From: an uncultured virus (IMG/VR IMGVR_UViG_3300012347_000246)
Taxonomy: Duplodnaviria > Heunggongvirae > Uroviricota > Caudoviricetes
Direction: 5' to 3' (one strand)
DNA: 60,525 bases
IMG/VR virus record: IMGVR_UViG_3300012347_000246
Part shown: piece after piece, positions 1 through 60,525 of the stretch
How positions within the stretch are numbered: position 1 is the stretch's first letter
Layout: each line of letters starts with the position of its first letter
Made by a program: the position numbers and the translations under genes
The notes under the pieces: generated by a model
What the model was told of the DNA's origin: nothing
Databases searched by the model: none
What the model saw: the letters and a program-made list of their open reading frames with translations, nothing else

Positions 1-3000
1 ATCGGTTGTAACACTAGTTGTAGTAAGTGTTCCGGTATACAAATTGCCCGAGATACCGGCCCCACCAGTTACACGCAATGCACCAGTTGTTGTGCTAGTT
101 GCTGCGGTACCTTGAGTTAAACTAAAATACCCGCCATTACTTGCATCGCCATGGAAACGAGCAACTTCTTGTGAATCTGCAAAGCCACCGGTTGCAATAA
201 CAATATCGTTATAAGTTCCAGCTTCGCTAGTTGCCAAGACTAAGTTTCCACCAAATCCACTTTGAGGTCTAACAAATACATAGCCGTCATTCGGCTTAGT
301 AATCTCATAATTTGGATCGTTAAAGGCACTACCGGTCATGCCCATGTCTGCCCAGCCACCAGTGTCAGTCCCGTTGTCGCCGTATGCAGAGAAGTCTGCA
401 GATCCAGTGCTGCTAGTGTTAAGCATGTACATCTGTGCAAAATCACCAACAGAGTTAACGGCTGCAATTGAAGAATTTACCAGTGCGGTAGATAACGATG
501 CTGCACCTACGTTTAGTGTTCCACCAACATAAGTGTTTCCACCAAATGCTGCACCACCATTTGGAACTGTTAATGCAGCATTAGTAGGACTAATCAATTG
601 TGTTGACGAGTCAATAACTACATTGCCAGTGGTAATTGCTGTTTGTGCAAATAACTCTGTGAAGTGTGCATGTGACGGGTTGGCTTGCCCAATTGTGGTG
701 CTGTCTAAACTACCGCCAGTGATTACTGCGTTAGCAGAACTAAAATTAGTTGCTGTAAAATAATCAGCTTGTCCAGTGATGCCAGTGACACTGCCACCAA
801 TGATTTGGGCACTATTAGTAAAAAAGTTTAACGAACTTAAATTTGTTAACCCTGTAATACTACCACTAGATATTTGTGCATTTGCTGCACTCACTGTCGC
901 TGCCGAGATGTAGGTTACATTGCTTATGAAGCCACCTGTAATGAGTACATTCGGCGAAATTAAGTTAGAAGCAAAAGTAGAAAACGATGTTATAACCACG
1001 TTTGCAATATTGCCGCCGTGAATGTTTGCACTAACCGCAGTTAACTCTCCTACACCAAGTACTTGTGCATTACCAGTTATGTTATGCACTGAGCCGCCAG
1101 TGATCAACACATTACTAGAAATAAAATTCGTAATGTCGAATGTTGAAGCTGATCCTGTGATTCCGTTTACAGTGCCACTAGTTATACTTGCGGTACCACT
1201 AAACGTTCCACTGAATGTAGTAGCATTAATAGTATTAGTGCTAGGATTAAAATTAATACCTGGAGTGATATACGCCGCACTATTACCTGTTGTAGAACGA
1301 TCAGTGAAACTTGGGTAATATACACTGTTGTTTGTAGTCGCAGTGTAGTTTTCATATAAGGCTACGTTACCAGTGGATGCTGTACCAGATAGCGTACCAA
1401 CAATGTTTCCGGAACTAAAATTGGTTGCTGTCAAGTATGATGCAGCGCCAGTAAACCCTGTAATGCTGCCGCCGGTAATTTGAGCATTGCCGGTTGAGAA
1501 ATTAGTAGCTGTTAAATAAGATGCATCCCCGGTAATACCAGTTACGCTACCGCCAGTAATCTGTGCGTTACCAGTTGAGAAGTTTGTTGCAACCAGCGTA
1601 CTTGCAGCACCAGTAAAGTTTGTGATACTGCCGCCAGTGGCTTGTAAGTTACTGGTTGTAAATTGACCAATTACTTGTTTGTTAAAATTCCAGCTATCAG
1701 TAGCATTGGTATACAACAACGTTGCATTGGCGCCATCAACAGTAAGTCCAGCACCGTTAGCTGCTGCTCCATTTACTGCACCTTTGGCTACTGTGATGTT
1801 TAAATCAGTTACATCTAATGTTGCAGAGTTGATTGCTGTTGTTGTGCCTTGTACTGTTAAGTTACCAGTAACAACAATGTTTTCACCAACATACAAGTTA
1901 CCACCGATACCAGCTCCGCCAGTTACTACCAACGCACCAGATGCCGATGTTGTTGCAGCATCACTGCCTGTTACTCGGCCTAATGTAGTTGATAATGTAC
2001 CAGATGCTGGGTTAAAAGTTAACGAAGTATTTGTGTACGCTGCACTATTGCTGCTAGTGCCATTGTCCGTGAAACTCGGATAGAAGGTTGCATTGGTTGA
2101 GGTTGATGTATAACTTTCGTACAATGCTACGTTACCAGTAGACGCTGTACCAGTTAAAATACCAACAATGTTACCTGAACTAAAGTTAGTTGCAGTGAAT
2201 GTACTTGCTTGACCAGTAATGCCTGTTACACTACCACCGGTGATAACTGCGTTACCAGTTGAGAAGTTTGTTGTTTGTACATAGCCAATGCCCTGTACAT
2301 TGCCACCAGTAATCTGTGCGTTACCAGTTGAGAAGTTTGTTGCAACTAATGTAGTTGCTGCACCAGTAATCCCAGTCAGACTGCCGCCTGTTACTTGAGC
2401 ATTAGCAGTTGAGAAGTTATCTACTTCGAATGTAGTTGCAGTACCAGTAATGCCCGTTACACTACCACCAGTGATTTGAGCATTGGCAGTTGAGAAGTTA
2501 TCTACTTCGAATGTGGTTGCTGCACCTGTGATGCCTGTTACGCTACCACCAGTGATCTGAGCATTGGCAGTTGAGAAGTTTGTGGTTGTAAAGGTGCTTG
2601 CTTGGCCAGTAATACCAGTGACACTGCCACCAGTGATAACTGCGTTGCCTGTGCTTAAATTTGTTGCTTGTAGGTATTGGATACCTTGTACGTTACCACC
2701 AGAGATCTGTGCATTGCCTGAGCTAAAGTTAGTTGCAACCAAAGTAGTTGCAGCAAGGGTTACTCCAGTTACACTACCACCAGTGATTTGTGCGTTACCG
2801 GTTGCAAGGTTAGTGACCAATGAATATGGCGCCACTAAGTTACCGTAGAAATCTGTCGCAGTTACGTTGCCACTTGCACCAATGCCGCCAACTACAGTTA
2901 GTGCGCCTGTTGACGTTGAAGTAGAAGATACACCAGGGTGCGACATTGTGGCAACCACGTGCTCGATGTTTCCACCACCGCTTACAAATCGAATAAATCG

Positions 3001-4155
3001 TTGATCGGTAGTTGTGCCAACAATTAGGTTACCGCCGTTGTTAGCAGAACCATTTGCTTGTGTGTAAAGGTATGCATCGTTTGGGCCTGTTGCAGTACCT
3101 AGACTGTTATTTGGACTCAATGGATCAAAGTTTGAACTGTTGATTCCGAGGTCAACATAGAATGTTGTATCTGTTCCGTTGTTGGCCGTTGCAACATAGT
3201 CAGTGGTTGCATCACCGCCTGCGTTGATGTTCTGTGTGTTGATCTGAGAATACCCGTTGTAGTTTTCAGAGAACTGTGCAACTACCTGCGGAAGTATTGT
3301 GTAACCAATTGGGATACCTGCATATAATGCATTGAATCCGGTGATAGTATTACCAACAAAGAATGCAGAGTTAGCAGTAGTAATGTTACCTGTAACAACA
3401 AACAAATTGCCGTTAATACTTAGGTTACCACCAATACTTGCGTTACCAATTGTGTCAGACTCGCCTGCTGTTACTGTAGTGAAAATACCAACCGACGGTG
3501 TAGTAGACCCAATCGGTGTTGCATTAATTGCGCCACCATTGATTCTAGCATTAGCAGTGCTAAAATTAGTTGTTTGTAGGTATTCAACACCTTGTACGTT
3601 GCCCCCAGTAATTTGTGCATTACCAGAAGAGAAATTTGTTACTACTGCTGTACTTAAATCGGCAGTACCTGTGTGGAATCCTGATAGCTCTGCTGCTGTA
3701 ATTTTACCAGATAAGGTTGCTGCTATTGCAGTTAAATTCCCAATTCTAATATTTGCAAAGCCGCTATTGTTTAGGTTTGTAATACCTGCACCGGTGTCGG
3801 TTGTGGTAATCGCAATAAACGCATTTTCAGCTTCGCTCCATACCCACGCAGTGTTTACGTTACCGTACCCGCTTAGTGCAGACAAGTTACGGTTTACTAA
3901 CATACCAATGTCATAATTTGACAAGTTGCCAGCATATCCATTGTTATACACAATCAATGGATCGTTAACATAAGTGTTAGTAGAACTTACAGTTGTAGAA
4001 ACACCTGTAATTGTTAAGTTACCGACAATACTTAAATTAGAATTTAATGTTAAATTCTCGTTAAAGTTACTTCCGACCAGCGTTCCAGGTGCAATCTTTG
4101 TGTATGTGATTGTTGAATCTGTGATCTGATTATTCTTAATTCTGGTTACGGCCAT
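1..4155 (-). CDS. Large repeat-rich tail fibre/virion protein, partial (runs off the window, >1385 aa)
   Basis: Missing from the ORF track because no stop lies in the window. ATG at 4155 (MAVTRIKNNQITDSTITYTKIAPG) has a GGAG RBS and TAAATA upstream. The same frame is still coding at base 1 (..GAGISGNLYTGTLTTTSVTTD). Contains many NFSTGNAQITGG repeats. Confidence 0.85.
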   Translation of the reverse strand, partial: MAVTRIKNNQITDSTITYTKIAPGTLVGSNFNENLTLNSNLSIVGNLTITGVSTTVSSTNTYVNDPLIVYNNGYAGNLSNYDIGMLVNRNLSALSGYGNVNTAWVWSEAENAFIAITTTDTGAGITNLNNSGFANIRIGNLTAIAATLSGKITAAELSGFHTGTADLSTAVVTNFSSGNAQITGGNVQGVEYLQTTNFSTANARINGGAINATPIGSTTPSVGIFTTVTAGESDTIGNASIGGNLSINGNLFVVTGNITTANSAFFVGNTITGFNALYAGIPIGYTILPQVVAQFSENYNGYSQINTQNINAGGDATTDYVATANNGTDTTFYVDLGINSSNFDPLSPNNSLGTATGPNDAYLYTQANGSANNGGNLIVGTTTDQRFIRFVSGGGNIEHVVATMSHPGVSSTSTSTGALTVVGGIGASGNVTATDFYGNLVAPYSLVTNLATGNAQITGGSVTGVTLAATTLVATNFSSGNAQISGGNVQGIQYLQATNLSTGNAVITGGSVTGITGQASTFTTTNFSTANAQITGGSVTGITGAATTFEVDNFSTANAQITGGSVTGITGTATTFEVDNFSTANAQVTGGSLTGITGAATTLVATNFSTGNAQITGGNVQGIGYVQTTNFSTGNAVITGGSVTGITGQASTFTATNFSSGNIVGILTGTASTGNVALYESYTSTSTNATFYPSFTDNGTSSNSAAYTNTSLTFNPASGTLSTTLGRVTGSDAATTSASGALVVTGGAGIGGNLYVGENIVVTGNLTVQGTTTAINSATLDVTDLNITVAKGAVNGAAANGAGLTVDGANATLLYTNATDSWNFNKQVIGQFTTSNLQATGGSITNFTGAASTLVATNFSTGNAQITGGSVTGITGDASYLTATNFSTGNAQITGGSITGFTGAASYLTATNFSSGNIVGTLSGTASTGNVALYENYTATTNNSVYYPSFTDRSTTGNSAAYITPGINFNPSTNTINATTFSGTFSGTASITSGTVNGITGSASTFDITNFISSNVLITGGSVHNITGNAQVLGVGELTAVSANIHGGNIANVVITSFSTFASNLISPNVLITGGFISNVTYISAATVSAANAQISSGSITGLTNLSSLNFFTNSAQIIGGSVTGITGQADYFTATNFSSANAVITGGSLDSTTIGQANPSHAHFTELFAQTAITTGNVVIDSSTQLISPTNAALTVPNGGAAFGGNTYVGGTLNVGAASLSTALVNSSIAAVNSVGDFAQMYMLNTSSTGSADFSAYGDNGTDTGGWADMGMTGSAFNDPNYEITKPNDGYVFVRPQSGFGGNLVLATSEAGTYNDIVIATGGFADSQEVARFHGDASNGGYFSLTQGTAATSTTTGALRVTGGAGISGNLYTGTLTTTSVTTD
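2190..2810 (-). repeat. Coding tandem repeat, ~81 nt (27 aa) unit NFSTANAQITGGSVTGITGxATTFxxx
   Basis: GCAGTTGAGAAGTT recurs at 2405, 2486 and 2567 (81-nt period). Degenerate and shorter copies flank these and recur at ~640-1050, ~1420-1660 and ~3540-3650. Confidence 0.9.
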
Positions 4156-4198
4156 CGCCAAAGCTCCAATACTAACATATTTAGCCAAAATGATACCC

Positions 4199-4214
4199 TT
4201 GCCCATTTGGGCAA
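4199..4214 (-). terminator. Hairpin after the 4234..6462 gene, possible terminator
   Basis: TTGCCC-ATTT-GGGCAA inverted repeat just downstream of the stop; weak U-tract. Confidence 0.45.
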
Positions 4215-4233
4215 AGGTTCAGTAATATTGGGA

Positions 4234-6462
4234 TTAATAACCGCCAGTTAAAGGACTGCGTTTCCAAGTGTTAGGTGCTGTACAAACATATAGATAGTTT
4301 GCATCCCAACAAATTTGGCCAGGTGTACCAGTGGCGTTAGACGCTTTGGTTGTTTGTGGAGCACTCAAAATACCAGACAATGTTAAGTTGCCTTGTATTG
4401 TTAAGTCGTTTGATACTACACCACTAAAAGACGTTACCCCGCCCAAGTAACGAATGTTAATTGCATCAGTTACTAACGGAATTTCAGCGAACGTAATCTG
4501 ACCTGCGGTAACTGTATATGCTCCACTTTGTTGTACAGTACCGTTAATCGTTACCAACAATGATTCAATACTTGCATCGTGTGTTAGAACGTAAGTGTCG
4601 TTAACACCGTCACCATTGAAGGATTGACTTGTAACTTTGTTAGTTACAGGAATCCAGCTTGTGCCGTCGTAATATTCCACAGATAGCGTGTCTGTGTTGT
4701 AACGAATATACCCTGCTACTCCAGCGGGTCTGTTGTAGCTGTCACCAATTGGAAGTTTAACTGCTTGGTCCGACGAGAAAATAGCAACGCTGTTACTTGG
4801 TACAGTAATAGTTAAGTTACCATTGATTCCAGTAATGTTGTTTGTGTGAACGTCACCGTAGAATGTACTGTTTACGTTCCCGGCTGTTACGTTGCCAGTG
4901 ACTGCTAGACTAGTTAACGTGCCTACACTTGTAATGTTTGGCTGTGCTGCGGTAGTTAGTGTACCTTCTACTGTTGTAAATGATGCAGTAGTTCCGCTAA
5001 TGTTACCCGTAACTGTGCCAATTACGTTTCCGTTAAACTGTGTTCCAATTACGTTGCTTGCATATACGTTACCTGTGACTGCCAGGTTACCTGTGCCAGT
5101 TAAGTTTAACACTGGTGTGTTATTAACTGATACACCCAATAGTGTGCTGTTGTTGCTGGTAGACGTGTCACCCAAGAACAGAGCTTGAGTTGTTGCACCT
5201 TGTTGGTTAGTGACAATAACTGCGGTGTTGTACTGAGTAGTAAACCCGTAGCTGTCATTAACAAATCCAAGTACACCGGCTTGCAATAGGTCAGCGTTTA
5301 AACCAAATGCAACGTATCCAGTAGATGTAACATTTGACGAAAATAAACCTGTGCCCCCAACAATGTTACCATGCAACATACCGTTAAGGTGCGTTGCAGC
5401 AACGTTCCCATTAACTACCAATCCAGTTAATGTACCAACGCTGGTAATATTTGGTTGTGCAGAAGTTTGTAATGTACCGTTTACTGTTGTGAAATCGCCA
5501 ATAGTACCAATAATGTTATTAGTATTGACGTTTCCAGAAAAATTACCAGTGGCCCCAACGATGTTGCCACTAAATTGTGTGCCTGCTACGTTGCCTGCTG
5601 TTACATTACCAGTAACTACTAACTCAGTGAGTGTGCCTAAGCTAGTGACGTTTGGTTGTGCTGCTGTTTGTAGAGTACCTGTTACATTTGTAAAAGAACC
5701 ACTAGTACCAGTGCTGTTACCAAATTGGTCACCATAGAATGAGCTGTTTACATTACCCGCAGTTACGTTTCCTGTAACTGCCAAACTGTTTAGTGTGCCC
5801 AAGGAAGTTACATTGGGTTGAGAAGCGGTTAATAATGTGCCAGTAACGCTAGTAAAAGACGCCGTAGTGCCTAGTATATTACCATTAATGTCACCATAGA
5901 AGCGACTATTTACATTGCCAGCAGTAACGTTACCGGCAACGTGTATTAGAGTGCCATTGCTATCAGTAATATTTCCCAATAGGCTGTTTAAGCTAGCAAT
6001 GCCATCAGTGACTGATGTAGTAGAAGAGAATGTTAATGCATTACTAGTCGAACCTGCTGTCGCAGAGCCCATAACAAACGCATTACCGTAGAATCCTTGG
6101 GTGTTGCTTAAAGTTGCAAAGTTTTGCCACGATAACGCACCGGAACCATTTGTGCTAACAACGTAACCTGCAGACCCGCCATCAATGTTTAAATTTCCAA
6201 TGTTATAACTAACATTACCAATGATGTTAATTGATTCCCCATTTTTTGTAGAGATACTATTACCACTAATAACAATGTTGCTAGTACTTAGATTACCATC
6301 TATAGTTAGTGTCTGTGGAGTTACGTTTGTGTTGATACCTACACGGAACTGACTAAAGTTCATGTAGTATAAAGGCTGGCCACTGGTGGTAAACTGAAGA
6401 TCAGTACCTTGTCTGTCCAAGTTGGACACAAGCATTGAGCCCGAAATTCTACCAATAGCCAT
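4234..6462 (-). CDS. Virion structural/fibre protein with beta-helix-like repeats
   Basis: 742-aa ORF with four VTGTLxTAxQPNVTSxGTL repeats, GNVTAGNV repeats, a GYIRYNTD..VEYYDG.SW motif and an F.GDG...Y.L domain. GGAG RBS and TAAATA upstream. Confidence 0.75.
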   Translation of the reverse strand: MAIGRISGSMLVSNLDRQGTDLQFTTSGQPLYYMNFSQFRVGINTNVTPQTLTIDGNLSTSNIVISGNSISTKNGESINIIGNVSYNIGNLNIDGGSAGYVVSTNGSGALSWQNFATLSNTQGFYGNAFVMGSATAGSTSNALTFSSTTSVTDGIASLNSLLGNITDSNGTLIHVAGNVTAGNVNSRFYGDINGNILGTTASFTSVTGTLLTASQPNVTSLGTLNSLAVTGNVTAGNVNSSFYGDQFGNSTGTSGSFTNVTGTLQTAAQPNVTSLGTLTELVVTGNVTAGNVAGTQFSGNIVGATGNFSGNVNTNNIIGTIGDFTTVNGTLQTSAQPNITSVGTLTGLVVNGNVAATHLNGMLHGNIVGGTGLFSSNVTSTGYVAFGLNADLLQAGVLGFVNDSYGFTTQYNTAVIVTNQQGATTQALFLGDTSTSNNSTLLGVSVNNTPVLNLTGTGNLAVTGNVYASNVIGTQFNGNVIGTVTGNISGTTASFTTVEGTLTTAAQPNITSVGTLTSLAVTGNVTAGNVNSTFYGDVHTNNITGINGNLTITVPSNSVAIFSSDQAVKLPIGDSYNRPAGVAGYIRYNTDTLSVEYYDGTSWIPVTNKVTSQSFNGDGVNDTYVLTHDASIESLLVTINGTVQQSGAYTVTAGQITFAEIPLVTDAINIRYLGGVTSFSGVVSNDLTIQGNLTLSGILSAPQTTKASNATGTPGQICWDANYLYVCTAPNTWKRSPLTGGY

Positions 6463-6493
6463 TTAACTCTCCGTTTCTATATTTAGCAGATTT

Positions 6494-6922
6494 TTAGGCT
6501 GCGTCAGTTGAGTTAATATTGTGAACTACGATAATCTTGTTTGGGTTACCGCTTGCATCAACTGCTGGTGGAGCACTTGTAAATGATAGCTGTGTGCCAG
6601 ATACTGTGTAGTTGTTAACTGGTGCTTGATATACACCGCTAATTGTAACTAACACATTCTTTGCATCGCTTTCACTCTGACTCATTGTAAAGTTCACTGT
6701 GCTGTTGTCGCCAGTGAATTCATCAATAGTTAATGCAACAGATCCAATTTTAGCAACCTGATTCCATTGACTGTTGTAGTAAAACTCAATCTTGTTGTTT
6801 GATTGGTTATAACGAATTTGACCATTAATCGGGGCATCTGGCCCCAAGCTGTTTGTACCCAATGGTAATTGCACTGCATAACTGCCTGTGCGAATTTGTG
6901 CATTTTTAAGAAAGCGGGCCAT
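6494..6922 (-). CDS. Small virion structural protein
   Basis: 142 aa; GQIRYNQSNNKIEFY and FTGDNSTVNFTM..VLVTISGVYQ modules are shared with the C-terminus of 4234..6462. Confidence 0.7.
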   Translation of the reverse strand: MARFLKNAQIRTGSYAVQLPLGTNSLGPDAPINGQIRYNQSNNKIEFYYNSQWNQVAKIGSVALTIDEFTGDNSTVNFTMSQSESDAKNVLVTISGVYQAPVNNYTVSGTQLSFTSAPPAVDASGNPNKIIVVHNINSTDAA

Positions 6923-6925
6923 GTA

Positions 6926-7234
6926 TTACGCTCCAGTTGAGCTAACTGTAATAACTACTGCGCCGTTAACGCTGCAATTAGCCCACAAGCTGTCGCCGCT
7001 ATCTAGTACAATACGTTCTGTATCGGAAATATGTGTATCTCCGGCAGCAATAGACAAATTGCTATAAATTGGACACAAGTCCGGTGTCCCGCCAGTGGGC
7101 ACAAGGTAAACATTGGCTGTTACTGCTGACCCAGTGGTATTGCACAGGTACATTGCTGTAATACCTTTAGTGACTGAGCTAGTACCTGAGATGATATTTG
7201 CGTTGGTTGTGGTTAATGGAGTGCTGGTAATCAT
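6926..7234 (-). CDS. Small phage structural/hypothetical protein
   Basis: 102-aa beta-rich ORF with an AGGA RBS, tightly packed in the operon. Confidence 0.65.
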   Translation of the reverse strand: MITSTPLTTTNANIISGTSSVTKGITAMYLCNTTGSAVTANVYLVPTGGTPDLCPIYSNLSIAAGDTHISDTERIVLDSGDSLWANCSVNGAVVITVSSTGA

Positions 7235-7243
7235 TTTTAATCC

Positions 7244-7861
7244 TTACATCATCAAAGAGTAAAACACTGCTTTACTTTTTGTGATTAATTCTTGTTGTTG
7301 TTTGGCTGTGTTAGTAACAAATAAACCGCTACCGCCACCGTTTGGGGTTTGTGCATACACTGTGTTGTATCCACTTAACGTACTTGGAGCCACTGTTGTA
7401 TTTTTGACTGCAAGGTTAGTGTCAAATTTAACAACTTGGTTGTTGGAACTAAAAATAGTCTGACTTAATACATCTAAGTTTCCGCCTAACTGCGGTGCAG
7501 GATCTTGCTGTACACCTTCAATACCTTTTACACCAGTAACAATGGGCATATAAACAGATCCGTCTGTGGTTAGTTCCCAACGCACCAACGATTCGTTCCA
7601 GCGTAATGCTGTTTTAGCTAATTGACCACGATCAACTTCTATACCCGAGTAAACTGGTGTAACGCCAAACCCAGTTTCGCCTTGGTTTAAAGTAATAGTG
7701 TTGTCAGTGATTTGCGTATTTGTTGACGAAATATTAGACACTGTACCAAGTACTTTTAAATTACCTGTAACAATGAGGGTGTGCGAAACTACCTGCACGT
7801 TACTAGTTGTTTCGTGGCCAATAATGTTCCAAGTTCCGTTAAACCGTGTATTTAATGACAT
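7244..7861 (-). CDS. Virion structural protein
   Basis: 205 aa; GNLKVLG..DNTITLN.GE.G.GV...SGIEVDRG and DPAPQLGGNLDV motifs typical of large-phage fibre proteins. TAAATA upstream. Confidence 0.7.
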   Translation of the reverse strand: MSLNTRFNGTWNIIGHETTSNVQVVSHTLIVTGNLKVLGTVSNISSTNTQITDNTITLNQGETGFGVTPVYSGIEVDRGQLAKTALRWNESLVRWELTTDGSVYMPIVTGVKGIEGVQQDPAPQLGGNLDVLSQTIFSSNNQVVKFDTNLAVKNTTVAPSTLSGYNTVYAQTPNGGGSGLFVTNTAKQQQELITKSKAVFYSLMM

Positions 7862-7912
7862 TTATAAAATCCGTTATTAGATATTTATCTTAGATACAAA
7901 ACTGTATCTCTC

Positions 7913-7942
7913 AAAAAAATAGCGCCCGAAGGCGCTATTTTT
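7913..7942 (-). terminator. Rho-independent terminator with cUUCGg loop
   Basis: On the - strand: AAAAATAGCGCC-TTCG-GGCGCTATTTTTTT, just after the 7956..8624 stop. Confidence 0.9.
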
Positions 7943-7955
7943 ATTCCAGTTTGGA

Positions 7956-8624
7956 TTAGTTGTTACTAATAGACACAGTTACAGGAACTGTTGCATTGCT
8001 TGCTGTTGCAAAAGCAGGCTTGCTACCAGAATAATCAGCCCAACGGTAAGAATTACCGTCTGCATCATATACTAAGTTCTCAGTGATTTTAGCAATCGAG
8101 AATGTGCTGTCATCTGCAAAAGTTGCAGTGATAGTCATTTCGCCTGCTGCTGCTGGAGCCGCAGTGGTCACCAATTTGCAATTGCTTGTGCCGTCAGCAT
8201 TGGTTACACGGAATGAGCGTGAGCCAGCTTGCTTAACAATATCTGCTGCTTTACCAACAGATCCGCCAGTTACCCATGCATTCGCATTGATTGCGTTTAA
8301 CACTGCACCACTTGTTAAAGTAGTTGCAAAAGTGTTAGCCGGGGTAGTGTTAGCACCTGTAATAGTAAATGTCGGAGCAGATGTATATCCAGAGCCAGCA
8401 CTTGTAATTGTAATACCGGCTACGTTACCAATTGTAACGTTACCAATAATTACTGTACCGGTAGCAGTAGAACCACCTGCAACTTGTGGTGCACCAAATG
8501 TTACCACAGCGTTTGCAAAGTATCCTTCGCCTTGAGTACCTACTGTAGCTGTTGCTACGCCTTCACCACCAACTCCGTCAGTGTTAAATGAACCGAAAAA
8601 TGTCTTTTTTAATGGACGTCCCAT
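7956..8624 (-). CDS. Virion structural protein (possible head/neck decoration)
   Basis: 222 aa starting MGRPLKK; ITITSAGSGYTSAPTFTITG module; strong AAGGAG RBS; own late promoter and terminator. Confidence 0.7.
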   Translation of the reverse strand: MGRPLKKTFFGSFNTDGVGGEGVATATVGTQGEGYFANAVVTFGAPQVAGGSTATGTVIIGNVTIGNVAGITITSAGSGYTSAPTFTITGANTTPANTFATTLTSGAVLNAINANAWVTGGSVGKAADIVKQAGSRSFRVTNADGTSNCKLVTTAAPAAAGEMTITATFADDSTFSIAKITENLVYDADGNSYRWADYSGSKPAFATASNATVPVTVSISNN

Positions 8625-8716
8625 GTTGTTTCTCCTTAATGTATTTGGCGTTCTAGGCCTACGCAGTTGGGTAACTGCATAAACTCTCAGTTAAGAGTGA
8701 ACATTATATTTATTTA
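8625..8716 (-). promoter_or_regulatory. Late promoter (TAAATAAATA) with structured 5' leader
   Basis: TAAATA at 8707-8716, followed by hairpins ACTCT/AGAGT and TATGCAGTT/AACTGCGTA, then AAGGAG. Confidence 0.6.
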
Positions 8717-9591
8717 GGTTTAACCTTTTCACCTTTAATAAGAGCAACAAAATGACTCCAAAATGGATTATTAGTAATATGTACCCCGTGGTTTACAATT
8801 TTTCTATCTGGATGAAGCAGTGGAGTGACTTCATGAAGTTTAGTCCAATGTACACCTGGCTTGTGATGATGCTCTTGGTGTAGTCCTGCATTAAATCCAA
8901 AAATGTTGTACCATTTGCTGTATATACCGATACTGTCTTGTGTAGTATCGCCTCGGTTATTAAGAGCGCCCCAATGTTCACCGTAGCTGTTTGCATTATT
9001 AACAAAGAAAGCCAGTGCGTATACTAGTGCAGTCCATAACCCAAACCAAGGATTAATTGCAACCACTGACAATATGTAAAGTCTAAATGCCCACAACTCT
9101 CTGTTATATCTTTTATTAAACTCATCAATTTGAATACGTCGAGGAGACGCAATAAAGAAGTTCTTGATTTGGAAAAATACTGTCATTCTAAAACAGTAGA
9201 CCCAAAAATTTACCAGCTCACCATCTCTGCGGCCCCGATAAACACTAACTGGATCTTTTGTTGCACCAGTGTGATCGGGTTTATCGTTAACATATCTATG
9301 GTGTAACAAGTGAGTATTTTTCCATGCGTTTTGCGGAATGCCTGTTACTGCACTCAAAAATAATTCATAAATTCTGTTTAACGATGAATTCTTAAACGTA
9401 GTCCAGTGGGTGTGGTGATGTAATGAACTATTCTGACAGTTTACAATAAACCAAATTTGGAAAAAACTTATAACTAAGATCCAACTAAATGCCGGAGTCC
9501 AAATTGCTAATGTGTAAGGAAGGCAAAATAAAAAGACTGCATATAAGATAAGGTATATGTCTTTTGGTGAATAACGGAATATTGATTGCAT
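8710..9591 (-). CDS. Membrane fatty-acid desaturase family protein (auxiliary metabolic gene)
   Basis: Three His boxes (HHHTH, HLLHH, HQEHH) with hydrophobic transmembrane segments. ATG at 9591 preferred over the track start at 9624, which overlaps the terminator. Confidence 0.85.
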   Translation of the reverse strand: MQSIFRYSPKDIYLILYAVFLFCLPYTLAIWTPAFSWILVISFFQIWFIVNCQNSSLHHHTHWTTFKNSSLNRIYELFLSAVTGIPQNAWKNTHLLHHRYVNDKPDHTGATKDPVSVYRGRRDGELVNFWVYCFRMTVFFQIKNFFIASPRRIQIDEFNKRYNRELWAFRLYILSVVAINPWFGLWTALVYALAFFVNNANSYGEHWGALNNRGDTTQDSIGIYSKWYNIFGFNAGLHQEHHHKPGVHWTKLHEVTPLLHPDRKIVNHGVHITNNPFWSHFVALIKGEKVKPK

Positions 9592-9622
9592 AGTGTATTT
9601 ACTAGTAAAATTTTTAATCAAC

Positions 9623-9675
9623 AAAAAAGCCCCAATTAAGGGGCTTTTTGAGTAACAGCATCTTGCGATGCTGTT
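9623..9675 (-). terminator. Double hairpin/terminator after the major capsid gene
   Basis: AACAGCATC-GCAA-GATGCTGTT (9654-9675), then AAAAAGCCCC-TTAATT-GGGGCTTTTTT (9623-9649). Confidence 0.85.
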
Positions 9676-9682
9676 GTGTGGA

Positions 9683-10873
9683 TTACTGGAAGCTCAAGTT
9701 GCTTACAGCGATTTCTGCCAAGTAGTCAGCAGCGTTGCCCAATGAGCTAGCTGTGTTTGTCAACTCAACATAACCATAACGTGTCATGAAGCCAACTACT
9801 GGTTCGAAAGTAGATGGATCTAGAACAACACCAGAGCTCATCAATGGTACATATGGGCAATAGAACGCAGCAGCATCTGCTTCGCTAGAACCCTTGTAAC
9901 CAACTAGAACAGCTTGGCTGTCTTGTGCGTAACCGTCTACGTATACACGCATAGCACCGTTCAAAGTACCAACAAACTTAGTGTTTGTAGGAGCTTCGAA
10001 TGTACCTTCTGTTGTACGAGCAAATGCAGAAGTAGTTGCAGATTGCAATACTGTCAATGCGGCGCTAGAAACAACAGCCCAGTTACCAGCACCACGACGT
10101 GTGCGTTGTGCGATCAAGTTGCTAGCACGGTTGATCAAAACAGCTAAAGCAGCGTGTTCGTCACCAACGAATGTAGCAGTACCAGAAACGGTAGCTTGGT
10201 TGTATGTGTACTCAGTAGCAGCCAAAGAACGTAGAGAACCTAGGATCTCTTGGTCGATTTCAACTGTGATTTCTTGTGCCAAAGCAGCCATAACTTCTGC
10301 TTCAACGTCCAAGCCGTGCATAGCTTGTGCGTCTTGAGCAGCTTCAAATGTCCAACGTGCAGACAATTTACGTGTCTTAGCTTCAACAACTTGCTTCAAG
10401 ATTTGTACGTTGATACGGTTACCAGGTACGCCTTCCATTGTAGCTGTGCTGTTAGCTTTGCCAGCGCCAGTACCTTGGAATGTGCTACCAGAATACTGAG
10501 TAGCAATCTTGAATGGGCTCAATGCTTCGTCACCAGCAGCAGTTGTCTGGCTAGCATCAGCACTGTTTGTAACGCCATCAGCGTAACGTACACGTAGTGT
10601 ATGGATCTGTGCAACTGGGCCAGTCATTGGTTGAACACCAACTAGCTCGTTAGCAATAACAGTAGGCATAACGCGACGGATAACTGGCAAAATTACACGG
10701 TTAAGTGTAGCCACGCTACCTGCTGCTGTACCACCTGCTGTAGCAGATTCGCTCAACATCTTGCGAGTGTTCTCAAGGATCACACCCATTGTAGTTCTCT
10801 TAGAACCATTCAAGCCTTCTAACAGGGCTTCTTTGGTTTCGCCCCAACGGCTTTCTAATAATGCGGTTGTCAT
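9683..10873 (-). CDS. gp23: Major capsid protein, T4 gp23-like
   Basis: ELVGVQPMTGPVAQIHTLR, KQVVEAKTRKLSARWTFEAAQD, FYCPYVPL and FEPVVGFMTRYG motifs. Confidence 0.97.
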   Translation of the reverse strand: MTTALLESRWGETKEALLEGLNGSKRTTMGVILENTRKMLSESATAGGTAAGSVATLNRVILPVIRRVMPTVIANELVGVQPMTGPVAQIHTLRVRYADGVTNSADASQTTAAGDEALSPFKIATQYSGSTFQGTGAGKANSTATMEGVPGNRINVQILKQVVEAKTRKLSARWTFEAAQDAQAMHGLDVEAEVMAALAQEITVEIDQEILGSLRSLAATEYTYNQATVSGTATFVGDEHAALAVLINRASNLIAQRTRRGAGNWAVVSSAALTVLQSATTSAFARTTEGTFEAPTNTKFVGTLNGAMRVYVDGYAQDSQAVLVGYKGSSEADAAAFYCPYVPLMSSGVVLDPSTFEPVVGFMTRYGYVELTNTASSLGNAADYLAEIAVSNLSFQ

Positions 10874-10901
10874 AATATATTTTTCTCCTAATTAGGGTTA
10901 A

Positions 10902-12011
10902 TTATTTTAGCCCTGCTAAACGCTTCAAGTCGATGACATTAGTGTCAACTCTTGTTTCCGCGGCGTTTCTAGCAGCCTTATCTCCAGTAACTTCAACGCG
11001 GCTTTCGTTCACCATCTGCTTTTGTGGAGCAGGTGCGGATACGGCAGCTTTGCTGTTTAGTACAGCTGGTAGATATTTTTCGTAAGCGCCTTGCAATTTA
11101 CTTGTTTGGACACTTTCAAGTAGCTCGCTCATTACAGCGGCTTTCTCTTTGCTCAATGGTTTCATTAGATCAGACATTAATGCCTTACGATCTGCAGATT
11201 CCTTGATTACACGAATCTCTCTTTCTTTTGATTCAACTAAGGTAGCTTTTTCGGCAGCTTCACGACGAGCTTCAGCAACTTGTTGCTTAGTCTGTGTCAA
11301 TGCGGCTTGCAACTTAGCAATTTCTTTGTTCTCATTTAAGTGAGTAACGCTGAATTCGCTAGCAAAAGCTTCGAATAGACGACGACCAAACATGTTCTCG
11401 CGAGCAACTTGGATGTCTTCTTTTAGTTGAGTCAATTCTGACTCTAAATTCTTGGCAACAGCTTCTTTTACAAGGCCTGCACTACGAGCAATAAATTGCT
11501 GTTGTAGTTCAGCTAGTTTCTCTTTAGCACCAGCAATTAAGCGGACTTTAGTTTCAACTACAGCTTTCTTGTCTTGTTCAAACTCTTTTAGTTCTTCTGC
11601 AAGTGCCTTGATTACAAATGACTCTAACTTACCGATAGAGTTTTCATAAACTTGACGATCCTTACGAAGTTCTTGGATTTCTTCACTTAACTTGCTTACC
11701 ATGAAGTTGTTAAACTTCTTAGCACTTTCGTTCATGTGAACTTTGAACTTAACACGGTCTTCTGCTAATGCGGCTTTTTCTGTTTGGAATTCAGCCAATT
11801 CAGCAGTTAGACCTTCTGTTACCATTTTGTCTAGAGCCTCAACCATGACTTGTTTGTCATGCTGATAGCGTTGTGCAAATTCTTCACGAAGTTCTGCACG
11901 GGCACTCTCTTTAGCTTCGGAAAGACGAGCTTCCCAAGCCTCATTGATAGCCTGTTGAGTGCTTTCGTTAATAATGCCACTATCTAGCAATGGTTTGATA
12001 GCATCTAACAT
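10902..12011 (-). CDS. gp22: Prohead scaffolding/core protein, gp22-like
   Basis: Coiled-coil, E/K/A-rich 369 aa between the protease and capsid genes; many (L/I/V)xE sites. Confidence 0.85.
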   Translation of the reverse strand: MLDAIKPLLDSGIINESTQQAINEAWEARLSEAKESARAELREEFAQRYQHDKQVMVEALDKMVTEGLTAELAEFQTEKAALAEDRVKFKVHMNESAKKFNNFMVSKLSEEIQELRKDRQVYENSIGKLESFVIKALAEELKEFEQDKKAVVETKVRLIAGAKEKLAELQQQFIARSAGLVKEAVAKNLESELTQLKEDIQVARENMFGRRLFEAFASEFSVTHLNENKEIAKLQAALTQTKQQVAEARREAAEKATLVESKEREIRVIKESADRKALMSDLMKPLSKEKAAVMSELLESVQTSKLQGAYEKYLPAVLNSKAAVSAPAPQKQMVNESRVEVTGDKAARNAAETRVDTNVIDLKRLAGLK

Positions 12012-12025
12012 TAGGTTTTCTCCTG

Positions 12026-12652
12026 TTATACTTTAAGGTCTTTGATGAAGCGGGTTATTGCTTCTTTCATGTACTTTTGTACTTTTTGATCTTGAGAGGC
12101 ATCACGAGCCATCTCAAATATTTGCGAACCGCCCTTCATGTTCATAAGGCTTTCATAAATTGCTTTAGGATAAGCATTAGGAGCTGAGGGTTGTGCCACA
12201 ATATCTACTGTAATGATTTCAAAGTCACTTACATGACCGCTACTTTCATTAACGTTACCGGATCCACGGCTGCTAACACCTAACTTCACACCGCTAGTTA
12301 ACATTGACTTAACAAGTTCACCCATTGGTGTTGGTAGGATTTTTAGAGTACCGTATCCGCAAGGACCGTCCATCCACATTTTTTCAATCATGTGGGAGAC
12401 ACGATCTAAATTAATCTTTAAATCATCAGGATGGTCGACTTCGCCCAAGACACTGTATCCACCACTAATCTGTTCGTTAATGGTGGATACTGCCTTTTCA
12501 ATTTCATGAACAGGATATACACGCTGGTTAGCGTTCTTCACGCCTCCCTGGATGAATATCCCCTTCATTTTGAGATTCTTACCGTCGCCTTCGGACTCAA
12601 CTATAATGTTGGCACGATCGAAAGTAAGGTTTTCTCTTAGGTACAAAGCCAT
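12026..12652 (-). CDS. gp21: Prohead protease, gp21-like
   Basis: GIFIQGGVKNANQRVYP, LGEVDHP, GVSSRGSG and DIVAQPSAPNAY motifs. Confidence 0.95.
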   Translation of the reverse strand: MALYLRENLTFDRANIIVESEGDGKNLKMKGIFIQGGVKNANQRVYPVHEIEKAVSTINEQISGGYSVLGEVDHPDDLKINLDRVSHMIEKMWMDGPCGYGTLKILPTPMGELVKSMLTSGVKLGVSSRGSGNVNESSGHVSDFEIITVDIVAQPSAPNAYPKAIYESLMNMKGGSQIFEMARDASQDQKVQKYMKEAITRFIKDLKV

Positions 12653-12665
12653 ATTATTGTCCTAA

Positions 12666-13727
12666 TTACTTACGGCCGCCTTCAAGGCTTTTCTTGTTAA
12701 CACTTACGCTACCATCGGTAGTGCTACCTTCGGCATCTTTGCCTTTGGCTTTAGTGTTATAAAAGTCTTGTGCGCCTTTGTTGCCGCCAACTTTGTTTAC
12801 GTTACGCTTTGCAACATCAATTTCTTGTGCTGGCTTAACAAAACCACCTGCTTTAGCTTTTGTGCTGTTGCCATCAACATCACCTGCATCAGACTTACCA
12901 TTGGCGATGTTCTTTGCAGAACCGCCCATGTCATTCTTGCCAGCTACTGGGTTCTTTGTGTTAGTTGTGCCACGTGGAGTTTTGTTACCTGTTCCAACTG
13001 GGGTGCCTTCGCTGTTAGCTGGAGCAGCAACTTTTTCAACGTATTCACGCATCATTTCTGCTTCAGTCATCTTGCCAGACCCGCTTTTGCCAGAACCAGA
13101 TTTGCCAGAGCCGCTTGCGCCGCTACCAGACATACCAGATCCCTTTTTAGCAAATGGGTTTTCACCTTCAGCAAACATTTCTTCGTCGCTTGCTTCGTCT
13201 TCTGCACCACCGAACTCATCAGAGCCAGTACCGCTTTGACCATCGTCTTCACCTGCGCCGCCAAATTCAGCAGAGCCAGTACCACTTTGTCCGTCGTTTT
13301 CACCAGCTTCGTCGCCGCCGGTTAACTTAGCAAATTCGGCTTCTAAGCTGTCAATTGCATCACGGATGTTTTGGAATTCACCTTCGGCATCGCCGCCGCC
13401 AATGTCGCCACCTAAGTCGTCACCGCCCATGTCACCCATGTCGTCACCACCTAAATCATCGCCACCTAAATCATCGCCACCGTCTAATTCAATATCGCCA
13501 CCTTCTAGGTCGTCTTCACCTAAACCGTGGGTTTCGTCGCTAGCAACGTCTTGTGCTAGGTCGCCTTGTTGGTCGTACTGGTCGATGTTTTCATCAACTT
13601 GGTCTTCGTCCATTAGGCTTTCATAAATCTCACGAGACTTTTCAACTACAATAGAGTGAAAAAGCTCACGAGCTGCTTGTTCGTTTTCGTTGATGATGTG
13701 CTCAATCAACTGTTCATATTTGTTCAT
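12666..13727 (-). CDS. Acidic low-complexity prohead core/internal protein
   Basis: 353 aa with D/G/E-rich repeats (DLGGDD, GQSGTGSxEFGG x2, SGSGK x3). It lies between portal and protease, where T4 has gp67/gp68. Confidence 0.6.
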   Translation of the reverse strand: MNKYEQLIEHIINENEQAARELFHSIVVEKSREIYESLMDEDQVDENIDQYDQQGDLAQDVASDETHGLGEDDLEGGDIELDGGDDLGGDDLGGDDMGDMGGDDLGGDIGGGDAEGEFQNIRDAIDSLEAEFAKLTGGDEAGENDGQSGTGSAEFGGAGEDDGQSGTGSDEFGGAEDEASDEEMFAEGENPFAKKGSGMSGSGASGSGKSGSGKSGSGKMTEAEMMREYVEKVAAPANSEGTPVGTGNKTPRGTTNTKNPVAGKNDMGGSAKNIANGKSDAGDVDGNSTKAKAGGFVKPAQEIDVAKRNVNKVGGNKGAQDFYNTKAKGKDAEGSTTDGSVSVNKKSLEGGRK

Positions 13728-13823
13728 ATTAAAAATGTCCTTTCAATAATATGGCTTGTAAATTATTTACTAATCTACGCAGATTTCTACTTAATATCGG
13801 TGTTTTTTGAAGGATTTTAAGAA

Positions 13824-14066
13824 TTAAATACCAGGAGCGCCTAAGCCGCCGCCCTCTGGAGCAGCTTTATACTGCTTTGCTACCTTCTTAAGTTTGTCTT
13901 CATGTTCAAATTTTCGAATGTCGTTGGCCATGCGTAATTTGTTTAAGTGAGCTAAAGTCAACTTAGTCTTACGCATATCACCGAGCTTTACTACAGTATT
14001 ATCATCCTTCTCAGAACGATATCCTGGTAGATCGTTGTTGCCGTCAAAAATTTCCATTACGTACAT
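13824..14066 (-). CDS. Hypothetical protein in the head module
   Basis: 80 aa (RKTKLTLAHLNKLR); TAAATA 5 nt upstream of the ATG. Confidence 0.7.
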   Translation of the reverse strand: MYVMEIFDGNNDLPGYRSEKDDNTVVKLGDMRKTKLTLAHLNKLRMANDIRKFEHEDKLKKVAKQYKAAPEGGGLGAPGI

Positions 14067-14080
14067 ACAGTTATTTACCT

Positions 14081-15784
14081 TTAGATTCCAGCAGCTGGTG
14101 CAGGAGCTGGTGCTGCACCGCCTGCCTCTGGGCCTGCTCCCGGTGCTGCTGCACCCATGTCACCCATGTCACCCTCAGGTGGTGGAGCAACAGCTTCTAA
14201 GTCTTGGCTAATGCCGCCTGGAGTTACACCCACACTACGTAAATCTGCACCTGCTGCTGGGGCAGTTTCAACGTCACCTTGTTCTTCGTTCCATAGACGT
14301 TCGTTGTCATTCATTTCTTGTTCACTTAAGCCCAAGAAACGTTCCATTAACCAACGCTTAGAGAAGTAAGGGTATGCTTCTAATTGAGTAAATGTTGCAA
14401 TACGGGCCTGGTCCGCTTCTGCTTGACTGTAGCTCGCAAAGTTTTGTGGCTCTTCAAACACTAAATCAAACAAGCTGGAGTCGATATTAATACCTCTCCA
14501 ACGCATAAACATCTTAAACTCTTGGTCTAATTTGTCTACTACCATCGACTGCAAACGCTTGCAATACTGGTTAAAGCGCCATTCTTGAATCAAAGCTGTA
14601 CCAACTTTACCGTCGTTCATGCTTTGTGTTCCGTCTTCTAAGCCTGTTGGCAAATAGCTCGACGGGATTCGCAAGCCACGGAATAGCTTGTTAGTAAAGA
14701 AGCGTAAGTCTGTGATTTCGCCTAAGTTCTGACCACCTGCTAGTGTATCAACACTAGATCCTCGGCCATCTGCTGTCACAGGGAAGAAGTAGTCTTCGTT
14801 TGTGCTCAATGGATTGTATGTGGCATCCATCATGTTACCACCGCCACCTGTTTGTGTAGGAATGCGGCGTTGGGCAATTTCGTTTTTAATACGATCAACA
14901 AACGCCATAGCCATGTGTGTTGGCATGTTACCTACGTCAATTTTAAATACGCGGCGTTCCGGAGCACGTTGTACACGGTAGATAATAATCGCATCTTCAA
15001 GTAATTCTTTTTGCTTAAACACCTTGAAAACGTTCTCTAATACACTGTTACCAAAAGGCCAAAATACGTCTAAGCCTTCTGTTAAACTGATGTGTACAAC
15101 GTGTTCTGCGTTGATAACTGCTTCGTTTTGTTGATGTTGGAAACGTGATCCACCGCTAAATGGTGCGTTGGGCTGTGCATAGCTGCCACTTGGGCCACCA
15201 ACTTGTGGATGATTACTGAATGTGTCGCTGGTACTAACTGCTGTGACTGTTAAGTTTTGGAAGTTAGGGTTCAAGTCTTTAACGATATATTGCTCAGGCT
15301 TTTTGCCTTCTGCTTCGTTAACAATAACTTTGGTAACCTTGCTCATTTCAGTCCAGAACAACTTAAATGTTTCTGGATCACGGATAAACACTTGATCGCC
15401 GTACTTGATAACGTTACGGAAAATCTTAAAGATACGCTTGTTAAATTCATTTAGAGCCACCCACTGTTGTAGTTGCTCTTTGATAATTTTTACTTCGTTG
15501 TCTGTGGGTTTGTCTTTAAAGTGGATGTCAAATGCTGTGTTGTTTTCGTTGTTCTTCTGTGTTGAGAACTCTGCCAAAATGTCTAGTGCTGCATTAACTT
15601 CACTATCCATGTCCATCTGTTCGTACTGGTTGTAACGCTCAATACGGTTTGGGTGCCCGATGTAAATTTCAGGCAATGTGCTTTGGTAATTGCGGTAGCC
15701 AGGATCAACAGCTCTGCCGTTGCCTAAGGGACTTACGTTTGATGGTAAGTTTGCTGATTTAAAATACTTTTTCCAAGTTGCCAT
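14081..15784 (-). CDS. gp20: Portal protein, gp20-like
   Basis: LLEDAIIIYRVQRAPERRVFKIDVGNMP, EDYFFP, GGQNLGEITD and LRIPSSYL motifs. Confidence 0.95.
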   Translation of the reverse strand: MATWKKYFKSANLPSNVSPLGNGRAVDPGYRNYQSTLPEIYIGHPNRIERYNQYEQMDMDSEVNAALDILAEFSTQKNNENNTAFDIHFKDKPTDNEVKIIKEQLQQWVALNEFNKRIFKIFRNVIKYGDQVFIRDPETFKLFWTEMSKVTKVIVNEAEGKKPEQYIVKDLNPNFQNLTVTAVSTSDTFSNHPQVGGPSGSYAQPNAPFSGGSRFQHQQNEAVINAEHVVHISLTEGLDVFWPFGNSVLENVFKVFKQKELLEDAIIIYRVQRAPERRVFKIDVGNMPTHMAMAFVDRIKNEIAQRRIPTQTGGGGNMMDATYNPLSTNEDYFFPVTADGRGSSVDTLAGGQNLGEITDLRFFTNKLFRGLRIPSSYLPTGLEDGTQSMNDGKVGTALIQEWRFNQYCKRLQSMVVDKLDQEFKMFMRWRGINIDSSLFDLVFEEPQNFASYSQAEADQARIATFTQLEAYPYFSKRWLMERFLGLSEQEMNDNERLWNEEQGDVETAPAAGADLRSVGVTPGGISQDLEAVAPPPEGDMGDMGAAAPGAGPEAGGAAPAPAPAAGI

Positions 15785-15816
15785 TGTATATTCCGTGCGA
15801 ATGTATATTTACCGCT

Positions 15817-18339
15817 TTAACTCATGTTGTGCATAAGTCTTTCAGTGTAGTCTCTATTATCGCCCATAATCTTAATAAGGTCATCTAGCTTTGAGTTTTG
15901 CTCTTTAATTAACTCGGCCACATCCCCAGACGGTGCTGCGGCAGTAGAATTGCCGCCCATGCCCATCATTTTCATTAGCTCATCAATGCCGTGTGTGCCA
16001 GCTTTTGGTGCGCCACTGTCGGTTAATGGTAACACCAATTCTCTGTTGTGCAGCATTGCCATGTATCCGCTAGCAGGACCTGTTGCAATTCCACCTTCAG
16101 CAAAGTGTCCAGCAACAGCTTCGCCGCCTGCTTTACCCATTTTGCCGCCGCCCCATCCGCCTAGTATACCACCAATGATACCACCAATGGCAGTTCCAAC
16201 TAAAGGTACCACTGATCCTGCTATTGCCCCTGCTGCGGCGCCTGCTGCGGCGCCTGCAATACCGCCACCTGCTTCGCCAATTACACCGCCTTTGGCTTTT
16301 TTAGCGTCTTCGGCAGTAATTGTTCCTGCTGCTTCTTGTGCTTTAATGTCCTGGTAGTCACTAACGGCCATTACGCCGCCAGCGAGTGCGCCCACTGCTC
16401 CTGCACCTTTAGCCATACGTAGCAATCCACGCTTCCCCCCGGCCTTGCCCACTGCATCGGCTATTCCGCCACCACTAGCTGCGCCACCACCTTTAGCAAG
16501 AGACATTAATGCCGGGACAATTTGAAGTAATGCCGCACCGATTCCTAGCATACTAGCTACCCAAGGAGGCATCGTTGCGCCAGTTAGCCCTAAATCGGCC
16601 AACGCTTTTACAGATCCTTCGATGTCTTTGATAGTGTTAACAATTGCTTTCGAAAACTGAGGTAAGTTTTCTGCTGCAATGTCTTGCATCTTTAATGCAA
16701 AATTTTGTTGGACTTGCATTAAGTCAACGGCTTCATTTCCTTTAGTACCAGGTTTAGCTGTTTTGCCTTTTTCCAGTTCAGCAGCAATCTTGGCACGTTC
16801 TTCTTCTGTTTGGTTAAACTTTTGCATGTATTGGAAAGATGCATTTTGACTTGCGGCTGCGGCTTTTGCATCTTCAGACCCTGCTTGTGCCAACGCTTTG
16901 TTTGCCATGGCAGCATCGTGTGCTTCTTTTGCGTTTGCCTTTTGAATTTCTTGCTGTCTCTGAGCACTTAAAGATCCGTCCAATGCAGCTTTATACGACT
17001 GTTCATTTGCTTTTGCGATACCACTGTTAGTAGCTTCTGTGATAGCCAAATCCTTACTAACTAAGGTACCATAGATCATACGTTCACGGAATGCACGTTG
17101 TTGATCAGCACTCATGTTCATCATTGCTTCGTTGATCTTTTTACGTTCCGTTTCGTTCATGCCATCAAGCTGTTGGTTAAATGCCAATGTATCATTGTCT
17201 TGACGTAATTTATCTTGTTTTGCTTTAGTATCTTCACCTGTTAACGCTGATAGTATTTTTAAATTTTTGGCGTAGTCTTCTGTTTGCGCCGCAATTTCAG
17301 CTTGACTTGCTTTTAGTTTACCACTCGGACCAGCCATCATTGCCATAGTTTGGGCGTATGCATCGGCTTGCTGCTCCATATTCATTCCAAGAGCAAACAT
17401 ACCTTTGCGTGCCGACTCGCCGCCTGCTGCCATTGCGCCTGCTAACTTTTTAGAAGCTTCGCCTACGCCAATGCCCAACTTAGACAAAATATCTTTATTT
17501 GCACTAACAGACTTAGAGAATTGTTCTAAGGTCATACCAGCAGTAGTTGCTGTTTCGACCATTTTTAACATACCACCAGAGAACACTGCGCCGCTGTTAT
17601 TCAACTCGCTAAAGCCAGCAATCATCTTCTGAGTCTGAGACAACATAAAGCCAATACCGGCTTTTGCCAACTCACTCACGCTGTTGCTTAAGAATCCTAA
17701 CGCTGCACCTGCAACAGTAGCAGCTACACCAAACTTGCCCATTTTGCCGCCGGCACCTGCTGTGGCTGCGCCAAAATCTCCGAGAGCTTTTGCACCAACT
17801 TGTGTTGCTGCATTAGCCGTGTCGATGTTTGATGACATAAAGTCTGTTGCAACTTTAAGGGCATCGCCACCACCAAGTGCAGATTTAGCAGCATTCGTAA
17901 ACGAGTTAGCAACTCCTTTAATAACAGTGCCACCTAGCTCGCCCATGCTGGACTTAAAGATCTCGTTAACTTTTAGACGCGAGTTTTCTGCTTCTAAGTC
18001 TTGTTTCTCTTTAAGTAGCTGTGCTTTCTTTACTTTGTCAGAAGTTTTGTTTACTTCATCACGTAGTCTACCCAACTCTGCTTCAAAATCTTGTGCTGTT
18101 GTAGCACCTGCATTTAGTTTGTTCCGCAGGTTATCAATACCTGTCTTGGTATTGTCGTAACTCTTTTCCGTCTTTTTACGGTATTCTTCTCTGCTTTTGG
18201 CTTCACGGGACCATGCATCACGCATGTCGTCGGCATTCTTCCCGAACAGCTTAGCCAGGTTCTTTAATGCTTCCTCGGACTGACCCATCGAGTTCTTTAA
18301 GTCCTCGGTTTTCTTATTAATTTCGTTTTCGTCAGCCAT
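15817..18339 (-). CDS. Tape measure protein-like
   Basis: 840-aa A/G/K-rich helical protein with hydrophobic Gly-rich segments and a C-terminal FAEGGIATGP..LHNRELVLPL motif; adjacent to chaperone-like gp26/gp51. Confidence 0.7.
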   Translation of the reverse strand: MADENEINKKTEDLKNSMGQSEEALKNLAKLFGKNADDMRDAWSREAKSREEYRKKTEKSYDNTKTGIDNLRNKLNAGATTAQDFEAELGRLRDEVNKTSDKVKKAQLLKEKQDLEAENSRLKVNEIFKSSMGELGGTVIKGVANSFTNAAKSALGGGDALKVATDFMSSNIDTANAATQVGAKALGDFGAATAGAGGKMGKFGVAATVAGAALGFLSNSVSELAKAGIGFMLSQTQKMIAGFSELNNSGAVFSGGMLKMVETATTAGMTLEQFSKSVSANKDILSKLGIGVGEASKKLAGAMAAGGESARKGMFALGMNMEQQADAYAQTMAMMAGPSGKLKASQAEIAAQTEDYAKNLKILSALTGEDTKAKQDKLRQDNDTLAFNQQLDGMNETERKKINEAMMNMSADQQRAFRERMIYGTLVSKDLAITEATNSGIAKANEQSYKAALDGSLSAQRQQEIQKANAKEAHDAAMANKALAQAGSEDAKAAAASQNASFQYMQKFNQTEEERAKIAAELEKGKTAKPGTKGNEAVDLMQVQQNFALKMQDIAAENLPQFSKAIVNTIKDIEGSVKALADLGLTGATMPPWVASMLGIGAALLQIVPALMSLAKGGGAASGGGIADAVGKAGGKRGLLRMAKGAGAVGALAGGVMAVSDYQDIKAQEAAGTITAEDAKKAKGGVIGEAGGGIAGAAAGAAAGAIAGSVVPLVGTAIGGIIGGILGGWGGGKMGKAGGEAVAGHFAEGGIATGPASGYMAMLHNRELVLPLTDSGAPKAGTHGIDELMKMMGMGGNSTAAAPSGDVAELIKEQNSKLDDLIKIMGDNRDYTERLMHNMS

Positions 18340-18350
18340 GTGGTTTTTTA

Positions 18351-18384
18351 CCCATAAATATATACAATATCAATTATTTATGGG
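18351..18384. promoter_or_regulatory. Face-to-face pair of late promoters
   Basis: CCCATAAATA (18351-60) and TATTTATGGG (18375-84) form a perfect 10-bp inverted repeat between divergent genes. Confidence 0.7.
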
Positions 18385-18392
18385 ACTTAAAC

Positions 18393-19238
18393 ATGTCAAA
18401 TTCTAGCAATCCACTTGCAAAACACTTTCGCCAACCTGCTTTGTACATTAAATTAACCAGCAAAGGCAAGTTCTGGCGTGAAGGAGCTTTAGAGCAGCCA
18501 GCCATTGGTGAAATCCCAGTGTACCCAATGACTGCCAAGGACGAGATTATTCTACGTACACCAGACGCACTAGTTAACGGAACCAGCGTAGTTCAAGTTA
18601 TTGAAAGCTGCTGCCCAAACGTTAAAGATGCGTGGGCCATGCCCAGCGTTGACGTAGACAGCACACTAATTGCTATCCGTATTGCCAGCTACGGCGAAAA
18701 GATGCCAATCAGCAGCAAGTGCCCACACTGTGGCGAAGAAAACGAATATGATCTAGACTTGAATCATATTTTGCGCCAAGTACAAATGCCAGATTACTCT
18801 ACTCCTGTTAAAACAGATGACGGACTAGAGATTTACTTAAAGCCCATGGACTATGCTCATGTAAGCAGAGCAGGTGCTATTCAACTTGAAGAAGAAAAGC
18901 TAATTCAAGCACTCAGTGATCCGGACTTAGATGAAGAGATTCGCAAGTCAGAGTACGACAAGCATATCAAGAAAATGATTGATCTCAACTTGGATAACAT
19001 CACAGGCTGCACGGACTTCATTATGGCAGATGGAGAAAAGGTAAGTGATGAAGGATTCATACGTGAGTATTACTCAAACGCAGAAGCAGAAGTTATGCGT
19101 GATATTCAGGCACGTATTGCTGAGTATGGTAAATCAGCAGGACTAAAGCCATATGACACAACATGTAGTGATTGCAGTAGTGATTTCCAAATGAACGTGG
19201 ATTTCGATTACTCAAGTTTTTTCGCAAAAGGCTTTTGA
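18393..19238 (+). CDS. gp26: gp26-like baseplate hub/tail assembly protein
   Basis: PVYPMTAKDEIIL, DVDSTLIAIRIASYGE, CPHC and CSDC Zn-like pairs; ends ..SSFFAKGF. Confidence 0.8.
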   Translation: MSNSSNPLAKHFRQPALYIKLTSKGKFWREGALEQPAIGEIPVYPMTAKDEIILRTPDALVNGTSVVQVIESCCPNVKDAWAMPSVDVDSTLIAIRIASYGEKMPISSKCPHCGEENEYDLDLNHILRQVQMPDYSTPVKTDDGLEIYLKPMDYAHVSRAGAIQLEEEKLIQALSDPDLDEEIRKSEYDKHIKKMIDLNLDNITGCTDFIMADGEKVSDEGFIREYYSNAEAEVMRDIQARIAEYGKSAGLKPYDTTCSDCSSDFQMNVDFDYSSFFAKGF

Positions 19239-19453
19239 TACTAGACTACGAAGATAGCGTTTCATTGATTGAGCAACAGGAACGCGAATCAAAAGCCATC
19301 AAAGAAGAACTGCTTAGAATATGTTGGTATATGAGGGGTGGGATATCCTATGATGATGCTGCATTGCTAAGTCAGCAAGAGCGTACTATCATTGATAAGA
19401 TCATTAAGGATAATATGGAAACTACTAAGAAATCAGGATTGCCATTCTTTTGA
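19235..19453 (+). CDS. gp51: gp51-like hub assembly protein, probably expressed as a -1 frameshift extension of gp26
   Basis: ICWYMRGGISYDDAALLSQQER motif; weak TTG start with no RBS; lies in the -1 frame after T TTT TTC. Confidence 0.65.
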   Translation: MILDYEDSVSLIEQQERESKAIKEELLRICWYMRGGISYDDAALLSQQERTIIDKIIKDNMETTKKSGLPFF

Positions 19454-19472
19454 TATTAGAAGTAATCCTTAA

Positions 19473-19517
19473 AGATGTACTACGTACATCTGTTGTTATC
19501 GCTATCGCTCAACAACA
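19473..19517. terminator. Twin hairpins at the convergence point of two transcription units
   Basis: AGATGTAC-TAC-GTACATCT (19473-91) and TGTTGTT-ATCGCTATCGCTC-AACAACA (19491-19517). Confidence 0.5.
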
Positions 19518-19569
19518 TTATTAAATCAAGATAGTAAACTAAAAATTAATTTACTAACTTCATTTAATT

Positions 19570-19980
19570 AACACGCTTAAGCGAAACTAGTTTCATCCAG
19601 ATTCCTTAGTCACACTTTGCCCGCACAGGGCAAAAATGATTTCATCCGAGTTCGGAATAGTCATTAGCGTTAAAGCTATAAAGTATTTCTACTTAACACA
19701 GGCGGTTGTCCGGTACCTGTTCACTTTGTTCTTATATCCAACGGCAGCTTAAAGTATATACGCTAACATATACGTTAAACCTGCTACATCGCTGTAGCGT
19801 CTTTTTAGCCTTTTTAACTCTATTCAAATAGCAAAACCGCGGCATTTAGAAGCGATCGTCGTCCTGTTAAGGATAGTTGCTAAGTGCTCTTGTACGGCGA
19901 AGAGTCTTCCATCCCTGCGACCCGAGGTCCAGTTATGCGGGCATCCGTTTTTTGACCGATGCTAGTCGTATACCGTATGA
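19570..19980 (-). ncRNA. Candidate large structured non-coding RNA (~410 nt), family unassigned
   Basis: No ORF in the track. About ten stems can be read, two with GNRA loops on the - strand (GCTACA-GCGA-TGTAGC; AAGTA-GAAA-TACTT), plus a three-way junction and two possible pseudoknots. Begins directly after the GIY-YIG stop codon. Confidence 0.65.
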
Positions 19981-20409
19981 TTAAATTTTGTTTATTATGT
20001 GGGAGCCATGGACACGGACTGATATTTGTCCGTTGTAATAATCTTTAGATTCAAGCACTTTGTGAGCAAATTGTTCTCTTGCCTCGATGTAGCTGCATTC
20101 TGCTTTACTTTTACAATAGAATAGGATTTCTCTTGTAAATTTGTCAGCACCTAATGCTTCAACATCTTTCTTTAGTTCATCGTTTGAGCCATAATATGTG
20201 CGCCAATCAGAATCCACTTTGCTGCGGATTTTCTTTTTCTTCTTGGTGCCGTTCTTGAGTTTTACTGTTTTAAGTGTTGTCTTAGAAAATTTTGCTAGTT
20301 TTTTGCCTATGTATTTGCGCCCTGATACTAGGTTGGTGATTAGATAAACGAACCCTATGCAATCTTCTGGTAGATTTTCGACCTGTGAGCTTTCAAATAA
20401 CCATGTCAT
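19981..20409 (-). CDS. Stand-alone GIY-YIG nuclease-family protein
   Basis: GFVYLITNLVSGRKYIGKK, later IEAREQF (Glu) and YYN (Asn); Lys-rich insert; 142 aa. Confidence 0.85.
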   Translation of the reverse strand: MTWLFESSQVENLPEDCIGFVYLITNLVSGRKYIGKKLAKFSKTTLKTVKLKNGTKKKKKIRSKVDSDWRTYYGSNDELKKDVEALGADKFTREILFYCKSKAECSYIEAREQFAHKVLESKDYYNGQISVRVHGSHIINKI

Positions 20410-20442
20410 GCGGAGTTTTATAAATTATCTATGTACCAGTAG

Positions 20443-21711
20443 TTATGCCTTTGTAATAGTTTCAAAATATTTTGCTATATCGTCTTGATCTAGCCAGTGC
20501 CATAATGAGAGTTTTTCGTATAGTTCGTTTGTATAGTGTTCGTTAGAGGGTTCTTGTAGTGCCTTGATGATTGCCTTGATTTCGCTGTCTATGTGTTCTT
20601 TAAATCTGTTTGGATCCCGCGGATTGCTGGGGCCCGGAAAGGGTTCTGAAAATTGCCAATGTTTATATTGAATTAATAATCTGTGCTTAATATCTTCGGG
20701 TAAATTTTGGATCTGCATAAACGCAGGACGCACTAAAATATTAGTCATAACGTCCACTTTACGATCCACACACCAACGATATAAATCGTCTAAGGTATGT
20801 ACACTTAAAGCACTAGGCACAGGACGTACTGTAACATAAACGTGTGCCTCTTTGCGATGTTTTAGGTAAGTTTCAATGTTATTTAGGACAGTTTCGTAGT
20901 CGGAGCCGCGCCTAATATAGTCATTTAGTGGGCCCATGCACTCTACACTAACACCTATATCAACGTGTCTGAATGCATTTAATTTCTCAATTAACGGCAC
21001 ATTCACTACAGTGCCGTTAGTAGTAAATCCTAAGTAGATGTCTGTTTTTCCGGCTAATAAAAGTCGGTCTATTAGTTCTTCGAACTTGGGATTTAGTAAT
21101 GGCTCGCCGCCGATTAAATGTACAAATTCTAGGTTTGGCGTGCTGCAAACGTAGTTTACAACGTTTTCCCATGCAGTATTATCATCAGTCCAGTTCATTC
21201 TAGCAGAGCCGCTAAACAGTCCTTGCTTGATTTGTTCTACAGCAATTTTGCTACTGGCCATTGGTGTACACATTCTGCAAGCTAGATTACATTCATTGCC
21301 CAAGCTGATGTGAAAGCTGTTAGGGCGCATTGTGCTATGCCCTAGATTGTCTTCTGAGTACTTAAAAGCAGCGTAATCCGGGCTACGTGCAAAGGATTCT
21401 TCGAACTTAATAGGATGTATGCGGCTCTTCAAATTCTCTTTTAAACGCTTGCTGCTAGACCCTAGCTCTTCTTCTTTGTAGCACATGGCGCATAGCGGCT
21501 CGCTGTTACCTGCGAGTTTGTTTAATCTAGCATTACGTTGATGCTCACTGTTGACCCAATCCTCAATGCTCATCGTGTGAACATTGTACTTGGCTGCTTC
21601 TGGGGTGCGAGTAATAGTGTTTGGCTGTGCCCCGCAAGAATGGTAGGATCCATCTGCATTAATATGCACTTCGGTCCACGGTATATTACAAAATACTTTA
21701 CTTACAGTCAC
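20443..21711 (-). CDS. Radical SAM protein with N-terminal SPASM/twitch-like domain
   Basis: CNLACRMC (CX3CX2C), GGEP and TTNGT; N-terminal CNIPW..ADGSYHSC..CAMCY. Confidence 0.9.
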   Translation of the reverse strand: MTVSKVFCNIPWTEVHINADGSYHSCGAQPNTITRTPEAAKYNVHTMSIEDWVNSEHQRNARLNKLAGNSEPLCAMCYKEEELGSSSKRLKENLKSRIHPIKFEESFARSPDYAAFKYSEDNLGHSTMRPNSFHISLGNECNLACRMCTPMASSKIAVEQIKQGLFSGSARMNWTDDNTAWENVVNYVCSTPNLEFVHLIGGEPLLNPKFEELIDRLLLAGKTDIYLGFTTNGTVVNVPLIEKLNAFRHVDIGVSVECMGPLNDYIRRGSDYETVLNNIETYLKHRKEAHVYVTVRPVPSALSVHTLDDLYRWCVDRKVDVMTNILVRPAFMQIQNLPEDIKHRLLIQYKHWQFSEPFPGPSNPRDPNRFKEHIDSEIKAIIKALQEPSNEHYTNELYEKLSLWHWLDQDDIAKYFETITKA

Positions 21712-22669
21712 GGCACTTTACCTTACATATTTCTAAGGGCATTGTTTCAATGCGAGTTATAAATTCGTCCCAAAGAGGATCAGTTAACACTTCGGCAATG
21801 GATCTAGTTTTAACGCTTAATCTATCTTTATACTTGTCGATAAAATCATTGTAGTAGTAGCCGCTGTTAAACCAAGGACATGGTTGTACAATGCCATCTA
21901 CATTGATAAACAACTCTTTTTTCCACTGCAAACATTTGGCCCACTTATGCCCGTCAAATTTTATTGCTGGGATCCGTATTTCTAAACCTCGGCTTAATGT
22001 GGATGTATGCTTTTCGTACTGACTTGTGGCGCTAACATATTCGTCAGACGGCTTTAGCAAATCAGCTGCATCAACAGCATACACACCGTCAAACTTTGAG
22101 CTTTTAACTGTTTGGAACGTATCAGCACCAAGGGCTTTGGCTACGTCTCTTATTTCACGAATCTTGTTTTCGTTAAAGTTAAAGTAGATGGTACTCCAGT
22201 TAATCCTAACTGGGCCTGCTGCACGTAATGCACGTAGGCCTTCAGTAATGCTGTTCCAATCGCTGTTTACTCTGTACTTCTCGTTGCTGGCCTGGTCCCA
22301 CCCGTCGATACTAAACGTAACTTTGTCATCGGAGTTTAGCATACCGCCGAGTTCAGTCCACCACTCGGGCTTTTTATAGCTGCCATTGGTAACGATCTCA
22401 ACTGTGGTTTGAGTGTTGGATTTAATGTATTTGATGATTTGCAAAAACTGTGTAGCGTATATAGGATCGCCTATGTCTCCGCAGAACAGGATTCTCTTAA
22501 CATTGTTTTTTAACAAGCTAATAGGAAATGCTGTTTGAAACTGAACTAAACTAAATTCCCTATTAAGGCTATCTTGGTCTAGCTCAGTGCGAGGACAGCG
22601 AGGGCACTTTAAAGTACACTTGCTGCTCAGTTCAATATGCAGTTCTTCGAGGTTAAACAATCTCGACAT
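21698..22669 (-). CDS. Radical SAM protein with C-terminal twitch-like domain
   Basis: CTLKCPRC, CGDIGDP, TNGS and FSIDG; C-terminal C..INVDGIVQPC..CKVKC. Start 22669 or 22693. Confidence 0.9.
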   Translation of the reverse strand: MSRLFNLEELHIELSSKCTLKCPRCPRTELDQDSLNREFSLVQFQTAFPISLLKNNVKRILFCGDIGDPIYATQFLQIIKYIKSNTQTTVEIVTNGSYKKPEWWTELGGMLNSDDKVTFSIDGWDQASNEKYRVNSDWNSITEGLRALRAAGPVRINWSTIYFNFNENKIREIRDVAKALGADTFQTVKSSKFDGVYAVDAADLLKPSDEYVSATSQYEKHTSTLSRGLEIRIPAIKFDGHKWAKCLQWKKELFINVDGIVQPCPWFNSGYYYNDFIDKYKDRLSVKTRSIAEVLTDPLWDEFITRIETMPLEICKVKCRDCK

Positions 22670-24422
22670 CGGTGTTATAGCTTGTGAATCCATTTTCCTT
22701 AACCACGTGCAACGTATTGTTTACACGCCCTGCTAGTTCGTCTTTGTGCGACACTAGCCAAATACTGCGATTGTTTTCTCTGCTCATCTTTTTAAGAATA
22801 GCAAGACTGTTTTCAACGCCCGAGCTATCCATGCCCGAGTCAACTAGCTCGTCAATGAACAGCAAGTTAATGGGTTGATACAAACTTTCCCACACATCAC
22901 GGAACGCCCAGCTCAGTGACAGAATCAATCTGTTACGTTCTCCGCGACTCAAGTTATCAAAGTCCAAGTCGCGACCCAATTCTGTAATTGCAACAGTTAA
23001 GTCATTGTTGAATTTAACAGTATGAGGAAGTCCGATGCGATCTAAGTATTGACCAAGTCGTGCGTTTAGATAGCTTAAGTTTTGATCAATGATACGTTTA
23101 CGGATAAAGCTGTCTTTGTTTGTTAGCAGCTTAAGCAAGAACTCCTGGTGGTCCTTGAGCAACGTGTAATCATTGATTTTATCAAAGCTAATTTCTTCAA
23201 CACCTTGCGTTTGCATTTCGGTAATTTGATCTGCATACGGATCTGTTTCTGCTTGCTTGTTGGTTAGCTGTTGCAGGATACTTGCCATGCTTGAACGGTG
23301 CTCGAATGCATCGCTTTCTTGATCGTAATATACTTGTGGTTGCGGACCAATTTCGCCTAGTGCAGCTAGAGACTCAGTGTGTTCGGTCCACTGTGTGTTT
23401 GTTGCTAGAGCTTGTAATGCAGCTTCTTGCAACGCCTTCTTCTTTTCTTCTAGTAACGCTTCTTGCTTTTCATCATGGAACGCTTGCCCGCAGCTATGGC
23501 ATGTGTGATTTTCTAAGCTAGCAATCTCTGTTTTAAGAGTTTCGATTAGCTTTTGCTCACGCTTTTCATCAAGTTCGCATTGTCGGATCCAACGATTAAG
23601 TTCGTTGGTGTGCTTGATTTTTGCGTTGTACTCGGATAACGCTTTATGCGCCAACAGTTCGGCTTCAATATCAAGTTTATCTAGCTCGTCGTAGGCACCC
23701 AGTAGCTTGTCCAAATCTTCATCGTGCTTTGTCTTCCACATAGATTGTCTACGTTTCAAGTTTTCGATTTGCTCTTGGATACGCTTGTTTGCATCTCCTA
23801 CAGCTTTAATGCGGAACTCTTCTTGTGTGATTAAATCTTTTGTGGACTTAGCTTGTTCCTTGAGTGCATCGGCTTTCTCACTTAGCATAGTGATACCAAG
23901 TAGCTGCTCAATGATAGTGCGTTGATCGTTGGCTTTTAAACTTAAGAACGGCTCAGTGTAAGTGTTAAGAGCCACGACGTGCTTAAACATATCGTGGCTC
24001 ATTCCCAACATACGTTCGATCTCTGCTTGAGTTTCTCGACTATCGCCTTGCGCCTCGTCTGTGATTTCACGTTCAATGCCGCCAACCAAGAACTTCATTA
24101 GGTTGGGCTTACGTCCACGCTCAATGCGATAGTCTACCCCGTCTTTGTTAAAGTCGATGGTAACCATCATGTTCTTACCGTTTGTTTTATTAATCAGGTT
24201 ATCCTTCTTAATCTTAGTAAGAGCTTCTCCATAAAGAGCATAGCTAAGTGCATTAATAATTGTAGTCTTGCCTGTGCCGTTACGGGCGCCGCTGTCATCC
24301 CCGCCTAAGTCTAAGTTTTCACCTAGTACCAACGTAAGGTCTTTGCGGTCAAAGTTGACAGCCTGCGTAGCATTACCCACGCTCATAAAGTTTTTAACAG
24401 TAATATCTCGAATTTTAAACAT
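22653..24422 (-). CDS. gp46: Recombination endonuclease ATPase subunit (Rad50/SbcC-like)
   Basis: Walker A GARNGTGKT, zinc hook CHSC, signature LSRGE, Walker B LLFIDE, and SH motif. Confidence 0.95.
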   Translation of the reverse strand: MFKIRDITVKNFMSVGNATQAVNFDRKDLTLVLGENLDLGGDDSGARNGTGKTTIINALSYALYGEALTKIKKDNLINKTNGKNMMVTIDFNKDGVDYRIERGRKPNLMKFLVGGIEREITDEAQGDSRETQAEIERMLGMSHDMFKHVVALNTYTEPFLSLKANDQRTIIEQLLGITMLSEKADALKEQAKSTKDLITQEEFRIKAVGDANKRIQEQIENLKRRQSMWKTKHDEDLDKLLGAYDELDKLDIEAELLAHKALSEYNAKIKHTNELNRWIRQCELDEKREQKLIETLKTEIASLENHTCHSCGQAFHDEKQEALLEEKKKALQEAALQALATNTQWTEHTESLAALGEIGPQPQVYYDQESDAFEHRSSMASILQQLTNKQAETDPYADQITEMQTQGVEEISFDKINDYTLLKDHQEFLLKLLTNKDSFIRKRIIDQNLSYLNARLGQYLDRIGLPHTVKFNNDLTVAITELGRDLDFDNLSRGERNRLILSLSWAFRDVWESLYQPINLLFIDELVDSGMDSSGVENSLAILKKMSRENNRSIWLVSHKDELAGRVNNTLHVVKENGFTSYNTDVEIV

Positions 24423-25438
24423 TAAAGGTTTCTATAGATGTCTAGTAAAAGGTTCTTATTGAACTTGTCGCTTTCAATACTAGTAAGTTGACCTGCGACA
24501 ATCTGGTCAACACTTTCAAAGGATATATTTCCTTGTATTTCGTACTCTGTAAGCTCAGTGGTCTTAGCAGGAATAAGAGTAATTTCACGCAGCTTGTACG
24601 TGTCAATGAACGTTTCTTTAATGAACGTGGCTTCTTCGTAGCTGATATCAATGTCTAAGTTAACACGAACGTGCATTCCGGGCTGTAACATTGCTTCAGT
24701 GTGCGAAATAACATCGCTAAGTTGGAATACACGATATCGCGGCTGATCGGGCCAAGCATGGAACTCTGGCTCTTTGTCCCACTCTAAGATCATCATGCCA
24801 CGATCGTCGTCGCCCGCATCTGCATAGTTGTGGGGAAAGCAATTGCCAATGTAGGTTACGTTGCCCTTAGTTTGTCTCTTGTGGAAGTGTCCACTAAACA
24901 CATGCCCGAACCCTTTAAGGCTGTTAACATCCATCTCGCCATGATCTGGCATAGCGACCATAGCATTCATTAAGTAACCCGGGAGTTCGAAGTGACCGAA
25001 TAAGTAACGGCCTTTTAGTTTAGCAAGGCGTTTATGATCATCCGCAACAAGCCATGGTGCAATAACCACGTTGCCGCTATCAAACCAATCGTTGCAGATA
25101 ACAACATTTGGTAGATGTTTCGCCCATTCAACGCTTTGAACATCACGCTTATCGCGATAATAAAGATCGTGATTACCAGGGATAAAATATACTCGTTCAA
25201 AATTTGCATTTAAATGTTCCAAGGCACGTAGGCTGTAGCCCAGTGTTAGAATATTTATGGACGCTCTATTGTTATGCCAGTCGCCAAGAAAGAGTGCCGT
25301 TTCGCACCCTTCCTCTTTTGCTTTGGCTGTTGCCCACTTAACAAAGTTAAGGCAATCGTCGTTATGTAGTGTACTGTTGGATTTAAGACCGAAGTGGATA
25401 TCAGTAAAGACTGCGGCCTTTTTAAATAAATTACTCAT
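24422..25438 (-). CDS. gp47: Recombination endonuclease nuclease subunit (Mre11/SbcD-like)
   Basis: DIHFG, LGDW, GNHD and SGHFH metallophosphoesterase motifs; upstream of gp46. Confidence 0.95.
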   Translation of the reverse strand: MSNLFKKAAVFTDIHFGLKSNSTLHNDDCLNFVKWATAKAKEEGCETALFLGDWHNNRASINILTLGYSLRALEHLNANFERVYFIPGNHDLYYRDKRDVQSVEWAKHLPNVVICNDWFDSGNVVIAPWLVADDHKRLAKLKGRYLFGHFELPGYLMNAMVAMPDHGEMDVNSLKGFGHVFSGHFHKRQTKGNVTYIGNCFPHNYADAGDDDRGMMILEWDKEPEFHAWPDQPRYRVFQLSDVISHTEAMLQPGMHVRVNLDIDISYEEATFIKETFIDTYKLREITLIPAKTTELTEYEIQGNISFESVDQIVAGQLTSIESDKFNKNLLLDIYRNL

Positions 25439-25444
25439 TGATTC

Positions 25445-25474
25445 AGTATAGCAAAAACATTACAGCGAGATCAA
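25445..25474 (-). promoter_or_regulatory. Extended -10 sigma70-type promoter for gp47/gp46
   Basis: TTGATC-N18-TATACT with TG at the extended position; ATG is 6 nt downstream. Confidence 0.55.
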
Positions 25475-25481
25475 ATGCAAT

Positions 25482-26396
25482 TTACTCATCTCCGTCGTAG
25501 CCACCGCCACCGCCACTAAAGCCCATGCCTTGGCGTGTGTAACTTGGGTTCAAGTTGTTCATTTCAAGGATATCGTCTCGGAGGTTCTGGTTGCGTTTTT
25601 CAATATTAAGTACCCGTGTAAAACTGTTCGTAATTGCCGCAGTGTAGTACGCAAAAGGGTTTTGGCTTTTGGATTCGTCAAACTGCAATCCAATCTGACT
25701 AAGCTGTAGTAGAGCTTGTGAACGCATTTCGTCATTGTATGTGTATCCTCTCCAGTTTGAGCGTGTGGCATAACGCTCGCACAGTTTCATAAACATGTGT
25801 GCTAGCTTGCGGGTCATTGCACCATGATCCTTGCTGTATTCACCAGTTTCTAAATCGCCCTTCCAGTGGCTTTTACCGATACAAATACATTGATAGTCTG
25901 GGAGTGATGAAAGCGTTTGAGCAGTTGCTTCGGTCCCGTTCAGTGGCTCAATTCTAAAATGCTGAAACGGTGGGAAATTACACTTGGTGTATTTGGTAGT
26001 TTTTGCTTCTTCGGGCTCGTCATATTCGCTTACGATATCATCTTCGTCGACGTATGCTGCTACCTTTTTGCCTTTTTTACTATCGTCTAGCGGTACATGG
26101 TCCCATGTCATGACCCTAAAAATAACATCAGTTTCGGCAATGTTCTTGATGTCAATTTCGAATTCGTCTAGTTTGCGTTTTGTGCCATCTGCTGTAGCTG
26201 CTTCGTGTGCTAGCTTTGCTAGTCTTTCTGCACGATTTTTACGGCCTTGCAGTAGGTTTGTTTTATTAATCTTCTTCAGATCTGGAACAATAATGTCGTA
26301 GTCACCGTAATCTGGGTTAGTGTAGCTACAGTATGTATTTTTGCTCTTGTGGATCTCCTTTAAGATATCCTTGTTGTTGAGATAATTGTGTTTCAC
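25482..26396 (-). CDS. gp55: Late-transcription sigma factor, gp55-like
   Basis: YLNNKDILKEI, RSNWRGYTYNDEM and FDESKSQNPFAYYT motifs. GTG start with AAGGA RBS and TGcTATTAT upstream. Confidence 0.9.
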   Translation of the reverse strand: MKHNYLNNKDILKEIHKSKNTYCSYTNPDYGDYDIIVPDLKKINKTNLLQGRKNRAERLAKLAHEAATADGTKRKLDEFEIDIKNIAETDVIFRVMTWDHVPLDDSKKGKKVAAYVDEDDIVSEYDEPEEAKTTKYTKCNFPPFQHFRIEPLNGTEATAQTLSSLPDYQCICIGKSHWKGDLETGEYSKDHGAMTRKLAHMFMKLCERYATRSNWRGYTYNDEMRSQALLQLSQIGLQFDESKSQNPFAYYTAAITNSFTRVLNIEKRNQNLRDDILEMNNLNPSYTRQGMGFSGGGGGYDGDE

Positions 26397-26462
26397 TTAA
26401 CACTTTCCTTATAATAATAGCACATTTTATAACAAATAAATACTAAAAGCAAGAGGTTAACT

Positions 26463-27341
26463 ATGGCAGATTTTTCTTTTTCATCCATAACAGATTCTTT
26501 GAAATCAACAGGGGAAAGCATCGGAAATGCTATAGAATCTGCTGGCAAAGATAACAAGTTCGTAAATTCGGCACTAAACATCATTGATCCTGGTAAAGCT
26601 AGACTAGCAGTTGCAGGTCTTCTCAAAGGTGGCGTAAAAACTGAACAACGAAATACCACAGCTCCTAATATTCAGTTTGCAGCAGGCAACGCTGATTGGA
26701 GAATTAAAATTAGTCTAGCGAAATCAGCTGACTATTTTTATCAAGGTAACAATCCTGGCATCATGGCACCACTTATACAGTCCGGCGGTGTCATTTTCCC
26801 TTACACTCCACAAATTTCTGTAACTCATGCAGCACGTTACGGATCGCAAAACCTTACACATAGTAATTATACAAATTACTTCTACGAAGGATCAGAAGTA
26901 CAGGCTATCACTATCAGCGGCGACTTTACGGTACAAGACCCACAAGAAGGCGCATACTTGCTAGCATCAATTTACTTCTTTAGAGCAGCAACTAAGATGT
27001 TCTTTGGACAAGGCAGTAAAGTGGGCAACCCTCCGCCAATGGTGTACTTAAATGGTTACGGTAGCCATTACTTTCCAAACGTTCCTTGTGTGGTTACAAA
27101 CTTCCAACATTCGTTACCACAAGACGTTGACTACTTAGAAGTGCCAACCAGTGGTGGGCAAACTGTTGCAGAAAACGATGGTAGACGCAGCAGCAACACG
27201 CCAACGACCCGTGTTCCTACTAACAGTACCATTAGCATAACTTTGCAACCAATTTACACACGCAAGAACTTGTACGACAACTTCAACCTTGAAGACTTTG
27301 CTGCTGGCAAGTTAATTAACGGCAAAGGTGGATACATTTAA
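26463..27341 (+). CDS. Baseplate/tail-tube initiator (gp48/gp54-like)
   Basis: IFPYTPQI, ISGDFTVQ and PPMVYLNGYG..NVPCVVTNF tube-fold motifs; first gene of the baseplate cluster, after TAAATA. Confidence 0.65.
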   Translation: MADFSFSSITDSLKSTGESIGNAIESAGKDNKFVNSALNIIDPGKARLAVAGLLKGGVKTEQRNTTAPNIQFAAGNADWRIKISLAKSADYFYQGNNPGIMAPLIQSGGVIFPYTPQISVTHAARYGSQNLTHSNYTNYFYEGSEVQAITISGDFTVQDPQEGAYLLASIYFFRAATKMFFGQGSKVGNPPPMVYLNGYGSHYFPNVPCVVTNFQHSLPQDVDYLEVPTSGGQTVAENDGRRSSNTPTTRVPTNSTISITLQPIYTRKNLYDNFNLEDFAAGKLINGKGGYI

Positions 27342-27640
27342 TGGTTACATATAACAAATCAAGCCCGTATGCATCAACTGCTAACTTTGGGCAGTTTTTG
27401 GATGTGCTAAACTTCAGAACTATTACTAAAAAAGCAGACGATGTAACTTATACAATTGATAAAGTATACAAACATCGTCCCGACATGTTGGCGTTTGACT
27501 TATACGGTGACGCCGGTTTATGGTGGGTGTTTATTGCCCGCAACCCCAACGTTATCAAGGACCCTGTATTTGGGTTCAAACCCGGGGTAACAATTTATAT
27601 TCCTACAAAGGAAACCCTTGTTGCTGATTTAGGACTATAA
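27341..27640 (+). CDS. gp53: Baseplate wedge protein, gp53-like
   Basis: RPDMLAFDLYGDAGLWWVF..RN motif. Confidence 0.8.
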   Translation: MVTYNKSSPYASTANFGQFLDVLNFRTITKKADDVTYTIDKVYKHRPDMLAFDLYGDAGLWWVFIARNPNVIKDPVFGFKPGVTIYIPTKETLVADLGL

Positions 27641-27641
27641 T

Positions 27642-30323
27642 ATGGCAGCAACAATTTCATGGCGTAACATTTTTGATCTAAATCAAGATCAAATCAAAGA
27701 CCCCAATCTAATCTATCCAGGGCAAGAATTATCAATGCCCGACGGGTCTTCGTACACTGTAGTAAACGGTGACTCTCTGAGTAAAATTGCAGCAGAGTAC
27801 AACCGCACACATCAAGAACCCGAAGACTCTTTGTCTGATGACGAAGCTAACGCAATTGAATCATCTGACAACAGCCCAACAGAAGACGATGTAACTGCCT
27901 ACATGGCTAGACATCCCGACGACGAGTCAACACCGGCTAAGCCCGCAGCGCCGGTTGTTCAAGCAGAAGTTCCAAAGCCTTCAATGAATCCGTTGCATAG
28001 CTATGCCACCTACACATACGGCATTACATTGTTTGTGTTAAGCAAAGACAGCTACAAAGAATTAGTAAACGGAACTGCATCCTCTAACTGGAAGCCAACT
28101 TATAGCTTGATTAGCAGTGGTGGCAATTTCCATGGCGTTCCTGGACAGTCGGGTAGCAGACACCCTGCATTCCACGATGACTTTTACTTTGACAATTTGC
28201 GTATGAGTACCATTATCGGTATGAACTCTGACACTAGAGGTACTAATGCAATTGACCTGAGTTTCACTATCATTGAGCCGTACGGACTAACACTACTTGA
28301 TCGCATTATTGAAGTTTCGTTGGACAAGAAGGTAGATAGTAAAAACTATCTGCAACAGCCTTACCTGTTGCAAGTTGACTTCTATGGTGCTGATGAACTA
28401 GGCAAGTTACATACACCTATTCCTGAATTACAAAAGCGTATTCCTATTAAGCTGCTTGAAATGAAAATCAAAGTAGGCAGCAAAGGTGCTGAGTATGCGT
28501 TCAAGGCTGTTCCATTTAACCACGGAGCAATGCTTGAGTCGACTAACAGTACTCCTGCAAACTTTGAAATTGGCGCAAAGACTGTTGGTGATTTCTTTGG
28601 GTCAATGCAACAGGACGATATTTCTGCACAGGTTGCAGCAAAGGATCAAGCACGTAGCGACGAGATCCTTGCACGTGGTATTGTAAATGACGATGACGGT
28701 AATCCGCTACCTGGGGTAGGCCGAGTAGGACTCGGCGGCGACGAAAAGGCCCTTGCTGCTGCACAAAAAACAATCAATGCTCCTTACAGTGTTAAGAGCT
28801 ATGCTGGTGCATGGAACTCGTTCCAGCAAAAAGCCAAGGACACAGAAAAAATCAAAGTAGCAAACCAAATTGCATTTGAGATTGATCCAGAAATTAGAGA
28901 CAGTGATATTGTTGATCCTACTAAGATGCCCTATGCTCGGTCTAAGATGGAGCAAGGCAAAGAAGTTGATAAATCAGCAGCACAAGCCAATAACGCAGAA
29001 GTTGGTGCAAAGACTCCTGCTAACAACTTTGACCCTAAACAGATGTTGTTTAACGTTACGTCGGGTACCAGCATTGTTGACGTTGTTAACCTTGTGCTAA
29101 AGAACAGCGACTATATCAAGCGTCAGGTAGTTGACCCTTTAACTGATAAAAACACATTACCCGAAGAAACCACAGTTAAGTATTTCAAAGTTATTCCTAA
29201 AGTGGAACTACTGGACTTTGATGCAATTAGAAATGACTGGGGTAAGAAAACTACTTTCTACATCAAGAAGTACGAGTACTTTAACTCTAAACATCCTAAC
29301 TTACCTACAGCTAAACCACGTGGTGCAGTTAAAGAATACAACTATTTCTATACCGGTAAGAACATTGATATTCTAGAACTTAACATTGATTTTGATACTG
29401 CGTACTATACTACTATCGTTGTAAACCGCGAAAAAGCAGAAGCAACTAGCGGAGCAATTGGTGCAGACGAAGGCGGCGCAGACAAAGATAAGACTAAAAG
29501 AGCACCCGGGGCAGGCACAGCAACCCCTGCAACGCAGCAAATTGTGGGCACTGATGCTACAGCACAGTCCACTGGTGCAGACACTGCTAAAACGGTTCTA
29601 GTATCCAACGCAATGAAGAGCATTTACTCTAGTAGCCGCGGCGATATGCTGAACGTAAAACTAAAGATCCTTGGTGATCCACATTTTATTAAGCAAGACG
29701 ATTTATACGCTAACCCTGGCCAGAGTACCTATGACGACAGTAAAGTAATGATCAATCCTGGGTCACTGAACATGGATGCGTCAGAAATCTTCTGTAAGAT
29801 TAACTTTGAAACTCCAGTTGATATGGATGACAAAACAGGACTTCGCAGAGATAATCCCAAGTATAGAAACTCTGGCTTTAGTGGATTCTACAAGATATTA
29901 AAAGTGGACAGTGAGTTTTCCAAAGGACAATTTGTGCAAACACTGGACTGCATTAGAATCTTTGACAAGACTGATAATGCTGCCACAGGGTCAGGCAATG
30001 AACGTGCAGAAAACAACAAAGGGTTGATGAACAAACAATTAGCTGATCAAAATCAACGTGATGCCGATGATCCAGCAGGACTCGATACCAGCGATGAAGA
30101 AACCACAACAGCAAGCGACGAATTGGTGCAGCTAAGTGGACCAACTGATGACGAAGAGTTTGATACCCCCGAAGACAATGCTGATGAGGTTGAGTTTCCT
30201 GAAGAGGACAATGCAACATCAGAAGGGCAACAAATTGCAGACGATTTGTCTGATGCTGAAGAATTAGATATTGGCGACCAAATGGCCAGAGAATCAACTA
30301 ATCCGGAACCCGAAAATCCGTAA
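27642..30323 (+). CDS. Baseplate hub protein (gp27-like) with N-terminal permuted LysM
   Basis: Lies between gp53 and gp5. Hub motifs LKILGDPHFI and SGFYKILKVDSEFSKGQFVQTL; LysM half-motifs at the N-terminus; acidic tails. Confidence 0.7.
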   Translation: MAATISWRNIFDLNQDQIKDPNLIYPGQELSMPDGSSYTVVNGDSLSKIAAEYNRTHQEPEDSLSDDEANAIESSDNSPTEDDVTAYMARHPDDESTPAKPAAPVVQAEVPKPSMNPLHSYATYTYGITLFVLSKDSYKELVNGTASSNWKPTYSLISSGGNFHGVPGQSGSRHPAFHDDFYFDNLRMSTIIGMNSDTRGTNAIDLSFTIIEPYGLTLLDRIIEVSLDKKVDSKNYLQQPYLLQVDFYGADELGKLHTPIPELQKRIPIKLLEMKIKVGSKGAEYAFKAVPFNHGAMLESTNSTPANFEIGAKTVGDFFGSMQQDDISAQVAAKDQARSDEILARGIVNDDDGNPLPGVGRVGLGGDEKALAAAQKTINAPYSVKSYAGAWNSFQQKAKDTEKIKVANQIAFEIDPEIRDSDIVDPTKMPYARSKMEQGKEVDKSAAQANNAEVGAKTPANNFDPKQMLFNVTSGTSIVDVVNLVLKNSDYIKRQVVDPLTDKNTLPEETTVKYFKVIPKVELLDFDAIRNDWGKKTTFYIKKYEYFNSKHPNLPTAKPRGAVKEYNYFYTGKNIDILELNIDFDTAYYTTIVVNREKAEATSGAIGADEGGADKDKTKRAPGAGTATPATQQIVGTDATAQSTGADTAKTVLVSNAMKSIYSSSRGDMLNVKLKILGDPHFIKQDDLYANPGQSTYDDSKVMINPGSLNMDASEIFCKINFETPVDMDDKTGLRRDNPKYRNSGFSGFYKILKVDSEFSKGQFVQTLDCIRIFDKTDNAATGSGNERAENNKGLMNKQLADQNQRDADDPAGLDTSDEETTTASDELVQLSGPTDDEEFDTPEDNADEVEFPEEDNATSEGQQIADDLSDAEELDIGDQMARESTNPEPENP

Positions 30324-30337
30324 TGAAAGAATAACAT

Positions 30338-33300
30338 ATGAGTTCAGATAAACGCTTAGGCCGTAGATTACCCGAACGTGTACGCCGTGAAGACACTCCG
30401 GGTATTCGCATTGACTCTGGCCCCTTTGTTGGTATTATTAAAAACAACATTGACCCTACACGCAGTGGTCGTTTACAAGTGTGGATTCCAGACTTAGGTA
30501 GTGATGAGAATGACCCGCAAGGTTGGCGTACAGTAGGATATGCAAGTCCATTCTATGGTGCAACATACCAGCCTAACGCTAGTAAAAACAATAAGTTTAG
30601 TGAAGTACAGCACAGCTACGGTATGTGGGCAGTAGTGCCAGACATTGGTAACCAAGTTATTTGTACATTCATTGCAGGTGACCCCAACAGAGGCTTTTGG
30701 TTTGCATGTATTAACCCTAACCTAGGACATTACATGGTCCCGGCTCTTGGCGCAAGTCCGAAAGTTGATAACAACAATACAGTTGATGGGCTAAAATCTA
30801 AGTACGATGCAAAGAATAGCGTTTGGCCAGTGGCAGAGTTTAACGAAAATATTGAAAGCAATATTACCGCAGGGTGGACCAACAACGAAAAGCCGGTACA
30901 CGAATTCCAAGCAAATATATTAATTGAGCAGGGATTAGATCGAGATGGCGTGCGTGGCGCAGTTGGATCGAGCAGCCAACGCGAAAGCCCGAGTCACGTA
31001 TTTGGCATTAGCACTCCTGGTCGTCCACTAAATGATCCAATGGATAATCCTGAGTATCAAACCAAGCTAAAAGCCGGTACGTTAACTGAAGCAGATTATG
31101 CAATTCGAGGACGTAAAGGTGGTCATACTTTTGTTTTAGACGATGGAGACCAACAAGGTACCGATCAACTGGTTCGTTTGCGTAGTGCAGGCGGCCACCA
31201 GATCTTAATGAATGACACTGAACGGGTGATGTACATCGCCAATAGCGACGGTAGTTGCTGGATGGAATTCACAGGCGGTGGCCACATTAACGTATACAGC
31301 TCAACGGGTATTAACTACAGAACCGATGGGGACTTTAACCTCCACGCCGACAGAGACATTAACATTAATGCAGGCGGCTCTATTAAAATGAAAGCTGACA
31401 CAGCATTTGGAATTCAGACCAAAGATTTCACAGTTAAGTCAGCTAACAGCATTGGTATGCAATCGGGAAAGATTGGTATACTGTCAGATGGCGCATTAAA
31501 CTTGCAATCATCTAGCGGAGGATGGGGCAATGATGGTAAGCTAGTGCTCAAAGGAAGCAAGATAATGTTGAACACCGATGCTCCGCCTGCGGTCAACAAC
31601 GTGCCTGACATGAAAACATTTAAACAGTCGGATACCGGGTGGGACAAAGACCAAGGCATTTGGGTGTCCAACGACGAAGCATTTGAAAGTATTGCAACTA
31701 TTGCACCTGCACATGAGCCTTGGGCCCGTGGTGCTGGCAAAGGTGTTAAGAAATCTGCAAGCCAATTTGGCGCTGCACCAAAGAACAGTAAACCCACTAG
31801 CGTTTGTGCGCCACCGGGTGCGCCAGCTGGATCGGCAATCGGAAGCATGAAACCAAGTGGTGCAAACAATGAAGCAATTTTAGAATCTGCATTAGGCGGG
31901 TATGGTATCACAGACAAGGTGCAGTTTGCAGCTATTATGTCCCAGTGTGCCCATGAAAGCGGCAACTTCCAGTTCTTAAAGGAGCTTGGTGCCGACAGCT
32001 ACTTCCAAAAATACGAAGGCAGACGCGATCTCGGGAACACTCAGCCCGGCGATGGTCTCAAGTTTAAAGGCCGTGGATTTATTCAAATTACAGGGCGAGA
32101 TATTTACACAAGAGCCGGCGCATTTTTAGGAGTTGATTTAGTGGGTAATCCACAGCTTGCCGAGGAGCCAGTGACTGCTGCTAAGTTAGTGTTGTTCTTC
32201 TTCTTTGAATACAAAAAGAGTCGCACAGCAAATCTAAACTGGGGCGATGTAACAGCAGTTACTCGTTTAGTTAATGGCGGCACAAACGGAATCAAAGACC
32301 GTGAAAACAAATATGCGGCCTATACGCAAAAGTATGCCAATGGCGTAGTAACTTCTGGCAGTGGAACTATTGTTACTACAGGTAGCGGTGCACCACTACA
32401 AACCGGTGCTTCACAACTCGACCCAGGTCCGCAGTTAGCCAAAGGACAGCCGGTTGTAAATCCTGCCCCAGCAGAATCAATGGGCAGACAGGACGCCCCG
32501 AGTCCAGCAGCCATTGCAGCAATCGAGGATAAAATCCCGGGCTTAATTCCCACACAAGTTAAAGCTCTAATGTTGGAAATTGGATTTGCTGAAAGTCAAC
32601 TTGATTTTGCAGCACAAGATCAAACACTAGGACGTATTGGTCGTTACAAAGTTAACGGAAACATTTTAAAGTATTACGGCTACCTTAAGCCGGACTACTT
32701 AACAAAGTTTGGATCTGCGGCTGTGTTCCGTGATGATGCATACACTGGTAAAGATGGTATTACTAGCACACAAGCATTCTTAAGTGCAAAAGGTACACAA
32801 GACTCGCTAATGGAATTGTTTATCAATGACTGTTACAAAGTATTGGTGAGCAACAAAGGCATCAAAGTCGATGATGATGTTTGTACCGTTGCTGGTATGT
32901 TAGCAGTGGCTTACTTCTTGCGTGACAGTGAGCGTAGTCTAACATCAGGGCCTCCGCCTGATCAAGCTAAGTTCTGGAGAGAACAAGGTGCAAACATTAA
33001 AAATGCACAAGGTCAGCAGTGTGAAACTGCGTACAATCAAGGCCGGTATGCAATCGATGTGTTGAGCATTGCATCTAGTGGGACCACTGGAACCTCTGGG
33101 GCAACTGGATCAGTTGCAAATTTTGCACCAGCAACAGTTGATATCAACCCCGAGGATGTTATGAATTTCACTAATAGATCCGGAGACAGAACACACTTTG
33201 AGGCAGCAACAGTTGATTTTAAAAATCGTTTGTTGCAAGCTGCAAGAGATTACAAAGCTCAAACTGGTAAGAAAATAACCATGAGCAGTACTGTGCGGAC

Positions 33301-33619
33301 TCAAGAAGAACAAGATGGCATTTATAACGGGTGGATTGCTGCTGGCGGACAATTGCCTGGTAGACCAACAGTTAATGTAACACCATATGGTAATATCAGT
33401 CGCCCTGTTAAGATTGTTGGTAACCACGGATTAGGTATCGCAGCGGACATTGGCGTAGCAGATGCTATTGCAATGGAGCAAATGGGAATTTTAGCCAAAT
33501 ACGGCTTATACAGATTTGACCCAAGCGGAGATCCACCTCACATTCAGCTTAAGCCCGAACTTCGCCCTGCTAACTTATCTACTATTCAGAGTCTGGGTAG
33601 TGGGACTAAAACTGGATAA
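30338..33619 (+). CDS. gp5: Central spike gp5-like protein with GH19, a second lysozyme-like domain and an M15 peptidase domain
   Basis: OB-fold DPTRSGRLQVWIP..PDIGNQV; beta-helix GHTFVLDD/GHQILMND; GH19 AHESG..FKGRGFIQITG..VNGGTNG; C-terminal RTQEEQ..NHGLGIAAD..DPPH. Confidence 0.88.
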   Translation: MSSDKRLGRRLPERVRREDTPGIRIDSGPFVGIIKNNIDPTRSGRLQVWIPDLGSDENDPQGWRTVGYASPFYGATYQPNASKNNKFSEVQHSYGMWAVVPDIGNQVICTFIAGDPNRGFWFACINPNLGHYMVPALGASPKVDNNNTVDGLKSKYDAKNSVWPVAEFNENIESNITAGWTNNEKPVHEFQANILIEQGLDRDGVRGAVGSSSQRESPSHVFGISTPGRPLNDPMDNPEYQTKLKAGTLTEADYAIRGRKGGHTFVLDDGDQQGTDQLVRLRSAGGHQILMNDTERVMYIANSDGSCWMEFTGGGHINVYSSTGINYRTDGDFNLHADRDININAGGSIKMKADTAFGIQTKDFTVKSANSIGMQSGKIGILSDGALNLQSSSGGWGNDGKLVLKGSKIMLNTDAPPAVNNVPDMKTFKQSDTGWDKDQGIWVSNDEAFESIATIAPAHEPWARGAGKGVKKSASQFGAAPKNSKPTSVCAPPGAPAGSAIGSMKPSGANNEAILESALGGYGITDKVQFAAIMSQCAHESGNFQFLKELGADSYFQKYEGRRDLGNTQPGDGLKFKGRGFIQITGRDIYTRAGAFLGVDLVGNPQLAEEPVTAAKLVLFFFFEYKKSRTANLNWGDVTAVTRLVNGGTNGIKDRENKYAAYTQKYANGVVTSGSGTIVTTGSGAPLQTGASQLDPGPQLAKGQPVVNPAPAESMGRQDAPSPAAIAAIEDKIPGLIPTQVKALMLEIGFAESQLDFAAQDQTLGRIGRYKVNGNILKYYGYLKPDYLTKFGSAAVFRDDAYTGKDGITSTQAFLSAKGTQDSLMELFINDCYKVLVSNKGIKVDDDVCTVAGMLAVAYFLRDSERSLTSGPPPDQAKFWREQGANIKNAQGQQCETAYNQGRYAIDVLSIASSGTTGTSGATGSVANFAPATVDINPEDVMNFTNRSGDRTHFEAATVDFKNRLLQAARDYKAQTGKKITMSSTVRTQEEQDGIYNGWIAAGGQLPGRPTVNVTPYGNISRPVKIVGNHGLGIAADIGVADAIAMEQMGILAKYGLYRFDPSGDPPHIQLKPELRPANLSTIQSLGSGTKTG

Positions 33620-33627
33620 ATATTGAT

Positions 33628-34002
33628 ATGGCAACTTACCGCGGGTTTAACACAATCGACCAATCTAAAAAGTTCAGATTAACAGATCTGGACTTAGTTA
33701 AACGCAACCTATTAAATCATTTTAAAATTCGCAAGGGCGAAAAATTAATGCAACCAAACTTTGGTAGTATTATTTGGAACACATTGTTTGAGCCCTTAAC
33801 TGAAGAGACTAAAAAGATCATTATAGATGACGTCACTGCGGTAGTTGGATACGATCCACGTTTGATTATCGACGGGGTAATTATTCAGCAGTTAGATAGT
33901 GGGCTACAGTTACAGATTAGTTTAACTTATAAACCCACTAACATTAGCACCACTATGAATTTGAATTTCAATAAGAACTCTGAAACACTAACAGCGTCTT
34001 AA
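33628..34002 (+). CDS. gp25: Baseplate wedge subunit gp25-like
   Basis: KGEKLMQPNFGS..LFEP..YDPR motif. Confidence 0.92.
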   Translation: MATYRGFNTIDQSKKFRLTDLDLVKRNLLNHFKIRKGEKLMQPNFGSIIWNTLFEPLTEETKKIIIDDVTAVVGYDPRLIIDGVIIQQLDSGLQLQISLTYKPTNISTTMNLNFNKNSETLTAS

Positions 34003-34048
34003 TACTACCACTTTTTAACAGCCATAAATACTAGATATAGGTATAGAT

Positions 34049-37000
34049 ATGGCTACAACCACACGTCAAACAAGTTTACTAGTCCAACAAGATTGGACAA
34101 AATTGTATCAGACATTCCGTAACGCAGACTTCCAAAGCTACGATTACGAAACTCTACGCAAGTCAATGATTGACTACTTGCGTACTTACTACCCAGAAGA
34201 TTTCAACGACTTTACTGAGAGCAGCGAATACATCGCATTGATTGATTTGATTGCTTTTTTAGGTCAAAGTTTGGCTTTCCGTACTGATTTAAACGCACGT
34301 GAAAACTTCTTAGATACAGCTGAAAGACGTGACAGTGTATTAAAGTTAGCCCGGTTAATCAGCTATAACCCTAAGCGTAACATTCCTGCTAGCGGGTACC
34401 TAAAAATTGATAGTGTAAGCACCACAGAAACCATCATTGATAGCAATGGCCTAAATTTGGCTAATTTGCTAGTTACATGGAATGATGCTGCAAACGAAAA
34501 CTGGCTCGAACAGTTTACGAGTGTAATGAATGCTACCTTGGTAAGCAGCCAGGTAATTGGTAAACCAGGATCAAGCAACACCATCAACGGTATTTTAAAT
34601 GACGAATATAGTGTTAACATTGTTCCTGGAGTTACCCCAGTCTACAAATTTAATGCTAGCATTGAAGGCATTAACATGCCGTTTGAAGCAGTCAGTGCCA
34701 CTAGCTATAACCAGAATTATGTTTACGAAAAAGATCCAAAGCCCACTGGTGTGTTTAACTTGCTGGCCAAGAATGACAACCAAGGCAATGGTTCTATTAA
34801 TACCGGTTTCTTTGTTTACTTTAAACAAGGCGAATTAAAGACCCTAGACTTCACACTCAATGACAGTTTGCCTAATCGTGTAACAAACATTAACTTTGAT
34901 AACATCAACAACAATGACGTCTGGTTGTACGGATTAACAAGTCAAAATGTCCCCGGTGTTAAGTGGACACAGATTCCTGCCATTGGCGGATTGAATGTGG
35001 TATACAACCAAGAAAGCGAACGTAACTTATATCAAGTAAACACCCGCAGCAATGATCAAATTGATCTAGTTTTTGGCGACGGTGCGTTTGCAAATATTCC
35101 GCAGGGCAATTTCCGTTTGTACTATCGTCAAAGCAATGGCTTGGGATATAAAATTACTCCTGACGAAATGCAGGCAGTAAGTTTCGCGATTAGCTACGTA
35201 AGTCGTAATAACAGAATTGAGACGCTAACCGTTCGTGCCAGCCTAAACTATACAGTAACTAATAGTTCGGCTAAAGAGTCTATTAACGATATCCGCACAA
35301 AGGCTCCTCAGCAGTACTATACACAAAACCGTATGATCACTGGTGAGGACTACAATACTCTACCATACACTAGCTTTAACAATATTCTAAAAGTTAAGGC
35401 GGCAAATCGTGCTAGTTCTGGTATTAGTCGCTACCTTGATGTAGTAGATAGCAGTGGCAAATATTCAAGTACAAACATTTTTGGCGATGACGGCTTGTTG
35501 TACAAAAATTACGACAATACTACCAAGTCTTTTACATATACCACAGTCAACGAAGTAAACAGAGTAATCTTTAACGTTGCTAAGCCAATGGTTAGTAAAA
35601 AAGAAGTGTCTCATTTATACTATGAAACAGCAACAAGATTTGTTCCTAACACCACAGCGGTGTGGAACCAAAGCTCAGCATCTATAAACACAAGCACCGG
35701 ATTCTTTAATGCGGGAGTCAACATTGGGGTAGGAGCCACAGGTAACTATCAGTACATTACAATGGGTGCGTTGATCCGATTCGTTCCACCTACTGGGTAT
35801 TATTTTGATAAAAATAATCAACTACAGGCAGGTACTGCAACGTTGGTAACGGACAAGAATTACATTTATGCAAGCGTAGATTCGACATCATCGCCGATGC
35901 TAACTGTTAGCCAATTTATTCCTACCGGTGCCGTGGTTGAGTACATTATACCAGTGTTTAAAAATGACTGGCCATCGTCTCTAGTTTCAACCATTTCGTC
36001 ACAAATTATGGCGAACAAGAACTTTGGTATTCGTTATGATATTCCAACAATGACTTGGACGATTATTAACAATATCAATTTGTCAATGAGTAGTTTTGAT
36101 TTGAGTACCGCAGGGTCTAATAGTGACACTAGCTGGTTCTTGGCATTTACATATAATAACGGTCAATATACTATTACTCAGCGTAACTTATATTACTACA
36201 TCCATAGTGTATTACAAACACGCTTCTATTTTGATCCCAAGACTAAGACCTACGACAGTACCACAGGTTTAATTTTAAAAGATCACATTAAAATTTTACG
36301 AACAAACAGCAAGCCAGATAACTCTGAGCCACTGACTGTTGATCAAACATGGTATGTATATGACAGCGTTATTCAACCTGACGGATATCAAGATACTCAA
36401 AAAATCTTAGTAACATTCCCGGATAGCAATAACGATGGAATTCCCGATGATCCATCATTATTTGAAACAGTAGTTGACCCAAGCGTTAACAGCAGCATCA
36501 AATATGTTTTCTTTAAACAAATGGTTGATTACAACAGTTTCATTAACTACTCAGTAGTAGATACTGGAACCATTGTGTCCACATATCCTTCGTTGTCTGC
36601 AATATCATTGAATTCTGGTCTGTACTTAGATGGCCAGGTGTTCTATGCATACAGTGAAAACAATTTTTATATTTGGGCCAATGGGTTAGTGTCACAAACT
36701 ACGGAGTATATTGCACGTATTGGTAGACAGAACCTACAATACCAGTATCGCCACAATAGTCCTAACAATCGTCGTATTGATCCAAGTCCAAACAACATTA
36801 TGGATCTGTATATCCTGACCAAGTCGTATAACACACAATATACTGCGTGGATCCGAGATACTAGCAATAAAGTAATTCAGCCAGTGGCTCCTACTACAGA
36901 AGAGTTACGCACAGACTTTGGTACACTAGAAAATTTAAAAGCTCTTAGCGATACTATCATTTACAACAGCGTTAAATTTAAGCCAATCTTTGGTGCAAAG

Positions 37001-37369
37001 GCAGAATCAGTGTTGCAAGCAACATTTAAAATTGTAAAGAACCCTAACATTACAGTCAGCGATAACGACATTAAGTCGCAAGTGATTTCGGCAATTAACA
37101 ATTATTTTGATATCACAAACTGGGACTTCGGGGAGAGTTTCTACTTTTCCGAATTAAGTGCGTACTTGCACAATAAGCTAACTCCGAATGTTAGTAGCAT
37201 TATTATTGTTCCAAGTTCAAGCACTGCACAGTTTGGTGGATTGTATCAAATTAACGCAGAGCCTAACGAAATTATTGTTAGTGCTGCAACAGTTGATAAC
37301 ATCGAAATCATTAGTGCAATTACTGCGGCTCAATTGAACCAGACCGCAGCAGGGTTAAATATTGTATAA
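34049..37369 (+). CDS. gp6: Baseplate wedge subunit gp6-like (extended, 1106 aa)
   Basis: DFNDFTESSEY..ENFLDTAERRDSVLKLARLISY, FGDG and QNRMITGEDY motifs. Confidence 0.9.
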   Translation: MATTTRQTSLLVQQDWTKLYQTFRNADFQSYDYETLRKSMIDYLRTYYPEDFNDFTESSEYIALIDLIAFLGQSLAFRTDLNARENFLDTAERRDSVLKLARLISYNPKRNIPASGYLKIDSVSTTETIIDSNGLNLANLLVTWNDAANENWLEQFTSVMNATLVSSQVIGKPGSSNTINGILNDEYSVNIVPGVTPVYKFNASIEGINMPFEAVSATSYNQNYVYEKDPKPTGVFNLLAKNDNQGNGSINTGFFVYFKQGELKTLDFTLNDSLPNRVTNINFDNINNNDVWLYGLTSQNVPGVKWTQIPAIGGLNVVYNQESERNLYQVNTRSNDQIDLVFGDGAFANIPQGNFRLYYRQSNGLGYKITPDEMQAVSFAISYVSRNNRIETLTVRASLNYTVTNSSAKESINDIRTKAPQQYYTQNRMITGEDYNTLPYTSFNNILKVKAANRASSGISRYLDVVDSSGKYSSTNIFGDDGLLYKNYDNTTKSFTYTTVNEVNRVIFNVAKPMVSKKEVSHLYYETATRFVPNTTAVWNQSSASINTSTGFFNAGVNIGVGATGNYQYITMGALIRFVPPTGYYFDKNNQLQAGTATLVTDKNYIYASVDSTSSPMLTVSQFIPTGAVVEYIIPVFKNDWPSSLVSTISSQIMANKNFGIRYDIPTMTWTIINNINLSMSSFDLSTAGSNSDTSWFLAFTYNNGQYTITQRNLYYYIHSVLQTRFYFDPKTKTYDSTTGLILKDHIKILRTNSKPDNSEPLTVDQTWYVYDSVIQPDGYQDTQKILVTFPDSNNDGIPDDPSLFETVVDPSVNSSIKYVFFKQMVDYNSFINYSVVDTGTIVSTYPSLSAISLNSGLYLDGQVFYAYSENNFYIWANGLVSQTTEYIARIGRQNLQYQYRHNSPNNRRIDPSPNNIMDLYILTKSYNTQYTAWIRDTSNKVIQPVAPTTEELRTDFGTLENLKALSDTIIYNSVKFKPIFGAKAESVLQATFKIVKNPNITVSDNDIKSQVISAINNYFDITNWDFGESFYFSELSAYLHNKLTPNVSSIIIVPSSSTAQFGGLYQINAEPNEIIVSAATVDNIEIISAITAAQLNQTAAGLNIV

Positions 37370-37392
37370 GTTCACAATTTAACGAGATAAAA

Positions 37393-40300
37393 ATGGCAGT
37401 TACAAAAACAATAAATTTTTTACCAGAGATTTTCCAGACCGACACAAACAGAAAATTTCTAAATGCAACATTAGATCAACTGGTTAGCGAGCCTAACTTT
37501 AAAAAAATTAATGGCTATATTGGTAGAAAGTTTGCGCCAACATACAAGACTACAGATGGCTATGTTACTGAAGTTGATAGCTCTAGACAAAACTATCAGC
37601 TAGAACCTAGTACGGTTATTGTTGATCCTGAAACTAATAACGTAGATTTCTATAGCAGCTACATTGACTTGATTAACAAGATTAAGTTCTACGGCGGCAA
37701 CGTCGACAATCACAGTCGCTTATTCTCCAATGAGATGTATAGCTACGATGGTAAGTTTGATTTTGATAAGTTTGTTAACTTTTCTCAATATTATTGGCTA
37801 CCAAACGGCCCTTCGGAAGTACTAATTAGTGCAAGCAACGTACCAACTGAATATACATGGGATGTGAACGTTGACCCTATTACTGGTGGCTTTACATTCA
37901 CTGGTGCAGCAGGCACAGACACTAACCCTAACCTAACATTAGCATACGGTGGCCGCTACAAGTTTAACATTAACTCTGGTACATTCTGGATTCAGGCTGC
38001 ACCCGGCGTTAGCGGGTTTGATCCTAATCACCCCAACATCAATGTTCGTGAAGTTCTTGGTGTAAGCAATAATGGTGCTACCACTGGCACAGTTGAATTT
38101 ATTGTTCCGCAGCCTGACGGACAATCTCGTTACACAAACATGCCACGTGCATTAGTGAATGATGTTCCTGTCTCAGTGGACTATGCCACAATCTTAACTT
38201 ACCTTGATTTGCAAGGTAAGACACTAGATGAGTTTATTACTGCATTTGGCGGGCTTGATGGGGCCAGCGGCAACGTACACGGCAAAAAAGTTATTTTTGT
38301 CGGCGCTGATACAGACGACTATTTTTGGACACACAACAACGTTGTGGTGCCGCATGCTGACAGAACCAAGACTTGGTTAGTCGATGTAGATCAAAACACA
38401 AATACAATTAATTTAGTTCCGTCGGAAGTAATTAATACAAACGAAAAAGTTTATGTTAAATCTGGCAGCACTAACGCTAGTAAGAATTTCTTTGTAGACT
38501 ATACTGGATTCTACCAGGAAGTGCCTTTGCTTACTGCACCTCTAACTTCGTTATACTATCAAAATGGAACAAGTGGGCTTGGTTCAGGCATTATCTCATT
38601 AGTTAACCCATCGTCTGCAACCATTGATCCTGCCAGTGATATTGTTGGACAAAAAACGTACATTAGTCCAAACGGCGTTGTGTTCAGCAACGGAATGAAA
38701 ATTCGCTTTGATACTACCGCAGCAGGCTCATACGCCAGCAATGTGTATTATGTTGAAGGGGTTGGTTCGTCTATTAGTTTATTACTAGTTGACGATTTGG
38801 TAGCAACAGAATTAGATAATCTAAACACCCCAGACTACATCACTATTAACCGTAGTAGCCTTGATGTTAACGCATGGAGTCGCAGTAACCGTTGGTTCCA
38901 TATTGATGTATTAGAGGCAACAGCTAGATACAACAACGAAGAGTTGTTAGCTGATCAATCAATGAGAGCTCGACGCTCAATTATTGAATTTGATCCAAAC
39001 ATTCGCTTGTTTAACTATGGAGAGATTTCTAAACGCCCAATTGATATTCTAGACACTCTAGTAACTAACGCATACACACAAATCGAGAACACTAGCACTA
39101 ACAATGCAGATACGTTGTCGGTTGTAATTGGCGGCCAAACTATAACTCTTACCCACGGCGACAGAGTTATTTTCTCCAATGATTTAAGCCCTAGCGTTCG
39201 TACCAAAGTTTATACCTTTGAGATTGTTGATATTAGCGAGAACCAAAACGTCAATCAATATATCGGAACTATTGTTGAAACAAATGACGCTCCATTGGTT
39301 GCCGGTAACAACGTACTAGTTAAGAGCGGGCTGAATGCTAGAAAAGAATTCTGGTTTGATGGTACTAATTGGATCAGTGCTCAACAAAAGACCACAGTTA
39401 ACCAACCTCCGTTGTTTGACATGTTTAACAGTGATGGAATTAGCTTTGGCGACACAAACTATTACATTAACAGTAGCTTTACAGGAACAAAGATTTTCTC
39501 TTACAAAGTTGGCGCCGGTGCCAATGACGCAGTGCTTGGGTTTCCGTTAAGCTATCGCACATTTAACAACGTTGGTGATATCCAATTTGAAAACAACTTT
39601 GACGTTGATACGTTTACTTACTTGGTGAGCCCGAGTACTCAAACTCAATCAGTAAACACTGGGTATCTACATATCACCACTGGTGAAGGAACCCACGTCG
39701 AAAGCAATATTTGGATCAAGACAGCAGAGGACAGTAAACAGTATCAGATTATTAATCACACAGCTGATGGAGTTAATAATCTATTTGAAATTGATATTTT
39801 ACCTAACCCGAGCAACAACTTGCCTAACGTTAAGGTAATTGTAAACAGCAAATTTATTGATGTTAATAATTTTGGTTTGACACAAGTTGGTGCTCGGTAT
39901 GCGGTGTTGATTAACCCAACATTGTTAGCCAATGGCGACTCTGTTGACATTTTGATTTATAGCGAAAGCGTAAGTAAAATGGGGTACTTCCAAGTACCTG
40001 CCAACATCGACAACAATTCATTAAATCAGAATTTCTTGTCACTAACATTGGGCCAACTACGTAATCACTTAATTACTCTAAGTCAAAACAGCCAGGAAGT
40101 ACAAGGTCTAGTTCCTGGCAATAGTAACTTACGTGACATTAAAATTAAGTCGCAGGGCGGAAACATTTTAAAGCATGCTGCTCCACTAGTGTATAGCAAT
40201 TTGTTTATAGTAGATCCTACTATGAACTTTGTTGAATCTGCACGTTTGGCTCAGCGTGAGTATGCTAAGTTTAAAAACAAGATTTTAGAGTTGTCTACCC

Positions 40301-43300
40301 AGATTGAAATCGATATCAACGATATTGCTGGCACATTAGACAAAATATTAGCAACAATTAACGGCGTTAAGAATAAAAACTTTGCCTGGTACTATAGCGA
40401 CATGGTGCCTTGGGGAGCAAACAAAACTACCTTGCCATCTTACACAATTCTAGACCCACGTATTCGCCGGTATGAATTGAGCAAGATTTTCAATGACAAG
40501 GTTCTAAGCAACTTAGCAGTGCTAGTTTACCTAGAGCGTACTGCCAATGGAGTAACAACCAAACAGCTATTAGTCAAGGACCAAGACTATACATTTAGTA
40601 GTGGTGGCCCAAGTATCACGATCCGGGATAGTTTTGATTTAAACTACGATGATGTCTTGACTATAGTTGAGTATCACGATACAGATGGAAACTATATTCC
40701 TGAAACCCCAACAAAGCTAGGATTGTATCCTAAATTTGTTCCTGAGATTTTTGTTGACGATACATATTCTGTATCTACTAGAGTTATCCAAGGCCACGAC
40801 GGTAGTATTACTCCTGCGTTCGGCGATTTCCGCGATGACATTTTACTTGAGTTTGAACGTAGAATTTACAACAACATTAAACAAGAGTTTAAGCATGACG
40901 ACCTGTACTCTCACGTCCCAGGACGTTTCCGTGTTACAGATTACAGCTTGAAAGAGTTTACACAAATTCTGAGCTCTAGCTTCCTAACATGGGTAGGTAA
41001 TAACCGTTTAGACTACACGTCAAATACCTATTTCCAAAGCAATAATCCTTGGACATGGAATTACAAAAACTTTAGAGATCGTCTAACTGGTGAGTTCTTG
41101 CCAGGAGCTTGGCGTTCGGTGTTTAAGTACTTCTACGATACAGATCGTCCTCATACACATCCATGGGAAATGCTAGGCTTCTCAGACCAACCCGATTGGT
41201 GGGAAGAGCGTTATGGTTCTGCACCATACACCGGCGGCAACATGGTATTGTGGACAGAATTAAGTCTTGGATATATTCACGCTGGCCCACGTGCAGGCAT
41301 TGATAAGCGTTTTGCTCGCCCTGGCTTGCTAAACGTTATTCCTGTTGACGAAACTGGAGCATTGCGTAGCCCAGAGAAGTTTGCAGTATTAGACTTCAAC
41401 AGTAACAAAGCCAATGCTAGCTATGCCATCGGTGACCAAGGTCCAGTTGAAACAGCGTGGCGCCGCAGCAGTGACTATCCATATGCATTGCAAATTGCAT
41501 TAGCATTAACTAAGCCTGCACACTACTTCGGTTCATTGATTAACGTTGATCGTTTCAACTTAAACACCACATTGAACCAATATGTGTTAGACAGCACCAA
41601 ACAACACATTACCCCGACAGCGATTGAAGTAAACGGATACGTTGATACGAATTCTAATATTCATCGCACCGCAGGTTACATTAACTGGGTTAGCGATTAC
41701 CTTAAGGGACTTGGCATCGGTGACCCACAAACACTTATCAAGAAATACTTTAAGAACTTGAACGTTCAACTAAGTTATAAGGCCGCAGGCTTCACTGATA
41801 AGCGTTATATTAGTTTGCTTGCCGAACAAGGTAGTCCGAACTCCACTGGTGAAAACATTATCATCCCCGATGGTAACTATCGTGTTGAGTTACACAAATC
41901 TGTACCAGTAAACAAAATTGCTTACAGTGCTGTTATTGTTGAGCGTAGCCAAAATGGTTATACTGTTAGCGGTTATAACCTAAGCAGCCCATATTTTACT
42001 ATTGTACCAAGTATTGCAAATAACAGTGCCTATACTGTTACAGTGGGCAAAGCACGTGGCACAATCTACAAAGACTATCAAAAGATTCGTGTACGTATTC
42101 CGTACGGACATGAGTTTAGTACAACGCAAGAAGTAGTTGACTTCTTGGTAAGCTACCAACGCCAGCTACAAAGCCAAGGCTTTATTTTCACTGACTACGA
42201 CTACGATCTTGGGCAAAAACAAGATTGGATCTTAAGTGCTAAAGAGTTCTTAACTTGGGCACAACAAGGTTGGCAAGCAGGTAACGTTATTATTCTTAGC
42301 CCAGTTAACCAGTCAATTAACGTTAACTTAACCAACAGTGTAGTTGACGAAATCACAAACTTGCCAACAGGCTCTAAGTTATTAGATCCTAACTTCAATG
42401 TGATTAAGAAAAGTAACTTTAGTGTATTGCGTGAAGACAACACATTCAAAGTTTCTACTATCAAGAATCAAACAATCACTTATGCAGAGTTGCATCAAGT
42501 TCAATATGAACACGTGATTATCATTGATAACAAGACTTCGTTTAACGATATTATCTACAGCCCAGATACCGGTAACCGTCAATTCCGTTTGAAGTTTATT
42601 GGCAGCAAGACTGCCGACTGGACTGGCGCATTGAATCCAAGTGGCTTTATCTATAACAACAATGTTGTTGACGAATGGCAACCTGGTAAAGACTACAAAC
42701 AAGGCGACCTAGTTTCTTATAAAGCCAACTACTATGTTGCTCTAAGCAAAGTAACAGCCACTGAATTGTTTAATATTTCTAGCTGGAAACAAATCAACCA
42801 ATCTAGCATTAAGACTGGGTTGTTACCAAACTTTGCAACCAACGCAGCTAAGTTTGAAAACATTTATGACCTTGACAATCAACCAACTGACGAAACTTTA
42901 AACTTTTACAGTAACGGAATCACTGGTTTCAGAGAGCGTAACTATTTGACAGATTTGGCATTGGACATTGAAACCCAAGCTAAGTTTTACCAAGGTTACA
43001 TCAAACAAAAAGGCACAAAGAACGCCATCCTTGCACTTGCACAGGCACAATTGGCTAACATTAGTAATGAAATTACAGTTAGCGAAGAATGGGCACTTCG
43101 TGTAGGCGAGTACGGTGCCACAGACATTAACAAGTTTGTTGAAGTCGAACTTGACGAAGCGGTGATTACAGGTAATCCAACTACTGTGGAGTTCTTGGCA
43201 GCGAACCAAGATTACACATACGGAGTTCCTCATTATTACCCAAGGGATGTATACCAAAGTTCATTAAATTACAATCCTGTGATGTTTGATGACTACGTGA

Positions 43301-46300
43301 AAACTGCGGATAGTCCTGCATTGCCAACTGCCGGATATGTAAACGTTGATGATGTTGATGCAACTATTTTTGATATTGCCAACTACAGCGACCTAGGAGA
43401 TACACTATCTAAAATTGGTACAGGATTTAAGATCTGGGCTGCAAAAGGGTTTTCGGGAGAGTGGGACGTTTATCGTGTAAGCGAAACTGAATGTTTAGTT
43501 ACTGCTATCAACTACAGCATTGACAACCTTGCAACAATCACAACTAACAATTATCATCAATTGTCTGTTGGCGATGTTATTGCAATCAAACGATTCGACG
43601 ATCGATTCGACGGGTTCTACCAAGTCTATAGCATCAACGGTATTAATCAATTTACCATTGGGTTAAGAAAGAACTATCAAATATTAAGCCAACTACAATC
43701 AGTGAGTGGGTCTGGGGTATTGTTTAAATTAACTAGTGCCAAATTGGACATCCCTAGCAATATTGATTCTATTACTCCGCAGTACGGGTGGATCCAAGGT
43801 GATAAAGTTTGGGTTAACACCTTAGACGAGAATAACAACTGGGGCGTGTATAATAAAACAAGTCCATGGGAATCAGCTACAAAAATATTCTTAAACAGTT
43901 CTGAATATAACGGCAGTGATAACTTTGGCCAAAGCATTAAAATTTCCGCCGACGGAAAGACTATGATTGCCGGTGCGCCAAATAGTAGAACTGGCCGTGC
44001 TGCTATTTTCTTAGAAACTGCAACAGGCGACTGGGTAGAAAACAGCAACTTTGTAAACTCTAGCACAGGTACCTTAGGGTTCGGTGCAGCAGTTGATTCA
44101 AACGCTCGTGCATTTATTATTGCTGCCCCTAAAAGCAGTGATGCCCGCGGATATGTATTCGTTTATACCATTGACCCGGCAAACGGCATTGCAGTAGGAC
44201 AAATTATTGTTGCACCTGATGGAGCAACTGGTGACGGGTTTGGTACCAGTGTAGCAACTAGTGCAGATGGTAACTGGCTGTACATTGGATCTCCTGGTGC
44301 TGGCAAAGTTTATGCATACGGATGGCTAACTGATTCTAGCAGTGTTCAAACACTAACTGCAACAGGAAGTAATTCAGTGTTCACCTTAGATACCGCAGTT
44401 AACGATGCGAGCAGTATCTTGGTAACAGGCGTACAACCTTATATCCCTTATATTGATTACACAGTAAGCGGAACAACCTTAACCTTTACTGACCCTCCGG
44501 TTGCAGGAACAATTTTAGTAGGCTTACGTAGTCGCTATACTCTAATTGATACCTGGTCACATTCTGATAATTTTGGTATAAGCCTAGCAACTAACGATGC
44601 AGGTGACCAGATTGTTATCGGGGCAAACACTGCAACAGTTGATGGTGTAACTGGCGCAGGCAAGGGCTATGTATACGACCGCATGGTTGAAGGTTTTGTT
44701 GCAAACGGCATTAACAATACATTTATTCCTGTTCGCACAATTGGGGCAACTCGTCGAGTTACCGCCAATAACATTGAACAAAAAGAAGATATTGATTACA
44801 AGATCAACGGCAACGTTGTTCAGTTTATGGTGCCACCAGCATCTGGTACAACCATTGGTATTGAAACAAACCAATTTAACTTAATACAAGAAGTATACAG
44901 TACAACATCAACAAACGGTCAAGGGTTTGGTACTACAGTTGAAATTAGCCCAGACACTACTACATTGTACTTTGGTGCGCCAAACTATAGCTTGCCGTAT
45001 TACAGAAGTGGCGCTGTTTATAGATTTACAAACCAAGGTCGTCGTTACGGATCTATTATCGGAACTGTTGCGAACCCAACAGTTACACCGGGACACAGTA
45101 TTCGTATCAACACTGTTGAAATTAAATTCACTGAATCTAGCCTTGCACACGTTGTAAGCAAGATTAATGGTGCAGGCATTCCTGGAATTACTGCAAGTAT
45201 TGAAAACAATCACATACAGATTACTTCGGCTCGTGTAACTAACTATTCAACTATTGGTGCAATTACTCACAACAACAAGCTCGATGTGTTACCTGGAAGC
45301 GGGGCAACACTTGCTCCTGGATCTGGTACAGCAATTGCCGATTTGGGCTTGATTATTTTTGTGCAATCTCAAACAATTACACATCCATCAAGTAACGAAA
45401 ATGAATTTTTTGGAACCACGTTAAGTATTGGTACAAACAATACCACATTAGCTATTGGTAGTATTGGTGCTAAAACAATTAATGGCACAACGTTTGATGA
45501 CACAGAAACAACATTTGATGTTGGTAGCATTAACTTCAAAGATCCGATTGCAAACAGTGGTGCAGTTTATGTGTACGACTTAATGGATAATCCTTTTGAG
45601 TCAGTTGAGACTCCTGCATTGTTTGCGTATGTTCAACAATTACAAGCCCCTGATATCGGGGATAACTTTAATTTTGGTGCAGCCATTGATATCGTGGGCA
45701 ACTATATTGCGGTAGCGGCAACAAACGATTATGCTATTGCAACAGCTGGCGGTAGTGTATATACATTTAGCAACCCTGGCCTAACTCAAGGATGGGATCT
45801 AATTCGTTACAACCAACCTCGTGTTGAACCTAACACCATTGACAAAGCGTATATTTACAATAAGCGTTCTAACGTCATTGGCGCCCGACTAGATTATTTT
45901 GACCCAGTAAAGGGCAAACTACTAGGTATCGCTCAACAGGATTTAGATTTTATTGCTGACGCTGATCCTGCGATTTACAATGACAGTGCAAGCACCGACA
46001 CAGGACCAACAAATAAGTTTGATTCTAGTTTCCACTGGACCGATTTACAAGTTGGTAAGACTTGGTGGGACACTAGCTTGATGCGTTATATTGATTACGA
46101 GCAAAGTGATATCATTTATCGCGGCAAGCATTGGGGCGACATGTTCCCTGGCAGCGAAGTTAAGGTATACGAATGGGTCGAAAGCCCATGGTTGCCTAGT
46201 CAGTATGTTGAACACGGCGGTGACGGCATCCCTAAGTATGAAGATAACAGCTCTTTTGTTAGCTACACTATTGTTGACTCTGCCACTGGTTTGTTTAAAA

Positions 46301-49300
46301 CATTGTATTATTACTGGGTAGGCGACAAAGCCAGTGTAGACACTATTAAAACTGGTAGATCTACTAGTGTTAGCACATTGCAACAAATTATTGCAGAACC
46401 TAAAGATCAGGGCATCCCGTATATGGCTGCAATGAAGAGTAATGCAATTAACTTATACAATATTGGCAGCTACTTAACTGGCACTGATGCGGTATTGCAC
46501 GTCTCTCACAGCCCTTTAAACAGTACTAACATTATTCACAGTGAATATCAGCTAGTAGAAGAAAATGTAGACACTATCCCAATTCCTCATAGAATTGTTA
46601 ATAAACTACAAGACAGCTTGTCGGGACTCGATATGGCTGGGTTAGTTGTTCCTGATCCAACACTAAAACCGGTATCTCAGATCGGTATTGAGATTCGTCC
46701 ACGCCAGAGTATGTTTGTGGAACGTTTGTCGGCTCTTGAAAACTTTGTTAAGTTTGTTAACAGCGTATTAATTCAGTACCCGATTATTGATAGCCGCGAC
46801 ACTTCAAAATTATATCAAGGTTCGCCACAACCTGTTGCTGGCACTGGCGAGTGGGACTTAAAAATTAGCACACGAAGTGAGCTTGATTACATCAATTCAG
46901 CTGAGCTAGCTAATGGGTATAAAGTATTAATTGATAAAGATTCTGATCACAATGATTTGTGGACAATTTTTAGTTGGTCGACTTCAACTCAGAGTTGGAC
47001 ATTGGTAAAAATTCAAAGTTACTCAACCCAATTGTACTGGCATCTAGTAGATTGGTACGCAAGCGACTTTGACTATACAGTTAAGCCGACCCATACGGTT
47101 GACCGTTATTACCAAATCGCAGCACTGTCTCTTAAAGAGGGCGAGACAATTCATTTAAACGACGATGGCGAAGGTCGATTTGTTGTTTATAAAGTTAACG
47201 CCAACCTTGGGCTAGATAGAGTTGGTAGCCAAAACGGAACATTGCAGTTAAACGATAGCATCTATAATTTAGCTTCTGGTAATATGGCGTTTGATAACGA
47301 CAATTACGACACTGTACGATTTGACCAAAACCCAAATCAAGAAGTTCGTTATATCTTTGATGCAATTTACCAAGACATCTTTGTTAAGGACATCAAGGTA
47401 GAGTTTAATAAGTTGTTCTTTAGCTTAGTTAACTATGTATTCAGTGAACAAAAATCTACTGATTGGATTTTTAAGACTAGCTTCATTAGTGTATTGCATA
47501 AGATTCGTAACCTAAGTCAATACCCAAGTTACGTTAAGGATAACCAAACCTTCTACGAAGACTATATTAACGAAGTTAAACCTTATCGCACACAGATTCG
47601 CGAGTACACTCCGTTGTACAATGGCGTTGATTACTTGCACACTGGTGCAACTGACTTCGACTTGCCATCGTATTACGACACAGTGTCTAGCACATTCCGT
47701 AGTCCGAATGGCGATTATGCAGCCGATGCTAATATGTTAACTACGGCTAACTACGCTGATTGGAATAACAACCATACGTACAGCGTAGTGGAGATCGAAG
47801 TATCCAATGGCGGGTCTGGATATACATTAACTCCTAATGTTATCATCACAGGCGGCGACGGTACTGGTGTAGTTGCACATGCAACTATTAACAACACCTA
47901 CGGCAATATTGCAAGTGTTACAATTGTTAACCCAGGATCTGGATTTACTACCCCACCTGTGGTCACTGTTAACGGCAATGGCACTGGAGCAGTATTAGTT
48001 CCTAAGTTAAAGAACGTGTTCTATAAAACTTCGCCTAGCGATAGCTATAACACTGTTCGTACCTTTAATACTACTATTAAATTTGACAGAACTGGATTTA
48101 CTAGTAAGGTAGTTGATTGGGCACCAAACACTGCATACACTGCTACTGTTACTGTTGGCACAGGCAACGGAAACGTTTGGGTGTCAAGTGGCAACTTAGT
48201 TGCTTACAACAATAACATTTACAAACCATTTGCTGCTAACGTAACCACAGAAGCTACGTTTGATTCATCATTGTACGAACTAGTTAGTGCCGGCAATGCC
48301 TTAATTACTGCAAACGACCGTATCATGGGGTACTATGTCCCAGACGTAACTATGCCTGCTCGCAACTTGTCTAGCTTAATTGATGGTATTCAGTATCCTG
48401 GTGTAAACGTAACAGGCGTTAAGTTTGATGACTTTACTAGCAACGTAAACGTAGGAGCAAACATTGCATTCTATAGTGCAAACTCGTCTATTAAGAGTAC
48501 AAACAGTGCAGTAAACTTTGTTGAGTTAGGGTATGCGTTGAATCAGCAACTAACGGTGTTTGGTTCTGCAAATAACAACAACCGTTACGGTATTGTACAA
48601 GTAACAGAAGACACAATTATTGTTGACACTAGTGCAGTTGTTAACGAATCTGCTGGTGCTAACATCACATTGCGTTATTTAGACTACAACGACCCTAACA
48701 AGTTTGACAGTGCTATCCAAAGCAGCTATTTAGACAGTGCGTTAGGTACTCGTCCTGAAGATATTAATATCGATGGTGGTGCATATGTTGACACATTTAG
48801 CAGTCACGCTCCAGAGGAACTAGTTCCAGGGTGTGTGTACGATACATTAAGTATGACAGTGTTTACAAAAATCTCAGGAAACGTTGTGTTAGGACACCGT
48901 GTATTCCAAAATATGCGTGGCGAAATTGAATACACACGTATTGCTGATGCAAATACCACTGAACTAGCACAAGAGTTGGCACTAACTGATGCAACCATTG
49001 TAGTTACAGATGCAAGCAAGTTACCGGAACCAAACCCAACATTGGGCTTACCTGGTATTGTTTACATTAACGGTGAAAAAATCACATATTACACATACGA
49101 TGCTGAAACAAACACATTGGGTCAATTGCGCCGAGGCGTAGATGGTACAGGTGCAGCAACGTTGCATGCAGTAGGTAGCAGAGTTGTTGACGGAAGTATG
49201 CAACAAAAACTACCAGGAACTCCGCATACTGAAACTTGGCTGAATATGACAGCCAACGTAGCGGACGGAACAGGCTTTGATGGCTCAACAACCAGCGAAG

Positions 49301-49338
49301 TATCGTTCCTAAAACTTAGCCCAAGTTATAACCCATGA
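37393..49338 (+). CDS. Giant baseplate wedge/structural protein (gp7-like position), 3981 aa
   Basis: Follows gp6. Has an FDFDKFVNFSQYYW motif, FG-GAP-type repeats, a CBM5/12-like WQPGKDYKQGDLVSY module, GSGY repeats, EVKPYRTQIR and a C-terminal GEKITY..LRRGVDGT. Confidence 0.75.
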   Translation: MAVTKTINFLPEIFQTDTNRKFLNATLDQLVSEPNFKKINGYIGRKFAPTYKTTDGYVTEVDSSRQNYQLEPSTVIVDPETNNVDFYSSYIDLINKIKFYGGNVDNHSRLFSNEMYSYDGKFDFDKFVNFSQYYWLPNGPSEVLISASNVPTEYTWDVNVDPITGGFTFTGAAGTDTNPNLTLAYGGRYKFNINSGTFWIQAAPGVSGFDPNHPNINVREVLGVSNNGATTGTVEFIVPQPDGQSRYTNMPRALVNDVPVSVDYATILTYLDLQGKTLDEFITAFGGLDGASGNVHGKKVIFVGADTDDYFWTHNNVVVPHADRTKTWLVDVDQNTNTINLVPSEVINTNEKVYVKSGSTNASKNFFVDYTGFYQEVPLLTAPLTSLYYQNGTSGLGSGIISLVNPSSATIDPASDIVGQKTYISPNGVVFSNGMKIRFDTTAAGSYASNVYYVEGVGSSISLLLVDDLVATELDNLNTPDYITINRSSLDVNAWSRSNRWFHIDVLEATARYNNEELLADQSMRARRSIIEFDPNIRLFNYGEISKRPIDILDTLVTNAYTQIENTSTNNADTLSVVIGGQTITLTHGDRVIFSNDLSPSVRTKVYTFEIVDISENQNVNQYIGTIVETNDAPLVAGNNVLVKSGLNARKEFWFDGTNWISAQQKTTVNQPPLFDMFNSDGISFGDTNYYINSSFTGTKIFSYKVGAGANDAVLGFPLSYRTFNNVGDIQFENNFDVDTFTYLVSPSTQTQSVNTGYLHITTGEGTHVESNIWIKTAEDSKQYQIINHTADGVNNLFEIDILPNPSNNLPNVKVIVNSKFIDVNNFGLTQVGARYAVLINPTLLANGDSVDILIYSESVSKMGYFQVPANIDNNSLNQNFLSLTLGQLRNHLITLSQNSQEVQGLVPGNSNLRDIKIKSQGGNILKHAAPLVYSNLFIVDPTMNFVESARLAQREYAKFKNKILELSTQIEIDINDIAGTLDKILATINGVKNKNFAWYYSDMVPWGANKTTLPSYTILDPRIRRYELSKIFNDKVLSNLAVLVYLERTANGVTTKQLLVKDQDYTFSSGGPSITIRDSFDLNYDDVLTIVEYHDTDGNYIPETPTKLGLYPKFVPEIFVDDTYSVSTRVIQGHDGSITPAFGDFRDDILLEFERRIYNNIKQEFKHDDLYSHVPGRFRVTDYSLKEFTQILSSSFLTWVGNNRLDYTSNTYFQSNNPWTWNYKNFRDRLTGEFLPGAWRSVFKYFYDTDRPHTHPWEMLGFSDQPDWWEERYGSAPYTGGNMVLWTELSLGYIHAGPRAGIDKRFARPGLLNVIPVDETGALRSPEKFAVLDFNSNKANASYAIGDQGPVETAWRRSSDYPYALQIALALTKPAHYFGSLINVDRFNLNTTLNQYVLDSTKQHITPTAIEVNGYVDTNSNIHRTAGYINWVSDYLKGLGIGDPQTLIKKYFKNLNVQLSYKAAGFTDKRYISLLAEQGSPNSTGENIIIPDGNYRVELHKSVPVNKIAYSAVIVERSQNGYTVSGYNLSSPYFTIVPSIANNSAYTVTVGKARGTIYKDYQKIRVRIPYGHEFSTTQEVVDFLVSYQRQLQSQGFIFTDYDYDLGQKQDWILSAKEFLTWAQQGWQAGNVIILSPVNQSINVNLTNSVVDEITNLPTGSKLLDPNFNVIKKSNFSVLREDNTFKVSTIKNQTITYAELHQVQYEHVIIIDNKTSFNDIIYSPDTGNRQFRLKFIGSKTADWTGALNPSGFIYNNNVVDEWQPGKDYKQGDLVSYKANYYVALSKVTATELFNISSWKQINQSSIKTGLLPNFATNAAKFENIYDLDNQPTDETLNFYSNGITGFRERNYLTDLALDIETQAKFYQGYIKQKGTKNAILALAQAQLANISNEITVSEEWALRVGEYGATDINKFVEVELDEAVITGNPTTVEFLAANQDYTYGVPHYYPRDVYQSSLNYNPVMFDDYVKTADSPALPTAGYVNVDDVDATIFDIANYSDLGDTLSKIGTGFKIWAAKGFSGEWDVYRVSETECLVTAINYSIDNLATITTNNYHQLSVGDVIAIKRFDDRFDGFYQVYSINGINQFTIGLRKNYQILSQLQSVSGSGVLFKLTSAKLDIPSNIDSITPQYGWIQGDKVWVNTLDENNNWGVYNKTSPWESATKIFLNSSEYNGSDNFGQSIKISADGKTMIAGAPNSRTGRAAIFLETATGDWVENSNFVNSSTGTLGFGAAVDSNARAFIIAAPKSSDARGYVFVYTIDPANGIAVGQIIVAPDGATGDGFGTSVATSADGNWLYIGSPGAGKVYAYGWLTDSSSVQTLTATGSNSVFTLDTAVNDASSILVTGVQPYIPYIDYTVSGTTLTFTDPPVAGTILVGLRSRYTLIDTWSHSDNFGISLATNDAGDQIVIGANTATVDGVTGAGKGYVYDRMVEGFVANGINNTFIPVRTIGATRRVTANNIEQKEDIDYKINGNVVQFMVPPASGTTIGIETNQFNLIQEVYSTTSTNGQGFGTTVEISPDTTTLYFGAPNYSLPYYRSGAVYRFTNQGRRYGSIIGTVANPTVTPGHSIRINTVEIKFTESSLAHVVSKINGAGIPGITASIENNHIQITSARVTNYSTIGAITHNNKLDVLPGSGATLAPGSGTAIADLGLIIFVQSQTITHPSSNENEFFGTTLSIGTNNTTLAIGSIGAKTINGTTFDDTETTFDVGSINFKDPIANSGAVYVYDLMDNPFESVETPALFAYVQQLQAPDIGDNFNFGAAIDIVGNYIAVAATNDYAIATAGGSVYTFSNPGLTQGWDLIRYNQPRVEPNTIDKAYIYNKRSNVIGARLDYFDPVKGKLLGIAQQDLDFIADADPAIYNDSASTDTGPTNKFDSSFHWTDLQVGKTWWDTSLMRYIDYEQSDIIYRGKHWGDMFPGSEVKVYEWVESPWLPSQYVEHGGDGIPKYEDNSSFVSYTIVDSATGLFKTLYYYWVGDKASVDTIKTGRSTSVSTLQQIIAEPKDQGIPYMAAMKSNAINLYNIGSYLTGTDAVLHVSHSPLNSTNIIHSEYQLVEENVDTIPIPHRIVNKLQDSLSGLDMAGLVVPDPTLKPVSQIGIEIRPRQSMFVERLSALENFVKFVNSVLIQYPIIDSRDTSKLYQGSPQPVAGTGEWDLKISTRSELDYINSAELANGYKVLIDKDSDHNDLWTIFSWSTSTQSWTLVKIQSYSTQLYWHLVDWYASDFDYTVKPTHTVDRYYQIAALSLKEGETIHLNDDGEGRFVVYKVNANLGLDRVGSQNGTLQLNDSIYNLASGNMAFDNDNYDTVRFDQNPNQEVRYIFDAIYQDIFVKDIKVEFNKLFFSLVNYVFSEQKSTDWIFKTSFISVLHKIRNLSQYPSYVKDNQTFYEDYINEVKPYRTQIREYTPLYNGVDYLHTGATDFDLPSYYDTVSSTFRSPNGDYAADANMLTTANYADWNNNHTYSVVEIEVSNGGSGYTLTPNVIITGGDGTGVVAHATINNTYGNIASVTIVNPGSGFTTPPVVTVNGNGTGAVLVPKLKNVFYKTSPSDSYNTVRTFNTTIKFDRTGFTSKVVDWAPNTAYTATVTVGTGNGNVWVSSGNLVAYNNNIYKPFAANVTTEATFDSSLYELVSAGNALITANDRIMGYYVPDVTMPARNLSSLIDGIQYPGVNVTGVKFDDFTSNVNVGANIAFYSANSSIKSTNSAVNFVELGYALNQQLTVFGSANNNNRYGIVQVTEDTIIVDTSAVVNESAGANITLRYLDYNDPNKFDSAIQSSYLDSALGTRPEDINIDGGAYVDTFSSHAPEELVPGCVYDTLSMTVFTKISGNVVLGHRVFQNMRGEIEYTRIADANTTELAQELALTDATIVVTDASKLPEPNPTLGLPGIVYINGEKITYYTYDAETNTLGQLRRGVDGTGAATLHAVGSRVVDGSMQQKLPGTPHTETWLNMTANVADGTGFDGSTTSEVSFLKLSPSYNP

Positions 49339-50000
49339 ATATAGATAAAATAAATACTGAAACGGAAAACAAAATGGAAGATATCCAACAACTTGAACAA
49401 AAAATGCCCGATGAAAAGGGCAGCATCCATATTCGTGGACACATCAAAATTCATGACCCCGAAACAGGTGAAGTGTTTATTGATAAACCTAACGCTATTC
49501 ACTACGAAAACATCAGTGAAGCATTGGCATATTCGCTAGCAGATAAGACTGGTAACTTTATTGCTACCATGAAGTTTGGCAACGGTGGCACAAGTGTTGA
49601 CCCAACTGGGGTTATTAACTATCTTCCTGCTAACACAAACAGCCAAAACTCTACGCTATACAACGAAACGTTCAGCAAAATTGTTGATGACTCTAGTGTT
49701 GATAACTTGGACCCAACTAATAACAAGTTGGAGATTCGTCATATTCCTGGACAAGTGTACACAGACATTCTAGTTACTTGTTTAATTGACTATGGCGAGC
49801 CAGCAAACCAAGCAGCATTTGATAACAGTCAAAATTTAACAGAAGCATATGTATTTGACGAACTGGGTTTGTTTAGTACTTCTGGCAAAATGTTGACCCA
49901 TGTAGTTTTCCACCCAGTACAAAAGGCGCTAAACCGTAAGATTCAAATCGATTACACAGTGCGTATTCAAGCCTTGACTAACCTAAGTGCGATCGGATAA
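49335..50000 (+). CDS. Baseplate-associated structural protein
   Basis: 221 aa; GHIKIHD..NAIHYEN..FGNGGT..FDELGL..THVVFHPVQK. ATGA overlap with the upstream stop; alternative start at 49374 after TAAATA. Confidence 0.7.
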   Translation: MNIDKINTETENKMEDIQQLEQKMPDEKGSIHIRGHIKIHDPETGEVFIDKPNAIHYENISEALAYSLADKTGNFIATMKFGNGGTSVDPTGVINYLPANTNSQNSTLYNETFSKIVDDSSVDNLDPTNNKLEIRHIPGQVYTDILVTCLIDYGEPANQAAFDNSQNLTEAYVFDELGLFSTSGKMLTHVVFHPVQKALNRKIQIDYTVRIQALTNLSAIG

Positions 50001-50006
50001 TAAGAA

Positions 50007-51473
50007 ATGTCATATCTAGTTAATAAAACAAACGGGGAATTAATAGCAACGCTATTAGATGGCCAAACAAATACTTCAGTTACCAGCATTACTCTAATCG
50101 GTAAACAAGTTACTGGATATGGCGAGTTGCAGAATGAAAACTTTCTGCACATTCTAGAAAACTTTGCTAACAGCATAGATCCTTCACATCCTGTTGCCGG
50201 TCAACTTTGGTGGAACACAGTCACTAACACAATGCAAGTCTATACAGGTTCTGCTTGGCGTCCAGTTACTGGCTTTACTACTGCATCTTCTGCTCCAGCA
50301 TCACCGGTAGTAGGCGATCAATGGTGGGACACAACCAACGACCAGTTTAAAATTTATGCAGGCACTGAGTGGGCAACTGTTGGTCCTGCATACAGCAAGC
50401 TGGACAGCAAAACTGGTGCCCTAGTAGAAAACATTTACGATACAGGAGCAGCAAAACATTCTGTTATCAAACTATATCATAACAATAACGTAACTGCAAT
50501 TATTAGCAGAGACGCAGAGTTTACTCCTAACGTAGCAATTGACGGTTTTACAAGTGTTAGCCCTGGTATTACATTCTCTAGCAACGTACCAGATATTAAG
50601 TTGTATGGCACCGCAACCAATGCCGACACTGTAAACAACTTGTCAACTAGCCAGTTTATGCGTTCCGATGAAAGCACTAGCACAACTGGAACTATGTCAG
50701 TTGAAGGACAATTAAATGTTGGACAGAACAGCGAGTTTAACGTTACAGTCGATGGCCTAAGTCAAGCTACTATTAAGAGCAACGGACTAAACAAAGACCT
50801 TACTGTTAAGACAAACGTTGACGGTGTAATGACAACAGCGTTGCTGGTACACGGATCAACTGGCTTAATTACAGTATCGGCAGCACCCACAGACAATTTA
50901 GGTATTGCAACTAAGTCCTACACCGACACTGGCATTGCATCGGTTCGTAGCGAGTTAATTAACTACATTGCATCTAATGTGAGTGTACTAGATGGCGAAA
51001 TTTCATCATTGACATCAAATCAAGGAAATTCGGATGCTGCAATTGCAGCATTGGATAACTCTAAGGCCCCTAAGAATAGCCCGGTGTTTACTGGTGTTCC
51101 GACAGCACCAACCCCGTTAGCAGGCGATGCATCTGCAAATATTGCCACCACTGCGTTTGTGACTTCGTCAATTAGTAGTTTTGATACCACTAAAATTTAT
51201 AACAGTTTAACTAATGTTAAAACAAACACTGGAAATATTGAGCTAACAGTATCGGGAACCAAAGTACTAACTGTAACTACCGCTGGACTAACAACATCTA
51301 CACAGGCACAAAATGACAATAGTACCAATATTGCAACCACTGCATATGTTGACCGTGCGGACAAGAACTATGTATTAAATTCTGTTCGTTACCAACCTAC
51401 TTGTTATATTTCAAATCAGCCGCCAAATAATACAGTTGGGGCAAACGGTGACCTGTGGTTCCAATATATTTAA
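50007..51473 (+). CDS. Tail fibre protein (paralogue 1)
   Basis: N-terminal LIGK..GYGE.QNENFLHILENFA..GQLWW domain; SPVFTGVPTAPT..IATTAFV fibre repeat; C-terminal GDLWFQY. Confidence 0.8.
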   Translation: MSYLVNKTNGELIATLLDGQTNTSVTSITLIGKQVTGYGELQNENFLHILENFANSIDPSHPVAGQLWWNTVTNTMQVYTGSAWRPVTGFTTASSAPASPVVGDQWWDTTNDQFKIYAGTEWATVGPAYSKLDSKTGALVENIYDTGAAKHSVIKLYHNNNVTAIISRDAEFTPNVAIDGFTSVSPGITFSSNVPDIKLYGTATNADTVNNLSTSQFMRSDESTSTTGTMSVEGQLNVGQNSEFNVTVDGLSQATIKSNGLNKDLTVKTNVDGVMTTALLVHGSTGLITVSAAPTDNLGIATKSYTDTGIASVRSELINYIASNVSVLDGEISSLTSNQGNSDAAIAALDNSKAPKNSPVFTGVPTAPTPLAGDASANIATTAFVTSSISSFDTTKIYNSLTNVKTNTGNIELTVSGTKVLTVTTAGLTTSTQAQNDNSTNIATTAYVDRADKNYVLNSVRYQPTCYISNQPPNNTVGANGDLWFQYI

Positions 51474-51482
51474 GGCACATTA

Positions 51483-52826
51483 ATGGCTGATAACTTTACA
51501 ATTGCCCTGCCGTATTCCGGGAATAGGTACTATTTTACTATGCCAGCAGGCGGCTTACAGAGTAAAATTGATTTTAAAATGTGGGGCGCCGGTGGCGGCG
51601 CAGGCGGAGCTGACAGCCACGGCGGTGGTAATGGAGCCGGCGGCGGATTTGTGACAGGATCAGTATCGGCACCGCCGGGTGCAACAGTTGAAGTTTTTGT
51701 TGGACAAGGCGGCAGTGGCGGCCGCAGCGGCGTAAGCGGCTGGGGCGGCGGCGCAGGCGGATATACTCTTGCTGCATACGCAGGGGGCACCGGGGGCAAT
51801 GCTGGTGGGGCTGGGTCGTCCGGGGGCGGCGGAGGCGGGGGCGGAGCAACAGTTTTAAAGATTTCTAATTCTGTGGTTGCTATAGCCGGCGGCGGCGGCG
51901 CCGGAGGCGGGGGCGGAAACAGGGGCCCTTATCCTTACGGCGAAAGTGCAAAAGGCGCAATGGTACCTGGATCAAACTCTCAAACTTATCCAGTAGTAGG
52001 CGGTAACAACGCTGAATGGAGTTGGTTATTGAACGTTTACGGCATATGGCAAGGAAATGGCAGCTATACATGGTCGGTGTACTTTCCGGCTACACAACAC
52101 TATCAATTTGATTTAGCAGCCGACGACTATGGATGGTTGTATGTAGACGATGTGGAGATGGTATATGATCCTAGCTACGATGCTATAGCGTCAGCAACGC
52201 AAACAATTTCTGCAGGGTGGCACACAGTTAGCGTACACGGTACTAACACAGACGGACCTGGGGCAATCGGCGCAAGAATTTTACAAAACGGTAACACAAT
52301 TTGGACCACACGGTCGCCAATTAGTCCTGGCTCAAGTACTCACGGATTCAACGGTGGCAACTGCGGGGGCGACGGCGGCGGCGGCGGCGCTGGTGGTGGC
52401 GGATATTTTGGCGGAGCCAATTACGGCCCACGTCCGTGGTACGACACTGGCGGCTATGCAGGAGCTAATGGCGCAAACTTTGTATCATCAGCTGGAACCA
52501 ACCCAGCAAATACTGGGTCATACGGAAATGGTGTTACGTCCGGCGGCGCAAGCGATAATCAATATCCGGGCAGCAGCGTTGGTCGAGGTGGGTACGCAAA
52601 CGGTGGCACCGGCGGCAACGGATACGCTTTGTTAACTTTTTACAAAGCGGCAGGCTTTTATGTTAACGATCAAGGCACTTACCGTCGAGTGGTTCCTAAA
52701 ATTAAGATAGCGGGTAGCTATTCAAACAATGCCATTGCATGGATTAAAGTAGACGGGGTATGGCGCCAAGTTATTGCAGATTCTACAGTTAGTTTTAGCA
52801 ATGATTCTTTAGGGTGGGGCGGATAA
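51483..52826 (+). CDS. Glycine-rich adhesin-like protein with inserted PA14-like domain
   Basis: WGAGGGAGG and poly-Gly tracts; AADDYGWLYVDD PA14-like motif; C-terminal WIKVDGVWRQV; visibly GC-richer than its neighbours. Confidence 0.7.
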   Translation: MADNFTIALPYSGNRYYFTMPAGGLQSKIDFKMWGAGGGAGGADSHGGGNGAGGGFVTGSVSAPPGATVEVFVGQGGSGGRSGVSGWGGGAGGYTLAAYAGGTGGNAGGAGSSGGGGGGGGATVLKISNSVVAIAGGGGAGGGGGNRGPYPYGESAKGAMVPGSNSQTYPVVGGNNAEWSWLLNVYGIWQGNGSYTWSVYFPATQHYQFDLAADDYGWLYVDDVEMVYDPSYDAIASATQTISAGWHTVSVHGTNTDGPGAIGARILQNGNTIWTTRSPISPGSSTHGFNGGNCGGDGGGGGAGGGGYFGGANYGPRPWYDTGGYAGANGANFVSSAGTNPANTGSYGNGVTSGGASDNQYPGSSVGRGGYANGGTGGNGYALLTFYKAAGFYVNDQGTYRRVVPKIKIAGSYSNNAIAWIKVDGVWRQVIADSTVSFSNDSLGWGG

Positions 52827-52864
52827 TAGGTATTTTTGAGTAAATACTAGATACCGGAATAGTT

Positions 52865-54268
52865 ATGACATACCAAATTAATAATACAGCAGGCAACGTA
52901 ATTGCCACAATCCCAGATGGTACAGCAAATACCACAACCTCACTAACTCTTGTTGGGAGAAAATACGCAGGCTATGGGGAAATCCTACAAGAAAACTTAG
53001 TAAAGCTGCTAGAGAATTTCTCTAACAATATTGCCCCGAGCAATCCAGTGACTGGACAAATCTGGTATAATTCTAGCACCGATGTGTTAAGTTATTATGA
53101 TGGTAGCTGGCAAGCCCTTGCAAATGTTGCACAGCTAACCTCCAACATTTCTGCCCTATCAACAACGCTAACTACTGCACTAACCACCAACGTAAACGCA
53201 ATTAACGCGAATGTATCATCTACAAACGCAAACGTAACAGCAGCCAATGCAGCGATTGCTAGTTTAACTGCATTAAAAGCCCCGTTAGCAAGCCCGGCAC
53301 TAACTGGTGTACCTACTACTCCCACTGCACCTCACTTAACTGCAAACACACAAATTGCTTCTACTCAGTTTGTGCAAATGGAATTAGCGTATTATGCCAC
53401 TGATATTGATTTGGCAGGAAACGTTTCTGCTTTAATTGATCGTTTTGACGCAAACATTTCATCTAACGTTAATGCCATTAACGCAAGCGTTGCATCAACA
53501 GAAGCAAACGTAACAGCAGCAAACGCGGCTATTGCCAGCTTAACTGCATTAAAAGCCCCGTTGGCTAGCCCTGCACTAACTGGGGCACCAACTGCACCCA
53601 CAGCTAATATTTCAGTTAACTCAACACAATTGGCAACTACAGCATATGTACACAACATATTGCCAATTGGTATGATTTTACAATGGTACGGGGATATTGC
53701 ATCTATTCCGTATGGATATGCATTATGTAATGGGCAAACGATTAGTGGACACACTACACCCGATCTGTCGGGCAGGTTTGTTGTTGCAGTGGGCCCACAA
53801 CATCCACAGGGATCGACCGGCGGTAATAATACATTGACCCCAACTATGCAATCTGCCGGAGCACATAGTCACGGAGCAAATACTGGGGCAACGATTCTAG
53901 CAGCAGAACATTTACCGTCACATACTCACAGTGTTTCGGTTACTGGGTCAATTGGCCAGCATACTCATTTATATACAGATTATACCTTCAGCGAAGCATG
54001 GGGAGACAGTGTAGTGAACGGAGTATCACTGTCTAGAACCCTTGGGTCCGGGCACAGTGACAGTGATAATCTACCATCGTCGCCTGTAACAAACCGCACT
54101 CAGGCAGCATCAGGATCCCTGCAAATTAATTTAAGTGAAACTTCGGTTGGTCAAAATCACGGCCACACACATAGTATGATCCCAGATGGAACTCATACTC
54201 ACCCAATGAACTCTGCGGAGATTGTTCCACCATACTACGCTTTATGCTACATCATGAAAGTTGTATAA
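52865..54268 (+). CDS. Tail fibre (paralogue 2) with collar domain and HxH tip
   Basis: Shared N-terminal domain; collar PIGMILQW..YALCNG..TPDLSGRFVV; repeated HSH/HTH; C-terminal PPYYALCYIMK. Confidence 0.85.
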   Translation: MTYQINNTAGNVIATIPDGTANTTTSLTLVGRKYAGYGEILQENLVKLLENFSNNIAPSNPVTGQIWYNSSTDVLSYYDGSWQALANVAQLTSNISALSTTLTTALTTNVNAINANVSSTNANVTAANAAIASLTALKAPLASPALTGVPTTPTAPHLTANTQIASTQFVQMELAYYATDIDLAGNVSALIDRFDANISSNVNAINASVASTEANVTAANAAIASLTALKAPLASPALTGAPTAPTANISVNSTQLATTAYVHNILPIGMILQWYGDIASIPYGYALCNGQTISGHTTPDLSGRFVVAVGPQHPQGSTGGNNTLTPTMQSAGAHSHGANTGATILAAEHLPSHTHSVSVTGSIGQHTHLYTDYTFSEAWGDSVVNGVSLSRTLGSGHSDSDNLPSSPVTNRTQAASGSLQINLSETSVGQNHGHTHSMIPDGTHTHPMNSAEIVPPYYALCYIMKVV

Positions 54269-54311
54269 CCGTGGAAAATAACCGATAAATAACTAATAAT
54301 CAGGTAACAGA

Positions 54312-55853
54312 ATGGCATACACATTATCATTATCAAACGGAACCTCGTTGCTCGGCACATCCGGATTGCCTGACGGTACAATTGATACAACATCTACTAG
54401 CTTGGCCCTTGTTGGCAAAAACTATCCAGGCTATGGCGTTTTCTTAAACGAAAACATGATTCACATGCTAGAGAATTTCTCTAGCACATCAGCACCGTCC
54501 GCAGCATTGCCGGGTCAGCTTTGGTATGATTCTGGAAATAAAGTTTTAAAAGTTAACGTAGTTGGGGCACTAGGTTCTCCGGCAACATGGAAGAGCTTAG
54601 CCGGCATTACTAACTCTGCAACAAAAGCAGGCATTACTATTGCTCCAAATGTAGGAGAATTTTGGTGGGATACTACCAACAACCAACTTAAAGTATACAG
54701 TGGGCTACTATCCCAAGGTGACACTGGTTGGGTAACGGTTGGCCCAGCCAGCAACACCACAACAGGACAAAGTGGCGCCCAACCAGATACAGTAGTAGAT
54801 TCGGGTTCTATTAGTCACGTGGTAGTTAAGTTTTACATTAGTAGCGATTTGGTTGCTATCTTGAGTAAAGATGCGGAATTTATCCCTGGTACACCAATTA
54901 ACGGATTCTCAGTTATTCGCCCCGGCTTTAATTTGAGTAACGGGTTAACTAACCAATTGCAATATTTTGGTAATGCCAACGTTGCAATGAATTTAATGGT
55001 TAACGGCACTGTAGTTAGTGCGGATAAATTTACACGATCAGACGTAGTTACCACTAGTACAGTACCGATTGTTACCAGTAACGTTGGCGGGTTGAGTATT
55101 GGTCCAACCAGTGACTTTGTGGTTAACGTGAGTACTGCAACAACTAGCATCGGCGTTTACAATAACGACAACAACTACGACACAATTTTTTATGTAAAAA
55201 CTGGTGGTCTAACAACTCCAGTTATGAAGGCAAACGGTGCATTAGGCGCTGTTCAACTTTATAACGACCCGACTACTAGCTTGGGTGTTGCAACCAAACA
55301 ATACGTTGATACAGGTATTTCTAGTTTAACGTCTAGTATGTTACGCCGAGATGGCACAAATACCATTACAGGATCGTTGACACCAAGTGCCAACGTTACG
55401 TATAATCTAGGATCTAGCACAGCTTGGTTCAATGACATTTACGGTAAATCGTTTCAAGCCAAATACGCTGACGTTGCTGAACGCTTTTCGGCAGACGCTG
55501 TATATGAAACTGGGACAGTTGTTGAACTTGGTGGCACTAACGAAGTTACGATAGTAAAAGAAGAATTAAGTGACTCAGTGTTTGGAGTAGTAAGCTCTGG
55601 CGCTGCGTACTTACTAAACTCTACAGCAGGAACAGACGAAACACATCCTGCTATTGCATTGACTGGTCGAGTACCAGTTAAAGTAGTTGGTAAAGTTACC
55701 AAAGGCGACCGTTTGGTTAGTGCTGGAAATGGAATAGCAAGAGCAGCCCAGATGAGCGAGTTAACTCCGTTTAACGTTATTGGGCGAGCTTTAGAAGACA
55801 AGGTCTCTGATGAGCAGGGAACAATTCAAGCTATTGTAAAAATAAATAGCTAA
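54312..55853 (+). CDS. Tail fibre (paralogue 3) with C-terminal chaperone/autoproteolytic-like domain
   Basis: Shared N-terminal domain; C-terminal YADVAE..GVVS..IALTGRVPVKVVG..KGDRLVS, resembling peptidase G2-type intramolecular chaperones. Confidence 0.8.
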   Translation: MAYTLSLSNGTSLLGTSGLPDGTIDTTSTSLALVGKNYPGYGVFLNENMIHMLENFSSTSAPSAALPGQLWYDSGNKVLKVNVVGALGSPATWKSLAGITNSATKAGITIAPNVGEFWWDTTNNQLKVYSGLLSQGDTGWVTVGPASNTTTGQSGAQPDTVVDSGSISHVVVKFYISSDLVAILSKDAEFIPGTPINGFSVIRPGFNLSNGLTNQLQYFGNANVAMNLMVNGTVVSADKFTRSDVVTTSTVPIVTSNVGGLSIGPTSDFVVNVSTATTSIGVYNNDNNYDTIFYVKTGGLTTPVMKANGALGAVQLYNDPTTSLGVATKQYVDTGISSLTSSMLRRDGTNTITGSLTPSANVTYNLGSSTAWFNDIYGKSFQAKYADVAERFSADAVYETGTVVELGGTNEVTIVKEELSDSVFGVVSSGAAYLLNSTAGTDETHPAIALTGRVPVKVVGKVTKGDRLVSAGNGIARAAQMSELTPFNVIGRALEDKVSDEQGTIQAIVKINS

Positions 55854-55867
55854 CATTGGAATAACAT

Positions 55868-56866
55868 ATGGCATACGGTTCAGGAAATACGATCCTCGCG
55901 TTGGATTACAATACATTCGCACAAGGCGGCGCAAGTGTAAACCACGGCGTGGCAAACATTAACACAGTGTGGGGTGTAGGCTCCGGCGATAAAGGATATG
56001 GACAAAGCACAACGTTGCCAACTGTTCTGGGCGGCACTGACACAGTGACAGCGACACAATGGTCTACAATGATCAGTCGCTTAAACAGTATCTTAACACA
56101 CCAAAGTGGTTCCGGATCTGGTATTACTGCACCAACAGCGGGTGCAACTATTGCATACCTAAGCACACTAAGTTCAAGCATTACAACAGGGTTTAACAAC
56201 CGTTTAGATGCGACCAGTAACGCAACCGACGTTACAGGGACTGCCCCGTCAGCATATGTATGGAACACTAGTACTCCAACCACTGCACAGATTATTCGTA
56301 CTGCAACTTGGGCTAACGCAGACCAAGCTCGTTATTTCTTTAATGCAGGCGGCAAGTTGATTTTGACTTTTTCAGCAACTAACACACTGGGTAACGCCAA
56401 AGGCGCAGATTGGGCCACATTGCTTGGTACTAAAATGCTAAGTTTGACCATCGGTGGTTACTCTAATACTCGCAACGGCACAGGCGGAACTGCTACGTCA
56501 ACTAATACTGCGGTGGGATATTGGAACGCCGGAACTGCCGGCCAAAACGTTATCACGTTAACAAGTGCATCTGGGACTGCCGATTACGGCAGTAACAGCA
56601 TTTCAATTGGCGTCAAGACAAATGGAGTGCAAGGCGCAAACGGCGATGTTGGTACAGTAATGACCTTTACCATTAACTTGAGTGATGCAGCCGCAGACAC
56701 GAACACAGCACCGGCTGGTATCCCGGTATACACACCAGCTGGTACAGCGCCAACTCAGGGTAACTTTAACGATGCTCTAAACTTAAGCATCACCACCAAC
56801 ATTACAGTTCGCCCACCTGAAACCGTTAACTTGCCAACGGCAATCAGCAACCCAACTATTGCTTGA
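55868..56866 (+). CDS. Virion structural protein
   Basis: 332-aa T/G/A/N-rich ORF with GYGQ and ARYFFNAGG motifs; last gene of the fibre cluster. Confidence 0.7.
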   Translation: MAYGSGNTILALDYNTFAQGGASVNHGVANINTVWGVGSGDKGYGQSTTLPTVLGGTDTVTATQWSTMISRLNSILTHQSGSGSGITAPTAGATIAYLSTLSSSITTGFNNRLDATSNATDVTGTAPSAYVWNTSTPTTAQIIRTATWANADQARYFFNAGGKLILTFSATNTLGNAKGADWATLLGTKMLSLTIGGYSNTRNGTGGTATSTNTAVGYWNAGTAGQNVITLTSASGTADYGSNSISIGVKTNGVQGANGDVGTVMTFTINLSDAAADTNTAPAGIPVYTPAGTAPTQGNFNDALNLSITTNITVRPPETVNLPTAISNPTIA

Positions 56867-56891
56867 CATATAATTCACTTTCTAGTATACT
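56863..56891 (+). promoter_or_regulatory. Near-consensus sigma70 promoter
   Basis: TTGACA (56863-68), 17 bp spacer, TATACT (56886-91); ATG is 6 nt later. Confidence 0.8.
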
Positions 56892-56897
56892 TGCTAG

Positions 56898-57218
56898 ATG
56901 AGTGAATTATCTAATATTGTGGCCCAGGTTCGCGTGGCCACTGATTTTCAAACCAATAAACAAATCCTTAAAGAAAAGATCCAAACGGATCTGCATTTCG
57001 CATACAACGGTGGAATGTTTAAAGCAGACCCTGCCATTTACTCTTTTGTAATACTGTGGCAAGGTGATCAGGATGCGTTGTTTTTGGAAGATGTATACGG
57101 TACTCCAATCAAAATTGTGCAAAGAGAATTCGTTGACCTTTGCACACAGCACTATCAAAGAGCCATGAATGAATGGCATCAACAGTATGCAGAACTCCGA
57201 AAAATCCGCAAAGTCTAG
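56898..57218 (+). CDS. Hypothetical protein
   Basis: 106-aa ORF, first gene after the sigma70 promoter. Confidence 0.7.
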   Translation: MSELSNIVAQVRVATDFQTNKQILKEKIQTDLHFAYNGGMFKADPAIYSFVILWQGDQDALFLEDVYGTPIKIVQREFVDLCTQHYQRAMNEWHQQYAELRKIRKV

Positions 57219-57969
57219 AGGCGTTGTAATATTTGCAACCAACACTGCCGAAACAGACTATGTAGGGATAGCAGAGCAAAATGCCCGTTTAATAGAACGG
57301 TTTATGGGATTGCCTACTACAATTGTTAGTGCCAGGGACACTGGGTCCAATAAACGGTTTAGTACCGACACAGGTACTTTTGTAGAATGGAAAAATTTTG
57401 GAAGACACGAAGCATACGAAGCAAGCCCCTACCACGAAACCATCATCTTGGATGCTGACTATCTTATTTTTGACGATAGTCTTTGCAAGCTCTTTTGCAG
57501 CGATTTCGATTACTTGCTTTTTAACAAGAACCGGTACGTCAACATTGGCCAGCAGCCTAGTGTAATGGGTCCGCACAGTTTGCCCTATGTGTGGGCAACT
57601 GCTGTTCTATTTCGCAAAACTCCCAAGTCTAAAATGTTTTTTGAGCTTGTGGGAAAGATTAAAAGAAACTATGACTACTACCGTTTATTATACAATATCC
57701 AAGAAGGCAACTTCCGCAACGACTATGCTTTCGCGATTGCACATTATATTCTGGAAGGAAATCAACTGGCTCCACAGAGTTTTTCACCAGCTTCTATTCT
57801 CACATTTACTGGTGCGATTGAAAACATTACCGTTGCTGAAAACTTGGTTGTCAAAACATCCAATAGAGGCTATGTCCTACCTCGTTGTAACCTTCACATC
57901 ATCTCAAAGGCTTGGCTAACTAGCCCTGCACTCAAAGAATTAGTCAATGGAGCCCTACATGGTGTTTGA
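57187..57969 (+). CDS. Glycosyltransferase-like protein (GT-A fold)
   Basis: RGVVIFA..DY, SPYHETIILDADY (DxD) and RNDYAFAIA motifs. Start uncertain (57169 or 57187). Confidence 0.65.
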   Translation: MQNSEKSAKSRGVVIFATNTAETDYVGIAEQNARLIERFMGLPTTIVSARDTGSNKRFSTDTGTFVEWKNFGRHEAYEASPYHETIILDADYLIFDDSLCKLFCSDFDYLLFNKNRYVNIGQQPSVMGPHSLPYVWATAVLFRKTPKSKMFFELVGKIKRNYDYYRLLYNIQEGNFRNDYAFAIAHYILEGNQLAPQSFSPASILTFTGAIENITVAENLVVKTSNRGYVLPRCNLHIISKAWLTSPALKELVNGALHGV

Positions 57970-58258
57970 TGCAACTGAAATACGAGATTTCACAATGCGG
58001 TATGGAATGACCATAACGAGTTTCAGCCGTGAACATATTGACGTGGATGTATATGGCAACGCACCCGTTGCTATTGCTGGAAGAGGCGGTGGTGTGACAT
58101 TAGACACCACGCCAGAAAGTTTTGCGATGTTGGTGATGGATGCCGCTAAATTAAAGTCCGAACAAGATGACATGCTGCTCCGAGAGAAGTACCCCGCAGT
58201 CAAAGATGCATACGAAAAATATCAAGCGTTATTGGCATTAACTCGAAATGAAAAATAA
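57947..58258 (+). CDS. Hypothetical protein
   Basis: 103 aa ending LREKYPAVKDAYEKYQALLAL; overlaps both neighbours. Confidence 0.6.
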   Translation: MEPYMVFDATEIRDFTMRYGMTITSFSREHIDVDVYGNAPVAIAGRGGGVTLDTTPESFAMLVMDAAKLKSEQDDMLLREKYPAVKDAYEKYQALLALTRNEK

Positions 58259-59090
58259 AGAGCCCCGGGGATATCTAACACTTGCCATAAACTCAAAAGA
58301 GACAGATTACCTACGACTAGCATATCTACAAGCGTTGAACATCAAAGCAACGCAGAAAATGAATTGCTGTTCTGTTATTGTTGACCAAGACACATTTAAC
58401 TTAGTAGAAGATAAGCACCGTGCAGTGTTTGATCATATCATTCCCACCAATCGAGTAGATGGGGCAGGCCCGTATGCCAATGAATGGCATTCATGGTGGT
58501 TGACCCCTTACAAAGAAACCATCAAGCTAGAAAGTGATTTGTTATTCACTCGCAGTATTGACCACTGGTGGGACGCATTTAGATTACATGATGTTTGCCT
58601 AAGCCACGGATGCAAAACATATCAGCAAACAGCCGGGACGAGTAGACAGTATCGGCAAGTGTTTGATGATAACCAATTGCCGGATACTTATAACGGCCTA
58701 ATGTATTGGCGTTACAGTGAACCCAGTAAACAGTTCTTCGGCATTGCCAGAGATATTTTTGAGAACTGGGACGCAGTTAAAGCAGAGTTAAAAAACTGTG
58801 ATGACCCATATCCTACCACAGATGTAGTGTATGCACTAACAGCAAAGATTATGGATACTCCTTGCTACAATCCTAGTTTGGATTTCATTAACTTTGTGCA
58901 TATGAAATCGGGCATGCAAGGTTGGAGTGACACACAAGAATGGACTGAATACTGTGTCACTGAACGCAATGAAGACATGATACGCATTAACAATATTAAC
59001 CAATTGCATCCAGTTCACTATCATGTAAAAGACTTTGCAACAGATGAATTAATTGAGTACTATGAGCAAAGAATTAGCGGAAGCATTTAA
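58248..59090 (+). CDS. Glycosyltransferase-like protein, paralogue of 57187..57969
   Basis: RGYLTLA..DY, TPYKETIKLESD, TTDVVYAL, FVHMK and HYHVK motifs. Confidence 0.65.
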   Translation: MKNKEPRGYLTLAINSKETDYLRLAYLQALNIKATQKMNCCSVIVDQDTFNLVEDKHRAVFDHIIPTNRVDGAGPYANEWHSWWLTPYKETIKLESDLLFTRSIDHWWDAFRLHDVCLSHGCKTYQQTAGTSRQYRQVFDDNQLPDTYNGLMYWRYSEPSKQFFGIARDIFENWDAVKAELKNCDDPYPTTDVVYALTAKIMDTPCYNPSLDFINFVHMKSGMQGWSDTQEWTEYCVTERNEDMIRINNINQLHPVHYHVKDFATDELIEYYEQRISGSI

Positions 59091-59400
59091 CAATATACAA
59101 GACATACCTCCTGTTGAGCTTGAGTATCGTTTGTACTATGACTCAAAAGGTAAGCCAATAACTATGAGCAGCCACATGCACCCAGAAGGGCAGTATGTGG
59201 TTATTACCAAACAGCATTACGACAGTGCAAACTATAACTGCCGAGTAGTCGGCGGAAAGTTACTCTTTGACTTAAGCAGTCAGTTTCACTTACAATTAAA
59301 GAAAAGCAATACCGGTGTGCCTGTTGTAAATGGGTACGCCAATCTTGTTGTGGAAAACGACGAGTATACTGATATAGAATATTATGACAGAAATAATTGA
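59062..59400 (+). CDS. Hypothetical protein
   Basis: EYRLYYD..G motif; overlaps neighbours; ATG at 59062 preferred over TTG at 59053. Confidence 0.6.
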   Translation: MSKELAEAFNNIQDIPPVELEYRLYYDSKGKPITMSSHMHPEGQYVVITKQHYDSANYNCRVVGGKLLFDLSSQFHLQLKKSNTGVPVVNGYANLVVENDEYTDIEYYDRNN

Positions 59401-60286
59401 CGTTGCAGATTTAGATTGCATCTACTTAACATATGACGAACCAAAAAAAGAAGAGTTTTGGGTCCAGATTCAAAATGTTGTTCCCTGGGCCAAGCGAGTG
59501 GACGGAGTTAAGGGTTCGGATGCTGCACACAAAGCAGCCGCTGATGCTTCAGATACAGAAAGGTTCATCCTCATTGATGGGGATAACCTCCCCGATCCTG
59601 CTTTTTTTAATCAACAGATGGATCTGGATGATTCTAATCGTGATTGCGTTTTCCGATGGCGAGCACGTAACAATATAAATGGACTAATGTATGGAAATGG
59701 TGGACTTAGCTCGTGGACTAAAGATTTTGTTTACAATATGCGGACTCACGAAGCCTCAGACGGGAGTGATGAGACGCTTGTGGAATTTTGCTTTCACCCA
59801 AAGTATTGGGCAATGGCAGACTGTTATTCGACGACATATCCAAATGGATCACCTTTCCAAGCCTGGCGTGCAGGGTTTCGTGAGGGTGTTAAAATGTGTC
59901 TGGATCGAGGAGCCAAGCCAAGTCTTGCTGAGTTCAACTCGCGGGTGGTTTCACGGAACTACGATAACTTGGCCATCTGGCACTCAGTGGGCCAAGATGT
60001 GGGCCACGGATCCATGGCAATCCGCGGTGCAAGACTTGGCACTTACCTCACAATGCTTACAGAATGGGACTATACAGACGTCCAAGATTTCACCAAACTT
60101 CGAGCTCTCTGGGAAAAGTACAGCACAGCAGAGTACACAGGAGAAGACTTCACCTACGAAGTTGATGAAGCTCTAAAGACTAGATTAGGCTTGCCTATCA
60201 CGTCAATGAACGCAGAACAAAGTAAGTTCTTTAAACATCACTACATGAGTCAGTTTAAAAATAAAGGTATAATGGCACGTGAGTAA
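59384..60286 (+). CDS. Glycosyltransferase-like protein
   Basis: DCIYLTYDEP, RVDGVKGSDAAHKAAA, FILIDGDN (DxD) and QAWRAGFREGVKM motifs. Confidence 0.6.
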   Translation: MTEIIDVADLDCIYLTYDEPKKEEFWVQIQNVVPWAKRVDGVKGSDAAHKAAADASDTERFILIDGDNLPDPAFFNQQMDLDDSNRDCVFRWRARNNINGLMYGNGGLSSWTKDFVYNMRTHEASDGSDETLVEFCFHPKYWAMADCYSTTYPNGSPFQAWRAGFREGVKMCLDRGAKPSLAEFNSRVVSRNYDNLAIWHSVGQDVGHGSMAIRGARLGTYLTMLTEWDYTDVQDFTKLRALWEKYSTAEYTGEDFTYEVDEALKTRLGLPITSMNAEQSKFFKHHYMSQFKNKGIMARE

Positions 60287-60525
60287 ATCAGACTTCATGG
60301 CAAGTGCAGAGTTTATGAAGGACAATCTTGGTCCTGCACTCTGCTTGGCTAAGTGGCAACAAGTTAGTCTACACCTTCCTACAGGGCTAACAAACAGTTG
60401 CTACCATCCGCCGCTACATAAAATTGACCCAGAAGCAATCAAACTGAATCCCGGCGCATTACATAACACCGAGCACAAAAAGCAACAGCGTGTGATTATG
60501 CTAAAGGATGAAAAGCCCAGTGAGT
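60279..60525 (+). CDS. Probable radical SAM protein, N-terminal fragment (partial)
   Basis: GTG start overlapping the upstream stop. Reads SKSDFMASAEFMKDNLGPALCLAKWQQVSLHLPTGLTNSCYHPP..HNTEHKKQQRVIML, the same C-x-x-x-W...SC pattern as the N-terminus of 20443..21711. Confidence 0.6.
   Translation, partial: MSKSDFMASAEFMKDNLGPALCLAKWQQVSLHLPTGLTNSCYHPPLHKIDPEAIKLNPGALHNTEHKKQQRVIMLKDEKPSE

What the first reader, a model, noticed from the sequence alone, without database searches (positions are those of the whole stretch)
19570..20409. Minimal GIY-YIG nuclease followed directly by a ~410-nt structured RNA: candidate nuclease-RNA system
Seen: this is the only long non-coding gap in a densely coding window, and it starts at the base after the nuclease stop. 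On the - strand it gives these stems: GCATC/GATGC (19941-62); CTG-GACC-TCG-GGTC-G-CAG; CTCTT/AAGAG (19887-904); a three-way junction closed by TAGCAA/TTGCTA (19829-82) holding TCCT/AGGA and GATCGC/GCGGTT; GCTACA-GCGA-TGTAGC (19783-98); GTATATG/TATATAC; ACAGGT/GCCTGT (19698-720); AAGTA-GAAA-TACTT (19681-94); TTTGCCC/GGGCAAA (19616-34). The GNRA loops and G-U pairs favour the - strand. The protein is only 142 aa and keeps GxY/YIG, Glu and Asn. It has no C-terminal DNA-binding domain but carries a very basic insert (KTVKLKNGTKKKKKIRSK). Established: GIY-YIG homing endonucleases such as I-TevI get specificity from C-terminal domains, whereas TnpB and IscB use an adjacent RNA. Inference: the protein and RNA may form a ribonucleoprotein in which the RNA scaffolds or guides the nuclease. 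Alternatively this is an independent large phage RNA of the GOLLD/ROOL type.
Basis: partly seen in the sequence, partly recalled or inferred. Interest (0 to 1): 0.9.

Follow-up and report, generated by a model that had tools for sequence, protein, structure and literature searches.

The report
Large phage RNA beside a small nuclease
A real, highly folded RNA of about 500 bases, whose first third is an already catalogued RNA family of unknown function, sits just after a small DNA-cutting enzyme gene in a freshwater phage, but each occurs widely without the other, so they are probably neighbours and not a guided-nuclease pair.

Summary
The 527-nt gap at 19454-19980 is the only long non-coding stretch in the window. 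On the minus strand it encodes a structured RNA: 92 pairs in 18 helices, 69 with compensatory changes against 44.7 in shuffles (0 of 500).

The RNA is partly known. Bases 19967-19826 match Rfam RF01718 (Polynucleobacter-1) at 101.8 bits. The RNA runs on to about 19470. It has three pseudoknot or long-range pairings, an invariant 17-mer hairpin, and two unpaired heptamers that are always identical to each other.

The 142-aa protein is a complete stand-alone GIY-YIG domain. Its family also occurs in 520 cultured-phage records. None of the four neighbourhoods I inspected had the RNA downstream.

The RNA also occurs without this nuclease. It follows a PD-(D/E)XK nuclease or other genes in some phages. 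In sporadic Burkholderiales islands it sits beside DUF6641 and often a short tyrosine recombinase.

The RNP or guide model is therefore not supported. The RNA's function is still unknown. I propose a trans-acting folded RNA that presents twin recognition heptamers.

The parts
19981..20409 (-). 142-aa stand-alone GIY-YIG nuclease (SegE-type domain; 'T4-like GC 213', often mislabelled NAD synthetase), with a basic beta-hairpin at residues 40-66
   Evidence: Pfam PF19835, E 3.6e-34, full profile. phrog_447. Invariant Y22, Y33, G35, K37, R93, E109, N126. AlphaFold2 model pLDDT 83.4. The best fold matches are all GIY-YIG: I-TevI catalytic domain Z 7.9, PD-T4-3 Z 6.5, UvrC N-terminal domain Z 5.4, T4 EndoII Z 5.0.
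19470..19977 (-). Whole structured RNA, about 508 nt, an extended Polynucleobacter-1-family RNA. The 5' pseudoknot arm starts 4 nt after the stop codon. The 3' end is inferred from the terminal hairpin.
   Evidence: Alignment A1. Structure test with 92 pairs in 18 helices. Profile hits in 64 of 68 nuclease loci that have 450 nt or more downstream. The ends are not mapped experimentally.
19826..19967 (-). 5' domain, matching Rfam RF01718 Polynucleobacter-1 (P1-P6: hairpins plus a three-way junction)
   Evidence: cmscan 101.8 bits, gathering score 37, model positions 1-141 of 141.
19893..19977 (-). Pseudoknot PK1: leader TACGG (19977-19973) pairs with the P3 loop CCGTA (19897-19893). It lies outside the Rfam model's structure.
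   Evidence: 121 of 143 cells paired; up to 5 pair types per pair (helix 1). Also seen in bacterial copies as CTACCG/CGGTAG with CTACTG/CAGTAG variants (pairs 13-18 with 103-108).
19666..19764 (-). Long-range pairing PK3: the P8 loop AGCG (19764-19761) pairs with CGCT (19669-19666)
   Evidence: 138 of 140 cells paired; all 4 pairs have changes on both sides (helix 12). Drawn as 'pseudoknot?' UAGCRU/YRCUR in the 2010 supplement.
19699..19719 (-). Core hairpin P10 carrying the near-invariant GGTACCGGACAACCGCC (19717-19701)
   Evidence: Invariant or nearly invariant columns in 35 sequences. A1 columns 350-352 with 364-366 are invariant in 35 of 35. The bacterial counterpart is GGAGACNGCGAAACCGCC.
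19641..19651 (-). R1: ACTC plus the heptamer GGATGAA (heptamer at 19647-19641), unpaired
   Evidence: The heptamer equals R2's at all 7 positions in 151 unique phage RNAs, with one exception at one position. Four or more positions vary and there are at least 10 variants. The best other mutual-information partner is 0.43 bits or less, against 0.91-1.0 for R2.
19616..19634 (-). Hairpin P12 (TTTGCCC/GGGCAAA) between R1 and R2
   Evidence: 234 of 245 cells paired. Present in every one of 155 RNAs with the upstream core, apart from 3 cut by contig ends and the divergent L105.
19592..19602 (-). R2: ATCT plus the heptamer GGATGAA (heptamer at 19598-19592), unpaired
   Evidence: As for R1. Bacterial copies keep the twin block, for example ATCGAAAG twice or ACCAAAAG twice.
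19517..19591 (-). Linker of variable length and sequence between R2 and the 3' hairpins
   Evidence: A1 columns 540-630 vary in length and sequence. The same is seen in bacterial copies.
19492..19516 (-). P13: a 6-bp stem, tandem G-A, a 2-bp GC stem and a GNRA-like loop (consensus TGAGCGnnAGCGAAA)
   Evidence: Inner pairs 64 of 66 cells, with GC to AU and CG to UA changes (helix 17). The outer stem covaries by eye. The motif is also present downstream of bacterial copies.
19473..19491 (-). P14 terminal hairpin, the likely 3' end. On the + strand it scores as a terminator for the convergent gene that ends at 19453.
   Evidence: 169 of 175 cells paired; 8 of 8 pairs have changes on both sides (helix 18). 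Terminator-like on the + strand.
19681..19694 (-). Small hairpin AAGTA-GAAA-TACTT, inside an insertion that is not conserved
   Evidence: Present only in the window and L002; other insertions occupy this place in L005, L039, L040 and L045.

Best explanation
Two separate genes lie end to end at the tail of a leftward (minus-strand) operon of a T4-like freshwater phage.

The first gene encodes a stand-alone GIY-YIG nuclease. Its family is common in non-enteric T4-like phages.

The second is a structured RNA of about 508 nt (19977 to about 19470). It belongs to the Polynucleobacter-1 family: Rfam RF01718 models only its first 142 nt.

Shown:
- The RNA fold is under selection on the minus strand.
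- The RNA is modular. Its 5' domain can be swapped for a second type. It has a constant 3' domain and a pair of 3' hairpins.
- It is carried by several kinds of mobile element, with and without this nuclease.

Inferred:
- In this phage the RNA is transcribed with, or processed from, the 3' end of the operon. In bacterial islands it has its own promoter.
- It acts in trans as a folded RNA.
- The two unpaired, always identical heptamers (R1, R2) that flank hairpin P12 are recognition elements. They would engage two copies of one partner: a repeated or dimeric nucleic acid, or a protein. The rest of the RNA would be the scaffold.

My confidence differs by part: about 0.9 for the family assignment, about 0.75 for independence from the nuclease, and about 0.3 for the trans-acting twin-site mechanism.
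For: Family: RF01718 at 101.8 bits. The 2010 supplement's drawing already extends to the GGUACCGG..CCGCC core and a 'pseudoknot?'.

Fold:
- 92 pairs, 92.9% of cells paired against 76.8% in shuffles.
- 69 pairs changed on both sides against 44.7 (0 of 500 shuffles).
- Slid controls 0.05-0.10.
- Bacterial copies fold alike: 100 predicted pairs, 39 compensatory.

Independence:
- RNA-first scan. Of 77 loci with more than 800 nt upstream, 66 have the GIY-YIG gene adjacent, 5 have it 1.0-1.3 kb away, and 6 lack it.
- Three of those six carry a 172-173-aa gene instead. L109's matches Pfam PDDEXK_15 at E 2.5e-29.
- Genes unrelated to nucleases sit between the GIY-YIG gene and the RNA in other loci, and the RNA then follows the last ORF.
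- I judged 26 bacterial-type loci to carry the RNA. Of these, 25 have a divergent DUF6641 gene upstream, about 10 have a tyrosine recombinase of about 190 aa downstream, and none has a GIY-YIG gene. No bacterial neighbour has a homologue in the phage loci.
- In bacteria the RNA is sporadic: 2 of 151 sampled genomes of one family score above the cut-off.
- The nuclease family is in 520 cultured-phage records. Four of four inspected neighbourhoods lack the RNA.
- Pairwise divergence of nuclease and RNA correlates weakly (Spearman 0.13). Each correlates better with gp46 (0.32 and 0.40; 44 loci).

Twin heptamers:
- Identical in 151 unique RNAs across at least 10 variants.
- No Watson-Crick partner in the RNA or in the 470 nt upstream.
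- Always present.

RNA-library contigs from two studies cover 19610-19754, 19811-20055 and 19922-20233 with 0-1 mismatches.
Against: - No experiment shows the transcript, its ends or its strand. The RNA-library evidence consists of assembled contigs, which cannot exclude carried-over DNA.
- In T4-like phages a small nuclease gene lies upstream in 74 of 74 loci with enough sequence. In 28 of 39 P-1-type loci the RNA model starts within 13 nt of the stop codon. A functional link in this lineage is therefore not excluded.
- No partner for the heptamers was found.
- Identical covariation of direct repeats is also what DNA sites bound by one protein, or recombination overlap regions, would show.
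Confidence: 0.6

Rival explanations
1. Nuclease-RNA ribonucleoprotein. The RNA binds the domain-only GIY-YIG enzyme and supplies scaffold or target specificity, with the twin heptamers acting as guides.
For: - The RNA follows the stop codon directly.
- 71 of 77 RNA-first loci have the GIY-YIG gene upstream, and 3 more have another small nuclease gene.
- The enzyme has no extra DNA-binding domain.
- The heptamers vary between lineages and have no partner in cis.
- RNA-library contigs bridge the ORF and the RNA.
- In bacteria the frequent neighbour is again a catalytic-domain-only DNA enzyme, a tyrosine recombinase of about 190 aa.
Against: - The RNA occurs without the nuclease in the 26 bacterial-type loci and in other phage contexts.
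- The nuclease occurs without the RNA in 4 of 4 inspected cultured phages, out of 520 records that carry the family.
- Other genes can separate the two.
- The basic hairpin is a family trait also present where there is no RNA.
- Divergence of the two is weakly coupled, 0.13.
- The heptamers are only 7 nt, lie inside the RNA, and have ordinary rather than raised variability.
- No reverse-complement match of the heptamer is enriched or clustered in cis.
Confidence: 0.1
2. Free-standing homing endonucleases parked next to their target. The GIY-YIG gene (or the PD-(D/E)XK gene) is a selfish nuclease gene. It would cut the highly conserved RNA gene of phages that lack it and spread by repair, as recalled for T4 SegB in the tRNA gene region.
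For: - Two unrelated nuclease families occupy the same slot directly 5' of the RNA.
- Pfam, PHROG and PADLOC call the domain SegE or homing-endonuclease-like.
- The RNA gene has long invariant stretches that would suit a recognition site.
- Nuclease and RNA divergence are weakly coupled.
Against: - The nuclease is near-universal, not sporadic, in this phage group.
- No T4-like locus with the RNA and no nuclease gene upstream was seen (0 of 74).
- The gene is about as conserved as its neighbours: mean pairwise identity 76% against 83% for the gp46 C-terminus.
- The family is a widely kept gene of cyanophages, at other genome positions.
- It lacks the DNA-binding domain typical of Seg and Tev enzymes.
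Confidence: 0.12
3. A cis-acting 3' element of the operon: a processing, stabilising or termination module that protects or regulates the upstream mRNA.
For: - The RNA always follows the last ORF of the unit, whichever gene that is, and lies before a convergent gene.
- It ends in a hairpin shared with the convergent gene's terminator.
- RNA-library contigs bridge the ORF and the RNA.
Against: - In bacteria it stands alone after a divergently oriented gene, so it is nobody's 3' UTR there.
- About 500 nt with three pseudoknot or long-range pairings, invariant loops and swappable domains is far more than a stabiliser needs.
- The 2010 guess of a 5' cis-regulator does not fit the window either.
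Confidence: 0.08
4. A DNA-level element, such as a replication origin or primer region or a recombination site. The twin heptamers would be iterons or crossover cores read by one protein.
For: - Identical covariation of two direct repeats is typical of sites bound by one protein, or of overlap regions that must match.
- The neighbours are recombination and replication genes: gp46 in phages; tyrosine recombinase and a clamp-loader-like ATPase in bacteria.
Against: - The pairing pattern is strand-specific, with 246 G-U cells, and fits RNA.
- No protein is shared between the phage and bacterial loci.
- No variant lacks the segment between the repeats.
- No sequence of the heptamer's upstream ORF covaries with it.
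Confidence: 0.05

Closest known systems
Polynucleobacter-1 RNA motif (Rfam RF01718; Weinberg et al. 2010, PMC2864571)
   Same: - Bases 19967-19826 match the whole 141-position model at 101.8 bits.
- The habitat and taxa fit the paper's table row 'Burkholderiales, fresh water/estuary'.
- The supplement's consensus drawing already includes the core hairpin and a questioned pseudoknot.
   Different: - The RNA here is about 3.6 times longer than the Rfam model.
- Not in the model, nor in the drawing as far as I could read it: PK1, PK2, the R1-P12-R2 module, and the linker with P13 and P14.
- It lies in lytic T4-like phages after an ORF and before a convergent gene. That is not a 5' UTR, whereas the paper's table marks 'cis-reg? 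y'.
- A second, non-RF01718 5' domain can replace the P-1 domain.
ROOL and GOLLD large RNAs of phages and prophages (recalled from the literature; Rfam families)
   Same: Works-like only: a large, intricately folded RNA of unknown function carried by phages and integrated elements, with no obligate protein gene beside it.
   Different: No Rfam match to either family at the gathering threshold or at E up to 1. The size and helices differ. No tRNA genes lie nearby: 0 in the 60.5-kb window.
   Same: A nuclease gene followed directly by a long structured RNA on the same strand.
   Different: - The enzyme is GIY-YIG, not RuvC or HNH.
- Nuclease and RNA each occur without the other.
- There is no terminal guide, and no transposon ends were seen.
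- The candidate 'guide' is two internal 7-nt copies.
- I found no paper reporting an RNA-guided GIY-YIG enzyme. One search with three terms listed 6 of 7 papers; I read only titles and the starts of abstracts.
I-TevI catalytic domain, T4 endonuclease II and T4 Seg proteins (GIY-YIG nucleases of T4-type phages)
   Same: The fold and catalytic residues match: I-TevI 1ln0 Z 7.9, rmsd 2.8, 82 aligned; T4 EndoII 2wsh Z 5.0. The Pfam SegE_GIY-YIG match covers the whole profile. Like EndoII (134-residue chain in 2wsh) it is a small domain-only enzyme.
   Different: - No C-terminal DNA-binding domain as in I-TevI and the Seg proteins (recalled).
- A 27-residue basic beta-hairpin follows the YIG strand.
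- No PDB chain matched by sequence at E up to 1.
- Orthology to EndoII was not shown.

Membership tests
Rfam RF01718 Polynucleobacter-1 RNA | Covariance-model score at or above the gathering score (37 bits) over the whole model | tested here: met
   101.8 bits, model positions 1-141 of 141, minus strand, 19826-19967.
Rfam RF01718 Polynucleobacter-1 RNA | The model's helices are kept by compensatory changes in relatives | tested here: met
   P1, P2, P3, P4 and P6 have 4-6 pairs each with changes on both sides in 35 sequences. P5 is mostly invariant (helices 3-8).
Rfam RF01718 Polynucleobacter-1 RNA | 3' extension drawn in the 2010 supplement (GGUACCGG..CCGCC hairpin; UAGCRU/YRCUR 'pseudoknot?') | tested here: met
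   Core hairpin at 19719-19699. PK3 at 19764-61 with 19669-66, 138 of 140 cells paired.
Rfam RF01718 Polynucleobacter-1 RNA | Location as a 5' cis-regulatory leader (the paper's table: 'cis-reg? y') | tested here: not met
   In the window and its phage relatives the RNA follows an ORF and faces a convergent gene. This is an inferred property in the paper, not part of the model.
GIY-YIG nuclease superfamily (Pfam PF19835 SegE_GIY-YIG) | Profile match above the curated cut-off | tested here: met
   118.1 bits against a cut-off of 25; profile positions 1-123 of 123.
GIY-YIG nuclease superfamily (Pfam PF19835 SegE_GIY-YIG) | Catalytic set: Tyr of GIY, Tyr of YIG, Arg, Glu, Asn | tested here: met
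   Y22, Y33, R93, E109 and N126 are invariant in 15 of 15 sequences. The assignment of these residues to catalytic roles is from recalled knowledge of the family.
GIY-YIG nuclease superfamily (Pfam PF19835 SegE_GIY-YIG) | GIY-YIG fold | tested here: met
   Model pLDDT 83.4. The top four structural matches are GIY-YIG domains, Z 7.9 to 5.0. Foldseek alone was weak (I-TevI probability 0.80, E 0.34).
Free-standing homing endonuclease (Seg type) | Sporadic presence among close relatives | tested here: not met
   The GIY-YIG gene is upstream in 71 of 77 RNA-first loci and sits in a conserved slot in all 80 protein-first loci.
Free-standing homing endonuclease (Seg type) | Separate DNA-binding domain linked to the catalytic domain | tested here: not met
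   142 aa, of which residues 3-129 are the catalytic-domain profile. No other Pfam domain was found.
RNA-guided nuclease systems (TnpB/IscB-type OMEGA) | Nuclease and RNA are obligately linked | tested here: not met
   The RNA occurs without the nuclease. The nuclease occurs without the RNA.
RNA-guided nuclease systems (TnpB/IscB-type OMEGA) | A variable guide segment at an end of the RNA that matches target DNA | tested here: inconclusive
   The only partnerless variable segments are two internal 7-nt copies. No target was found in cis or in the window. Trans targets could not be searched.
   cmscan of the window at gathering thresholds, and of 19400-20450 at E up to 1, gave only RF01718 plus two chance-level hits: snoZ173 (E 0.28) and cow-rumen-2 (E 0.26). 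ARAGORN found no tRNA or tmRNA.
Type III toxin-antitoxin (RNA antitoxin repeats) | Tandem RNA repeats next to the toxin gene | tested here: not met
   The RNA is a single non-repetitive unit, as seen in the alignment. No tandem-repeat program was run.

The most novel reading that the evidence does not exclude
The extended Polynucleobacter-1 RNA could be a portable specificity module for DNA enzymes that lack their own DNA-binding domains. Its twin, always identical heptamers would read a repeated or two-stranded target. They would direct whichever catalytic-domain-only enzyme is encoded beside the RNA: GIY-YIG or PD-(D/E)XK nucleases in T4-like phages, and tyrosine recombinases of about 190 aa in Burkholderiales islands. 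A matched 7-nt pair is exactly what a recombinase overlap region requires.
Probability: 0.06. Interest if true: 0.95.

Novelty: new variant of a known kind. Interest (0 to 1): 0.5.

Why it matters
Polynucleobacter-1 has sat in Rfam since 2010 as a 141-nt motif with no known function. In the library searched, only the paper that described it mentions it.

This window and its relatives show four new things:
- The motif is the head of an RNA of about 500 nt with three pseudoknot or long-range pairings.
- A different 5' domain can replace the catalogued one.
- The RNA is carried by abundant lytic T4-like freshwater phages as well as by sporadic islands in Burkholderiales.
- It holds two unpaired heptamers that change together in every lineage.

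That puts it among the large orphan RNAs of mobile elements, such as ROOL and GOLLD. It also gives a concrete, mutable handle, the heptamer pair, for finding its partner.

The work also corrects an attractive but unsupported idea, an RNA-guided GIY-YIG nuclease. And it flags the common 'NAD synthetase' label on this nuclease family as doubtful.

Tried and rejected
- **Close DNA relatives in cultured collections.** Window 19454-20442 against phages gave no match. A bacterial RNA copy against phages and plasmids gave no match.
- **Window's own assembly.** It is not held. The nearest record, G001, is an 11%-complete fragment with no RF01718 match, so it is uninformative.
- **PDB by sequence for the nuclease.** No hit at E up to 1.
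- **Single-sequence folding.** Both strands fold better than shuffles, so this does not decide the strand.
- **Promoter search.** There is no sigma-70-like site ahead of the RNA on the minus strand apart from a weak one inside the ORF, and the count equals the shuffle mean. TATAAATA is absent from the whole window. The start of the transcript is therefore open.
- **Partner for the heptamers.**
  - The reverse complement is not clustered within about 3 kb in 71 loci.
  - There is no covarying column in the RNA or in the 470 nt upstream.
  - GGATGAA occurs 7 times in the window against 4.9 expected.
- **Ideas considered and dropped for the heptamers.**
  - T4 gene-60-type bypass: no ORF enters the region, and the landing copy would be followed by the same stop codon.
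  - Hammerhead core for P13: there is no third stem.
  - dif/Xer-like site, CsrA sites, a -10 box, and anticodon or codon mimicry: each fits only some variants.
  - Target-site duplication of a mini-element: no empty site in 155 RNAs.
- **DUF6641 as a hidden nuclease.** The model has pLDDT 83.7, but the best structural matches are coiled coils at Z 5.4 or less, which says nothing either way.
- **PADLOC.** No known defence family for the bacterial neighbours, except an N-terminal PDC-S14 match in one 813-aa protein.
- **RNA-library cover.**
  - Parts of the stretch without contigs, and small-share runs, carry no weight.
  - Depth cannot rank expression.
- **Metagenome contigs.** Not scanned.
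Full report
**1. What is there**

The window looks like part of a T4-like phage.
- It encodes a gp46-like SbcC/Rad50 protein, two radical-SAM/SPASM proteins, a T4 baseplate protein and a long tape-measure-like protein around the finding.
- ORF 19981-20409 (-) encodes 142 aa.
- A 527-nt stretch without a credible ORF follows it, 19454-19980.
- Then comes a convergent 72-aa gene that ends at 19453.
- A greedy ORF tiling covers 97% of the window. It leaves only this gap and one at 56867-57168, and ORF 56898-57218 in fact covers that one.

**2. The RNA is real and partly known**

cmscan against Rfam 15 gives RF01718 (Polynucleobacter-1) at 19967-19826 on the minus strand: 101.8 bits against a gathering score of 37, over the whole model. 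Nothing else in Rfam matches the gap. There is no tRNA or tmRNA in the window.

I collected relatives in two ways.

*Protein-first.* At least 586 viral-contig stretches encode the 142-aa protein. The best 80 were kept as L001-L080.

*RNA-first.* I scanned for a 21-nt degenerate pattern of the core hairpin. Some contigs are shared with the first set.

A profile built from 35 aligned sequences (A1) finds the RNA downstream of the protein gene, on the same strand, in 64 of the 68 protein-first loci that have 450 nt or more downstream.

Results:

| Measure | Observed | Control |
|---|---|---|
| Cells paired | 92.9% | 76.8% in shuffles |
| Pairs with changes on both sides | 69 | 44.7 (0 of 500 shuffles reach the observed value) |
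| Covariation score | 0.430 | 0.161 in shuffles; 0.05-0.10 when partners are slid |

The structure was derived partly from these same sequences, which favours it somewhat. Per-helix counts of three to six pair types are not explained by that.

The AAGTA/TACTT hairpin is a local insertion.

**3. Anatomy, in window coordinates on the minus strand**

- PK1: leader 19977-73 with the P3 loop 19897-93.
- PK2: 19967-65 with 19956-54, crossing P1.
- P1-P6: the RF01718 domain.
- P7: 19798-83.
- P8: 19779-48.
- PK3: the P8 loop 19764-61 with 19669-66.
- P9: 19726-23 with 19676-73. It encloses the core hairpin P10 (19719-19699), which carries the near-invariant GGTACCGGACAACCGCC.
- R1: 19651-41.
- P12 hairpin: 19634-16.
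- R2: 19602-19592.
- Linker of variable length.
- P13: 19516-19492 (stem, tandem G-A, GC, GNRA-like loop).
- P14: 19491-73.

P13 and P14 also follow the bacterial copies, so I count them as part of the RNA.

The minus strand is supported by four lines:
- the Rfam hit;
- the constant orientation relative to the upstream ORF;
- 246 G-U cells, several at invariant G-U pairs;
- a drop to 86.8% pairing if the complement is read.

Folding energy alone does not separate the strands.

The 2010 paper that defined the motif lists it as 'RNA? y, cis-reg? y, Burkholderiales, fresh water/estuary'. I saw that table row. In the machine-read text of a supplementary figure, the consensus drawing already reaches the core hairpin and a questioned pseudoknot. 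I did not read the descriptive supplement text, if any exists. That paper is the only one in the library that names the motif or its accession.

**4. The twin heptamers**

In 151 unique phage RNAs the seven bases after ACTC (R1) equal the seven after ATCT (R2) at every position. There is one exception at one position. Four positions vary, and at least ten heptamers occur, among them GGATGAA, AGATGAA, GGATAAT, AGATAAT, GGATGAT, GCATAAT and GAATAAT.

- Mutual information between the copies is 0.91-1.0 bits at the three most variable positions and 0.44 at a fourth. The next best column, in the RNA or in the 470 nt upstream, reaches 0.43 at most.
- The same holds in bacterial copies with other sequences, such as ATCGAAAG twice and ACCAAAAG twice. 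There the first or last base sometimes differs.
- RNAs that are 85-88% identical elsewhere can differ in the heptamer. Its variability is ordinary, not raised.
- Every RNA with the upstream core has the whole R1-P12-R2 module, unless it is cut by a contig end or is the divergent L105.
- I found no partner. This remains unexplained.

**5. The protein**

- It matches the whole SegE_GIY-YIG profile.
- It keeps Y22, Y33, R93, E109 and N126.
- It folds as a GIY-YIG domain. The best structural matches are I-TevI Z 7.9, PD-T4-3 Z 6.5, UvrC Z 5.4 and T4 EndoII Z 5.0.
- The basic stretch is modelled as a beta-hairpin, residues 40-66.
- tblastn finds the family in 520 cultured-phage records. 339 of them are Synechococcus phages. 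The gene is mostly labelled 'NAD synthetase' or 'hypothetical'.
- I inspected Methylophilales phage Melnitz, Acidovorax phage ACP17, Sinorhizobium phage phiN3 and Prochlorococcus phage P-RSM4. In each the gene is followed within 0-148 nt by the next gene, or by a tRNA in P-RSM4. No RF01718 match is present.
- A domain-only GIY-YIG enzyme with a basic hairpin is therefore normal for this family. It does not call for an RNA.

**6. Is the pair a unit?**

*For a link.*
- Of 77 RNA-first loci with more than 800 nt upstream, 66 have the gene directly upstream and 5 have it 1.0-1.3 kb away.
- In 28 of 39 P-1-type loci the RNA model starts within 13 nt of the stop.
- Three of the six loci without the GIY-YIG gene carry a 172-173-aa gene in its place. 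L109's matches PDDEXK_15 at E 2.5e-29. I ran Pfam only on L109's protein; those of L094 and L151 look alike in their first residues. In L094 an RNase H gene also lies between that gene and the RNA.
- Hence a small nuclease gene lies upstream in all 74 T4-like contexts.

*Against a link.*
- The block gp46, 0-2 radical-SAM genes, nuclease, RNA, 0 to several genes, orf72, baseplate is conserved synteny. Co-occurrence inside this clade therefore carries little weight.
- In at least 11 protein-first loci the RNA lies 0.18-2.0 kb from the nuclease gene. In 8 of them I saw an ORF of 70 aa or more between the two. These include proteins of about 330 aa and about 270 aa with no Pfam match, and a small QSregVF_b protein. 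The RNA then follows the last ORF closely: a few nt after it in L059, while in L002 the ORF overlaps the RNA's start.
- L139 sits after an amidoligase-domain protein. L095 and L105 lie in other contexts.
- The genome-contig scan gave 36 pattern hits.
  - I judged 7 to be chance matches in coding sequence.
  - Three are phage-like contigs binned into MAGs (L206, L208, L211).
  - 26 are bacterial-type copies in Limnohabitans, Polynucleobacter, Comamonadaceae and other Burkholderiales-labelled genomes.
  - I ran 15 loci through Rfam: 13 bacterial-type, plus L206 and L211. All 15 scored 86-113 bits.
  - None of the 26 has the nuclease within 4 kb.
- Bacterial neighbours:
  - A divergent DUF6641 gene (phrog_31551) lies upstream in 25.
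  - A tyrosine recombinase of about 190 aa, made of the catalytic domain alone, lies downstream in about 10.
  - Several have a clamp-loader-like ATPase.
  - L220 has an IS3 transposase and an 813-aa protein with a PDC-S14 N-terminus.
  - No homologue of these neighbours occurs in the phage loci.
- The RNA is single-copy in 4 of 5 genomes checked and present twice in one.
- It is above the cut-off in 2 of 151 sampled genomes of that bacterial family, one being the centre genome. So it is sporadic, as expected of a mobile element.
- Across 44 loci, pairwise identities of nuclease and RNA correlate at 0.13. Nuclease with gp46 gives 0.32 and RNA with gp46 gives 0.40. The pairs are not independent, so this is only descriptive.

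**7. Modularity**

In 25 of the 64 protein-first loci with an RNA hit, the profile matched only the 3' part. In 15 of these, about 150-220 nt separate the nuclease gene's stop codon from that 3' domain. Fourteen unique sequences of this interval align with each other and show covarying hairpins. Seven of these loci (L003, L018, L035, L036, L061, L062, L080) were run through Rfam: none scores for RF01718 at the gathering threshold, and L003 matches no family at E up to 1. So the catalogued motif is a replaceable head on a more constant body.

**8. Expression**

Six of the ten runs listed are on record as RNA. I laid four of them.
- X1 has contigs at 19610-19754 (0 mismatches) and 19922-20233 (1 mismatch).
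- X2 has one at 19811-20055 (0 mismatches).
- The last two of these contigs cross the stop codon.

These are assemblies, so strand, ends, level and DNA carry-over are all open. It is a weak hint that ORF and RNA can lie on one molecule.

**9. Reading**

The RNA is an autonomous gene of mobile elements. In this phage lineage it rides at the end of an operon whose last gene is usually the GIY-YIG nuclease.

I commit, at modest confidence, to a trans-acting folded RNA whose twin heptamers engage two copies of one partner. The rivals are an RNP with the nuclease, a homing-endonuclease and target arrangement, a cis 3' element, and a DNA-level site. They are set out with their tests in the Rival explanations section.

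**10. Novelty and score**

- The family is known.
- The full extent, the 5'-leader and P1-crossing pseudoknots, the second head domain, the heptamer rule and the phage and island contexts are new as far as I could search.
- The attractive RNA-guided-nuclease idea is not supported.

Noticed in passing
window 8622-8698 (-): A second catalogued RNA of unknown function, Rfam RF02980 freshwater-2 (53.2 bits, gathering score 49.9). It lies 12 nt after the stop of ORF 8710-9624 (-), the same 'RNA right after an ORF' layout.
   Followed up: no
L003:3427-3625 and 13 further unique loci (L010, L018, L031, L033, L035, L036, L043, L044, L061, L062, L064, L074, L080): A second 5' domain of about 190 nt replaces the RF01718 domain in front of the same 3' domain. 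It is conserved and has covarying hairpins. The seven of these loci tested do not match RF01718 at the gathering threshold, and L003 matches no Rfam family at E up to 1.
   Followed up: partly
L203:4796-5374, L214:4840-5409, L225:5027-5593, L232:4796-5380, L220:113-682: Tyrosine recombinases of only 188-194 aa (catalytic domain alone; FimB/FimE-like size) lie downstream of the bacterial RNA copies. Four of these five loci also hold a clamp-loader-like ATPase and an unknown protein of about 270 aa.
   Followed up: partly
L220:1127-3568 (-) and L222 (813-aa ORF): An 813-aa gene sits between the RNA and the recombinase in Polynucleobacter rarus. Its first 148 residues match the PADLOC candidate defence family PDC-S14 at E 1.6e-51. 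The L222 ORF has the same length, but tblastn with the L220 protein did not detect it.
   Followed up: no
L205, L207, L231: Truncated 5' fragments of the bacterial RNA gene diverge from the full copies at three different points. Limnohabitans sp. Bal53 has one full and one truncated copy. This looks like decay or insertion within the RNA gene.
   Followed up: no
window 19912-19908 with about 19742-19738 (A1 columns 83-87 with 320-324): RNAalifold pairs the conserved GAYGG of the P-1 junction with CCGUU of the 3' domain. Only one-sided changes occur (C-G and U-G; G-U, G-C, A-U), so the pairing is untested.
   Followed up: no
window 20443-22693 (-): Two adjacent radical-SAM/SPASM genes lie between gp46 and the nuclease gene. 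Relatives have none, one or two of them, so this slot of the operon is variable.
   Followed up: no
whole window: There are no tRNA genes in 60.5 kb and no copy of the T4 late-promoter octamer TATAAATA, against 4.1 expected by chance.
   Followed up: no
cultured-phage records, e.g. NC_015283.1 PRSM4_212 and KR052482.1 PHIN3_314: Homologues of the 142-aa GIY-YIG protein are widely annotated as 'NAD synthetase'. The Pfam match, the catalytic residues and the fold all say nuclease, so the label looks like a propagated error.
   Followed up: partly
L105:2407-2559 (-): A partial, bacterial-type copy of the 3' domain lies next to a gene with a major-tropism-determinant N-terminal domain (Mtd_N) in an unrelated viral contig.
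   Followed up: no
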